DNA of 64,000 nt from Haliotis rubra (Eukaryota): positions 1,054,001 to 1,118,000 of the forward strand of contig NW_025765370.1 in the NCBI RefSeq assembly GCF_003918875.1, given 5' to 3'. Both the position numbers and the translations under genes were made by a program. Below the pieces are notes generated by a model. The model did not search any database. It saw only the letters and a program-made list of their open reading frames with translations, and was not told where the DNA came from. Of this stretch, positions 1 to 64,000 are shown piece by piece (position 1 is the first letter of the stretch; every line of letters starts with the position of its first letter).

Positions 1-179
1 AGGTCTAACATTCATTACATGACAGTAGTTAATGAAGGTCCATCAGGTGGTAAGGTTTTCACTGTTGGACCCAATATCATGGCTCTCAGCTAGACCCTAA
101 GGGTATATCAATGTTGTCCTTATATTGTATTCTATTTCTGGTTTCCCCTGAAGTGACATTGCTTGAATATTGCTTAAAG

Positions 180-205
180 CAGGGATACTCTATATAGTCT
201 CCCTG
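180..205. mobile_element. Ultra-short (26 bp) TIR insertion with 7-bp TSD, inside a degraded SINE
   Basis: CAGGGATACTCTATATAGTCTCCCTG flanked by CTTAAAG on both sides (173-179, 206-212); near-identical copy at 23093. Confidence 0.65.
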
Positions 206-254
206 CTTAAAGCAATATAAAAAGAAAACTCACTCACTCTGTTATTAGAGATAA

Positions 255-400
255 TGAGTTGTGTGTTATGTCGCCTTAAGATTATTCCAGCAAATCCACG
301 GCTGGGGACACCAGAAAGGGCTTCAATAATTGTACCCACGTGGGGAATTGAACCCTTGCCTTCGCCGGGAAGAGCGAACGCTTTAACCACTTGGCTACCC
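255..400 (-). mobile_element. tRNA-derived SINE family A, degraded copy
   Basis: Reverse complement has an A-box-like TAGCCAAGTGGT, a B-box-like GGTTCAATTCC and the TCTGGTGTCCCC core shared with other copies. Confidence 0.75.
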
Positions 401-502
401 TAACAGAGAGCCACGATGCTGTCCTACGCAAGACATGACCCCGCATCTGGGCTACCCCTACTGTCCTCCTTTGTTCATAGAGAATAATTTGCATCTACTC
501 AC

Positions 503-703
503 TTTATCAAATCTTCCAAGAAAGAGGTTTTTGGCAAAAGGAACATTCGTTGAAGGTTTAGATGTGGCGACTTCAGTCTTAGAATCTGTAGCAGACGGTT
601 CCAGCGAATCTTGTGCTTGCGCTGGACTGCTTGATGCTGGTGCTATGAACACCCGGTATGCAATACCTGACCGTCTTGTAAGATGCCTGAGCGTTGAAAT
701 CAT
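503..703 (-). CDS. ACAD9: First coding exon of an ACAD9-like mitochondrial acyl-CoA dehydrogenase / complex I assembly factor; gene continues beyond the left edge
   Basis: ATG at 703. Arg/Ser-rich transit-peptide-like N-terminus, then PFAKNLFLGRFDK, resembling the ACAD9 FAKELFLGK motif as recalled. Donor AAA|GTGAGT at 502 (phase 0). Upstream acceptor tgttttcag| gives an exon start at 806. Confidence 0.7.
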
Positions 704-1029
704 ATTTGTAAACAGGCACTGGCCAAAACTCGGTGACTCTCTGACTCTCTGAAGCTTGTGTAAGTCAAAGATCTTTCGGGGTCGAAGTCTAAGTTGTTCT
801 TCTGCTCTGAAAACAAAACAAAACCAATGTGGGAGACGTTATTAAACTGTGATAATCTAAAGGCATATTATATTGATAAAACGTTCCCAAAGCAAAACAC
901 CCCAAACACTGGTGTAAGGATTATATGGCATCTTATTAAAATATTTTTATTATCAATATCTATTTTCTAATTTACGCATAATCAAGCAATGCATGATACA
1001 TTTTCACTTCCCATAATATGTAATAACCG

Positions 1030-1110
1030 CTCCCTAAAGCTTGCCTTCCGGTTTCTTCAGCTGTGTTTGTTACCTTGTCGATCGGACCTTTGAAAGGTAA
1101 GCTTGTTGTG
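1030..1110. promoter_or_regulatory. Putative bidirectional promoter / non-coding first exons of ACAD9-like (-) and CARD-DD (+) genes
   Basis: Locally CpG-richer patch with an ETS motif (CTTCCGG, about 1045-1051), a minus-strand donor AG|GTAACA at 1073 and a plus-strand donor AAG|GTAAGC at 1097. Confidence 0.45.
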
Positions 1111-1958
1111 AAAGACAGGGCGTCGTAGGTGTGTAAATAACGGGCCCATATTCAGTTTACTCTTGCATGATCATGTATGTATAATCAGTCACACATAGCC
1201 GAAAACAACCCACACAATTAGCGAAGAATAATCGACTAATTTTACAACAGATATAGGCCTACGTCTTGTAATGAAATGTATACATTAGATGCATGCCCCA
1301 GATGTACGGTATATTGATTTAAGGGCAGGTCTGCCAGTCAGTCAGTTATGATTCATCAGCTGTCATTATCGATTACGACTGTTGTCTACATATTTTTTAC
1401 AGTGGGACGTTATTGGTGTAGATGAGTAATCGTGTAGAGTTTTTTATCTATGTATAATGGCTTTTTTATTAGTGTATATATATCTTTGTATTTGTGGATT
1501 TGTGTTGATTTGGCATTATTTATAATAGTTTCATATTTTCAGACAATATATGTTAAACAGCAATGCAAAAATGAAACTTTATGTGCTAACTTGTAAACAT
1601 TGAATTGTTCCTTTACCTCTCTGATAGCAACATGTCTTAAGTCACTATGTTTAAGTTAAAAGGATACATGGTATGTTTAAATGGTACACAGGTAAAGGAG
1701 ATTGTTTTTTCATTGATTTAGTAATTGCCACTCAAAAATGTCCATACATATAATCAATCGAACTCCAGTAAACATATTCAAGTGTTCATATATGTATTTG
1801 ATATTTGTCAAGTAAAATAATAATGTTGTTAACATGCTAGGTTTTCTACAAATGCAAATTCCCTAAACCATGTTATCATGTTTGGTGAGCTGGCAAACTG
1901 TATTGCTGTTTTATTGAGATGCCTTCACCATACTTACACCCTTAAAATATACTAAGTA

Positions 1959-2496
1959 CAGTCGTGCCCCGTTTATCCGAACCTCAGATATCCGGAAAAC
2001 TTGCCTTCCGAACGAATATTCCTTAAAACGAATTCACAACATTGTAAAATTAGTCACTTATCCGGAAATCCGGTTTCTGTAACCGGATGGTCATTTTTAC
2101 ATACAAAACGCTAAATTATATGCATTTTTTTCTCATATATCAGGATGGATGAGCACCTGTCAGTATATTTACACACCTATTTTACTGAGTGGCCTTGCGT
2201 GCCCTAACCTAAAAGAGGTCAGCAGTCTTTGAAGTGTGAGAGGATTAACTTCCCATAATTAGCAAGGTGACATTGATGATTGACGTAAACCTTTTGTGAT
2301 TGGCAAGGCATGACACCCCTGTTGTTTTGGTAGTGACTTTAATCTGGAAATTTATGTTAGGTGCAGGAACAATGCGAAAGCATGGATGACATGTATGTCT
2401 TTTTTCAATATAGTCCGCGGTTCAGATATGCAGAAATTCGTTTATCCAGACAAATTCAAGAAAAACACAGGTGTCTGGATAAGTGGGGCATGACTG
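1959..2496. mobile_element. Tc1/mariner-superfamily (pogo/Tigger-like) MITE
   Basis: TIRs CAGTCGTGCCCCGTTTATCCG / CTGGATAAGTGGGGCATGACTG, TA TSD. Confidence 0.8.
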
Positions 2497-2598
2497 TAAA
2501 TAGATAATGAATGAAGGAATAGATAATTTATGAGTTGAACAGTTCATACCAACATGTTATAAATTTCTATGTGATATTTTTTGTTAGTTACTTCACAG

Positions 2599-2923
2599 AT
2601 GGCAACTCAGCAAAGAGGCAGACTTCCTCCAGAAGATGAGAAACGGTTACAGTTGAACTATGAATTCCTTAAAAGTGAACTTGATGGAAAAGACATAGTT
2701 GATAAAATGTTTCAGAGTGGCATTTTCTCTATGGATGACATGGAAGAAGTAAAAAATGCCATGCCAAATATTCGAAGCAAGAGGGCTGAAGTCTTTCTAA
2801 CTAAATTATTCAACTCAGGAAGCAATGGTTATACAGTATTCTTAGATGCAATTAAAGGAGCTGGATACCCGCATGTTGCTAAAATTCTCGAAAACACTGT
2901 TCTGGTTTCTGAAGTTGAAGAAG
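2599..2923 (+). CDS. CARD+Death-domain adaptor (CRADD/RAIDD-like architecture), coding exon 1: CARD
   Basis: Acceptor cacag directly before ATG 2599. CARD-like pattern (LQLNYEFLKSEL..IVDKMFQSGIFSMDDMEEV..RAEVFLTKL..GYTVFLDAI..YPHVAKIL). Donor G|GTAATG, phase 1. Confidence 0.85.
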
Positions 2924-3268
2924 GTAATGATGAAAATCACAAGACTTGTCTTTTGTTGAATTTTAATAAATCTGTTTGCCCACTGTAATTAAACTTAGAA
3001 TGAGTGGAAATCTGCAAGTGATCCAAGACTAATAAAATTTCTAATACTTGGCATTACCTGTTGGTCTATGGGATAGATAAATATTTATGACATCTTTTAT
3101 CTCATTATCTATATTCTCATTGAAAAACAAATGTCACCCTGCATTATTTGAAATGTTTACACTCAGTGTGTCTTTGGATCGAAGATGTGTCCTCACCATG
3201 ATGTTGAGGTGGAATTCAGATTGTCAAGTATATTTTCAATATTGGAATTTTATTGTCTGTTGTTTCAG

Positions 3269-3588
3269 AGGACTGGTTTGAGAGTGTGCCAGGTTCACGC
3301 AGGACGGACAAAATACAGGAGAAAGAGTTGAGCAGAATGGTGCAGGCATTTGGCATTGGCTGGGAATTCATCGCCATTGAACTTAAGATGACCAAAGCTC
3401 AAATTGAACAGGCCAAATTAGCTGGCCATACACCATACTTGCAGATGTTTAATGTATTTACGAAGTGGAGACAGCGTGAGGCAGGCAGAGCAACGTTCCA
3501 GGCATTTGTAAAGGCACTTCGGGCCTGTGAGAACATGTGTACTATAGACTGGGACATCATCAAGAATACAGTGCAAAACTCACATTGA
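3269..3588 (+). CDS. CARD+Death-domain adaptor, coding exon 2: Death domain; total protein 214 aa
   Basis: Acceptor tgtttcag| with phase 1 matching exon 1. Death-domain pattern (FGIGWEFIAIELKMTKAQIEQ..QMFNVFTKWRQRE..ATFQAFVKAL). Stop TGA at 3586-3588. Confidence 0.85.
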
Positions 3589-5944
3589 CACAAGGTTTAG
3601 AGTGCACCCTGGTTAATGCAGGGTATTTTATCTCCAATGTTTTACCATTTATACCCTGGACCTTTGTGCATTGACTAATATACAGGGCCTTTCTCCACAA
3701 AGATGTCTTAGCACTAAGACAACAGTATCCCTATTACATTAACTTAGATCTCTGTTACAGTTACAGTGCTAAGATCACTTAGGGCCCAAGGTTTTTGTCT
3801 CCTATCACTTAGGACAGAATTTTTGATTACTCATAAACTTCAAATCGGACAACAAATCAAAATGGCTCTTCTGAATGAGAGTTTGGCATTCATCTCCAGT
3901 CATCCATATAGTTGGAGTGAAGTAGTTTAGAACTGATTTGAAAACTGTTGTAGATTACTGCTGTAGATTACTTCTGTTTAGGCTGAAGAGATGCGTTAAG
4001 ACAAAGAGGTAGGTCCTCATGTGTTTGCACTCTGTTAGAGACATGATGTAACAAGCTCAAATAGCTGCCACTTTGTCCCATCGTGAAAAAACAATGTAAT
4101 TAGATAGCTATTTTTAGCATTTCCTCAAAAACAAAGCTACATCCAAACACTGTGTTGCAGTTGAAGTGACAAATACCTTGACATATATGATTTTCAACAC
4201 AATCACAAAATGACAAATAAATAACATATTTCAAAATAAAGAATAAAGACTCAGCTTTACTTCAAATAACTGTAAGTTTGACACAACAGCGTTAGACTTT
4301 ACTTGGAAAAGAGGTCCAGGGTAAATCGTAATCTAATGGAGATATACTCTTGTTAAACAAGGATGAACACAATCCAACAAGTTGTGACGAATATGCCTGA
4401 ATCAGGTCCACTTACATAATGCTATGTATATGGTCATGTGTTATAATGCTATAGGGAACCCACACGTATTACAGGATCCTCCAAGTCTCTTTGCTAAAGC
4501 TAAAATGGGGATGAGTATTGGCTGCTGGGGCTGAGAAGGGAGGTGAATGTATTTTCAAGTAAATGTCCCAAGGTCTGCTATAGACACCAAGATGCAGGCT
4601 TGGTAACAGGAGTGATGTTTCTTCACTCCAATATGCTTGTAGTTTGTTTTTCTAAATACATTATTTTTAGAAGGAATTTCACACTTTATATCTTTAACAT
4701 ACATATATGTATATAAGAAAGATCATCAGAACCCAATTCATCGACATTGTTCCAAAGGTCATCAGACAAGTGTCAAACACATTCTCAACTTCCTGGGGAG
4801 TGTACAATGAATAAATGGTTAAGGATATATCATATTTATATAATGCCTTGCATATTCCCCTATTCCACAAACTAAGTGATTTGACAAATCACCCTGAATA
4901 TACTTTTTATGATGCATGTAGAATTTTATTTCTTTAAGTGGTGTATAAAAACTGATTTACCAGTGACACTAAAGCCATGGTGCACAGATGCTTCATACTT
5001 ACCATACTATACTTGCTGTTTCATAGTTACAAGATGATAATGTATATGAATTAACTGTGATATTTTTGCATGAATTGTTCATCTGCATAGTGCTGTATTA
5101 GCTTTAAGTTAGACTCATGTTTTTATCAAGTATTAGTAAGAGTGATGTCTTTATTGTATATATTCCCATCTATGAATCCGAGTGCCACAACTTTGTGTCA
5201 GCAAGGAGGTAATGCTGTAGCTTATCTTTTTTGTAGCCATAGTGATAACAATGTCCAAATATATGTGTCTGGCATAAAGCCAGCAAGTCCTGATAATATA
5301 ATTCCTTTGAGTTCAACAGAGCCAGTCTACAGAGCTGGTTTTCTGATGACAGTAGTGTAGTGGGGTGCTGTGTCAGTTGACATGTTGCAGTGTAATGAAG
5401 AAAAGTACATAGCAACAGTGAGGGTATTAATGGATTGTACCACACAGTTCAAGCAGGAGTTTAAGAAGGATTCCCCTACTTGATACACAATATCATCATC
5501 CGTATTGACTGTGTCCAGTACTGTTCTAATGTATATTTTCATCATCAAGAGTGCAAGTCAACCTCGTTTAGCACTGTATGCATTATTTTGATTACGGGAA
5601 AACTTGCTCAGTCAACAGATGTTTGTTGACTCTCCCATTTTTACGTTTATCTTCATCATGTTTAGTTAAGGTGTATCCGGTACTGATGGATAGAAATTTG
5701 TGAAGGTCACATGTATGTTTTGGATAAGATCAAGTTTGTCCAAAAACCTTGCACAGTGACATACTAAGATCTAATATATGTTTTTTAGTTAGTTTTAAGT
5801 GAAATGAAATCACTTTTGATTTTCTCGTAATTTCTTGTTTCGATTTTGTTGAACTTGAATCGTGGAATAAATCAGATTATCACCTGGAAACATATAGACG
5901 TAGCTGAAGCATGTTTCCTTCAACCTATTAAGAGACTTTGAAAA

Positions 5945-6105
5945 TACACAATGCAATTTAGAAAGTGGTCAAATGTAACATATGTTATATTTGGGATTAC
6001 ACTTTCTTTACACTGTTTTTACACTACCGGATGGGACTCAAGCCAACAAAAGTACTAGAATCTGTACTTTACAAAGAAAGTGTAATCCCAAATATAACAT
6101 ATGTT
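5945..6105. mobile_element. Fragment of a repeat family with direct/inverted modules (see 52799-53170)
   Basis: Shares TACACAATGC.ATTTAGAAAGTGGTCAAATG and ATGTTATATTTGGGATTACACTTTCT (plus its reverse complement) with 11920-11987 and 52799-53170. Confidence 0.6.
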
Positions 6106-7275
6106 TTATTAAGAGACTGGTCATTTGTTATAGGCGGGCTGGACAAATGAGATTAAAGCTGGGTCTTTAAAAATGACAGCAAAAGAGGGGTTCACTAAAA
6201 TATAATGAGGGAAACGAATAAGGGAACACCACTTCAAGGCAGTGTTTCATTATTTAATCTCAGATTTCCTCCCACAGCACTATTCAAAGCTGGTGATGAA
6301 AACTGGAAAGTATTAAAGGAATGCTTGAATTTTCCTGTGTTCCTTTATTTGTTTCTTTCAGTATACATAACAACAATGAAAAATGAAATGGTTCTCTTTT
6401 GGTTCAAATATATAGGCTGAAATCTTGAACATTATTGAGGGGCTGTCAGGTGTCATCAGGATTAACTGGGGTGGGGTTATGAAATAATCAGTCCTTTACA
6501 TCAACTTTTGTACATTAGTTTTAACAGTTATGACTTGAATAGACACTCAGTGTCCCAAGTCAGTCAAGTACTGGTAACGGATAACTCTATTTCCTGTATG
6601 CACTCCATGTTTATGGTCAGATCCTTCATCAGATGATGCACTGCCACATGCACTTAACCATAAAACTGACCACCCAATCCACTTTGTCACCTGTCAGGAC
6701 TGGAGTCACTGGGCACCTGTCTAACCTGTAATGCCTGGTATGATGATTTTTTACTGAAAATATGATGTAAATAAACATGATCAACAAAAGTCTCCTTTTG
6801 GTCATATATATAATAGTACAAGTATATAATTTAAAAACTTTCCAGCATGTGCCATTTTAGGTGACATCATATGGAGTGTTGACCCAAGAGTATGTCCAGT
6901 ATTTTCAGGATGGGTTGCTTTCGTGAACTGAGTCAAGCTTGTACAGTTATGTTATTGTGTTTTTGTCACCAAATGAGTAATTTGTAGTGTTGGTAAACAT
7001 TTACTTTCAGTTAACAATTTGTCTATAATATTTCTTTATTTATTAATGTTTTCAAAGTTTAGTTTACGTCAGAGGTGCACAGCTCATCTTCCAGACCTAG
7101 TGTTGACTGTCAGAGGCCTACTGTCTGCTTTGATGGGGTTCAGTTCGACTAACAATAGTGACCCCTGCACGATAAAATCCATGGATCCATGGAAAATTCT
7201 CATCCCTGTATCACTGGCACCAAGTGGTTTACCTTTGGCTGGAAGCAGACCATCATTGGTTAGAACAAAAAACCT

Positions 7276-7495
7276 ACCCATGAAGACGCGAGAATTGGTC
7301 TTTGTCATAAGAGGCAATGAACGTGATCGGGTCTTCAGGCTCGCTGACTTGATTGACGCACGTCATCGTATCCCAACTGCGTATATCAATGCTTATGTTG
7401 TCGATCACTGGAATGGCTGGTCTAGTACCATATTACAGACCACATATAGCAGGAATGTTGCTGAGTGCAGCATTAAACAACAAACAAACAAACAC
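7276..7495 (+). mobile_element. SINE family B, degraded copy
   Basis: CAGGCTCGCTGACTTG..GATCACTGG..GCTGAGTGC core followed by an (AAAC)n tail. Confidence 0.75.
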
Positions 7496-7877
7496 CACTA
7501 GAGGAATGCAATCAAACCCATGACGTGTTGGTGATATTCTGTGACTAGGCCGACTGTTCGAATACTTTCCCTCTCTTGACTATGGGTTTGTGCATTTCCC
7601 AACTTTCAATCTTACCATATCTTGCCACACTTACTATAAAATACATTGTCAGGATGCAGTGATCTAATAATAACTATGATACTGGCTGACTGATGTTTGA
7701 GGCATCACTCAGACATTCACTAGCCATGTGCCAATATTCAAGTTGAGATTTCCACTCTTTAATCAGTATTTGTTTGTAGCATGAGGGACACCACGTGATG
7801 TTACATGTTACCCTCATCAGTCATCAAACCCAAAACTTCAGGATCTTGAGGTATATCTATGAAAATATATATATTTG

Positions 7878-8151
7878 CAGTGTAGGAAAGATGTAGAAAA
7901 TCTAGCCTGTCCACAGGACTGGCAGGTCAAAATTTTTACCAGTCCTGCCAAAATCTAGCCTGTCCTCCAAATATAAATAAAACACCTTCAGCAGTAAATA
8001 TTCAAAAAGGTTATAATCATTATATACATTGTATATGTCATTGGTTTGCTAAAATTGACCCGACATGAGGACGGACTAGATATTTTCTTAACCCATCCTC
8101 CACAAAATTCACCCGTCTCGGACGTTGGGACGGGCTATCTTTCCTACACTG
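7878..8151. mobile_element. MITE (hAT- or P-like)
   Basis: TIRs CAGTGTAGGAAAGAT / ATCTTTCCTACACTG; ATATTTG duplicated on both sides. Confidence 0.75.
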
Positions 8152-9579
8152 ATATTTGCATTAAGCCCTTAACCACTGCACTAGCCAAGGATCTACACTG
8201 CATCCACGTATCCTGGTATAGAAAAATGGACACAACTCTGGATTATTTGCTATAAATGCTGATCCTGTTGACTTGGACTTGTTAGTTCTTCTAAGGATAG
8301 GATCCTTTGAGGATTCCTGATCAGGTCATCAGATCCTGGCATGACAAAGGGATCCAACTCTTGGTTACTCGAGATGCTAATCATGTTGACTGCCATAGAG
8401 GATTCCAAGGCAGGGGTGTAGCTACCATTATAAAAAAAAAGCCTGGGCTCACACATGACACATGACGGGCTTACACATAAAAAGGTTGGGCAAGCCCTCA
8501 ATACTATGTAAAGCTTTGCAACCTATTGGGCTAACACGAAAAACTTGGCTTACTACGCGCCTGCAAAGCTGAACACAGAAAGGGTCCTCATGTACCCAGA
8601 ACATATCCTGTAAGGGAAATAGTGAGGTGTTTTCGTGGCTACATCCACCCATTCTGGAGTTACTCGCAGGCCACATTCATGAAACCCAGTTTACCTGCAC
8701 ATCTCATTCCAAAACATTGTTCCTGACACAAACCAGTTCACTCATATATTGCTTCAACTGAAATGAGGGATTGTGCCTTTCAAAACAGGTGAGAATGGTC
8801 TATTGTAGTCATTTATTCAATATTTTCACATTTTATTACACATCTCATTCACACGTGATGAGCAACTGGAGGTATAAAAATACAAAATACAATATATTCA
8901 TAAAACACATGTATAAAAATAAAAATTATATTTGAAGCCTGTTAGAATCAACTACTGCTATACCACAGTAGTGGAAACTACAAGATGCTTGTGCATGAAT
9001 GGAGTGATGTTTACAGTAGGGGTGAATACTGAGTGGGAAACAAAACAACTATTGTGATAGCGATAGTCTATTGCAACCAACTATTACAATACTACTGCAT
9101 AGTTTCTTCTCTCCTTGAATTGTCTCATTTGAAGTCATTTCCCAAACGAATGTATAGTTTATATGAAGTAAAAACAAGTTGAAGTAAGACTTGAAACCCA
9201 GATCAAGTAAACAGTTAAAACTCAATGAAGCTGCAAGTCTGCACCCACACTGCGCATTTATCAATGGAAGTCAATTACTAAACTATCGATAGTCACACAT
9301 ACTATCGATGCATCAATAGTTTTTCATTTCTTCTGCCGACTAATTGTTATCGGAGACTCAACAATTGCAATGCATCGATAGTTTGATGCATCGTTACAGT
9401 AATGGACGTTAATTGAAACCTTGGAGACCAACTTCTCTTCAAAATACTTCACATTAAGATTATTAGCACTTTAATAGCTAAAATGATTAAAAGACAAAAA
9501 GCCATAGATTTCCCTTATCAAAGACTATCAGCCAAGAGTCATCCAGGGTAGTTGTATTAGCGAAAACATTTGCATCTTA

Positions 9580-9883
9580 GGGACCCTTAATAATTTATGC
9601 TTTTTTTGGTGTGTGTGTGTGTGTGAAGAGAGAGAGAGGGGAAAGAAATGATTGGGGGCTCCTCCAATTTTGTTCTGGGAAGCTGGGGTCAGCATTTTGT
9701 ACATAAAAGTATGTTTAAAAATTATGCTTAGGAATTATGGGAAGGGGGGTCATTGATTTTGTACATTATATGGAGGGGGGTCACTTATTTTGTACATAAA
9801 ATTTAGGGGGGATCATTCATATTGTACATGCTTCTCCAAAAAAATCATCATCACCCCCCTAGCCATAGATTATGTACGGTCCC
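9580..9883. mobile_element. PIF/Harbinger-like MITE with internal (GT)n(GA)n and short repeats
   Basis: Ends GGGACC.. / ..GGTCCC with TTA TSD. Confidence 0.6.
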
Positions 9884-11153
9884 TTATATGACTATTCTGT
9901 AAACATAGAGATTGTAGAGGATTGTTATCCAATGCTCCATTGTGAAAGTACAACAGAAATATTGTTTGGAAACTCTTGGAAAAGAGCAAATACCATGATT
10001 TCAAACTCTACTTCTTGTGTCAATCTGGCAGGTCAAATGTGATTTCTTTCACAACAAAAGAGTAGTCCCTCACATTTATTCTGATTTAACAATGGATTCT
10101 TGCAGAAAAAAGATTTCAATCTACTTGATTTTCAACTTAATGTTGCTTGAAAACAAATTCAGGTTATCAACAATACAAAACAAGTGGATTAGCTTGTTAA
10201 CAGATAAAGCAGATGACTTCTTTTAAGAAATTATTATGTCACATAATTATCACTGTACATTATTGCATGAAGTTCTTGTCATATCACATATTGTGACATT
10301 TAATGTAATTTGATGATATATGCAACAATGACAACAAACACAATACAAAGTTACCTTTTAGGTGTAAATGTTAAAATTAAAATACATATTAAAATGTATA
10401 TATTTACATTAGGCTTGAGAACATCTAATACTGCCATATCGCAGTCTTGGAAAAAGTCAAAAACTAAACTGCTCTTGAATCACTGGAGCTGATAAGCTGC
10501 CTCAATCGTTGATCTTGTCTGTGGTCACAATTCATCAATGTTTCAACGTCAGTTTCACAATGCTCTTCCAAAGGGCACTCAAAACAAATGAAAACGCATT
10601 TCGGTGGACGATTTGAGATGTAATAAACTGGATTATGAAGGATGACTCAAGGTTCACCTTGATTCCAGCGTGAAAGTGTGATTCAGACAGGCTCTGCTAG
10701 ACTGGTGCCACTCATTACAACACTTGTCCAGCACAAACTTCTACTTCTTCTATAATGAGTGTTTGGTCATTTAACACCATACACACATCAAAAGACTGTC
10801 ATGTGATCTTGAAATTCCTGATGTGAGGTCACATTAAGAGAATGCACACAATAGTATTCAGAGCGAGATTCCAGTCCAGTTACACCTGATTGTCTGGATG
10901 CGAACATGTCCACCCTGTACATGGTGTGGACCAAGCACTTCAGAAACTAATGCTATAAGCTGGGTTAGATGGTCATGTTAGATGGTCATGTTAGATGGTC
11001 ATGTTAGCAGGTCATGAGGGTGAGCTGTAAAAAAGTAGTTGTTGCCTATTCAGGTCTGGATATGTTACATACACCACAAGTTTGAATCGAGAAGGAGATG
11101 TGGCCTTGTAATGTGTTCATGTTCTCAAGGAAACCATAGTAACAAACCATATG

Positions 11154-11471
11154 TCAACACAGTTGAGCTACAGCAGCATCACATGATGGAACTTCCAAAT
11201 CTTGAAGCAACCTTTTAGCTATAAATTCTTGCTCTGTGTTACGCAAGGCAGTAAGAAACGTGTCAAAGGCATCAGGACCTCTTCTTACAAGTAAGTTAAA
11301 GAATTCTGTCACTTTTTGTCTTCTTGTTAATTTACTGTAAATTTCATCCAGCATGTCCTCAGAGAATACTCGCTCCTGAAACATATAGTCTGACACACCT
11401 GTAGTTATGATAACTTTTTCCAGCAAAAACATCCAATTCCTTTGTATAACGTTCCGGTGAGCATCTTCCAT
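11154..11471 (-). CDS. CARD-only protein (105 aa), RAIDD/caspase-2-type CARD
   Basis: Acceptor ttcatttcag| gives an exon start at 11487; ATG at 11471. Sequence MEDAHRNVIQRNWMFLLEKV..YMFQERVFSEDMLDEI..LLVRRGPDAFDTFLTAL matches the RGPxAFxxF CARD motif. In-frame stop with no strong donor before it. Confidence 0.8.
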   Translation of the reverse strand: MEDAHRNVIQRNWMFLLEKVIITTGVSDYMFQERVFSEDMLDEIYSKLTRRQKVTEFFNLLVRRGPDAFDTFLTALRNTEQEFIAKRLLQDLEVPSCDAAVAQLC

Positions 11472-14400
11472 TATGAAATTGAAAAACCTGAAATGAATAA
11501 CAGCCAGATATATTTTGGAATAACCGAAGATCAAGTACTAGTATTAGAATGTGCTCATGTCACTGATAAAACCTTATGTCCAGATACAATGAAACTAACA
11601 CAAAGTGTGCAACTCATGATTTATCAGACAGCAGTAACCATATAATATAATATGGTCTCTGGTCAGAGTGTATATAAAATGGTTTATGCCAGATGCAACT
11701 AAACTGACCTCTTGGAAGTGGAAAATGTGTTGTCTTATAACCTTCGTGTGATGTTGAGTATTTTCATGTTAGCTGGGATGTTATTGATTTGTCACTTTTT
11801 AAAAAAAAAAATAAAATAAAATTTATAAGCACTTTCATCAGTGTACCAGATAAACATTTTATGACCTACATACTCAACTGCGGAAGCTGGAACAACACTT
11901 GCCTAACATGTTGAAATCTAACATGTTATATTTGGGATTACACTTTCTATGTTACATTTGACCACTTTCTAAAATGGCATTGTGTATTTCTATTGAAATC
12001 TGCCAGATAAAATATATTAAAAATCACATACGTATAACTTGCCTCTTTAAACATCATTCACACATGACGGATACCAAAGTACCACAAGCAGAATCCATCA
12101 ACAATGTTCGCAATCACGTACATTTTGCCGGCAGTGACGCTATTGTGATAAGTTAGTGGTTGTCCCCCCTAACATCAAAAACGAAGTGGGTGGGCTAATT
12201 GGCTGGGACTGGATCGGTCTATTGGCCTAACTTGAGTTGTTTTAAAGGGCCACTGATCCAGAGCAATTTCCATGGACTGGTTGTTGCTTTTGTTATTGTT
12301 TTCCTCCAGTGAGTACCTGGATGATATCCCAGAATTCATAACTGGTTCGTTACCGCTGCTGCGCCACCCTCATGCGCAATTGATAGTATAAGTATAGACC
12401 GATCAACAAAGATGAAATCTTTTTTACTCAATAATCTTATGTTGACTTTGTTGTAAAATTATGTAGACTTTGATGAATAATTTGGTTTCTTATAAAAAAA
12501 TATTCACTTGGGGAGAGTATTGAGCTTGGGTTCAGTACTAGTCAGTCTGAACATTGTATTAAATGGCATTATTTTGATAACAAACGAAAACATTTTATGT
12601 TTAACCATCTGCCAGTGGTAAAAAATGTTAGGACTGAAATAATGAAGTCAATGTACGTCTTTATATTTTGTCTTATAATCCTAATTAGTTTATCATCATA
12701 TTTGTATGGATTTTGAAACTTAAGAAAATGCACACGATATGCTACTTAGTGAATATATAACATGATTGTAATATCTAGACATTTTATAGATTGCCAACGC
12801 GTATCATATTTCACACACACACACCCTGAGCGCGATCTAGTGTATGTTGTCTGTCTCATTACACTTCACGGTGAAAATAATGATTCTGTCGAATGCCATA
12901 ACAAATAAATAAAAACAAAATGCAAATATTAAAATCAACACAGACTAATGTTATACTTATAGCAACAATATCAAGCTATTACCTTTTTCGAGGAATGTAT
13001 CCATCAATATGTATTCAGTGTAGATTAGTAAATCTACATACATAAACACTATCTTTTGACAAAGGATAAAAGCAATCATAATCAATCAGCATGTTATAGG
13101 TTAATCCTTTGATCGATGTTTGAACTCAGCTGATAATTCCTCTTACTGTACTTCCATGTGCATATTACATAAAATGGTGTCCTCCCATTACGCAGACAGC
13201 CAGTTCGCAGACACCTTAAAACAACAACATTTACGGTTCAGAGAACAGATTATCTACTACCTCTTACCTACACATTATAATGGACTAGTCAAAATAAAAA
13301 CACAGGAACAAACTGAAGCTATATTATTTATTTTGAAAGATGGACGAAAAGACAGTAATTTGAATTTTCATTGCTGCAATATAAAAACAGTTTGTTTTCA
13401 TAAACATTTCTGTTTAACCTTCTAGTCTAACGGGAGTCGGCATCATCATATTGAAAACATTAGCTTAGCTATTAGGAATTCCGACACTGTTGTATCATAT
13501 AAATCAAATAAAGTCAAATGTGAACCTAAATATTATTCATATGGAATAAAGAAGTTATATGTTTTGCACACAATATTAAGATATATGACGAGTGCACTTA
13601 ATTACGATTTATTTAGAATAAATATTCAAAATATGACGCATCATGACAATGTGGCCATTATTTCCTTGAATGACCATTGTATACTACTCAAAGACATAAA
13701 CTGTTACAATCTTTAGAAAGTATCGTTAAAATTAGAACACTGATTGGTATTAATCGTATCTTACATGACAATGCAGGTGTCTCATTTACTGCAAATCAGA
13801 ATGTTTTCAAAAATGTTCATATCTATACCTCTCCAACAAAACGTAACTTCTGTTTGTACATATGCTATTATTGGGAGGGGGCTTTTCTATCAATAAACAC
13901 AATCAAACATCTCAGTGACAAACCTGTTTTTAAATTCGATAGTAATTGATAGTAAACTAAAATTTGAGAAGAGAAATCATTTATCATTTAATCACAACAA
14001 AGTTCTATTTACTCATAATCAAACTTCTCAGTAGCGAACCTGTTTCAGGCTCACCCTGCTCTACTCACTAGACAGCGGACTGTTCCATTGTACTTGTAGG
14101 TATTACCCTAATTAACCTTCTAGTTTAGTGTCTGTCAACTGGCTGTCTGTCAAATAGGTGTCTGTCAATTGGGAGATAACCCATAAAATGTAATACATTT
14201 GCCAAATCAGACCTCAATTTATAATGATGAGTATTTACTCCAGACACAAGAAATGCCAAATGGGCACCTGTGTCGGGTAATCTGAGTGGTGTTATCACTA
14301 ATTATACCTGTTATAAATTCATTAACTGACCATCAAGTGAATGATGACAAATAACGTGTAGGTTTACCACCAAACAAGGGTTACAGCAAGAGAGTAGTAA

Positions 14401-14931
14401 TCCCTGTTTAGCATGCAAGTTTGATTGCCTGAAAAAAAACCTGATGGGCTGACACTGTTTTGAGGATACAAACGGAACTTCATTGTTACATAAGAAATAT
14501 ATATATGCATTTGCTGTGACTTAGTTAAAAACTGTATATACCTATGTACCTAAGTAAAATTTCAGATTTATTTTGCAATGGCAAAGTGGGGTTGTTTAGT
14601 TTATGGATTCAAATACATATATCAAATGTTGTATTGGATATCATAGCATACGTAATAGACATAATATTTTTACATGATTAAATATTGAGGTAAAAAACAC
14701 AGAAATAGGATCAAATTGGATCAGTCACCATACCATCCAAACATTTGAAAATCTGAAAAAGCCTACACTGCTGGGATACTTTATTACAATCAGACAAGAA
14801 CTACTGGGGATATTTTCAAATAAGGGGATCTGATGGGCAAGATTTTTAGCAGAGCCTGAACTGTGTCAGAACGTCTTGATCAGCACAGTTATTTCAAATA
14901 CCAAACCCAGTTTAGGGGCTCTGTGCTCAGA

Positions 14932-15093
14932 GTGAATGAGTTTAGTTTTACGCCACTTTTAGCGATATTCCAGCAACATCACGGCTGGGGACACCAGAAA
15001 TGGGCTTCACACATTGTACCCACGTGGGGAATTGAAGCCAGGTCTTTGACATGACGAGTGAACGCTTTAACCACTAGGCTACCCCACCACGCC
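14932..15093 (-). mobile_element. SINE family A, full length
   Basis: A/B boxes, family core and (ACTC)n-type tail; flanking near-duplication CTGTGC(T/G)CAGA. Confidence 0.85.
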
Positions 15094-15853
15094 TCCTGTG
15101 CGCAGAACTGTGAGTACGCCTCATCCAGATAATATAATAGCCAACAGATTCACGTTATAAAAATAAAAGACCGGTTTCTGGGTATTATAGTCGTACAAAG
15201 TTTGAAACTAAATGGTAATTACATTTCATCATCATATATTTACTGTTTTGGGAAGCATGTTTCTTTACCTGAGTAAGTGAGTTTCGTGTTATGTTGTCAA
15301 ACTCTTTTATGATATAAAATGTGAAACAAAAATGAAAACTGTACTATAACTTAATAGAGTTCTTTGAATGTTTCTTCCGCATCCGACTCAACACGAATGC
15401 AAGGTGACAATTTCATAACACAGTTGATCTAATTATTCTAGACTTACTCTTCCAAACACAGACGTGTGATGGATCAAGGTGGTGTCAACTTGTTTCGATA
15501 CCGAAAGTAGATCATAATATGATTCAAGAAGAAATCTTCACGCTGGGCTCTGTCTCTTCGTGTCATAAAAAACGCAAGTTGACGATGCGCAGAGATAATC
15601 GTAATATAGTTTAAGCTGCTAGCTCCATCTCATCGCGTGACACTTTCGTCACGCTGAAGACAACTGTGATTTGGAGGGCATAGAGAGCCAGGAACCAGTT
15701 TACCGTACGGGTGGCAGCATAGACTGGTTCCCGGAGTCTCCGCTTGCCATCGATGGCAGCGATAGTTTTGATGGACCGCAAACGGGCCATAGCTGTGTGG
15801 AGCTTTATTTTGTCGAACGAAGGGGAAGTAACTCTCGGGTAATATCTGACAGC

Positions 15854-15917
15854 ATGGCTGCTAGTTGTTCGAGGTTTGCGGTACTACGTTCACTTTTTCG
15901 AAGAAACCGACTTCAAG
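15854..15917 (+). CDS. MRPL46: Mitochondrial ribosomal protein L46, exon 1 (transit peptide)
   Basis: MAASCSRFAVLRSLFRRNRLQ in a CpG-rich promoter zone; donor G|GTGAAG, phase 1, matching exon 2. Confidence 0.8.
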
Positions 15918-17609
15918 GTGAAGTAAAAATGCATTGTTATAGTACCAGTTATTTCTTCAGATCACCATTATGGTCTTGGAGCAAGCACCGTGGAACAATC
16001 TGTCGTTCTGTATAGCAACAAGGCAATGTCCAACTTGTTTTTTACGGTGCACAGAGAGGTAGTTAATGCAGTCTGGTGCAGACAAACCAAGAAACATGTG
16101 TTGCAGCCTGTGCTGGTCCAGTCAAAAATGACCAAGGCGGCGGGTCGTGAGAGATGTATTTATTTGTTGTGTCGCTGTGGCATGACACTCTGTAATAATA
16201 ATAACAAATATGCAATCCATATTTCCAAACACATTCACATATATACACACGGGTAAATTAAATATTCCAAAGAACAATTAAGATATTATCAAGCCACTGC
16301 ATACATATGATATGCAGTAATATAATTACATAAGAGGTTCATAAACATAAGCTCATACTCAAACAACTATTAGTTGATTGTCACTGATAGTTAAACACAT
16401 ACTAAATCTGCATTGATTGATCATATATACATATACATGCAATATAACATTTGCATCTTGGCATATCAAGATGAGAAACTATAAAAACGCATACCCTGTG
16501 GGTGACACAAAAGTTAGTCTTTGACCTGGGTGGTCGCCAACGCTCAGAACACTGAGCAAAACTCGGAAGGTGTAACCTACTGTGTAAATAAGATAAATGA
16601 CAGCACATTGTTGAAAGTGAGTACACAATGCAGACTACATATACATAATCTAAATATCATAACTTCCATATTTACAATTTCCTGATTATTACACCTAGGA
16701 CAATAATCATACAGATAAAGCTTACAATATGCATTTAGATTAAAATAGTACACAACCATTACAATGAGATCTGACACATTCATCCATGACTCCATTCATA
16801 ACATTCATGCTCATAAATCCCTAACTATGTACCATATCACACATTAGATTACTTAAAGGCATTTAATACAATCATTAAGGTTAATATATTCATACAGTAG
16901 ACTTAGTTTAGTAAGTAATAATTTTAACTAACCTGTGGACTGATCTGTATGGTGGATGCAGTGCAGTGATTGTGACAAGTGCTGAGAGGTGTTAAAATGG
17001 TTGGTTACATAGATATTCAAAATCACCAATCAAGACAAAGAATCAGGCTTCAGTCCTTTGATCAAGACAATAGAGTAAATACACTAAAATGGAATAACCT
17101 GACTACCCTTAAATCAAGAATGAACTGACCCTATAAGCTGATTGAGCTCTAAAAGTATATACATGAGGTGAAGATAGACAAACAACTAATTAGATTACTT
17201 ATTGTAAACAAGCGGTAGTCTGTTGAACAATCCTATACACTATATACAATGATAAAACCTGATTGGTACAAGTAAACAAATATAAAATATGTTTGATTTC
17301 ATCCCTGTTACACATGTGTGAAGCAGGATTCAAACTCATAATCATAGTTCTAGCTTGCCCATCAGGGAAAGAGTTCCTCACGTATCCCCCGCCTATTTTT
17401 GTGATGAGCAAACACTATAGTTTAGTCTATAGTTTATAGTTAAAAATTAGGTGAGGAACTTTTGCTAAAAACTAGGAATGTTGCTTGGCTATTTACTTAA
17501 TTTTCTTGTATTTTAACATTGTAGGCAATTCATCATTGTAATATGAAGCATAATTATGATAATGCTTCCACTCTTATTGATCTGGTTTCGTTGAAATACA
17601 TTCCAGATA

Positions 17610-18157
17610 CAATGCCGTCCGGTAATTCCGTGCACATAAGCACATCGATTGCAACACAGTAACTAACGCCACTTATTTTTTGTGGTTTACGTGGCTAAAC
17701 ATGGTGGTATGCATCATATTTACCTAGAAATATAAGTTTTATTGACGACTCTAAGATTCTAAGGTAGCATTATGCCATACGGTTAACTTTACCGGCGTTC
17801 TTACGACATTGCTTGCTGTCCGGTAATTCTGTGCAACATCCAGTTGGAGATCCGAAGTATGGAAGCGTATTAGGGCCAGATTATTTTCAAAATCACTTCA
17901 TCAATGTAAGGAAGAGTGTTTCATATTAAATCCGATTATGAATAATGAAGAAAAAGGTTTAAAAGTCTGAAGAAAACAAATTTTCATAAAACTGTCAATT
18001 TATCTGTCAATTACTGATATTTACTTACCTTTAGTGATTAAAAGCCAGTCCCTCGTAGAAATGTCCCGATTTCAAGTGTAAATGTGGCAGCAGACGATGT
18101 TTACCTTCGATACGGAAGTACGTTATTGCAGCTGCGCGGAATTACCAGACTCACTTG
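17610..18157. mobile_element. Tc1/mariner-type MITE in MRPL46 intron 1
   Basis: Imperfect TIRs CAATGCCGTCCGGTAATTCCG / CGGAATTACCAGACTCACTTG with TA on both sides. Confidence 0.6.
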
Positions 18158-18934
18158 TATATGTAAAATTACTTCTGGTGATTTATTAACTTGAACTGGG
18201 AACGTCTTAGCTCAAGCTTGTAACTGTCACTGACATTTGCTTCAGATTTTGGACCAAATATTTGCATCTGAACATGTGCAGTATGGTGTGAATTACAAAT
18301 AACTACTATGAGATCTTTTCTAGTTGATATCTATTCTTAATTTGCTGAAGTAAAATAGATTTAAACAAAGAATTTATTACAACATAGTTTGGAAGAAGGT
18401 ATGATATAATTATATGATAGATTAATGAACATTTTAGATATGCAAAAGGGCTTTGTTCATGTTGAGTGGCTTAAATGAAACAATGGTAGTCCTTGTGTAT
18501 ACAGTGATTTTAAGTCGATGACAAGATACTTATTGGTTTTTATTCACATTAAGGGCACTGGTATACAAACATTTAATGGGATACCTATCTGTCATGTTTG
18601 CTTCGTGCTATTAATAAAGGTATGAGCATAAGTGTGACTATCTGAAAGATGAGTTGATAAGGTTAAAGAGCCACATTTTAACAAACTGAACGTATATTTA
18701 ATTAACTTATATAACTGTAAAGTATGTTCTTTTATGGATGCTTTGATTATTTACCATTGTGTTAGTAGCAGCTCCATAGCTAAAAATGGCTGTTGAAAAT
18801 CTTAAAAACTGGTTTTAACTATTGTGCACATCCCTTTCTTAAGTCATGGTTGGTATTTGTCAATTCATTTTCTCAAAAAGTACTTGCTGTATTAGTAAGA
18901 AACTTCTGAAAACTAATAATGTGTTTTGCTTTAG

Positions 18935-19145
18935 GATTTCATTATCTGAAACGCTCCGCGAGCAGCTCCCAGACAGGCAAGTCGTTTCAGCAATGGCAGC
19001 TGATGAGTGCAGTGTGTGTGGAGAGATTCCCAGTCATAACAGAACTAAAAACCAAGATGGAGGACAGGTTTGGGGAGCTTCTCGACAAGATGGAGTTTGA
19101 GAACAGCCTTTTATCAAATCATGAGATACGTCACAGGAATGATAT
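18935..19145 (+). CDS. MRPL46: MRPL46 exon 2
   Basis: WQLMSAVCVERFPVIT..EFENSLLSNHEIR matches the MRPL46 N-domain; tttag| acceptor, AT|GTAAG donor. Confidence 0.9.
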
Positions 19146-19204
19146 GTAAGATTCAAATGAAACTGTTTATGACTGTCATAGGATTCAAATCAGGCACTAA
19201 GTGT

Positions 19205-19337
19205 CTGCTCGTCACGCTGAAGACCCGGGTTCGATTCCCCACATGGGTACAATGTGTGAAGCCCATATCTGGTGTCCCCCACTGTGATATTGCTGGAATA
19301 TTGCTAAAAGCGGTGTAAAACCAAACTCACTCACTCA
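19205..19337 (+). mobile_element. SINE family A, 5'-truncated
   Basis: B box GGTTCGATTCC, core and (ACTC)n tail. Confidence 0.85.
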
Positions 19338-19831
19338 TGTTTACAGAAAGATTTAGTAGACTATGAAGATGAAGTTTGTTCAGTAATTACATGAACATTG
19401 ATCTATCTACATTTGGTGCTGATGTTGGTAAAATTGTTGAGTCATGTGACGAGAGATCCTTATCCACATAACTATGGAGGTTTACCCCTTCAGCAAGCTG
19501 ACACGGAGAGGTTGTCATCTGTGGGAAGACTCCTTGCTCTGCTACACTTGATGTAACTAGACGTTGATAATTATGAGATTGTCTGTGTTCTGCTTATGTA
19601 TTGTACTGAATGACTGTGTTCTCTACTGTGGCTGACTCTTCCCACCAAAACTTTGAACTACTCACAGAATACATTTACTTCTAAAGATAAGGTTTTACAG
19701 TAAAATTGTCAAGAACATTGTCAGTGTGTTTCAACCATTTGTTATTTCAAACAGTAGTAATGTATTTTATGCTTGAACTATCTGTACCTCTAGCACTCTA
19801 TGTTTTCTGTACCTGTAGTTGGGGTTTTCAG

Positions 19832-19965
19832 ATTGAGAGAAGCGAGACGCAAAGAGGATGACTTTGAAGAGACGGAAGCCGAGGCCGTCACACAGACAGC
19901 TCTTGACCTGGAGGACATGTGGGAGATGGAGACGAAACAGTTCACCCCAGCTGACCGCCTCACTG
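19832..19965 (+). CDS. MRPL46: MRPL46 exon 3
   Basis: QTALDLEDMWE..FTPADRLT; phases 2/1 consistent with flanking exons. Confidence 0.9.
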
Positions 19966-20439
19966 GTCAGTGCACTGGTCAGCGCTTCGCTCGCTGAACA
20001 ATAGGATGGATGAGAACACTTTCAAGAGAGAAAATAAAACAGTTCTCCATTTTCATTATTTTCATTGGTAGTTTGTCTCTTCACCCTGAATTGGTCTGAA
20101 TGTGGTTGATCTACTTAAGGCAGGACCTGCATTCTTCCGTACTAACTTCTTTAGCTATCACAGTATAGTGCAATATGGTTGAAACAATCTCTGTCTTCTC
20201 TTCGAATAAAACTACTTCTTGTGTCTATAATTATGTGAAATATGAAAAGACAAGATGATTTCAAATGATAGATGACTGTGCGAACTGAATACCTTTTTAA
20301 ATGCAAGAATCCGGATAACACAAGGCCCAGGGGTTGCATTCTTCACCAAATATGACGATACATGATATTTCAGGTGATTACCTGTGATGTTTCAGCTGAT
20401 GATCCCTGATATTGCAGTTGAGAATACCTGATGTTTCAG

Positions 20440-20582
20440 ATGCAGACAAGTCTGGAGACAAGAAGTCCACGGACAGGAAGTTGACAGAGAAGTTGGTACT
20501 TCTGGTGAAGCAGAAAGTCGGGGACAAGCCGCTGTGGGTGTTTCCCCAGGGAAGTTGGTCGGAGGGAGAATCTTTGAGAGAG
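20440..20582 (+). CDS. MRPL46: MRPL46 exon 4
   Basis: DRKLTEKLVLLVKQK..WVFPQG..EGESLRE (Nudix-like fold segment); phases 1/0. Confidence 0.9.
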
Positions 20583-20892
20583 GTGGGTCACAACATTACA
20601 ACAGTCAGCATCATAAAGCAACAAAAATGTTTAGTATTAAAGTACATGGTCTTGACTTACTCAGAGATGATCTTGGACAGTTTGAGGGGCTGTGCCTTTC
20701 CCTTTCAATTGTCAGTGGCATTGTTGAGCTGTATCACATAACTCTCATTTAGAACTGGTCTTTAGCAAGCCATGCTTGTTGTAAGAGACGACTAACTAAT
20801 GCTTGCTGACTTGGTCTTAGATTTTAGATTTATGATTCTAAGTGACTGTCCATCATACATGCAATGGATGATTGTTAGATTTGGTTGAACAG

Positions 20893-21018
20893 ACTGCAGA
20901 GAGAGTTCTTGGTGTCCGTTGTGGGGAGGAGTTATCTGCCCAGTTTGTCGGGAACGCCCCCTGTGGCGTACACCAGTACGTCTTCAGGTCAAGTCCTGAA
21001 ACAGAAACAGGAGTAAAG
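20893..21018 (+). CDS. MRPL46: MRPL46 exon 5 (not in ORF track)
   Basis: TAERVLGVRCGEELSAQFVGNAPCG..; acag| acceptor and AAG|GTATG donor, phases 0/0. Confidence 0.9.
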
Positions 21019-21230
21019 GTATGCCTTGATGGGGGTGTTTCAACCAGTTAACATGTTGTTAATTATCAGTTAAGAGCATGAAACATGAATTATTTTGTTA
21101 CCTTTTGACCAGCCCATTTTAGAGTGTTCAATTAGAACTCTCTGCCCTTATTCCTACATTGTGTATCATTAAGCAATAATTGCTTACTCACCCTTCTTCA
21201 TATCTGTGATAAGAAGGGACACTTCTTTAT

Positions 21231-21387
21231 GGGCGGGTGGTAGGGTAGTGGTTGAAGCGTTCGCTCGTCAAGCTAGAAACATAGGTTTGCTACCCCACAT
21301 TGGTACAATGTGTGAAGCCCATTTCTGGTGTCCCCAGCCATGAGATTGCTGAAATATTGCTAAAAGTGGCGTAAAACCTCACTCACT
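21231..21387 (+). mobile_element. SINE family A
   Basis: Family head, core and tail. Confidence 0.8.
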
Positions 21388-21769
21388 TTATCTGATTGAG
21401 TGTATATATGTGTAAAAAAAGAAAGGGTGATTTCCTTTTTAACATAATGAATGTTGTGATGTCATTCTTCCTGTTTTTTTTGTAACCTTTATTCAATAAG
21501 AAGAGAAATATACTGTGTTTAATAATGTGAAACTAGGTTACCAGTAGATCAAACTGCACTTTATTGAATTAAGAACTGAACATTAAGTGTGAGGCTTCAT
21601 ATGCTTATCCTTAAATCCAGCACAACATAAATTAGAGTATAAAATTAACATGATTTGGCATGTTAACCTTGAACTTCAATCTACTTAATATCACCAATTT
21701 GACACAGTGACAGTGCTTGTTGCATAATAATTCTGGCTAGTGATGTTTGTGTAATGTTGTTTTTTTCAG

Positions 21770-21922
21770 CTGTTTTTCTTCAAGGCTGCGTACAAGACAG
21801 GCAGTGTGAATGTAGATGAGGACAGTACTGAAGACTTTCTGTGGGTGACAAAGAGAGAACTGAGGGATTACCTGCATCCCTCGTATTACAGCAGTGTTAA
21901 GTCTTTTATACTTGATATATGA
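21770..21922 (+). CDS. MRPL46: MRPL46 exon 6 (last coding); total CDS 831 nt, 276 aa
   Basis: LFFFKA..DFLWVTKRELRDYL..FILDI*; candidate polyA signal AATAAA at 22518. Confidence 0.9.
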   Translation: MFFFKAAYKTGSVNVDEDSTEDFLWVTKRELRDYLHPSYYSSVKSFILDI

Positions 21923-21998
21923 ATGTGTGACTTGTGTTTGTGTGTCTGTCATCTCACTTGGCTTAAGAGTATGTTTGGTTCTTAAACCCAAGGTCCAG

Positions 21999-22105
21999 GG
22001 CCTAGATTTTCAAAGCTCTCTTAGAGCTAAGATAGTTGTAAGTTAATGTTAATGTATGGCACTTCTGACTATCTAAGAGCTAAGAGAGCTTTGAAAATCT
22101 AGGCC
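21999..22105. mobile_element. Hairpin MITE (PIF/Harbinger-like, CAG TSD) in the MRPL46 3' UTR
   Basis: 38-bp arms, first 26 bp perfectly inverted (GGCCTAGATTTTCAAAGCTCTCTTAG); CAG on both sides. Confidence 0.8.
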
Positions 22106-22659
22106 CAGGATCCCATTTCGGACCTAGACCAAACAAGGAATTTATTCTGTCATTCTGGAGGAACACTTAGTTCATAGATTATACAAATGTGAATCATATT
22201 TATGTATTTGTTGGTTACTAGAAATGATTATATATGAAAAGAAATCGACAGTGGTGATCTTTCTCTAAGACTAGTCTGAGGGTGTCATCATCCTACGGTG
22301 CTCAGAGTTTGTTCTAGTTTGTTTTTGATGTGCAGGAATCAGCGTAAAAGATCAGGTGTTTGATGAGAATTGTTTCTAATGAAATATTAGTTCAACAGTT
22401 TAAAAAATCCTGGTTAAATATAAGCATAATTAGAGAACGCCCAAACACTTTGTAGACTGCTCTGTGAGTGAATCATCATGATCAAACTGTGGACGCTGGT
22501 TCTTGTGTTGTATTGAAAATAAAGAATACAACACTAACACAACTCTGAACTTGTATTAGCCAAAAAGTTGATGGAACATTTGATTGAGCATCTCTTGCCA
22601 ACTTGCCAAGCATGCACTGGAACCTGACACTTCCTTGGGTGCATTTTGTATGTCTTTAA

Positions 22660-22957
22660 GGCCTAAAAAAAAAGTTGTGGTTCCGATTACCCGACCGATG
22701 CTTGAATTCTGGTGCCGACCCTGTTTTCTTTAAGCGGTGTGAATAAAATAAGCTTTCAGATACAATTGTTTTTCCCCAGCACCGACGGACATTGGTCATT
22801 CTGATAGAGAAAGTCAACATGATGGCTGCAAGCTTGATTGAATAAACAATTACACATTGATAACTTTACTTCTAAAAAAAAATGAAAAAAATCCTACCTA
22901 CCTACCCTAAATATTAAAGAGGTGTAATCGGAACCACAACATGGTTTTTATTTGGCC
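22660..22957. mobile_element. PIF/Harbinger-like MITE
   Basis: GGCC..GTTGTGGTTCCGATTAC / GTAATCGGAACCACAAC..GGCC, TAA TSD. Confidence 0.75.
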
Positions 22958-23092
22958 TAAGAGTAGCAGGGTGATATAAATCACAATACTTATTTAACTG
23001 TAGACTTAGGCCATGGCTAACTGGAGCACTATGTAACGATCACAGGTGACTGTATCCTGACGGAGAGAACCATCTGATGACCTTGGTTTCAG

Positions 23093-23123
23093 CAGGGATA
23101 CTCTACCTTATATAGTCTCCCTG
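23093..23123. mobile_element. Ultra-short (31 bp) TIR insertion with 7-bp TSD
   Basis: CAGGGATACTCTACCTTATATAGTCTCCCTG flanked by GTTTCAG on both sides. Confidence 0.65.
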
Positions 23124-23561
23124 GTTTCAGTAACAGTATGAGACCTATTAGACCCTGTGATAAAATTGTTGCCAAGGAGCTTTATGTGGCTATGTGATAG
23201 TGGTTCACACAGGACCCTTTTTAAGGGCTGCATTTCCAGGATTGCGAGGGATATCTGACAAGACAGTGAAAGACAAGATCCATGGGGCAGGCCTCAGGGT
23301 CAGATGTCAGTCCGTTTTCACAGAACAGTGTCTTAACATCATTACTAGGCCGCCAGTGGTTTTAGGCTGGTGGGAGGGCCCTGATAGTCTCCAACCCCCT
23401 GTATACTGGGGTTGACGAATTGGGCCACATAGTTTACAGTTATCAGTGTTAACCAAACAAGCCAAACTTCAATCTCAGTTGGGACTGGATCCAGCGAACA
23501 TCACCACACCACAGTAACAGAACAAGAAGAAAATATGTTGTATAGACAAATTCTCTGAAGA

Positions 23562-23674
23562 GTGTGGTTAAAGCGTTCACCAGAGACCCTGGTTCAGTGT
23601 GAAGGCCATTTCTGGTGTCCCCCGCCCTGATATTGCTGGAATAATGCTAAAAGCGGCGTAAAACTCACTCACAC
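23562..23674 (+). mobile_element. SINE family A, internally deleted
   Basis: Core and tail present; CTGAAGAG on both sides. Confidence 0.75.
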
Positions 23675-23829
23675 TGAAGAGCGCATGTAACCTGACGAAA
23701 GAAAACAGCATATATAATAGAGGACATAGGTATAAACACCCTGCCATCAGCCTATACCGGCATCATAAATGAATATCGAGCAAATAGAAATATACGTGCC
23801 GGTAGTCAAACAGGAAATAATCAACACAC

Positions 23830-23980
23830 TGACATGGCTGACACGTGTCATTGTATCTAATTGGGTAGATCGAAGCTCATGCTTTTGATCAGTAGATCGT
23901 CTGGTCCAGTCTCGATTATTTACAGACCGCTGCTGTACAGCTGGAATATTGCTGAGTGCGGCGTAAAGCAACAAACATAC
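23830..23980 (+). mobile_element. SINE family B, 5'-truncated
   Basis: GTCTGGTCCAG..GATTATTTACAGACCG..GCTGGAATATTGCTGAGTGCGGCGTAA. Confidence 0.8.
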
Positions 23981-24310
23981 AAAGCCCTCATGAACACGTA
24001 CATGTGCACTATGCAAAGTGAAGGCAATGTTGTATCTTTTGTAATCGGATACAGTTGTGTTTAAAAAAGAAAAAGAACCAAAAGTTAACACAAATAAAGT
24101 TGTTTGACAGAGATAGTTTCATCAAAACTGGTGATGTTCTGATAAGTTTTCAGAATTACATACTGTCGTAAACAATTGAACCCAAACAGTGATCATTTTG
24201 CCTAAACACCGTGGAAAACCGCCTGTAAATGTGTATGATTCTTACAGTAGACTCAATAGACGAGAGTCTATGGAGTGGAGGGGTGTGAAGTCGGATTTAT
24301 AGTCAGATAT

Positions 24311-24581
24311 GAATGAGTGAGTGAGTGAATTTAGTTTTACGCCGCACTCAGCAATATTCCAGCTATATGGCGGCGGTCTGTAAATAATCGAGTCTGGACC
24401 AGACAATCCAGTGATCAACAGCATGAGCATCGATCAGCGCAACATGGACCGATGACGTGTGTCAACCAAGTCAGCGAGCCTGACCACCCGATCCCGTTAG
24501 TCGCATGGGTCCTGTTAGTCGCCTCTTACGACAAGCAATGGTTATTGAAGATCAATATTCTAACACGGACCTTCACGGGTC
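24311..24581 (-). mobile_element. SINE family B, full length
   Basis: Starts CCCGTGAAGGTCC on the minus strand; (ACTC)n tail; 10-bp TSD AGTCAGATAT. Confidence 0.9.
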
Positions 24582-24845
24582 AGTCAGATATTGTTATAAG
24601 GTAAAAATGCATCCCTAAAACCACGAGAGAATTACATCCGATTCCGTATTTAGATTTCCAGTTTTGCTCAGGAGTCACAACGGTTAGGCACGGTATGGAG
24701 ACGGAAAGTCTCCTCAGAATGGCGTTTAGCCGTAGGCTATAGAAAGAGACACAGAACACATTCGTCCTGAAATACATAACAGATTAATCTTACATTGAAA
24801 CAATAACAAATCAATTAAAAGAGGTGGTCACCGAACGGTGCTGCC

Positions 24846-24965
24846 CGATATTCATCCAATCACGACACACGATATTCATCCAACCACGACACACGATATT
24901 CATCCAACCACGACACACGATATTCATCCAACCACAACACACGATATTCATCCAATCACGACATA
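24846..24965. repeat. Short tandem repeat, about 5 copies of a roughly 24-bp unit
   Basis: CACGATATTCATCCAACCACGACA repeated. Confidence 0.85.
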
Positions 24966-25382
24966 CATGAGTGCAAGGTCGGATACACGATTAACGAATT
25001 AAAACGAGGAGTTGAAGCATGTGACCAAAAATCAGGCTAGGTTCGAACCATTTAAAAAGACATGTTTGGCATTACGAGCTCAGAGTGCGGGTTGTTCTAA
25101 CGTAACATTTAGGAAGCTAATGATCCACGCCACTCAGTTGCCCGTGTGGTACGAACCTGTCTGTTGTTGAAGTTGTATGTAGAGAGATGGGCTGGGACTT
25201 AGTAAAAACTATGTGAGTATAAACTTGGTGTTGCGTTTATCTTTGAATATATGTGTGCCAGTACATGAATGTTAGGTGGTTAGTTAGGAGTCACGGTCGT
25301 CCGACCCCTAACTCCTTGACTTAGCATCCTGCAACGGACCAAGCGAGTAGAGCATCATAGCTACCATCTCCCAGGAAAATGT

Positions 25383-25505
25383 GGAACGACCATATAGGTA
25401 ACTGGAACGACCATATAGGTAACTGGAACGACCATATAGGTAACTGGAACGACCATATAGACTGGAACGACCATTTAGGTAACTGGAACGACCATATCGG
25501 TAACT
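25383..25505. repeat. Tandem repeat, 21-22-bp unit, about 6 copies
   Basis: GGTAACTGGAACGACCATATA repeated. Confidence 0.85.
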
Positions 25506-26610
25506 CGATATTGCGACATAAAGATATGACGATATAGCGATACTGCGATAAAGCGAAATTGCGATAATGCGAAATGGTTATACGCGACATGGCGAAACAG
25601 CGATACTGCGATACTGCGATATATTCATCTTTATATGAGTTTTTGTTTATGTGGTATGTGCGTATGTGTATGTGTGTGTGATGCGTCCATGTTGTATTTG
25701 AATCAGTATCGTATTAGCTTAAGTCAGAAAGCAGACACTTTCTAGGGATTTCACGTAATGATAATATTCGGTGTATGCAAGTGGATTATATTCAGTAGTG
25801 ATCTTCTATGCGTGCATAGCATGAATATGGTGCTATTGTGTAACTCATCGTCTGAATCATCAAAATGCAGCAACAACCGAATAATACATACAGAAAGAAA
25901 CAAACATGATCGACGAAACACCACGAAGAGAACATAATAAGATGGAGTGGTTATTATTATTTAAGACTGGATCTCTTAAAGCAGCTGTTCAACTTCGGCG
26001 TCATATCACCGGTAATTTAAGCACCACGGAACAACGTCGGCGAATGGACTCATTGTTCCATCCATAAGTGTAGAAAATTACACTAAATGCAAAAAGGTTT
26101 TATTTATTTACTGGTTTTCTTTAAATAGTCATTACTAGCATATCATTTAGCTGATTATATTCAATCTTAATACATACAACACGAAGTAAAGGTTTGTTAT
26201 TGTACAAATTTATCATTGTCTTATCTTTAAAACCATCGTATGAGTTACAACCAAAAAGTGTTATTAATAAATTTACTTTATATGTAAAAATAAGGTTCTG
26301 CTTTTTTAAAAATAAAGTGTACTATTCAGCTTTTTCTCGAATTGGGTAAACTGCGATGCCGTTTTGGGATGTACATGTCTGTTAAGGCCTATGACAAACG
26401 GCGCGTAAACGTGTTGCAACTAAGCATACACGTGAGCGTTAATTAAGCACCACCTGAAACTAATGGCAATTTTAAAACTTCTAATTCAAACAGGTGATCA
26501 TACTAGAATGCACGAATGCACATGTAAAGCACGTGCTTCACCCAATATATAAAACGCAGTTCGTCGCAGGTTCATGTGCTGCAAAGGCGCCTAGCACACT
26601 GGGGTATATA

Positions 26611-28103
26611 TACTCTCCCCAAAAAGAAACGCATGTAGGAATTTCAACTGTATTTTTATGTATATTTTGAAACATCTTGTAGGCTTTATGAGTCAATGAA
26701 ATATAGCGAAATTGCACTCTGGGAATGCAGACTTATCCGTCTTTGGCACCAACTCGAGGAAAGTCAGTTTGAGTGTCACATGGAGACGTGTGGTGGCGGT
26801 GAAGTCAATACCTCGTGTGACCACCGTGGGCAACCAGAACTGCACGTCATCACCTCGGCATCGAACGAATAAGTCTCAGAATTTTGTGTTGCCCAATCGC
26901 AGCCCACTCTGCCTGTAGTGCCTGTGCGAGTTGCTGAAGTGTCTGGGGCTGAGGGTTACGGCGTCGCACCCGTCTGTCCAGGGCATCCCACAGATGTTCG
27001 ATCGGGTTTAAGTCCGGTGATCTTGGGGGCCAGGGGAGCACATTGATGTTGTGACGTCTCTAGTGTGACGTGCTGTGTGTGGCCTGGCATTGTCCTGTTG
27101 AAACAACTCCCTCTGGCGATCAATGATTGGAAGGAGGTGTGGGCGTAGGTTTTCGTCACAGTACCGTTGGGCTGTCAGGTTGCCCTGGATCATCACCAAA
27201 TCACTTCTACGGCAGGTGACATCACCCCCACCCAATCACTTCTACGGCCGAATCTGTCCGCCTGGGGAACGTAAGCGTCGGCACGTTCACGTCGACGTCT
27301 GTACACCCGCATTCTTCCATCGCGTCGTTCCAATAGAAATCGTGATTCATCACTGAACCAGATTCTACGCCAATTCGGTAGGTTCCAGGCCTGAACGTTG
27401 GTGCACCATTGAACTCGATGTCGACGATGTTGTTGTCGAAGCACAGGGCCAAAATAAGGTCTTCTGGCACGTAAACCAGCCTCTCAACCTGTTCCTGACG
27501 GTCTGTGCAGAAAGCCTCCTCAATCCGGGTATTTGTCGAGCGGTACTGGTCTCCGTAGCTGTTCGATGACGCAAGTGATGTACCCGGATGTAGCGATCCT
27601 GCGCCGCAGTGGTCGCTCGAGGTCGCCCACTACGAGGGGCATCTGCTACCGCATTCTGCCGGCGATATCTCTCCCAGAGCCGTGAAATGGTGCCTTGGTG
27701 AACATTCATGCGTCGGGCAACTGCACGTTGAGACTGGCCAGCTTCAAGCAAACCAATGGCGATATGACGGTTGGCTTCACTTAGACGTGGCATTTTGCGT
27801 TCGTCAACAATATTCCAAATACAGTGAATAATCGACAGACAGCGATCAACCTTTTATACCCATCATTGAGACTATCTGATCCCCAACTTTCACGTGCATT
27901 ACATGTGAATTGTGTATTCTGTGACACTACACGCCGAAATTGAAAATCATGCTGTTAAATACGGGTATTTTCCGGATGGTGCGTTTTGTTGTGATGTTTC
28001 AAAACATAAACACCATAGGACTCATAAACAGAGCAAAACCTTTTGTAAAATGAATCACGTTTTAATTCATTGCTACATGATGCGTTTCCTTTTTGGGAGA
28101 GTA
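26611..28103 (-). mobile_element. Tc1-family transposon with TIRs at both ends and a frameshifted transposase
   Basis: TIRs TACTCTCCC(C)AAAAAG(G)AAACGCA at both ends, TA TSD. Confidence 0.92.
26805..27793 (-). pseudogene. Tc1 transposase pseudogene
   Basis: HTH and GRPR motif, WFSDESRF, FQQDNARPH, WPPRSPDLNPIEHLWD and C-terminal GGHTRY*, spread over several frames. Confidence 0.92.
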
Positions 28104-28199
28104 TATTTCAAAATTGCAGTATGTGCACTCTGAACTGATATAAAGTTCTAAACATTAACTTTTCTTGACACGGCATGAAGTAGACTTTCGTAAAACGGA

Positions 28200-28691
28200 A
28201 ACTTATTGGCATGAATGACGCCTGCATGCCATGTCAGCATCGGTGCCAAAGTGAACATTATAACGGTTGTTAGTTGACTTGTAAGTAAGCACGTGGTCAC
28301 CGGTGAACTGAAGGATCGTCCAAGACCAGAAAGATCGAGAAGGCCAATGACCTTGTTGATGCCCCATACCGAGGAATTGTGGCGACAAAGGAAATTGGCT
28401 GGGCAGGGGTACGTCGTCAATTAGACTCACCCATTTGGAGAACAACGCCATCGAAACATCACCATGACGTACAAGGAACCCCGATAGAACCCCATCAAGC
28501 ACCTTAGAGACTACATTGGACGCCAAAATAGAGCTGGGGCTTCTCCTGTACAAAATCTGCAGGATTGGCGCATCGACTCCGTGAAGAATGGCAGAGGAAT
28601 TCGATGCTTAGACTTACGAGGCATGATTGTCAGTATGAGGGGGAGACTGACACATGTTATCCGTGCGAGGGGTGGCAACACCAGGTACTGA
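28200..28691 (+). pseudogene. Internally deleted relic of a different Tc1 transposase
   Basis: DRPRP-like N-terminal segment and C-terminal MIVSMRGRLTHVIRARGGNTRY*, typical of Tc1 ends. Confidence 0.6.
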
Positions 28692-29704
28692 TGCGGTCGC
28701 CAGTGATGGTTCATACAATCACAACAATTATATTATTTGAGAACTTTTTGACAATTAGATTGGTGACGTAGTCATGGTGACCAAACTTTCCGGCATTGTC
28801 CAGCAATTTCAGTTTTGTTTTTGTTTTAATCAGAGTCAAATATTTCTGTTAACATTTTAATACACGGGATTTTTTATTTATTTTTAACGTGTAGTGTTTC
28901 TGTACTTATTTAGATAAAATGTGGGTGATGCTTCATTTAATCCTTTTGTGTACATGACCATATCCACACGTTTTTAACTGTTTGTTTCCAAATCGTTTTC
29001 CAGTGGCATCATGTTATAACAACTACAAGACAGCATGCTTAATACCATGATCCAGACTTTCATAATCTATGAATAATATATTATCTATATAGACAGAATG
29101 ATTAATCATATACATTTATTATATATCTGAATTCATACTTTATTAACTAGAATTTTACCCCCAAATGTTTACATTCCCATACATGTACCTTCCCAGTAAA
29201 ATCCTGGTGCTCTAGCCTCGACACATCTGATAAAAACAAATGAATTGGACCTACTTTTGTATCAAATACTTTAATCCAATCATGTGTAATATTGTATCCA
29301 GGGCTGTTTAGTTGGGCTATCTGTCTCCTCAAACACAGAAGCTCCTCAGCAGGTCAACAACACTTTATTCGGCGTCAAATATACAATTACATGATATTGC
29401 AGCAACGCACAGATAGCATCTCAGAGGGGATCATCAGTCCACCTGCCTTGCCGTTGTATGAGGGTCCAGTCCCGTTGAACGCCAGAATTCTATATATATT
29501 CTCACTTCCAGGCATCCTTGTATCGTATGTACAGTACATGTATGGTCAGTCCGCAGTATCCAGTACCTCATCCACAATATTAAGCTTCCGTGGCCAAAAG
29601 GCCATATGCAGTTGACCTACCTATACATGGCTTTGCTGACGGCCATGGTTATAATGGTCAAACTGCTCTGTAAAGATTTAGATATACTACTTTTACTTAA
29701 ATCA

Positions 29705-29950
29705 ATGAGTGAGTGAGTTTAGTTTAACGCCACACTCAGCACTATTCCAGCTATATGTTGGCGGTCTGTAAATAATCGAGTCTTGACCACACAATCCAGT
29801 TATCAACAGCATAAGCATCGATCTACGGAATTGGGAACCGATAACATGTGTCAACCAAGCCAGCGAGTCTGACCACCCGATCCCGTTAGTCGCCTCTTAC
29901 GACAAGATTGGGTTACTGAAGATCAATTCTAACCCGGACCTTCACGGGTG
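29705..29950 (-). mobile_element. SINE family B, full length
   Basis: Same 5' start CCCGTGAAGGTCCGGGTTAG, core and tail. Confidence 0.9.
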
Positions 29951-30423
29951 ACTCAACTCACTGACAGGAGCACACGAACGTATCTATACTCCACTTTAAA
30001 ACCTATATCCCGCCAAATTGCCAACGATAATTGTCAAAAACACTGAGATCTGAGATTGATTTACTACACCTACTGAAATTATTTGGTGTGCAATGTATTA
30101 TGTACTTATTTATAGATAAAGAAGATAACAACTTTTCGTTTATAACGATATTTTCCTTTCTTGATAAGCAACCACCATTCTTAAAAATAAATCCTTCAGA
30201 GATCGATTTCCCATAAGATCAGGCAGATCGATCAGGTACCGTAAGAGCCCAACTCTATTCTGATGGCCTACAGAGTATCACAGTTTGGAATATGTCATCA
30301 GTCATCGTGCTTTTGGATGAGCTATTTCAGTAGAATGGATGGTTTTACGAGTACGTTTATCTCACATACTTCCCGCTATCTTATTATCAAATCCTAAGAA
30401 TGAATCAACTTACCCGCTTTTCT

Positions 30424-30775
30424 ACATATCGCCATATCGCAATGTCGCTGTATCGCCATATTGCGTCACCAAAATCGCAATATCGCCTTTTCGCGTAACC
30501 GCCATATCGCCAATGGCGCGCCGTTTTATCGCCATGTCGTGTCGTGTTATCGCAATGACGTGTCGAGTTGTTGCCATTTCGTGTTCCGTTATCGCCATAT
30601 CGTGTCTAGTTATCGCCATGTCGTGTCGTGATATCGCTATTTCGTTTTTTACTGTATCGCAATATCGCTATATCGTGTCGCCATATCGCAATATCGTGTC
30701 GTGCTATCGCTTTGTCGCGATATCGCCTAGATTTTTTCAGGGCGACAAAGCGATGGCCCGAATGAGCCACCATTC
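30424..30775. repeat. ATCGC/ATCGT-rich short-period array, inverted relative to 25506-25625; probable subterminal repeats of a DNA transposon
   Basis: Dense repeats of ATATCGCC/GTCGTG; reverse-complementary in composition to the GCGATA-rich tract at 25.5 kb. Confidence 0.55.
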
Positions 30776-33094
30776 TTAGACATTACGTACATATATAACG
30801 TCTTAAAGCGACACATGGGAAAGAACACTCTGCCCAAGCATACTGAATAGTGCTGGTATTGGCATACAACCTGGATACAATACATCATGATACTAAAATT
30901 TTAGTCACAACGATATATTGCCAAAGTATACGAATCCCGATACAAGGGTATATACGATACGTATCACGATACTAAAATCTTTAATTCTAACATCAACTAT
31001 AAAACACCTCAAGATCAAAACAAAACCATTTTAAAGTATTTCGTCAAATTCCACCGGCGTTTTTCAATGTTCATTCGCAAATGAGATAAGTAAGTTTATA
31101 CAAGGACTTTGTGAATGTTAAGGTCACATGCAACCAAAAAATCAAACATAATTAAAACACAATTATCACTTCTTCATGACATATAATATGCATTGCTGAT
31201 TATGAAAAAACAAATAAACAAAATTATAAGCGTATAGTCGCAAATCAAAAGTGCAATATTTTGTACTTGGGTTTACCTCCCTCGAAACGAAGCAGCCGGG
31301 ATACCGAACCCAGTCAGAGCGGGTGGGTGTGCACTCAAGTGTAACGGCTGGTTCATTAGCAGATGCCGCCTCCACGGCTCAATTGTGTGTGTATATATAG
31401 AAAGTTTGGTTTTGTAAATACATGCTCATTTTTTGTGTATAACATTTTGCAATCAACAGACACCATAACATGTCATGTGTTCAAGTATCACACCTGCCTG
31501 TCTGTGTAATTACATAATGTGACAGAGACCGAAGTCGGGCCATAAATCAATGCGTTTTGTTTATGGTGTATAGCCTTATAGGTGTTAAGTTCAAATTGCA
31601 TGTGGTCAGTGATTGCAGTTGTGTATTGAATATTGTCATTAGCAGACAGGCAGGCAGACACACAGGTGTCAATAAAACAAGACATTGAGTTTTGTCTGTG
31701 ACAACGACATATCTATATCACAGTTAGAAATTCTGTCAACGCTAAATAATGACATTGCTTTTAAGTATCGAACTGAGAAAGTGACTCGGTAAGAAGAACG
31801 TGTGGTGAAATAGACAAATGAAATTATATAAACAGTTTATTTACTGTCATAACATACAAAATGCTCGCAACTGTGAGATATCAAAAAAAAACATTATGAA
31901 ACTAGCTCACACCAAAGCCTTCACCGAGTATTCACCAGACAGCCCGCTTCCAAGTTGCGCGAACCTATTTCACTGCGCACGTGCTATGAGCGCAGCCAGC
32001 TGTTGAAACCCGTATTCCCCAGAAAAGTCTGGGGAAAATTAGTGAAACGTTTGAACTCCGATTTCGCGCGTTTTTTTTCATCGCGTTATTTTTCAACTTT
32101 ATAAGTTGAATTTGCATTTTTTGACGCTTTGTTTCGGTAAGTCCATAACGAAAGGTATCAGAATCTGCAAAGTTGTGTTTTACGTTGCATGTGACCTTTA
32201 ATAAAATGCGAGCGCTGTGTTTGACCAGAGACCATATAATAGATATGGTCTCTGGTTTGACACAGTCCCTGACGCAAGAATTTCCGAGAAACTTATGAAG
32301 GGAAAATAAGTATGCATATATTATAATCATCAAACAAAAGTAAGTCTTCCTTGACAGATATCGCGATTCGGCAATTGTCAAAGTTCAACATCGATGTATC
32401 GTGGCCCATTTGAAGTATTTTATCGGGATATACAACAATGTAAAATTTTGTATCGATTCACTGTACATATCGGCGGCTCATGGATCGATGCATCGATGCG
32501 TATCGATGAATCGTCACACCACTAATGTTCATGCTATTGATCACTGGATTGTCTGGTCCAGACTCGGTTATTTACAGACCGCCGCCATATACATATCTAG
32601 CGGGAATATTGCTGAGTGTGGCGTTAAACAGCAAACCAACCCAATCACGGTATTCACAAGTATTCACTACCACTTTTCTCGAATAATCAGCTGAAACTTT
32701 TGGTATCCACAACACTGAATATGGTAGCGTATAGCAAAGGTACAAGTAGGCTTTCAACAGCCATTACATGTACATGTATGTTCAGCCTTGCATTAAGCAT
32801 CCATAAGGTTCTATTGAATATTTTAAACCACACATTCTTGGTCATCAATATTTCAAAAGGAGAATTTAGCTGAGAGTATTTTCTTTGTATAGAATTTGAT
32901 TTGCGAAACGGAACTTGAATCAGTTCTATTTGTATGTTTTTGGATGTATAAACTGTTTTCAGTTTTACGTTTTGTCGCATTTCTGAGTCAATACCATTGA
33001 TGTGATGGGACAAAGAGACTGTTTTCTTTACTCAGCTGTCAAACATCTCAATCAAGACAAGTTTTTTTCAGGGTGGGTTTTGTTTAATCGTTTA

Positions 33095-33225
33095 CTTACC
33101 TCCCTTTACCCGGAAGTCCTTGTCGCGCAGGTGCCCGTGGTCGTTGTGATTGACTACAAGAATTATCAGGTTGACAGTTTTGACAAGTGGAGATGATTTC
33201 AGACAACTGACAAGATGAGTTTCAG
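33095..33225 (+). promoter_or_regulatory. Promoter and first exon of the CCDC66/CSPP1-like gene
   Basis: TTACCTCCCTT followed by ETS CCGGAAGT (about 33110); exon ends ATG AGT TTC AG|GTAAAG (ATG at 33215). Confidence 0.6.
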
Positions 33226-34322
33226 GTAAAGTTTTGAAAACCCTATATTTGTTATTTGTTTTGATATTTTAGTTTGCTTTCTCTTTTAACGTATCTAGGC
33301 GTGATAAGTATGGATCATGTTCGAAATGGAATACTGGTGTTGGTGTTATCGCATGTTTGATCTCCGTGCTCTGTTGTTTTGCTTTTCCCAATATCTGCAT
33401 TGACCAGGTTCGACACTGTCACGGGGGTATTGCTCTGTACAGTACGGCACGTTTGACGAGCATCCTAAATTTACAAATACAAGATTGACCAGGCTCATAG
33501 AATAAATGTCTGCAAACCACAGTGAAATTATTGTATTATTAAAAATGGAGAATGGAAATGTGGTCTTAGTCATTCATGTAGGCCTAGGACGGTTCACTTC
33601 TAATTCATTACGTGTACTCTGTTTGGCTAAACTTCAAGATATTTTGTAGATACAGGATAATGGGATTGGGAAGAATGTACATTGTATGTCATGGTAATTA
33701 ATCATGGTCTTATTAGGCCCCATTGCCACTAAAATATATTGTGTAAAAACACACATACATAAGTTTAGTTTTCAAACTTTACTTTGACAATGGCGACGTT
33801 TTGGTATAAATTCTTAAACCTTTTTCAAGAATATGGGTTAATGATGGGGGTACACCAGCTTATATACAAGATACATGTTCATATGATAATGAGACAACAA
33901 TAACCAAAAAAATTTTAAAGGTGGGAAAACAAGGCATCAAAGAAAGTTACATGGTGAGCTACAATAACATGATGATGAGCTAAGATAACAAACAGACGTA
34001 TTTTATTTCCTAAAAGCATCACATTGGGGGCATTCAAGTACCACCACCGGCTAATGAAGACAATAGTATTTTGGTAATTAAATGTGATAATGTAAACTCT
34101 ATTGTGCCCAAAGACAGAGACTGAAAATGTTCAAATGTTGACATTGTGAAGGGTGTGTAGTGACATGTAAATCAGTATTTTAGTCCCTTTCAGAAATAAG
34201 ACTTGAGTATGACAGAAGTAAATGAATCAAACACAATGAACTTGAACTTCAACTAGAGATTGAAGCAATGTCTAGAGCAGGTAGATAGGGAACATGTTGT
34301 ACAAGAAATATTGCTGATGTAA

Positions 34323-34720
34323 TAGTGGTGGTCCGATTAGTCGTAGTGACTAAACGACCAAGCAATCGATCACAATTTCTCATAATCGAACACAAACAAT
34401 TCTGGAACACTTGTTTTCATTAACAATATTTTTCACAAGGTTGGTTTTGTCTGTTACATTTCGTAAGCACTACAAGCTCGTTTCAAGTCACGATTGAATT
34501 TATCTTAAAGATTCCAAGAAATTTTTGTTCCTAACATACTAGTTATCCTTTAAAGATGTGAAATTTTGCCCAAAAAACCACAAAGAACTACTTGTTTTTT
34601 ATCTTATTTTTATGTGCATTAAGAAATTTTATAAATGATGCTAACCAATTATTTTCGATGATTGATCGGTAGTAATGAACCGATCATCAATTATGAGGTT
34701 TTAACCAATTCCCAACACTA
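34323..34720. mobile_element. hAT-like MITE
   Basis: Ends TAGTGGTGG / CCAACACTA, 8-bp TSD TGATGTAA, ATCGA-rich subterminal regions. Confidence 0.7.
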
Positions 34721-35146
34721 TGATGTAATCTGAGCGCTGATTTGTCAGCAGTTGCTTGTGTCTCTGGAAAGAACAAGGTCATGTGTATCCATTGTTCGTG
34801 GGCAGTGGATGGATGTAGTGTATACAAATCTGGAAGCCTAGATTGTAACAAACATCCAGCAAAGAAGATGTTCATACATGATTGACCGATTTTTGATTAT
34901 CTGGGGTTCTGAACTTTGTTCTCAAACTCTGACATGTTATATACCTGATTTTTTCGTCATTAAAAAGAAAATTATCTTAGCTTAGGGGCAAGTTCCTTAT
35001 GAAATCAAAGACCAGCATGTTAGCCGACAGTGGCGTTGGACAGATAAAATGTCAGAACCCTGCAGCTGATTTAATGACACTGACACCAAAGTAAGGTTGT
35101 GAACTTAGGTTTGCGATAATTGCATTCTGTTTCTTTTTTTTTTCAG

Positions 35147-35205
35147 TTCTGCAATTCGATTTGAATTGGATGCAAGGGACAAACCTCTTGTCTTTTGGCA
35201 GCTTG
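35147..35205 (+). CDS. CCDC66/CSPP1-like gene, candidate exon 2 (possible ATG at 35170)
   Basis: Strong (T)nCAG acceptor and TTG|GTACGT donor; the ATG-35170 frame ends in phase 0, matching the acceptor at 36885. Confidence 0.5.
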
Positions 35206-36351
35206 GTACGTGGCACTAGTGACTTGATATATTTCTATCTGTTTTATGCAAATTTTACTTTAAGGTAAATTGTGACACACTGAAATGTAACAATTTTGGA
35301 GTTGTGTGTGAGGTAATTTGTTTTCAAATGATTTAGTTGCATGGGAGAAGTTTTCTCTTTTCACCATTTTGTTATGTTTTTACTCTCGACATATAGCATT
35401 TGAGATGTGACTGATAGACGACTGAATCAGTTATGTTAATACCACACTTTGAAATGATAGTTATTTATAGATCTGTATATATGATAAAAATGTTTGCAGA
35501 GTATATTAATCAGTTCATTTACTTAATTCAAATTAGCCAGTTATTTATACAAAGAAGAAATCTAAAGCTTTTTGGTCTCTTATCCACAGGACCAAACGTT
35601 GGTATCCAGAATATGTCTTGAATAGATCTATGTTAAGGTCATTGATGTTGGTTACCATAGCAATTAGTAATATAATCTGGGTGAGGCAAACCATGGACGC
35701 TTATATTATTCCATCATTATAATGGGGACATTTTTATTGCAGCAAAGGAGAAAAAGAACTCTAGAAAAGTAAGTTATCAGGAATTTTGAAAATGCATTTT
35801 ATATACGTCCACATAAAACAGTTTTTGTCTCTCATTTGCCAATCATAAAAAGTTTATTTTAGGGTTTATTGAATTTGGTTCCAATTCCAATGGTTTTAAT
35901 GTTATTTTTCTCATTTCCCAGTTGCACATTTGAAAGAAACTTGTCCTGACCCACCTGACCCACTTTTTGATGTAACCTGTCATAACCCACTTTTTGATGT
36001 AACCTTTTAATGACACACTTTTTGATGTAATCTCTGATGATAGCCAGTAATGGTGTTCATGATTCATCCCCTTGTTTTGTGTTCAATTTGTACAGTTGTG
36101 AATTTACATTGGACTGGTTAGAATATCAAAATATACTAAGAAATGAATTATCAACCTATCTTGTACTTGCCCATATTCTTTTTATAAAAGTTATGAGATA
36201 CAAAACTGTTAATCACCAAATTAATGTGGCCCAAAATTATTGCGAGTGTGGACACATGTTCTAAAATATTTTATGAAGTTAATGCAAGTAGCCTTCCCTT
36301 TAAAATATATAAATATTAAAATAATCCTCCTTACAAGTTGGTGCTATAGTA

Positions 36352-36521
36352 CTGACTGACTGACTGAGTTTGGTTTTACGCCGCTTTTAGCAATATTCCA
36401 GCAATATCACGGCGAGGGACACCAGAAATGGGCTTTACTCATTGTACCCATGTGGGGATTCGAACCCGGGTCTTCGGCGTGACGAGCCAACGCTTTAACC
36501 ACTAGACTACCCCACCGCCCC
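36352..36521 (-). mobile_element. SINE family A, young full-length copy
   Basis: 13-bp TSD TGGTGCTATAGTA; (TCAG)n tail variant. Confidence 0.92.
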
Positions 36522-36569
36522 TGGTGCTATAGTAATGGGTGATAGTAGTTTGATTGAATAATATATTAG

Positions 36570-36734
36570 GGGCGGTGGGGTAGCCTCGTGGTTAAAGCGT
36601 TGGCTCGTCACGCCGAAGACCTGGGTTCGAATCCCCACATGGGTACAATGTGTGAAGCCCATTTCCGGTGTCCCCCGCCGTGATGTTGCTGGAATATTGC
36701 TAAAAGCGGCGTAAAACCAAACTCAGTCAGTCAG
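36570..36734 (+). mobile_element. SINE family A, young full-length copy
   Basis: About 15-bp TSD TGAATAATATATTAG; A box TAGCCTCGTGGT, B box GGTTCGAATCC; (TCAG)n tail. Confidence 0.92.
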
Positions 36735-36884
36735 TGAATAATATATTAGTTGTTGCTGGAAATTATACTTCATCTGTTACTAGTGCTAGACTTGCTATCC
36801 ACCAAGGGATCTGTGTACCTTGTAGATCCAGGGTATTAGGTGTTATTAACCGATTTTGATGGTATATAAAAAAATTCTTTTCAG

Positions 36885-37224
36885 TTTGATTATAAAAGCA
36901 GAAATCAAAGATTTCCACCGAGGCGATTGCACTTTGAGGAGCACTGTGAAGAATGTCGTTTCAATACGTCTCACAAGCATTCCCACAAACATCTTCCGAG
37001 AACCAACTTTGTGAAGAAAAACATGACAGACATCCGAAGTAAATACCACAGCAATTGCAGTGACCGTAGTGAGAAACCTTTTGCAAACAATGTGATCAAC
37101 CGTTGTACGCCTCGGCGGAGGAACACCAACTCCATCACGTTGACGGACTTACAGCTGAACACGCTGTTGGATGCGGTGCGGAACATGTCTCCCAGCAGTC
37201 CGAGCACCATCAGATTCAAGCTGG
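36885..37224 (+). CDS. CCDC66/CSPP1-like gene exon (alternative acceptor giving a start at 36902)
   Basis: Open frame FDYKSRNQRFPPRR..LTDLQLNTLLDAV..IRFKL; donor G|GTGAG, phase 1, matching the next exon. Confidence 0.7.
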
Positions 37225-37332
37225 GTGAGATTCACTGTAGTGTTGTCTTATCAAACTGCAGTGGCCCCAGGTTATTACAGAGACCCCTTAAACCATGCTG
37301 ACTGTACGGGGCAGAGGGTGGGGGGTAGCCAA

Positions 37333-37490
37333 GTGAGTGAGTGAGTTTAGTTTTATGCCGCTTTTAGCACTATTCCAGCAATATCACGGCGGGGGACACC
37401 AGAAATGGGCTTCACACATTGTACCCATGTGGGGAATAAGAACCTGGACCTTCAGCATGATGGGTGAACGCTTTAACCACTAAGCTACCC
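37333..37490 (-). mobile_element. SINE family A
   Basis: Tail, core and B box; abuts the next copy head-to-head. Confidence 0.88.
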
Positions 37491-37657
37491 TGGGCGGTGG
37501 GGTAGCCTAGTGGTTAAAGCGTTCGCTCATCACCCCGAAGACCCAGGTTCTATTCCCCACATGGGTACAATGTGTGAAGCCCATTTCTGGTGTCCCTGCT
37601 GTGATATTGCTGGAATGTTGCTAAAAGCAGCGTAAAGATTCACTCACACTTACTCAC
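37491..37657 (+). mobile_element. SINE family A
   Basis: GGGCGGTGGGGTAGCCTAGTGGTTAAAGCG head, core and tail. Confidence 0.88.
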
Positions 37658-38814
37658 AGAGTTAATGGATCAGCCTGGGTGGCTTGTGTGATTAAATGTC
37701 ATCATGACCCAACGATGTGGATTGTTGCTTATGTTGTCAATCACCAGTTTCTCTGGCTTGGAATTGATTGTTTCACGGGTCGATGTCTATTCCCATCCCC
37801 TCCAATCTACCAGTGTTACATGTCTGTTTGTTGGTTGTTGTTTGGTGGGGAATTGACTTAGAGCAGAGAGAACCAGAGAGGAAATAATCTTGGATGGGGT
37901 AGGGTAGGGTGGGGTGGGTGGAGATGGAGGGGAATGTACTGGGATTGACATAAGGGCCAATTCTCCAGGGGTCAATTACCAGGGGGAGTTTGCCAGGCGG
38001 AGGGAATGGGCCTGATAGCTGGAATATTACTGAGGACACTGTAACAAAATCAACAAAAGGAAACATAAAACATTGTGATGTATTACGAAATGATTGAAAT
38101 ATGGAATTCTTCATCTTCATTTAGGGGAAGCAGTAAAAGACACAACACATACTATGTTTTTCATGTACTGTGGGACAGTGGTCACCTTGGGATGCTCAAA
38201 TTTACAACATGTAACAAAATATTTATGATTGTGTGGATGACACTGCTACAAAAAGGCATACATCAGAGAGTATGACCCGAGGGAGAAGCATACAACGTAT
38301 TTATCTTTCCGCCATGTTAAATGTTCAAAACATCATTTTGTTTTATGTCAAAGATCGCGACCGACTATGTGAAATGTAAACAAAATGGCGTCTGCGTCTC
38401 GACTGGATTTTTAAAATCAGTGAAACATATTCTGACAAGCGTAAAACTGCTATAAAAATGGTTAATTATGTTTAAGTTGAGTGTGCAAACCACTCCATGT
38501 ATAAACTAGCTTAAATAAAGCAGTGAAAGTCGGTAAAATAAATCTGTACAAAGTGAACACAAAAACGGCTGATCAAACGGTTTTTGAACTCCAGGCACGG
38601 CATGCATCATATTATGACGTCATACGATTGTTAGCGCTTCAGCTTCTTGGGGGAGAGCTTGGCGGATACCATGGAAACGGGTAATATCTTTTCCAGTTGT
38701 CACCCTCCTGGGAGGGGTGACACGGAAATTTGTTAAAGCGTCATTGACCAATGAAATTAAAGTATTTTACATGAAGGTAAGATAATGTAGCCTGTCGAAC
38801 CTGTTCCAGGCAGG

Positions 38815-38966
38815 CCATTGGGGTAGCCTAGTGGTTAAAGCGTTTGCTCCTCACGCCGAAGACCTGGGTTTGATTCCCAATGTGTGAAGCCCATTTCTTG
38901 TGTCCACCACCATGGTATTGCTGGAATATTGCCAAAAGCGGCGGAAAACTAAACACTGACTCACTC
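38815..38966 (+). mobile_element. SINE family A
   Basis: Head, core and tail, with a small deletion. Confidence 0.8.
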
Positions 38967-39355
38967 TACCAGGCATCACTCTGTGCGAGATGCATCCACC
39001 CAGTCAGTGAGCTCCATCACCTGGTCCTATGCTGAACATCAATGATAATGATTTGATGTGTCGATAAATATTTTTTTGATTTTTGTAAAAAAGGGAAAGG
39101 AGTCCATTTCCAAGGTACCAATTATTCTTTGCTTGTATTCAGAGGCGTTGCAATGAGTATTGGGTGGTTGCGATTTGATTTGTATGGACTGTTGTTCATG
39201 CCATCGACCTTCGGTTTTATTGGCCCTAAATATGGTTCCCAGTGTCCTGCCCGTGTAGATGTTGCTGTAATTCAGGTTGATGCTGATTCATTGCTGACAC
39301 TGATAGCATACATGGAATCCCCGACTACTGGTCCCTATACTTTTCTGTTGTGATA

Positions 39356-39597
39356 ACACGTGAAAATCCGGGTTAGAATTGATCTTTAGCAACCCATGCT
39401 TGTTGTAAGAGGCGACTAACGGGATCGGGTGGCCAGGCTTGCTGACTTGGTTGACACATGTCATTGTATCCCAATTGTGTAGATTGATGCTCATGCTTTT
39501 GATCACTGGATTGTCTGGTCCAGACTCGATTATTAACACTGTCACCATACAGCTGGAATATTGCTAAGTGTGGCGTAAAACTAAACTCACTCACTCA
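39356..39597 (+). mobile_element. SINE family B, full length
   Basis: 11-bp TSD CTGTTGTGATA; same 5' start as the other full copies. Confidence 0.9.
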
Positions 39598-39950
39598 CTG
39601 TTGTGATATGACAGCTTTTATGTAATATAATTATTTGGTATCGGAATCTGAATAATTGACTGACCATGATTTCAGTGGAGAAGTTCTTCATTTCCCCCCT
39701 TCAGCAGTGTACACACAAAAGTAATAGTATCTGCAGAATTGAACATGAAACTTCTCTTCTGTAACAACTCTTCTGTTATATATCAGATATTTTATTCATT
39801 AGGATAAATAATTCACTTGCCATTCAATTTGCAATTGTCTTCCGTTTTGTTTAGTTACTGACTGTACATAAGTCAATTGTGGCAAAGAAATTAAAAGTGT
39901 GTAACCATGGTTACCCCAGTGGTGTATGTTTTTATTTTTACTGTTTTCAG

Positions 39951-40248
39951 ATGGAAAGTTGAATAAAATAAACGTTAACTCAAACAGTGACAAAGACTCC
40001 CAAGAAGGCGAACCATTACTGAATACTAAGCAGAGTCAAGCCACAGTTTCTGAGAAGACGTACGACCTTGACCCTGCTGCTATGCGCAAAGAGATTGTAC
40101 CAGTTCTGCGCCCCCTGGAGCTGGAACGTCCTCGGGGTGTTGACCGAAGTGGGATGTTTGATGGAGGAAGCCTGTCTCCGATATTGGACGAGCTTGAGTC
40201 GTCTTCAGATGATAAGTGCCTTAGTAGCACAGCAGATCAGGATGGCAG
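39951..40248 (+). CDS. CCDC66/CSPP1-like gene exon
   Basis: ttttcag| acceptor, open low-complexity S/D/E-rich frame, AG|GTGAG donor; phases 1/2. Confidence 0.75.
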
Positions 40249-40897
40249 GTGAGATAATGGCAAATATTCAACATCTGGGTGCGGGTTTATTGATAGATTT
40301 CATAGTCATCTCTTGTTCTAGGATTTTAAAAATGTATCTATTATTTAATATTTAAATCATTCGTAGATGTGTTTATTGCATTTATAGTAAGTGTGTATAG
40401 TTAAATTATTTGTGATTTGTGATTTGTAATAAGTGAATTTGAGATGAAAGTTTAAGATAACTTTTTGTTGTTTGTAAGAAATTCAAAACTTCATTACACT
40501 GCTTGCTGATGTGAATTAGTCGGCATTGAAGTGGTTGTGGCTAGAAGAGAGCTTGCTTGGATACATTCAGCTTTTTAGCTGCGTAGAAAATTCTGCAGGT
40601 TCAATTTAAAAGATATTTTGGTTTAAGAAATGCCATTTTACCATATATTTAAGAGAGTTATAATTCCCCAGATATGTCGTGATAAATACAATCTTTCTCA
40701 ATTGCAGTCTGACAGTAAATATTTTTTATTTTGTTTACTACTAGTACTCCATTTTATCTAATGCATTTCTATGCTAACTATTTTCTTGTCCCTAGATATA
40801 AATAGAGTTTATCCTGACCGTGTTGTTTTGTCTACACCCATGCTTTTGTCCTCTCTTATTTGTTTAATGTAGAATAATGACAATCATTATGGATATA

Positions 40898-43019
40898 CAG
40901 TACAACCAGAAATTATTGAGAATTTAAGATTGTAATTTTGTTCCTTCTTTTTCACTCATTACTCACGTATTAAATGTCAATATTAGCAGAACATAACTCC
41001 AGATTCAAAGACAGGTGAACAGTTAGTATTTTGTCAAGTCACCATGGGCAGCAATGCAGGCTTCAATGCGGCGGGGCATACTACTGATCAAAGAAGTTAG
41101 AAAGTCGTGGTCCATGCTGTCCCAATATCGGACCACCTCTTCTTTCATTTCAGCAATATCTGTCAGATTTTTCTTATTGACACTTTCCTTAAACATTTTC
41201 TATTGGATTTAGGTCAGGGCTATAGCTTGGCAAATCTAATAATGTCATATTTTGGGTCCGAAACCAGGCCTGTGAATGCTTTGAACGATGTTTTGGGTCG
41301 TTGTCCTGCTGGAAAATCCAAACATTTCCATAGAACACGTGAGCAGATGGAAGTAAATGTCCCTCGAGAATATCTGTGTACCGCTCACTGTTCATATTCC
41401 CTTCAAATACACAGAGGGGCGTTGCCCCTAACACAGATATGCCACCCCACACCTTATATTTCGAACTGTACTTTGGGCGCTAATACAAAAGTTTTTCAGT
41501 TTGTTTGGTCCAGAATTTCAGTGTATTAGGAAACAGCCACACAGAACTTTCATCTGAGTAAATCACATTGTCCCAGTTAAAATTTCTATGCTGTACGCAC
41601 CAGTTCAACCTTCGCTCCATATGTTCAGGTTTCATGATCGGTGATGGAATCCCTAGACTTTTCTGCCAACCCATTGCATACAGCTCAGTTCTTATTGTCT
41701 CCTTACAGACAGCCACAGTCCTCTATCAATCATATCCAGCCTTAAGGTTTCTAAACTCCTTCATTTTAGAAACAAGAATACCAAGCTGCCTCCTGTCACA
41801 GACAGTCAATTTTCTGGGCCTACCTGCGCCTCCCTGGTGCTCAATGCCATATCCATTTGCAATATTTTTCAAAACACGATAAACAGTGCACGAAGGGATG
41901 CCTGTTCTACTTGAAATCGCTTTAGCTGATCTGATGTCCTGGATCCGGTTGTATCATTGCTTTATTAACTAATGTCAACATTAAACCCTAATGATACATT
42001 AAATCCTTAATGCATCATTAGTTAATGGCATCATTAAAAACGGTTGTATCAAACACTTATTAGCCTATCATTATCTAATGACGTCTTAATGTAAATATTT
42101 CGTTAAATCCGGGGATTCCCCTAATTTTTTCCCACAATTCTACGCTGTAAACATGTAAGTGTTTCTCTCGGTCGTCTGTCAAAATGGCATCTTTAGGGCT
42201 AAACCTCGGAACAAAAACAAACATTTCGACTGCTGTGAAGAAACACGTCTAAATAATTCTGAAACGTCGCCGATAAACCTAGAATCGGTTGGGATGTTTT
42301 GGAATATACACGAACACGAACGCCGAAGTGAGCTTTCCGCCATATTGGATAGTGTGTACAAAATCAAGTTTCGCTAAGGCCAGTCATAGGACGCCTATTA
42401 TTATATCATGTATATTTCATATTCAGTTGTGACAAATGCATCGCCTTATTCCTCATACATTTTAGAATCAAATTCCAAATGGTCTTTGTCACTATAACCA
42501 AGTGTCTAAGAAAAAACAAAACATATTGGGTGTGAAAACGGGACGTTGTGCTCATTACACAGCGCGCTTGCTAGAAATATAATCAAAGCAAAAATCAGAT
42601 TTTATACTGTGCAGCATTTTCTCAATTTTTTAGACATCAGTTCGTCTATTCGTAGCATGCATGAGCTCAATATTTTTAGAATATGCACGGAAAGAGTGTC
42701 GTAGCAAGAACTAGAAAACTTAAAACTTTCTATGTAATTTTATAGCTGTAGGTAGATCCAGTGCGGTGCAAACGAAATTCTGGCGCAATGTTCACTTTTC
42801 CAGGAAGTTTAATGACGCTCTAATGATACCCCAGGACCTTCATTAAGTTAATGATGCACTAATGACAACAGAGCATCATTAAAACGTTAGTACAACAGAA
42901 TTTAATGATACAGTAGTTAATGAACGTTTAATGGCACGTTAATGCTTCATTAAAGTTTGATACAACCGGGTCCTGTTATAATACTCTAAAATCAACTTCC
43001 TCTTCTCTAAATCATCCAT
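40898..43019 (-). mobile_element. Decayed Tc1 (DD34E) transposon interrupted by a Harbinger-like element
   Basis: TA+CAGTACAACCAGAAATTATTG end at 40898. Motifs GRPRK, IYSDES and QQDNDPKH..SPDLNPIE, with 34 residues between D and E. ATG at about 43019, stop at about 41023. Other TIR not seen. Confidence 0.85.
41942..42972. mobile_element. Non-autonomous PIF/Harbinger-like element nested in the Tc1 transposase
   Basis: TIRs GATCCGGTTGTATCA / TGATACAACCGGGTC, CTG TSD, TTAATGA-rich subterminal repeats; Tc1 coding resumes on both sides. Confidence 0.8.
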
Positions 43020-44017
43020 ACTGAGGATCACTGAAAATGTCGTCTGCTAGCATCAAAGAGAAATTGTGTATGATTTGTTCACATTTCTTTAGGTATTGGT
43101 GGGGTAGGACAGTGGTGAAGGCACTCACTTGTCACAGTAAACAGGTTTGATTCCACACATTATCTCCAACATGATTATGTCACATTCAGTTGTTGTAGCA
43201 AGCAATATGAGAGAGGACAGTAGCATTGGTTTGTGTTGTTTGTGGCCAATCGTTATGTGCTTATCCATGTCTTCCTCCGACAGCAGCACCACCTAGCAGG
43301 CCCACGAGGAACTACTGTAGCTGTTGTACTAACAGCTGACGATGTGACCAACAGCCATCACAGGTACCCAATATCCCCTAATCCCAGCCCCCATTGAATA
43401 TTGTACTTGTGTATGTCTTGAGAGTTAAGAAATATTATTGGTACATAGATTGCTTGATAGGCAAGTAGCTTTATTAGTAGTTTTTTCACTAATGAAGTGT
43501 TATGACATATGTTGCAACATCTGATTGACTAAATAGAAGACAAAACATGTTGTTTGTAACTTTACATGTGTATTTAGATAGCATAATGTGGGGTTTTACA
43601 GTAAGTGTGACATTTGCCTTGACACAGACTTCTGAAGGCTTCACATTTGGTAGCCCAGGTCTTGAATGAACCTTGTACAAGTGCCAAGGGACATTACTCT
43701 GCACACATTATATAAATCAACTTATCAATTTGAATGTCATATATAATTATGTTTGAAATGATATTTTGTGTCATATGCTTTGTATTGAAATATCCCTAAT
43801 ATGTGTTTTTTATTAGATGTTGTTAATCTGGTACTGGTGTGTAAATAACATTATCTTCATAGATCTAACTTGTATAATTATCTTTATAAATGTTTTTTTA
43901 TCATTGCTTGTATTCAATTTTCTTAGGAAGTTAGTAGTTCTGTGTTGTGGTACTAGAAAACAATTCTTCTAGCCTAGTTAGTTGTTCATGCTCGTTTAGA
44001 GTGGAGTGGTCTTACAG

Positions 44018-44642
44018 CAGGACCACAGTCACCATCTGTGGTTTAAACATTGTGTTGACATATAGACACACCCTTCATGGAACTTCTACCCACAGCCCTG
44101 TCAGTGGGACAACATGGTTTAATGGCTCAGTGTCTTGTGGAGATGTTTGACATCAGTCCTAGTACAGGACCACAACCACTGTCACGTCTGTGGTTAAAGT
44201 GTCTTGACATATAGACACACCCTTTATGGAACTTCTACCCATAGCCCTGTCAGTGGGACAACATGGTTTAATGGCTCTGTTACCTTGTGGAGATGTTTGA
44301 CATCAGTCCTAGTACAGGGCCACAATCACTGTCACGTCTGTGGTTAAAGTGTCTTGACATATAGACACACCCTTCATGGAACTTCTACCCATAGCCCTGT
44401 CAGTGGGACAACATGGTTTAATGGCTCAGTGTCTTGTGGAGATGTTTGATATCAGTCCTAGTACAGGACCACAACCACTGTCACGTCTGTGGTTAAAGTG
44501 TCTTGACATATAGACACACCCTTCATGGAACTTCTACCCATAGCCCTGTCAGTGGGACAACATTATGGCTCTGTTACCTTATGGAGATGTTTGACATCAG
44601 TCCTAGTACAGGGCCACAATCACTATCACATCTGTGGTTAAA
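44018..44642. repeat. Tandem repeat, about 4 copies of 149/150 bp, alternating A/B variants
   Basis: TATAGACACACCC at 44061, 44210, 44360 and 44509. Confidence 0.9.
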
Positions 44643-45281
44643 GTTTTAATGTATGATGTAATTTGATTGGATGGGGTTATGACCTTGAACTTTGCTCCAA
44701 ATGGAGGTGATGGCAAATAGGTCCAGGGAAATTATCATAAAAAATGAAGATGATATTACACCGGATAATTGGTAATTACTTTGACAGCATATCTAGACAG
44801 CATTGTCTGCAAGGGAAGGAAGGGTAGCCAAGTGGTTGAATCGCTTGTCCCCAAACCAATTTCAATCCCTACATGTGTTTTCAGGGTGTTACCATCATTA
44901 TTGGTGCCCATATTGCCAAAATGTTGCAAAAAGAATCATACAGTAATAAGAAATTTCATGTTTTTGTAAACTTTAAATTTTTCCCATACATTGAAGTTTG
45001 GTCACTTTTAAAATATGTTAATATGAATTTTTGTTTGAAACTCAACTTGGATATCTTATAATGAGCAGTTTTCATTCTGAACCAGAAATGTCGATTGCTG
45101 ATGTCAATGAAATACTTATGGAAGCATCATTAACAATCTCACTCATTGATGCCCCGATTTTGAGAAAAACTCTTTTGTCTTGAAAAGCACTTATCATCAC
45201 ATTGTTATCAAATGATTTAATGATTGAGTGAATCTTGAAGTACAATGTATAGTTAGTGCAGCAGTTTCTATAAACTTACAG

Positions 45282-45457
45282 CAAATCCTCAGCTCCACAT
45301 CCAACAGAATCAGTTAAGGTGGCAACAATCCCTTCCGCAACGGTCTCCATGTCCAACTGGAGTGACCCCTCATTCAGCATAGACTTACCTCCCCTTGTTC
45401 CACAACAACATCTCACGTTGGCTGAGAAGAAGAAACCGCAGTGGGTGCGGGAGAGAG
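45282..45457 (+). CDS. CCDC66/CSPP1-like gene exon (not in ORF track)
   Basis: ttacag| acceptor, phase 2; ends LTLAEKKKPQWVRER; donor G|GTTAGT, phase 1. Confidence 0.75.
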
Positions 45458-45763
45458 GTTAGTTTACTTAGTTGTCATGGTTACATGAAACTAAACAAAA
45501 TGGATAATATCTGGGTACTTCTAATGTCAAAACTCTCATAGTGCTTCATGCATTATATTTTTAAATGATGCATTCATGACAAGTAGGAAGCATCACTCAG
45601 TGATGCATCATGGCTGAAAAACCCAGGAAAATATACTACTCAAAGGAACTTTAAGAATACTTCTTTTTGTCATATGCCAGTTTTTCTAATTAGATCCAAG
45701 ATGGGTTTTTGTTGGCCCAAGAACATTTTCTTTAGCGTAATTTTTTTTTTTTTTTTGTACCAG

Positions 45764-45861
45764 CGGAGTTTGATTCCTGCTATGACCCCTGGGGTCGGCG
45801 GAGTAGAAGCAAGACCAGGCAATCCATGAGTCGAGCTGGCAGCATCCTAACAGATTATCCA
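45764..45861 (+). CDS. CCDC66/CSPP1-like gene exon (YDPWGR motif)
   Basis: Long poly-T acceptor; AEFDSCYDPWGRRSRSK..TDYP; donor CCA|GTGAGT, phase 0. Confidence 0.75.
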
Positions 45862-45964
45862 GTGAGTTAATAATTTTTAGTTTCTGTATCTTTCAGCAAC
45901 TTAGTGTCAAACCATCAATGTTGTTCTGGAGAAAATCATCCCGATGAAGGTGTATGTCTGATAG

Positions 45965-48358
45965 TTCCCTGCAGGTGATGCATGTTATAAGTTGTGTTAT
46001 TCCCTGCAGGTGATGCATGTTATAAATTGTGTTATTCTCCTGCAGGTGTTGTATGATGTAGGTTTTGTTATTCCCTGCAGGTGATGGATGATATAAGTTG
46101 TGTTATTCCCTGCAGGTGATGCATGTTATAAGTTGTGTTATTCCCTGCAGGTGATGCATGTTATAAATTGTGTTATTCTCCTGCAGGTGTTGTATGATGT
46201 AGGTTTTGTTATTCCCTGCAGGTGATGGATGATATAAGTTGTGTTATTCCCTGCAGGTGATGCATGTTATAAGTTGTGTTATTCCCTGCAGGTGATGCAT
46301 GTTATAAATTGTGTTTTTCTCCTGCAGGTGTTGTATGATGTAGGTTTTGTTATTCCCCGCAGGTGATGGATGATATAAGTTGTGTTATTCCCTGCAGGTG
46401 ATGGACTATATAAGTTGTGTTATTCCCCGCAGGTGATGGATGATATAAGTTGTGTTATTCCCCGCAGGTGATGGATGTTATAAGTTGTGTTATTCCCTGT
46501 ATGTGATGGATGGTATAAGTTGTGTTATTCCCTGCAGGTGATGGATGTTATAAGTTGTGTTATTCCCCGCAGGTGATTGATGATATAAGTTGTGTTATTC
46601 CCTGCAGGTGATGGATGATATAAGTTGTGTTATTCCCTGCAGGTGATGGATGATATAAGTTGTGTTATTCCCTGCAGGTGATGGATATTATAAGTTGTGT
46701 TATTCCACGCAAGTGATGGATGATATAAGTTGTGTTATTCCCTGCAGGTGATGGATGTTATAAGTTGTGTTATTCCCTGCATGTGATGGATGTTATAAGT
46801 TGTGTTATTCCCCTGCAGGTGATGGATGTTATAAGTTGTGTTATTCCCTGTATGTGATGGATGATATAAGTTGTGTTATTCCCTGCAGGTGATGGATGTT
46901 ATAAGTTGTGTTATTCCCCACAGGTGATGGATGATATAAGTTGTGTTATTCCCTGCAGATTATGGATGTTGTAAGTTGTGTTATTCCCTGCAGGTGATGG
47001 ATGATATAAGATGTGTTATTCCCTGCAGGTGATGGATGATTTAAGTTGTGTTATTCCCCGCAGGTGATGGATGATATAAGATGTGTTATTCCCTGCAGGT
47101 GATGGATGATTTAAGTTGTGTTATTCCCTGCAGGTGATGGATGATATAAGATGTGTTATTCCCTGCAGGTGATGGATGATTTAAGTTGTGTTTTTCCCCG
47201 TAGGTGATGGATGATATAAGATGTGTTATTCCCCGCAGGTGATTGATGATTTAAGTTGTGTTATTCCCCGCAAGTGATGGATGATATAAGTTGTGTTATT
47301 CCCCGCAGGCGATTGATGATTTAAGTTGTGTTATTCCCTGCAGGTGATGGATGATATAAGATGTGTTATTCCCCGCAGGTGATTGATGATTTAAGTTGTG
47401 TTATTCCCTGCAGGTGATGGATGATATAAGTTGTGTTATTCCCCGCAGGTGATGGATGATATAAGTTGTGTTATTCCCCGCAGGTGATGGATGATTTAAG
47501 TTGTGTTATTCCCTGCAGGTGATGGATGATATAAGTTGTGTTATTCCCCGCAGGTGATGGAGGATTTAAGATGTGTTATTCCCTGCAGGTGATGGATGAT
47601 TTAAGTTGTGTTATTCCCCGCAGGTGATGGATGATTTAAGTTGTGTTATTCCTTGCAGGTGATGGATGATATAAGTTATGTTATTCCCCGCAGGTGATGG
47701 AGGATTTAAGTTGTGTTATTCCCTGCAGGTGATGGATGATATAAGATGTGTTATTCCCCGCAGGTGATGGATGATTTAAGTTGTGTTATACCCTGCAGGT
47801 GATGGATGATATAAGTTGTGTTATTCCCCGCAGGTGATGGAGGATTTAAGTTGTGTTATTCCCTGCAGGTGATGGATGATATAAGTTGTGTTATTCCCCG
47901 CTGGTGATGGAGGATTTAAGTTGTGTTATTCCCTGCAGGTGATGGATGATATAAGTTGTGTTATTCCCTGCAGGTGATGGATGATATAAGATGTGTTATT
48001 CCCTGCAGGTAATGGATGATTTAAGATGTGTTATTCCCCGCAGGTGATGGAGGATTTAAGTTGTGTTATTCCCTGCAGGTGATGGATGATATAAGATGTG
48101 TTATTCCCTGCAGGTGATGGATGATATAAGATGTGTGATTCCCTGCAGGTAATGGATGATTTAAGATGTGTAATTCCCCGCAGGTGATGGAGGATTTAAG
48201 TTGTGTTATACCCTGCAGGTGATGGATGATATAAGATGTGTTATTCCCTGCAGGTGATGGATGATATAAGATGTGTTATTCCCTGCAGGTAATGGATGAT
48301 TTAAGATGTGTTATTCCCCGCAGGTGATGGATGATATAAGTTGTGTTATTCCCCACAG
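45965..48358 (+). repeat. 35-bp minisatellite (about 68 units) built from an intron/exon junction
   Basis: Unit GTGATGGATGATATAAGTTGTGTTATTCCCTGCAG; the last unit runs directly into the exon GTGATGGAGGATGAG. Confidence 0.95.
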
Positions 48359-48425
48359 GTGATGGAGGATGAGAAGAAGCTGCTGCAGAAGATACAGGAT
48401 AGATCCAAGTGGCTGGCAGAGCTGG
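48359..48425 (+). CDS. CCDC66/CSPP1-like gene exon following the minisatellite
   Basis: VMEDEKKLLQKIQDRSKWLAEL; phase 0 in, donor G|GTCAGT phase 1 out; both neighbours fit. Confidence 0.75.
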
Positions 48426-48451
48426 GTCAGTCCTTGTGTCTTCATTAGCTG

Positions 48452-48605
48452 AGGGACATTGGGGTAACCTAGTGGTTAAAGCATTTGCACATCATGCTGT
48501 AAATCTGAGTTTGATTCTCTACAAGGGTACAATGTTTGATGGTGTCCCAGCCGTGTTATTGCTTGAATGTTGTTAAGAGTGGCATAAAACCATACTCACT
48601 CACCC
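48452..48605 (+). mobile_element. SINE family A, old copy
   Basis: Degenerate head, core and tail. Confidence 0.7.
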
Positions 48606-48882
48606 TCACTTGAGGCCATTTTGTTAAAGTTTTTGGCAAAGAGAGTATTAATGGAACAGAAATTCTCCTGCTATTCTTGACATTTGTCAGAGAACCTTTG
48701 GGATGGCAACAGCTGAGCAGAGTTACATGAATACAAAGACATTTCATGATAGTATTTAATAAGACAAAGCTTTGACATTGCTTTCATTTCTCATTTCTCA
48801 TTCTCCTGTTTGTGTCAACATCATTTAATATATGCAATATTTAATGTGATTTTTATAGATATATTTCCTTTTTCCACTACAG

Positions 48883-49027
48883 AGAAACAACGAGAAGAAC
48901 AGCGACTTCAGAGATTTGAGCGACTGGAAGCTGACAGAAAAGCCGTTCAGAACTCTTTCATTGACAAGTTCTCTCAGGAGCGGAAGCCTGTCCCTCTACC
49001 GTCTCAGATCAACATTCAGAAAGATAG
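48883..49027 (+). CDS. CCDC66/CSPP1-like gene exon (coiled coil); alternative donor after 49047
   Basis: EKQREEQRLQRFERLEADRK..; ctacag| acceptor, phase 1. Confidence 0.72.
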
Positions 49028-49223
49028 GTTGGTGTTTGGTAACCAATGTAAGTGAGACTGTTCAGTGGGCATCTGGTGGTGGATTTGTGAACTGTAGATG
49101 GGCACCAGGCTGGTAACCCCTAACTTACTAACTGGATTGAGCTGTGAACATGATTCCAGGCAGGAGCACAGGGCTGAGTCTTGGCTGATCCTCGTCACCA
49201 TCTTAGATTCCTTAAACACACAA

Positions 49224-49753
49224 CAGGGCTACAGATAAGGGGCATACAGGCGTAATGTACGCCTCAAAATCAATTAAGTACGACATAATATAAGATTTCA
49301 AGCGTATCGTGAACGCACATAAATACCTTCGTACGTCTAGCATTTAATTTCCGAGCGTATCATGCAAATGGAAATCTATTTCGGATAAATACTTGTTTAG
49401 TTTCTTTTGCGAAACACGATTTGACACATAAGGAAACCCCGACAGTAGGAATCCCTTGCGTTGCCATGCAACGATATGCGTCACTATTTTTCGATTGGCT
49501 AAAACTACACTGTTCCCATTTATATCCAGTCGGACCTGACATTTCGCGCATCACACAGTCGCTCAGTTATTTCTCACGCGTCTTCAAATACAAACACATG
49601 GTTGGAAATAGTGATCGATGAATCGTCCAGACAAACCGCATCAACTTGCTTACACAAAAACATGTCAGTACTCCTTCAAAATTCTCAGTACACCTCCACT
49701 TACAATATGATGTGTAAGTACACTCACACACCCAAAAGTTATCTGGAGCCCTG
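49224..49753. mobile_element. hAT-like MITE
   Basis: TIRs CAGGGCTACAGATAA / TTATCTGGAGCCCTG; imperfect ACACAA duplication. Confidence 0.6.
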
Positions 49754-49864
49754 ACACAAGATATTGGGACTGTTTTGTTTCAGTATAACCTGATCCTAAT
49801 GGTTGAAGATGATCCTTGCAGGCTCCTTGTGTTGTTATTGCACTTCTACGGTTTTTTAATGTAA

Positions 49865-51040
49865 TAGCCTTGTGCAGTTCATTAGTGCCTTGGCCTTGTG
49901 CAGTAATCTAATGCTTTGTCTAGCAGTTCTTTAATGCTTGGGCCTTGTGCAGTTCTTTAATACTTTGCCTTCTGCATTACTTAATGCTTTGGCCTTGTAC
50001 AGTTCTTTACTCCTTTGCCTTCTGCATTACTTAATGCTTTGGCCTTGTACAGTTCTTTACTCCTTTGCCTTCTGCATTACTTAATGCTTGGGCCTTGTGC
50101 AGTTCTTTAATGCTTTGCCTTCTGCATTACTTAATGCTTTGGCCTTGTACAGTTCTTTACTCCTTTGCCTTCTGCATTACTTAATGCTTGGGCCTTGTGC
50201 AGTTCTTTACTCCTTTGCCTTCTGCATTACTTAATGCTTTGGCCTTGTACAGTTCTTTACTCCTTTGCCTTCTGCATTACTTAATGCTTGGGCCTTGTAC
50301 AGTTCTTTACTCCTTTGCCTTCTGCATTACTTAATGCTTTGGCCTTGTACAGTTCTTTACTCCTTTGCCTTCTGCATTACTTAATGCTTGGGCCTTGTAC
50401 AGTTCTTTACTCCTTTGCCTTCTGCATTACTTAATGCTTGGGCCTTGTGCAGTTCTTTACTCCTTTGCCTTCTGCATTGGCCTTGTGCAATTTAATGCTT
50501 TGGCCTTGTACAGTTCTTTACTCCTTTGCCTTCTGCATTACTTAATGCTTGGGCCTTGTACAGTTCTTTAATGCATTTGTCTTGTGGATTCCTTTTATGC
50601 TTTGGCCTTGTACAGACCTCTGCCATATAGTTGCTGAGTATTGCTGAGTGCGGCTAAACTCACTCACTCTTTAACGCTTTGGCTTTGTGTAGTTCTTTTA
50701 TACATTGACCATGTACAGTTCTTTAATGCATTTGTATTGTGCATTCCTTTAATACTTTGGCCTTGTGCAGTTCTTTAATACTTTGGCCTTGTGCAGTTCT
50801 TTAATACTTTGGCCTTGTGCAGTTCTTTAATACTTTGGCCTTGTGCAGTTCTTTAATACTTTGGCCATGTGCAGTTCTTTAATGCACTTTGGCCTTGTGC
50901 AGTTCTTTAATACTTTGGCCTTGTGCAGTTCTTTAATACTTTGGCCTTGTGCAGTTCTTTAATACTTTGGCCTTGTGCAGTTCTTTAATACTTTGGCCTT
51001 GTGCAGTTCTTTAATGCATTGGCCTTGTGCATCCCTTTAA
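49865..51040. repeat. Compound minisatellite: 50-bp units, then 26-bp units, with a SINE-B tail fragment between
   Basis: TTAATGCTTTGGCCTTGTACAGTTCTTTACTCCTTTGCCTTCTGCATTAC repeated; then TTAATACTTTGGCCTTGTGCAGTTCT repeated; SINE tail at about 50610-50670. Confidence 0.9.
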
Positions 51041-51353
51041 AACCAAGTTCTATGGATAAACAACTTCTTTATTGCAATGAATGTGACATTTCATATTGCT
51101 CTAGTTTGATATTGTTGATATCTTTTAAAGAAATATGTGTGTAAGTTTGACTGATAACTTAAAAAAAAAGACTGACATGTGATGTAACTCACTGTTTTTC
51201 AATCCCAAATTATTAAAAATATAATAACATATACAATCTAAAAGTGTCTATTGCAGCAGGTAACCTATTATTTCATATATATGCTGATAGACTATGTTTT
51301 GGTAAACCATTTATTTGAAACACAACTTTGAACTGATTTGTTTTCCGTTTCAG

Positions 51354-51408
51354 ATCTGTTGTAACTACTATGCCAGCAAGACCCCTCAACAGAAAACTTC
51401 CAAGATGA
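51354..51408 (+). CDS. CCDC66/CSPP1-like gene, probable last coding exon
   Basis: Strong acceptor ttttccgtttcag|. The phase-2 reading gives RSVVTTMPARPLNRKLPR*; all three frames stop within about 75 nt. Confidence 0.5.
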
Positions 51409-52798
51409 CCAGATTCTATGCACGATGACTCAGTATGGTTCCATGCACATGTGGTAAAGTGTGGAGCCATCTCACAGACAGCATCTCTCTCTGCTTGATC
51501 ACCTCTTTGATCATGTGGACAAAGGCATTTGACCTTGGATCTGAAGGTCAATGGTTTGAAAACCATCACAGGACTCCTGAATGTTGAAGGTTGCTGGACA
51601 CAAGGCTTCAACTCAGTCAAGACTCTACACCTTCCAAATTAATTCTTTAAATGTGATATGTGTACTTCCAGTTTCTAAATATACATTTCAAGTGGAAATA
51701 TAATTTGTGGAGGTTTTGTTGATATGATTCTGCACTTTATGTTTCTGTATTAAATAAGAATGAGCCCAATCCATTGATATGTGATTAACAGATGTATTGA
51801 TAATAGGTTCTGAGTTGGTATATTGGGCTTGACATTGTTGTCCAGTAGTTGTCAGTTAAAACAATTGACCGACCACTTGGTTGCCATTTTGAAGTTTCTT
51901 GGATGTTATTCAATACTTTATTTCAGACATTTCCTTTTTGGCATAACAATTTGTGAATCAGAATTTTACCTAGACACCAGATATGTCACCCTCCTTGACT
52001 ATAATTCATGTGACGTTTCACAAACAACAACTCCTTAACAGTTTTGTGAAGTGTTGACATGTCCCATTATTTTGAGAATAAGGTGGTTGTGTTCCGAGTT
52101 TACAGGTCTTCATCCTTTGCATTGCTTCCATGTAGAATATAGTTACGTTTCGTGGGCATGTTGCTCATTTTCGATGCCATGGTTACATGTTATTGACAGG
52201 CAAGGTTTGCAGGGATACAGTATATCAGGGCGGACTTGAGAATTGTGATGCTGGAGAGTTTGGATAGTCTGACAGGACTATGTTCAACTGACTTTTCAGG
52301 GCTTTTACAGTTTAGGGAAATAATTGCAGCTGTTACCTTCGTGTTTAATTCTGAACATGAATGACCTTTCCGTTTCAGGTAAAACCTTTTGAAATACAAA
52401 TATGACTGTGATTATTTATTAATCATCTCAAATCGTTTTGTGTTGGTCCCAATGGAACTGATTCACCTGTGTGGTACAATGTTATTCAGTGATACTGTGG
52501 GTTTTTTTCAGTCATTTGCTAGATTGTCTGGTCCAGACTCGATTAAGTGCAGACCACCGTCATATAGGTCAAATATTGCTTAGTGCGGTGTTAAACAACA
52601 AACAAAATATATTTCCTTTTTCATATTGTGAAGGTTGGGGTAAATTTTGATTTCTATGGGATATTTTTTGTTATCAATGTTGATCTGTTAACCTGCTCCA
52701 GGGCTGTGCTGATGAGGCAACCAATAACCGGTACTTTCCTGTGTGGCCTTTCTAAAGCACCTAACGTATATATCTGAAATATGAAAGCATACAAGTAT

Positions 52799-53170
52799 TG
52801 ATTACACAATGCCATTTAGAAAGTGATCAAATGTTACATGTTATATTTGGGATTACACTTTCTTAGTAAAGTACAGATTCTAGTACTTTTGTTGGGTTGA
52901 GTCCCATCCGGGATTTGAACCGACACCCTCAGAGTCGGGCACCTAATCACCAGCACACAAAGTCAGCCGACTAACCCGCTCAGCCCGAAGCCACCGCGAC
53001 TTCCACAAAATGAAAGTCGGACAACTGGTAGTCTAGACTGCGGACTTTGTGTACTCCTCTGATAAGTGTAAACTGGCTAGGCTCCCACAGCCGAAAGCTA
53101 TGATTACACAATGCCATTTTAGAAAGTAGTCAAATGTAAGAAAGTAATCCCAAATATAACATATGTTACA
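52799..53170. mobile_element. Non-autonomous element with direct and inverted terminal modules and an internal tRNA-like segment (minus strand)
   Basis: Layout A-B-[B box GGTTCAAATCC on minus]-A-B'; related fragments at 5945 and 11920. Confidence 0.55.
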
Positions 53171-54039
53171 TACAGGTATTGATCTTCAAGCAGTGAATTC
53201 GAATATAATATATGTCAGGTTGGCATGGGAAACATTATGTCTGCACAAGGTTGGAGTATTTTTACATACTCAATTTCTTCAAGTCAGATCTGTACATTGT
53301 GTTACACATTTTCTCAGTCTGAAGGAAGTATTAACAAGAAACCAAAGTTTTGTTTTGACTGTTATTTAAGACATCACATCCTTTAAACTGGACTCAAAGC
53401 AGCTATGGGGATGAGTGAGCGCAGGGTATTTAGTGTGATAGAATGCAGATGTTGTACGCTGGATAACTTAAGTACATGTTGATGTTGAAAAGGTGTGACA
53501 TGCTTGTCACATTGTCTTGTTGGTATGTTTATTGAATGTTTTGCTAGATTTCCAAATGTTGCACAAATACCATAACATTCTTGTTGTGGAATGTATAGCT
53601 TTAACATGTATTGATATCTGTTATTATTTTACAGGTATGTTTTGTTTGTTTATATGCTCTTCTCAAAGTATGTGATAATGATATTCATTCCTATAATCAA
53701 CAACAGATAGAATCTCTTTGGAAATCTGTTGACATTCATGATTTTGTTCATGCAGAAATACTTAAATGTCAAATAAAATGATCAAATGATGTTATTAATG
53801 GCCCATCCCAGAAATACTGGATTTTCAGACAGAGGTGCTTTGTTGTTTCAGCACTTTACTTTTGGATTGCTCAGAGTTTCAGCATTGTGTAACAAATTAG
53901 AAACCAAAGTCAAGAACCTTTTATATTACAACTAGTGTGTTACCCTTTTTAAATAAAAAAGAAAACTTCATGTACATGAAATTTTGAATTGACATTCAAA
54001 GGAATATGTTTTTGCCTCAATTTCATTGTTTCCTTTTAG

Positions 54040-54620
54040 GATGTTTTTTCCCTGCTGCAATGCAGAACGGGGGACATTGTATTCAGCATTGTCTGTACAT
54101 ATGTCTGTCTGTACATCAGTACGTACATCCCGATTCTTGTTAACACGATATCTCATGAACTGTTGTACCCAATGTCTTCAAATTTGGTGACACAGGATTA
54201 TGCAGACACGGGTCGATTTGGGTGACCTTGACCTAATTTTAAAGGTCACAACGACATTTTGACCACGGTTCAAACTCATGTTAGCACAATATTTCATGCA
54301 CTGTTGTACCCAATATCATCAAATTTGGTGACAGCCTACATTGGGAGTTTACACAGACACTGGTTGATTTGGGTGACCTTAACTGTATTTACAAGGTCAC
54401 CACGACACTTTGGTCACTTTTCAAAATCTTGTTAACGAGATATCTCATGCACTTGATGTACCCAATGTCTTCAAATTTGGTGACAGCCTACATTGGGAGA
54501 TTTCACAGATACAAGTGAATTTGGGTGACCTTGACCTTATCTTCAAGGTCACCATGCCACTTTGACCACTTTTCAAACTTATGTAAATGTTGTACCCAAT
54601 TATAGCCTCCGAGCTGAAGA
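54040..54620. mobile_element. Helentron/DINE-1-like non-autonomous element with internal tandem repeats
   Basis: GGGGACAT followed by a (GTCT/GTAC)n microsatellite-like tract and about 3 internal repeats containing TGACCTTGACC..AAGGTCAC. Confidence 0.6.
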
Positions 54621-54679
54621 ATATGTTGCCATTTCTTATAAATTTGATGTCAGGAATTAACATATAATTGGTATGAGGC

Positions 54680-54726
54680 TAGGGTAGGATAGGGTAGGGT
54701 AGGGTAGGGTAGGGTAGGGTAGGGTA
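54680..54726. repeat. (TAGGG)n microsatellite
   Basis: About 9 pentamer copies; G-quadruplex-capable. Confidence 0.9.
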
Positions 54727-55775
54727 AATAGTGGGTGGGGTACCTGGGTAGAAAATTTGGCCCCGTACCAGCTCTAATACTGACAGTGGATGTGTGCATC
54801 TGCATCTATACATTCAAATATAGTAGATTCCTGAAACATCTTCAGTTTTAAGAGAAGATTCTGAAAAGTGACCTTGGCTAAAAACTACATCACACAAATG
54901 GTAATCTTCTATGTGACCAAACGATTAAAACTAGTAAATATGTTATATTTCATTCTTCGTGTTTGTGGCAAACACTTGTAGAATTGGGAGAATACAAAAT
55001 GTATGTATATCGTGACTAAAAGGAAAGAGCTTATTTTGTAAGGGGGGTCAGAGTTGAAATGAGGCTATTAGAGAGAATCGCACCTTCAAATAAATGTTTG
55101 GAATAAATATTGTCAAGACCTTTTGTTCAAAATGTATTTTGTGATATTTTCATAGTTATCATGACCGCGCGTATTCTTCCTTTATGTCATGGAAGGAAAT
55201 ATTGTGTTTGTGTTGTATGTCCAGATTAAGAAATATATAGTACTTATGTGGGCCTTACAAGCTGGCAGTTATAGTTTCCAGATTGGCTTAAGGGCTACAT
55301 TATAAATATTTAGTCTTTCACTTTTTGATACTTGAGATGTACAACAAGATGTTACTTTGTGTTTTTTCATTAATCAATCTGTTTTGTAGGATAATCTTTA
55401 GGTGCTAATTGTTTACTAATATTTGGGTTTGATAATTTTACATTTTATTTAGTTTGTGAGTGTTTTTTCTGCTGTGGTTTTGCTACAGTTTATGTTAAAT
55501 CCATGTCTGATGAAGCCCTTGATTGTATGTTTAACAATTACTGGGCTGTAGTCACTGACGCTGGCTGGGTCTGTGAAAGATCAACCTTATTCCGAAGTCC
55601 AGCTGAAGTGTCATTCCGCCATGCATGCCAGCAGTGTTATTGTGATGGCCTCATCCCATGGTAATGTAGAAACCCCATATTACTGGACAAAGTGATTGAT
55701 ACAGAAGGTGCCATTTTGTCCGACTACTTCATTCAAGTCTTTCTTTAATTAAAGTGATAGATACGTATGATTCAG

Positions 55776-56057
55776 GCCCCGATTTCTCGAAACAAACTTA
55801 AGTCTGAGTTTTTACTTAAGTTAGAGTTTTTACTCAAAATCTGAGAAAATGCAGGCAAATGCATTTCCCAGAATGAACTGAAATCGATATTAAATTCAAA
55901 CATAGGAGACAATTTGATTTTGGTGGCTAGATTACTTAAATTGTTTTGGCTTTTTTATTTTAAAAATGCTGTTGAGTTAAAAATTCAGCAGTTTCAAATT
56001 GTCAAACTCAGTTTGAACTTTCAGTAAAAACTTAAGTTTGTTTCGAGAAATTGGGGC
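55776..56057. mobile_element. PIF/Harbinger-like MITE
   Basis: TIRs GCCCCGATTTCTCGAAACAAACTTAAGT / ACTTAAGTTTGTTTCGAGAAATTGGGGC, CAG TSD. Confidence 0.85.
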
Positions 56058-56923
56058 CAGGTCAACTTTCAGGGCATTAATTGTTTTGTACTTCTATATA
56101 CAGTAAAACCGTAAAACATATGGGGCTGATAATTCGGAGTAATGAGAAACCTATACAACACAAATGCAGTCTGGATTTTGTTACAACTAAAATGCTTTAA
56201 TGAGTGTGGTAGATGTGGGTGGAAATATCACTTTAATGTGAATTTTGTTTCTTAGATGTGTTTTATATTGCATTTAACCCCAATTTCTTTCATATTTTTT
56301 GGTACCTGTGTGTTTAAGATAATGATTTTGATTTGAAATGGCATCTCATCCCTTTTAGCTGTATCAATTCTATATCTATAGTATTACTGCTATTCTCATA
56401 TCAAACATGTATTATATCCATATCATGTTAATGTCTTTTGTGATTGGTTGGTTATATTGTGCTCTATTCCAATTAGCTGGTTATATGGTGCTGTGTGTCT
56501 GATTGACTTGTTATTTTTATGTTGTGTGGAAGAAAATTGATATATGCAAGTTCCATATCGGTGCTTTTGAAAACATGAAACAATTGTTTAGTTGCATATT
56601 AAAGACATCCTGTTGCACTTGGGGCAAGTTTCTGGTTCTGAACAGCTCCTTACACCAAACCCTGCAGGAAGTTCAGGTTCTAGACCGTCCCCAGCAGCCA
56701 ATGGAGGCGAGTTAGGTGATGCCACTTACCTCATATTGTTGATTGTAGCATATAGTATCAATCACTGGATTGTCTGATCCAGAATTGGTTATTTACAGGT
56801 CTCCATTCATTTAGCTTGAAGTTAGGTGAAATATGACCGACTGTGACATTAAACAGCAAACACACGCAAACAAAACACATGCAAAAACAAGTGACGCATG
56901 GTTAGATACAACAGGAAGGATAT

Positions 56924-57069
56924 AGGGGCGTTGGGGTAGCCTACTGAATAAAGTGTTGACTCGTCATGCTGAAGACCCTGGTTCGATTCCCCACTTAAGA
57001 AGCCCATTTCTGGTGTCCCCTGCTGTGATATTGCTGGAATATTGCTAAAAGTGGTGTAAAATTCACTCA
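56924..57069 (+). mobile_element. SINE family A
   Basis: Head, B box, core and tail. Confidence 0.8.
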
Positions 57070-57081
57070 TTTTTCGATATA

Positions 57082-57786
57082 CAGTGGAAGCCCTCTAAAC
57101 CGGCATGCGTTGGGACCGGCACAAAATGCCGGAATAGAGGGCATGCCGGTTTGGAGAACTTTCCCTTTTCAACCTGAGAATGATCTTCCGTGTGCCGTAA
57201 CATACGACTGAACAATGTGTTGATTGTCATCATATTCTTTATTCATCAAAAATACATGTATATAACACAAATGTACATGTTCAGTACAGCTTCCAGTACA
57301 TTTACGTTATAATTCATAACTCCGAAGTTTCAAGTCCGAAACTGTTTTCTGTTCAAGAGTTAATTCCAATCTAGCCCGCTTGACTGGTCTAGCCATCTTG
57401 ACACAGTGAGCGACTGACAAATTGTGACACGACAATTTATTTATAATACAAGTGACACGTGGCACTCATCAATTTACCTCACCTACTTATCCATACTCCT
57501 TTTATCAGGCAACATCAATGAGCTTAATGCCGATGGTAATCCACTGTGTTGTTAATACACATTCAGCCAATCAGCCAATTAACAGGAGAGCCGAGATACC
57601 GGATGCCGATTTAGAGAGCATTAATTACTGTACAATCAGTCAATTGGGCGGCCTTTGTTGTGCCGAAATGGGAATAGACTGATGCCGGATTAAAGGGCGT
57701 GTAAATAATCATAAATCAACTAGCTTCTGACGGCACCAAATTCTAGTGCCGATATTGAGGGCTGCCGGTTTAGAGGGCTTCCACTG
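57082..57786. mobile_element. pogo/Tigger-like MITE
   Basis: Perfect 24-bp TIRs CAGTGGAAGCCCTCTAAACCGGCA, TA TSD. Confidence 0.9.
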
Positions 57787-58231
57787 TATATCTAAATAAA
57801 TAAGCAGGTTATGGTGGAGAGAGTGTTAGATTCATTTAATGTCTTGTATGACAGCGTATATGTTGTTATTATATGATTTAATATTTTTATCAATGTCATT
57901 GTGGAATGGTATTGTGTTTTGGTGATGATTAATTGAGAATATTACCAAATTGTTGAACATTGTTTTCACAAATGGCTGTACAGTATTGTGTGTACTTCAT
58001 CAATACTCATAAAATGTTATTGCATGTTAATCTAGATGTGACCCATTAAAGAGATTATTGGAACAATGAAGTGTGTTGTTTTTCTGTGTTCTTAATGATG
58101 GTGGAATTAGTTTCCAGTACAACATCAGCTGGACTTGGAAGGTCTGTTAGAAACACTTCTCTGAAACATGGCTGTCGTTTGTTACAGAGGACCTTTTTGT
58201 GTGAAACTCCACATTGAATAACTTCTGATTT

Positions 58232-59138
58232 TACTGACAACGGACCACTGTAGAATGTGTAGCTATAATATTGCTGACAACAGACTTCTGTTGATTATGT
58301 GTAGCTAAAATATTGCTGACAACTGCCCACTGTTGAATGTGTGTAGCTATAATATTGCTGACAACAGACCACTGTGGAATATATTTGTAGCTATGATACT
58401 GCTGAAAACAGGCCACTGATGAAGATGTGTAGCTGTAATATGTAGCTATAATATTACAGACAAAAGACCACTGGAAAATGTATAGCTATAATATTGCTGA
58501 CAACAGACTTCTGTGGAATATGTGTAGCTACAATATTGCTGACAACAGACCACTGTGGAATATGTGTAGCTACAATGTTGCTGACAACAGACCACTGTGG
58601 AATATGTGTAGCTACAATATTGCTGACAACAGACCACTGTGGAATATGTGTAGGTACAATGTTGCTGACAACAGACTTCTGTGGAATATGTGTAGCTACA
58701 ATATTGCTGACAACAGACCACTGTGGAATATGTGTAGCTACAATATTGCTGACAACAGACCACTGTGGAATATGTGTAGCTACAATGTTGCTGACAACAG
58801 ACCACTGTGGAATGTGTAGCTAAAATATTGCTGACAACAGACCACTGTGGAATATGTGTAGCTACAATATTGCTGACAACAGACCACTGTGGAATATGTG
58901 TAGGTACAATGTTGCTGACAGCAGACAACTGTGGAATATGTGTAGCTACAATATTGCTGACAACAGACTACTGTGGAATATGTGTAGCTATAATATTGCT
59001 AACAACAGAGCACTGTTGAAGATATGTAGCTATAATATGTAGCTATGATATTACAGACAAAAGGCCACTGGGAAATGTATTGCTACAATATTGAAGACAA
59101 CAAGCCACAGTGGAATATGTGTAGCAATAATATTGCTG
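58232..59138. repeat. 42-bp minisatellite, about 21 units
   Basis: GTAGCTACAATATTGCTGACAACAGACCACTGTGGAATATGT repeated, with a homogeneous centre and degenerate edges. Confidence 0.93.
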
Positions 59139-59675
59139 TGCGGACATGATTTTGTAAGCAAGCCTTACACTGAGGGTGCAGACTGATAAATAATATTTTA
59201 TACACATTGGCCTCATGTCACTGAAGCCTTTTCAGTGACTGCTGTGGACACATGTTAAACAGATGAAGATCATATAAATGAATCTGAGCTGACAATTGAG
59301 GCTGTCAGAAGTTGATGAAAATCAGTTTTGGATTTTTTAAATGGATGAATGAATTACTAATAAAACAATTGATGTCAAGATTTATGTATTACATTTGACA
59401 CAATAATTATTAACTATGGACAAACAAAGTTTGAAACTAGTGATGACTGGATTACCTGTAAATAATCTTCCAAACATGATATTTGGTATTTCTTTGTTTC
59501 TGTGTACATATTATCATTACACAGCTGCTATTCGAGAAAAACATCATCCAATACTGTTAATCGAATTTATAAGACACCGCAATAAATAAAATAAACCAAC
59601 TCAAACACCTTACGTGCTAAAATGATTCGAACTCAGTGTTTGCAGTTATGAAAAATAACTGACCATGATATTGGG

Positions 59676-59818
59676 ATTACCTCCCTTGGAACCGGAAGCG
59701 CCTGTACGCATGATCGAGAAAATAGTTGTTGACGACGGTAAACTTTATCTTGTCTATTTTATTGATCGAGATGCTGTTGCTGATGGATACGGAATAGTTG
59801 TGACATCATGAGCTTCGG
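59676..59818 (+). promoter_or_regulatory. Probable promoter and first exon of a further gene
   Basis: TTACCTCCCTT plus ETS CCGGAAG, then ATG AGC TTC GG|GTAAGC (ATG at 59808); same layout as 33095-33225. Confidence 0.55.
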
Positions 59819-61469
59819 GTAAGCGGAGAAGTGTACTCCACAATCATAGTTCCAGTCGTGTCAAGTCTGTTACATTGAAGTCAGGTGGGTTTGGTGCAAT
59901 AAGCGTTGGCCAGTCTGAGCATGTCTTCAACAAGTGACAGTTGCCATGCTTTTCGTTTTCAAATTTATCCGTTCCTCATATTTTGTATTAAAAAATATTT
60001 TATCACAATACCAACGACATTCCCGACATATTAACAGTAGCACAGCTACTTCAACGGGTAACCCGTTTCGTTATCATGATTATGGTGATAATTAGACTCG
60101 ATCATGTTATGAGCTGATCAAAGTCAAAACATTCATTATTGCCATTAACCTTACCTATCTCACATTTTCTCATGATATGTGTCGTGACATTACCATCTAT
60201 GTGATCCAAGTCAGGGATCTACCATAGAAATCCCTGATCATGCCTGATTATGGACAACTGCACAATCTACCATAGTTGTTCAATAATTTTGTGTTGAATT
60301 CTAAGATGACTAACGGTTAGAACAATCGAAAAAAACCAACATTATCAGACAATAAAGGTATAGTTTTTTGATGACGTAACAATTGAATGACGTTATCCCG
60401 TCACTGCGCCATTCTAGTGTGCCCCCTCGTAATCGAATTATTTTACATTACATCACAATGTAAGCGACGTCACGATGCATGTCAGTTGTCATCGCCTTGT
60501 ACGGCCTCCTACAGTAACCTACTCCATTGCATCTCGTTTCTTGGTTTGCAGTTGCTTCACGCAGCTAACATCACTGGTGGAAACATTACGTTTATGTTTT
60601 ACGATGGTTAAAATGTGTCAATTCGACTCACAAGTTTTCAGCGACACGGTAACGTTCGCAATGTTTACATTCCCACAATGCAATCGTGGAATGTCGCTGA
60701 CTACTCAGCTTCATCTGGATGTACTGATCTAAACTTACGCTTGTAGTAGAAATGCGACGCTCATATTGCCCAATATGGTTTACGTTAATGACAGATGTAA
60801 TTAAAATAATTCAGAGAAGATATTTAATCCGAACGTAAACCGCCATCAAACTGTTATCATTTTTTTTTTTTCTGGTAACGTCTTAACGAGGGGGCAGCCT
60901 TAATGCCAGTTAGGGCAGACAGGATCAATAGGTCAAAGAATAATCGTTTGTTTTCTGCCCTGAACTATTATAACATCAAAGCACTGGGACTACCCCAATG
61001 TGTTTTAATTATAATAGTTCAGAACTATTAAACTATACTTTATTACAAAACATATTGCGGTAGAGCGAACTTTATTTCCTAAATATATCGATATTTACCA
61101 TGTTTACAATAATTAGATTTTACATAGATATCTGCTGGAGCTAATCGAAATGAACAGAATGCAAAATGGTTATGTGTATAGTATTGTATATGGGTTGCAA
61201 TTTACTTTCATGACTCTTATCATTGTGTACGGTAGCTTTTATTAAATTATGTTACAATATAGTTCAACTGTTCATTATGTTGGGATGAAGGATGATTTAC
61301 CATGGCAAGGACTAGCAAAGTAGATGGCTCCCTTGAAGTTGAATATGACATGGTATATCACATCATCTATATTTGTTTTTCACCAACTGTGTTCATTGTT
61401 ACTGTTCATGGATGGGATTCACATGATGTTTTCACTGCATTATGACTAGCTACTAGTCCCTCATTGTAT

Positions 61470-61565
61470 ATATGTATACTATCCACCCACTTTGTTAGCG
61501 CTTTGAGCATGGGCCTTGTGCATGGAAAAGGCGCATTATAAGTTCACATTTATTATTATTATTAT
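61470..61565 (+). mobile_element. 3' end of an L2/CR1-type LINE
   Basis: GCGCTTTGAG..AAAAGGCGCATTATAA stem-loop followed by a (TAT)n tail. Confidence 0.55.
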
Positions 61566-62588
61566 GTATGTTTGATAGAAGTGCTTAAAAAGTAAGGGAA
61601 CACAAAATGAAATTTGGAACTTGAGGACAGTAAATGTGAGGACAGTGTGTTTGGCAGCAAGGATGGAACTCATATATACTGTTATCAGTGAAACTTGATC
61701 TGTTGAGATAGAAGTTTGTCACAGTAACAAGAAGAAAAGTTATTTTATCTGTTGCCACTTTTGAAAACTAATGTGTGAACCAGCTTGTGTTCAGTACTGA
61801 CAGTGACCCTGCCTATACAGTTTTCATGGTTATCATGGTCCATTATCTGAGGCTATAACAGGAAGGCAAACTGTACCAATTGTGCCATTATATAGCAATG
61901 ATATTATATTTCTTTTGGAACTCAATGTATTATCATATTGCAGTGTAAATCGCTCACTATTATCTTATTACTCTGTTTGCCGGCGTTTGATCATGTCTGT
62001 GGTGTATTTTTAGAGCAAAATCACAAACCTTGTGTCATGTTCCACATAAGCACATGGAAGTGATATTCCTGTCTGAAGACTGAAGTTATATGAGCATGTA
62101 CATTCACTGCAGAAGACTTCATGAATATGAGATGCCCGAATTTGATCAGTAAAGGGAGATAAGTAAAGATATACAGTTACTGAGTTAGTGAGTTACACAA
62201 TTTGAAGTGAATGCATTAGATAATTAGTCATAGTTTTGTTGTACTATTAGATTATACAGTTTGAAATGTGTATTAGTACAGAAGCAGTTTAAAATTAATT
62301 GGCTTTTGGTGATTTGACTTGTATTTTACACATATATCTCAAGTTATGTTTTATACTCTCCCTTACTTGAACAATGTTAAATTGTAGTCATAATATAATG
62401 GGATGAGATGGTATGTTTAGGATAATACATTTTAACCGATACTTTACAGTACATTATGGTTAGATTCCACTTTGACCATAGGGTCAAGATGGCCTAAAAG
62501 GCAAAATCAACTAATGGTCTATGAGATGAAGCCATCATTGGTGGTACAACTGACTGCAGCATTTCAACAGAGAATTAAAGACTATTGG

Positions 62589-63131
62589 CACTGCTATACT
62601 GAGTGTAACAAAACCTAGTAGAAAGTCGCGTCAGCTAACCTTTTGGACTGACCAATCAGAATACAGCTTACCAAATCGCGAAAGTTCACATTCGCACATA
62701 CCGTTTGAACCTTTACCTAAAAAACTCGAATAATTCTGAATGCTATTTTCCACATGATCACTTCCGAGTTATACACATGGAGGACGCAATGAGTAAACAA
62801 TCGCTGAAAATAGCGTTTTTGTCAATATTCAAGGATGTCATCTTGCGGAAATATAAGCTAATAGTAACCATGTCATTAAAAACCCCTAAGCGTACATACT
62901 GCAGGTCAAATATCTGTGTTTCATGCAGATTTTCGTTTATTGATAGATCAGTGTCAGCGACCAGGGAAGAGAAAATCCGTTTTGTAAGTCCCGCCGAACC
63001 CTAACAAGTAGCCATTGTCTGATTGGTTAAATCCGTTCGGCCATCTCACGTTTGATTGGACGGTCATAGATTGCTCAAAGGTTAGCTGACGCGACCTTCT
63101 ACAAGGTTTTGTTAGACTCAGTATAGCAGTG
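62589..63131. mobile_element. MITE with long imperfect TIRs
   Basis: CACTGCTATACTGAGT..GTCGCGTCAGCTAACCTT, inverted at about 63077-63131. Confidence 0.8.
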
Positions 63132-64000
63132 TAACGAATAATACTGAGCCTAAGTTTACTTAGACTGAGACTTTTGGGTTTAATCACTTTTTGCAATATT
63201 TACTGAACATACAAATTAGATATTTTTACTCTTCTATGAAGTCATCCTTCACAATTGGACCTCATTTACTTCACATACACCAAAGAGACCAAAGAAGATG
63301 CTTAACATTATTGAGATATGGAGATTTACAAATTATGAAAAGCATAGACAGGTGAGAGGGTTTTGCTAGAAAACAAGGATTTTGTCCTTTTTATAAAATA
63401 TTATAGAAGACAAAGTACATTATATATCAGTGTGCCCAATTTATGATATTTCAAGATAAAGATTTTTCCAACACTAATTTAAATAATGAATACCTCTCAG
63501 AACTTTACAACAAACTTCTAACATTTAAACCTTGATAAAGCTGATATTTCTCAACCCCATTAAACTCATAGAATACTACTATTGTTACGGCTGAGCTATG
63601 CTTAATTCACCCAATATAATTGTTGTCAAAAAAACCCCAACAAAGCTTATAACATTACCATATATGTCTGGTGTTGTCTACCCTGAAAACAGATGTCTGA
63701 TATTTGGACTTAAGATTGTTCTATATCTTATGATAATGAACTGAATAACCGTAAGGTTGAGGTAATAAATAACAGTAAATAAACAAACCCACTGATCATG
63801 CTGGAATGTCCTGGTGTCAGTTTTCTCCTGCTACTTTGTAGCGGTCATTTAACTGTTGACTGAGTTTGAGCAGTCCTCTCATCAACCTGCTCTACAGTCA
63901 GGCCTGTAGGGTGGAGATGTTGTCGACGTTGACATCTGATACTGCCGCATTACTGCATGGAACTATCACCACACCATCGGTTGAGTGGGTTGTCGTAGGC

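What the first reader, a model, noticed from the sequence alone, without database searches (positions are those of the whole stretch)
45862..48425. Intron filled with about 69 tandem copies of its own 3' splice site: a CAG|GT ladder before the true exon
Seen: the 35-bp unit is the pyrimidine-rich end of the intron (..TTATTCCCTGCAG) plus the start of the downstream exon (GTGATGGA..), so the array arose by amplifying the intron/exon junction. The ancestral intron was probably only about 113 nt. The upstream exon ends in phase 0, so splicing to a typical unit other than the last reads VMDDISCVIPCR followed by a stop. Nearly every decoy AG is followed by GT (GTGATG; a stronger GTAATG at 48009, 48149 and 48289). 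Established: an AG|GT junction regenerates a 5' splice site, which is the signature of recursive-splicing ratchet points. Inference: the spliceosome either bypasses about 68 proximal acceptors through exon definition or steps through them recursively. Array length could then act as a VNTR dial on the productive versus NMD transcript ratio. Four-unit higher-order repeats (about 140 bp) occur at both ends.
Basis: partly seen in the sequence, partly recalled or inferred. Interest (0 to 1): 0.82.

Follow-up and report, generated by a model that had tools for sequence, protein, structure and literature searches.

The report
Splice-junction "mirage" minisatellite in abalone intron
An intron of an abalone-only gene ends in 68 tandem copies of its own intron/exon junction; this is a real but already described kind of repeat ("mirage" minisatellite) that four abalone species share, that gene models splice past, and that nothing here shows to regulate splicing.

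Summary
Window 45965-48370 is a 35-bp tandem array of 68.6 copies. There are 68 full units before exon B (48359-48425). 62 decoy positions keep AG, and 60 of them are AG|GT. Splicing to any decoy gives a stop after about 12 codons. In 1.38 Gb the repeat occurs only at this locus.

The window matches Haliotis rubra LOC124269224, an uncharacterized gene found only in Haliotis. Its NCBI model joins exon A (ends 45861) to exon B across the whole array.

The orthologous intron carries the same array in H. rufescens (44 units), H. cracherodii (5+12 units) and H. asinina (about 12-15 units, half without AG). All four use the last unit as the acceptor. The flanking exons are under purifying selection (dN/dS 0.04-0.18).

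[quoted passage not shown] It is the 3' mirror image of the human F7 intron-7 VNTR. Earlier notes of this scan report many such arrays elsewhere in this genome.

Recursive splicing is not supported. The regenerated donor is weak, the intron is short, and AG|GT is no better conserved than the rest of the unit. No RNA covered the exons, so leakage and any dial effect remain untested.

The parts
45282..45457 (+). Coding exon e4 of LOC124269224 (upstream of exon A)
   Evidence: tblastn of P0003, residues 245-306. Boundaries read from flanks: acceptor ...cttacag, donor GAG|GTTAGT.
45764..45861 (+). Exon A; ends in phase 0; donor CCA|GTGAGT at 45862
   Evidence: P0003 residues 304-337 at 100% identity; sequence. 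Conserved in four Haliotis species with dN/dS 0.04-0.18.
45862..45964 (+). Non-repeat 5' part of the intron (113 nt counting the first partial unit to 45974)
   Evidence: Positions 59-113 plus the first units align collinearly to the H. asinina intron, 80.5% over 118 nt.
45965..48358 (+). 35-bp minisatellite: 10-nt partial unit plus 68 full units, each ending in an acceptor-like ...CAG and starting with GTGATG. 62 decoy AG, of which 60 are AG|GT.
   Evidence: TRF; unit table; counts. Unique to this locus in the genome.
45975..46397 (+). 5' higher-order repeat: three 141-bp blocks of four unit types (units 1-12). Unit types 1, 5 and 9 match the North Pacific species' consensus except at 2 positions.
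47974..48358 (+). 3' higher-order repeat: 140-bp blocks marked by GTAATG at 48009, 48149 and 48289. The exon-like GGAGGAT variant occurs in units 46, 50, 54, 56, 60 and 64.
48359..48425 (+). Exon B. Its first 12-18 nt belong to the repeat register. It has a purine-rich start (74% purine, 9-nt purine run) and the donor TGG|GTCAGT.
   Evidence: P0003 residues 337-358 at 100% identity.
48883..49047 (+). Exon C, in frame with B (phase 1). Alternative donors after 49027 and 49047 correspond to the two H. asinina isoforms.
39951..40248 (+). Larger upstream coding exon of the same gene model
   Evidence: P0003 residues 146-243; boundaries.

Best explanation
This is a splice-junction ('mirage') minisatellite. 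A 35-bp segment spanning the 3' end of the intron and the first 12-18 nt of exon B was duplicated in tandem before the four sampled Haliotis lineages split. It has since expanded, contracted and homogenised by slippage or unequal exchange, giving higher-order repeats and species-specific unit variants. It is carried as a tolerated passenger.

The whole array is removed as part of one 2.5-kb intron, and the last, exon-adjacent acceptor is the productive one. From -23 to +8 the true acceptor is identical to at least one decoy, so the choice cannot come from the 3' splice site itself.

The inferred discriminator is exon definition. Only the last copy is followed by a purine-rich exon and, 67 nt on, a proper donor with +5 G. 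Decoys are followed by pyrimidine/GU-rich repeat and only weak GTGATG donors. Any leakage to decoys would carry a stop after about 12 codons and is presumably lost.

Shown: the anatomy, uniqueness, age, coding constraint on the flanking exons, and annotated junctions. Inferred: the exon-definition mechanism and the low level and fate of decoy use.
For: The array and its register are. It is unique in the 1.38-Gb genome. The exon start is part of the repeat.

H. rubra XP_046560196.1 maps at 100% identity to exons A, B and C and joins A to B across the array. The H. asinina and H. rufescens RefSeq models make the same junction.

The orthologous intron holds the same array in H. rufescens (44 units), H. 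cracherodii (5+12 units, split by a ~750-bp insertion) and H. asinina (about 12 clear units, 6 without AG). Each species has its own unit variant.

Exons A-C have dN/dS 0.04-0.18 at dS 0.35-0.56 between clades, in the frame set by the last acceptor. The gene is single-copy.

AG|GT is no better conserved than other unit positions. The true site is identical to a decoy over -23..+8 but differs by at least 6 positions by +18. The exon start is 74% purine against 50% for decoys.

The class is described in the literature. Amphioxus 'mirages' span exon-intron boundaries, often keep AG/GT, and RT-PCR indicates regular splicing (PMC3087553). The human F7 IVS7 37-bp VNTR has silent pseudo-sites (PMC1557585).
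Against: There is no transcript evidence from this locus. The four candidate RNA runs covered only repeats, with zero depth on exons B and C. The junctions therefore rest on NCBI gene models, whose RNA support I could not inspect.

A proximity or first-come rule would favour the first decoys, which are transcribed about 2.4 kb before the true site. Silence of 62 near-perfect acceptors is therefore assumed, not shown.

The unit consensus is better conserved between clades (80-94%) than neighbouring single-copy intron (70-77%). This could hint at constraint, although slow array turnover would also explain it.

The direction of origin cannot be polarised without an outgroup. The junction may have been copied into the array, or the exon start may have been recruited from an older array.
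Confidence: 0.75

Rival explanations
1. Recursive-splicing ladder. The spliceosome splices exon A to a proximal AG|GT, the junction regenerates a donor, and the intron is removed stepwise through the units until exon B is reached.
For: 60 decoys have juxtaposed AG|GT, and the true exon also starts with GT. AG|GT is kept in nearly all units of H. rubra, H. rufescens and H. cracherodii.
Against: The regenerated donor CCA|GTGATG matches only 5 of 9 consensus positions and lacks the +5 G present in all authentic donors of this gene. The competing donor at the next unit (CAG|GTGATG, 7 of 9) is stronger. By the donor-competition rule shown in Drosophila, that predicts inclusion of 35-nt frame-breaking pieces rather than clean recursion (PMC8605326). 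The intron is 2.5 kb, whereas ratchet points lie in long introns. There is no site-specific conservation of AG|GT. In H. asinina half the units lack AG and most AGs lack a following GT, yet the same exon junction is annotated.
Confidence: 0.05
2. Expression dial. Decoys capture a length-dependent fraction of transcripts, which are destroyed by NMD, so array length tunes the output of the gene.
For: Every decoy gives a premature stop upstream of later exon junctions. Decoys are sequence-identical to the true site over -23..+8. Array length differs four-fold between species. Intronic VNTRs can affect splicing in other genes (ABCA7; title and abstract only).
Against: There are no RNA or population data. 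Copy number and AG content drift freely between species (68, 44, 17 and about 12 units, with AG lost in H. asinina) while the coding exons stay constrained. That pattern fits tolerance rather than a tuned setting. In amphioxus, mirages are reported not to interfere with splicing.
Confidence: 0.1
3. Reverse origin. An intronic minisatellite came first, and its last unit later supplied the acceptor and the first 12-18 nt of exon B (exonisation), rather than the junction being copied into an array.
For: There is no outgroup without the array; no homologue was found outside Haliotis. The older-looking unit type (GCATGTT), shared by the H. rubra 5' units and the North Pacific species, resembles the exon start less (9 of 12) than the younger H. 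rubra units do (11-12 of 12).
Against: The array edges have the form expected of a duplicated junction: a partial unit made only of intron end at the 5' edge, and the exon continuing out of the last unit at the 3' edge. Described mirages are interpreted as boundary duplications. The exon start is identical over its first 15 nt in all four species and is under purifying selection.
Confidence: 0.15
4. Assembly or annotation artefact. The array length is mis-assembled, or the gene is not really expressed and spliced as modelled.
For: Copy number in a 2.4-kb repeat depends on a single assembly. There was no read support at the exons in the runs available. H. asinina and H. cracherodii annotations split or truncate the gene.
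Against: Four independent assemblies carry the array at the same place. Variant-rich higher-order structure argues against a collapsed or inflated repeat. The exon frames are conserved with dN/dS well below 1. Three RefSeq models agree on the A|B junction.
Confidence: 0.05

Closest known systems
Amphioxus 'mirage' minisatellites (Adh3; globin genes BflGb6 and BflGb9), as described in PMC3087553
   Same: They are tandem repeats whose unit spans an exon-intron boundary, here the 3' end of an intron plus the 5' part of the next exon, as in BflGb6. Many units keep AG/GT. Regular splicing is reported to be unaffected. They show concerted evolution and length variation.
   Different: The phylum differs (mollusc). 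The unit is 35 bp, against 150-160 bp in the globins and 10-72 bp in Adh3. The copy number is much higher (68, against 3-6 in BflGb6). The array persists across four species separated by dS 0.35-0.56. Here splicing has not been checked by RT-PCR.
Human F7 intron-7 37-bp VNTR (PMC1557585)
   Same: It is a minisatellite of similar unit size whose edge unit spans the exon-intron boundary, so the authentic splice site is flanked by a row of sequence-identical pseudo-sites that stay silent. It has been used as a natural model of splice-site choice.
   Different: In F7 the array duplicates the 5' splice site and the most upstream copy is used. Here it duplicates the 3' splice site and the most downstream copy is used. 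This array also has many more copies. No experiments have been done on it.
Recursive-splicing ratchet points of Drosophila and vertebrates (PMC8605326)
   Same: Juxtaposed acceptor and donor (AG|GT) inside an intron.
   Different: Ratchet points lie in long introns, have a strong and highly conserved regenerated donor that out-competes the cryptic exon's donor, and are single sites rather than tandem repeats. None of these holds here.
Other junction minisatellites noted by this scan in the same genome (unchecked AI notes)
   Same: The notes describe arrays built from intron/exon junctions, several shared between abalone species and spliced past.
   Different: They lie in different genes. I did not re-test those notes.

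Membership tests
Mirage (splice-junction) minisatellite | Head-to-tail tandem repeat of minisatellite unit size | tested here: met
   Period 35, 68.6 copies, 90% matches.
Mirage (splice-junction) minisatellite | Unit spans an exon-intron boundary: it contains the intron end with its splice signal plus the adjacent exon letters, and the authentic junction sits at the array edge | tested here: met
   Units end in ...CAG and begin GTGATGGA. The array runs 12-18 nt into exon B. The exon is confirmed by the H. rubra protein.
Mirage (splice-junction) minisatellite | Regular splicing uses the authentic junction; the repeat copies are not used | tested here: inconclusive
   RefSeq models of three species join A to the last acceptor.
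Mirage (splice-junction) minisatellite | Repeat turnover: concerted evolution and copy-number change | tested here: met
   There are 68, 44, 17 and about 12-15 units in four species, with species-specific unit variants and higher-order repeats. Within-species length polymorphism was not testable.
Recursive-splicing ratchet point | Juxtaposed acceptor AG and donor GT | tested here: met
   60 of 62 decoy AGs are followed by GT.
Recursive-splicing ratchet point | Regenerated donor strong enough to beat the downstream cryptic-exon donor | tested here: not met
   CCA|GTGATG matches 5 of 9 consensus positions and has no +5 G. The next unit's CAG|GTGATG matches 7 of 9. Authentic donors of this gene match 6-8 of 9 and all have +5 G (with four of the seven listed donor positions corrected by one base from the flanks). 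This is a crude consensus count, not a trained model.
Recursive-splicing ratchet point | Located in a long intron | tested here: not met
   The intron is 2497 nt. Ratchet points predominantly lie in long introns, for example about 50-73 kb.
Recursive-splicing ratchet point | AG|GT motif conserved above its surroundings | tested here: not met
   The core positions rank mid-field among the 35 unit positions. In H. asinina 6 of 12 units lack AG.
Recursive-splicing ratchet point | Splicing intermediates or lariats at the site | not testable with these tools
   No RNA reads at the locus.
F7-type boundary VNTR with silent pseudo-sites | Repeat duplicates the 5' splice site, and the first (exon-adjacent) copy is used | tested here: not met
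   Here the 3' splice site is duplicated. It is an analogue (mirror image), not a member.

The most novel reading that the evidence does not exclude
The 62 near-perfect decoy acceptors are not silent. They are used stepwise, or they capture a length-dependent share of transcripts, so that the array sets the productive output of this abalone-specific gene. Its retention across four species, with a unit consensus better conserved than the neighbouring intron, would then reflect selection.
Probability: 0.07. Interest if true: 0.7.

Novelty: new member of a known kind. Interest (0 to 1): 0.3.

Why it matters
As a phenomenon it is already described, so by itself it changes little. Its value is as an unusually clean natural test case for 3' splice-site choice. 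There are 62 acceptors identical to the real one from -23 to +8, lined up ahead of it, in a gene whose flanking exons are under purifying selection. Natural variants exist in sister species with 44, 17 and about 12 units, with and without AG. It is the 3' counterpart of the F7 model that was used to argue for oriented scanning at 5' splice sites. Together with the other junction arrays noted in this genome, it also suggests that abalone would be a good system for asking why splice junctions are prone to tandem amplification.

Tried and rejected
RNA evidence. One run search gave four small runs guessed to be RNA and three runs of unknown kind, probably DNA. Laying the part beside it (48044-54043) showed contigs only on dispersed repeats at 90-95% identity, with zero depth on exons B and C.

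Protein identity. Pfam found nothing on any exon peptide. The word search with exon C found nothing. The exhaustive search found only the Haliotis cluster and one spurious coiled-coil hit. Searches with the H. rubra protein and with its C-terminal part found only Haliotis proteins. The gene has no paralogue in its own genome.

Other readings rejected. Dispersed satellite or transposon origin was rejected because all genome-wide hits lie in this array. A structured RNA or tRNA-derived feature was rejected: Rfam and ARAGORN found none in 44000-50000. Selection on AG|GT was rejected because there is no excess conservation. I considered reading the high conservation of the unit consensus as constraint, but slow array turnover explains it equally well.

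Joined step left out. The spliced model was never joined into one sequence. Exons were searched and compared one by one by reference, and dN/dS counts were summed exon by exon.

Full report
**What is there**

Window 45965-48370 is a single tandem array with period 35, 68.6 copies and 90% matches.
- Cut in the register of the splice signal, it consists of a 10-nt partial unit (45965-74) and 68 full units (45975-48358). Exon B then begins at 48359 with the same letters as a unit.
- Of the 69 acceptor-register positions, 63 end in AG. That makes 62 decoys plus the true site. 60 of the decoy AGs are followed by GT.
- Four-unit higher-order repeats occupy both ends: units 1-12 at 141 bp, and units 58-68 at 140 bp. 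The middle shows a two-unit alternation.
- Exon A ends in phase 0 at 45861. Reading on from any decoy gives about 12 codons and then the TGA of the next unit.
- The similarity between the unit and the exon start extends 12-18 nt into the exon and beat all 300 shuffles.
- A 25-nt unit pattern with up to two mismatches occurs 62 times in the 1.378-Gb assembly. All 62 are in this array, and the reversed control has none. A BLAST of 221 bp finds only this locus.

**The gene**

- Pfam recognises nothing in the exon peptides, and the word search with exon C was blank.
- The exhaustive profile search with exon C (by reference) found one real hit, a 167-aa Haliotis asinina protein.
- Its 90% cluster also holds Haliotis rubra XP_046560196.1, uncharacterized LOC124269224, 416 aa.
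- That protein maps to the window exon by exon, at 100% identity for exons A (45764-45861), B (48359-48425) and C (48883-49047). Further exons lie at 45282-45457, at 39951-40248 and upstream. The window is therefore H. rubra DNA or something nearly identical.
- The NCBI model joins ...ILTDYP to VMEDEKK..., that is exon A to the last acceptor, across the whole array.
- Searches with the H. rubra protein and its C-terminal part found only Haliotis proteins. The gene is single-copy in its own genome.
- I never joined exons into one sequence. Every search and comparison was made exon by exon, or with stored database proteins.

**Comparison of the orthologous intron**

The genomic loci of the orthologues show the same array at the same place.

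| Species | Intron length | Units | State of AG / GT |
|---|---|---|---|
| H. rubra | 2497 nt | 68 | 62 decoy AG, 60 of them AG\|GT |
| H. rufescens | 1968 nt | 44 | all units end in AG and almost all are followed by GT (2 by ATG) |
| H. cracherodii | 1743 nt | 5 + 12, split by a ~750-bp insertion | three units have CTG instead of CAG |
| H. asinina | 1723 nt | about 12 clear units plus a few degenerate ones | half end in CAT or CGT; few AGs are followed by GT |

- In all four species the exon starts with the same 15 letters, and the last unit provides the acceptor.
- Each species has its own majority unit. The H. rubra 5' units carry the variant that dominates in the North Pacific species. 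This is the pattern expected from repeat turnover with concerted evolution.
- The 5' edge of the array is orthologous between H. rubra and H. asinina (80.5% over 118 nt).
- H. asinina has an extra 1.1-kb insertion with 15-bp inverted ends before the array. H. rufescens and H. cracherodii have roughly 395 nt ahead of their first unit.
- The 'ancestral 113-nt intron' therefore cannot be established. No array-free state was found.

**Is the exon real?**

- Exons A, B and C, compared exon by exon among the four species, give dN/dS of 0.04-0.18. Synonymous divergence between the clades is 0.35-0.56.
- The frame that is conserved is the one set by splicing at the last acceptor.
- The array has therefore persisted through a deep split within the genus while the flanking coding sequence stayed constrained.

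**RNA**

- The one run search returned four small runs guessed to be RNA and three runs of unknown kind, probably DNA.
- The stretch beside it (last nine units to 54043) attracted contigs only on dispersed repeats at 90-95% identity. Depth was zero on exons B and C.
- This says nothing either way about expression or decoy use. It is the main gap in this report.

**How it most likely works**

- From -23 to +8 the true acceptor is identical to at least one decoy, and 20 decoys lie within two mismatches. Only from about +13 does it become unique, with at least 6 mismatches by +18.
- The 3' splice-site signal itself therefore cannot explain the choice.
- From established knowledge (my own, not tested here), an AG every 35 nt means the branch point for the productive reaction must lie inside the last unit. 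Every unit offers the same candidate.
- What differs is downstream. The exon start is 74% purine with a 9-nt purine run, against 50% and at most 6 nt for the decoys. It is followed after 67 nt by a donor with +5 G.
- I infer exon definition through exonic enhancers and the real donor. Decoys are mostly ignored, and any leak ends in an early stop.
- This matches what is reported for the described class. In amphioxus, tandem repeats spanning exon-intron boundaries ('mirages') often keep AG/GT, yet Adh3 data and globin RT-PCR indicate regular splicing (PMC3087553). In human F7, a 37-bp VNTR that spans the exon 7 donor provides a row of functional but silent pseudo-sites (PMC1557585).

**Why not recursion**

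- After splicing exon A to a decoy, the regenerated donor would be CCA|GTGATG. It has 5 of 9 consensus matches and neither -1 G nor +5 G.
- The authentic donors of this gene score 6-8 of 9 and all have +5 G. Four of the seven positions in the list were off by one base and were corrected from the flanks.
- The donor at the next unit junction, CAG|GTGATG, is stronger at 7 of 9.
- Work in Drosophila shows that recursion needs the regenerated donor to beat the cryptic-exon donor, and that ratchet points sit in long introns with highly conserved AG|GT (PMC8605326).
- Here the intron is 2.5 kb and AG|GT ranks mid-field among unit positions for conservation. H. asinina has lost much of it while keeping the same annotated junction.
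- The 'dial' idea is not excluded, but it has no support. Copy number and AG content drift freely among species.

**Open point**

The unit consensus differs between clades at only 2-7 of 35 positions. Alignable neighbouring intron is only 70-77% identical. This may simply reflect slow turnover, with a majority consensus keeping the ancestral state. I do not read it as constraint, but it is unexplained.

**Novelty**

- The kind is known. After my own literature search had already surfaced the F7 paper and the amphioxus globin paper, earlier notes of this scan on other pieces of the same genome gave me the term 'mirage'. They also indicate that such arrays are frequent in this abalone.
- I checked the literature claim myself. 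I did not check the other loci.
- This instance is a large and old example in a lineage-restricted gene: a new member of a known kind.

Noticed in passing
window 2575-2985 and 3208-3585 (+): Two exon-like ORFs encode a CARD domain (E 9e-11) and a Death domain (E 5.5e-5). This looks like a CRADD/RAIDD-like adaptor gene.
   Followed up: partly
window 19794-21919 (+): A series of exon-like ORFs has a weak NUDIX match (E 0.028). From memory they resemble mitochondrial ribosomal protein L46; this was not tested.
   Followed up: no
window 41023-41716 (-): Remnant of a DDE_3 (Tc1/mariner-type) transposase lies inside an intron of the same gene.
   Followed up: partly
window 48444-48643: A dispersed repeat sits just after exon B's donor. 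Its sequence looks tRNA-derived or SINE-like, but ARAGORN finds no tRNA. It attracted very high contig depth at 90-95% identity in all four runs. Similar repeats lie at 49.2-49.8 kb, 51.0-51.2 kb and 52.4-53.2 kb.
   Followed up: partly
window 49867-49998; L011 14171-14328: A second minisatellite (26 bp, about 5-6 copies) lies downstream of exon C. It is present at the corresponding place in H. asinina, so it is also old.
   Followed up: no
window 58440-59040; L011 21289-21518: A tandem repeat (42-bp unit by TRF in H. asinina; read only from repetitive ORFs in the window) lies upstream of the neighbouring CCDC66-like gene. It is shared between H. rubra and H. asinina.
   Followed up: no
window 44022-44644: A 149-bp tandem repeat with 4.2 copies lies in the intron upstream of exon e4.
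   Followed up: no
L011 10586-11720; L013 21043-21791: There are lineage-specific insertions in the orthologous intron. In H. asinina a 1.1-kb element with 15-bp perfect inverted ends lies ahead of the array. In H. cracherodii a ~750-bp insertion splits the array in two.
   Followed up: partly
L011 1270-15389; L013 10001-16078: Annotation is inconsistent between species. The single 416-aa H. rubra model corresponds to two separate models in H. asinina (248 aa and 167 aa) and to a truncated 245-aa model in H. cracherodii. The H. rufescens model includes an extra exon matching window ORF 43224-43394.
   Followed up: partly
window 45975-48358 against L012 and L011 arrays: The majority unit differs between clades at only 2-7 of 35 positions, while neighbouring single-copy intron is 70-77% identical. 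The cause is unexplained; it may be slow turnover or constraint.
   Followed up: partly
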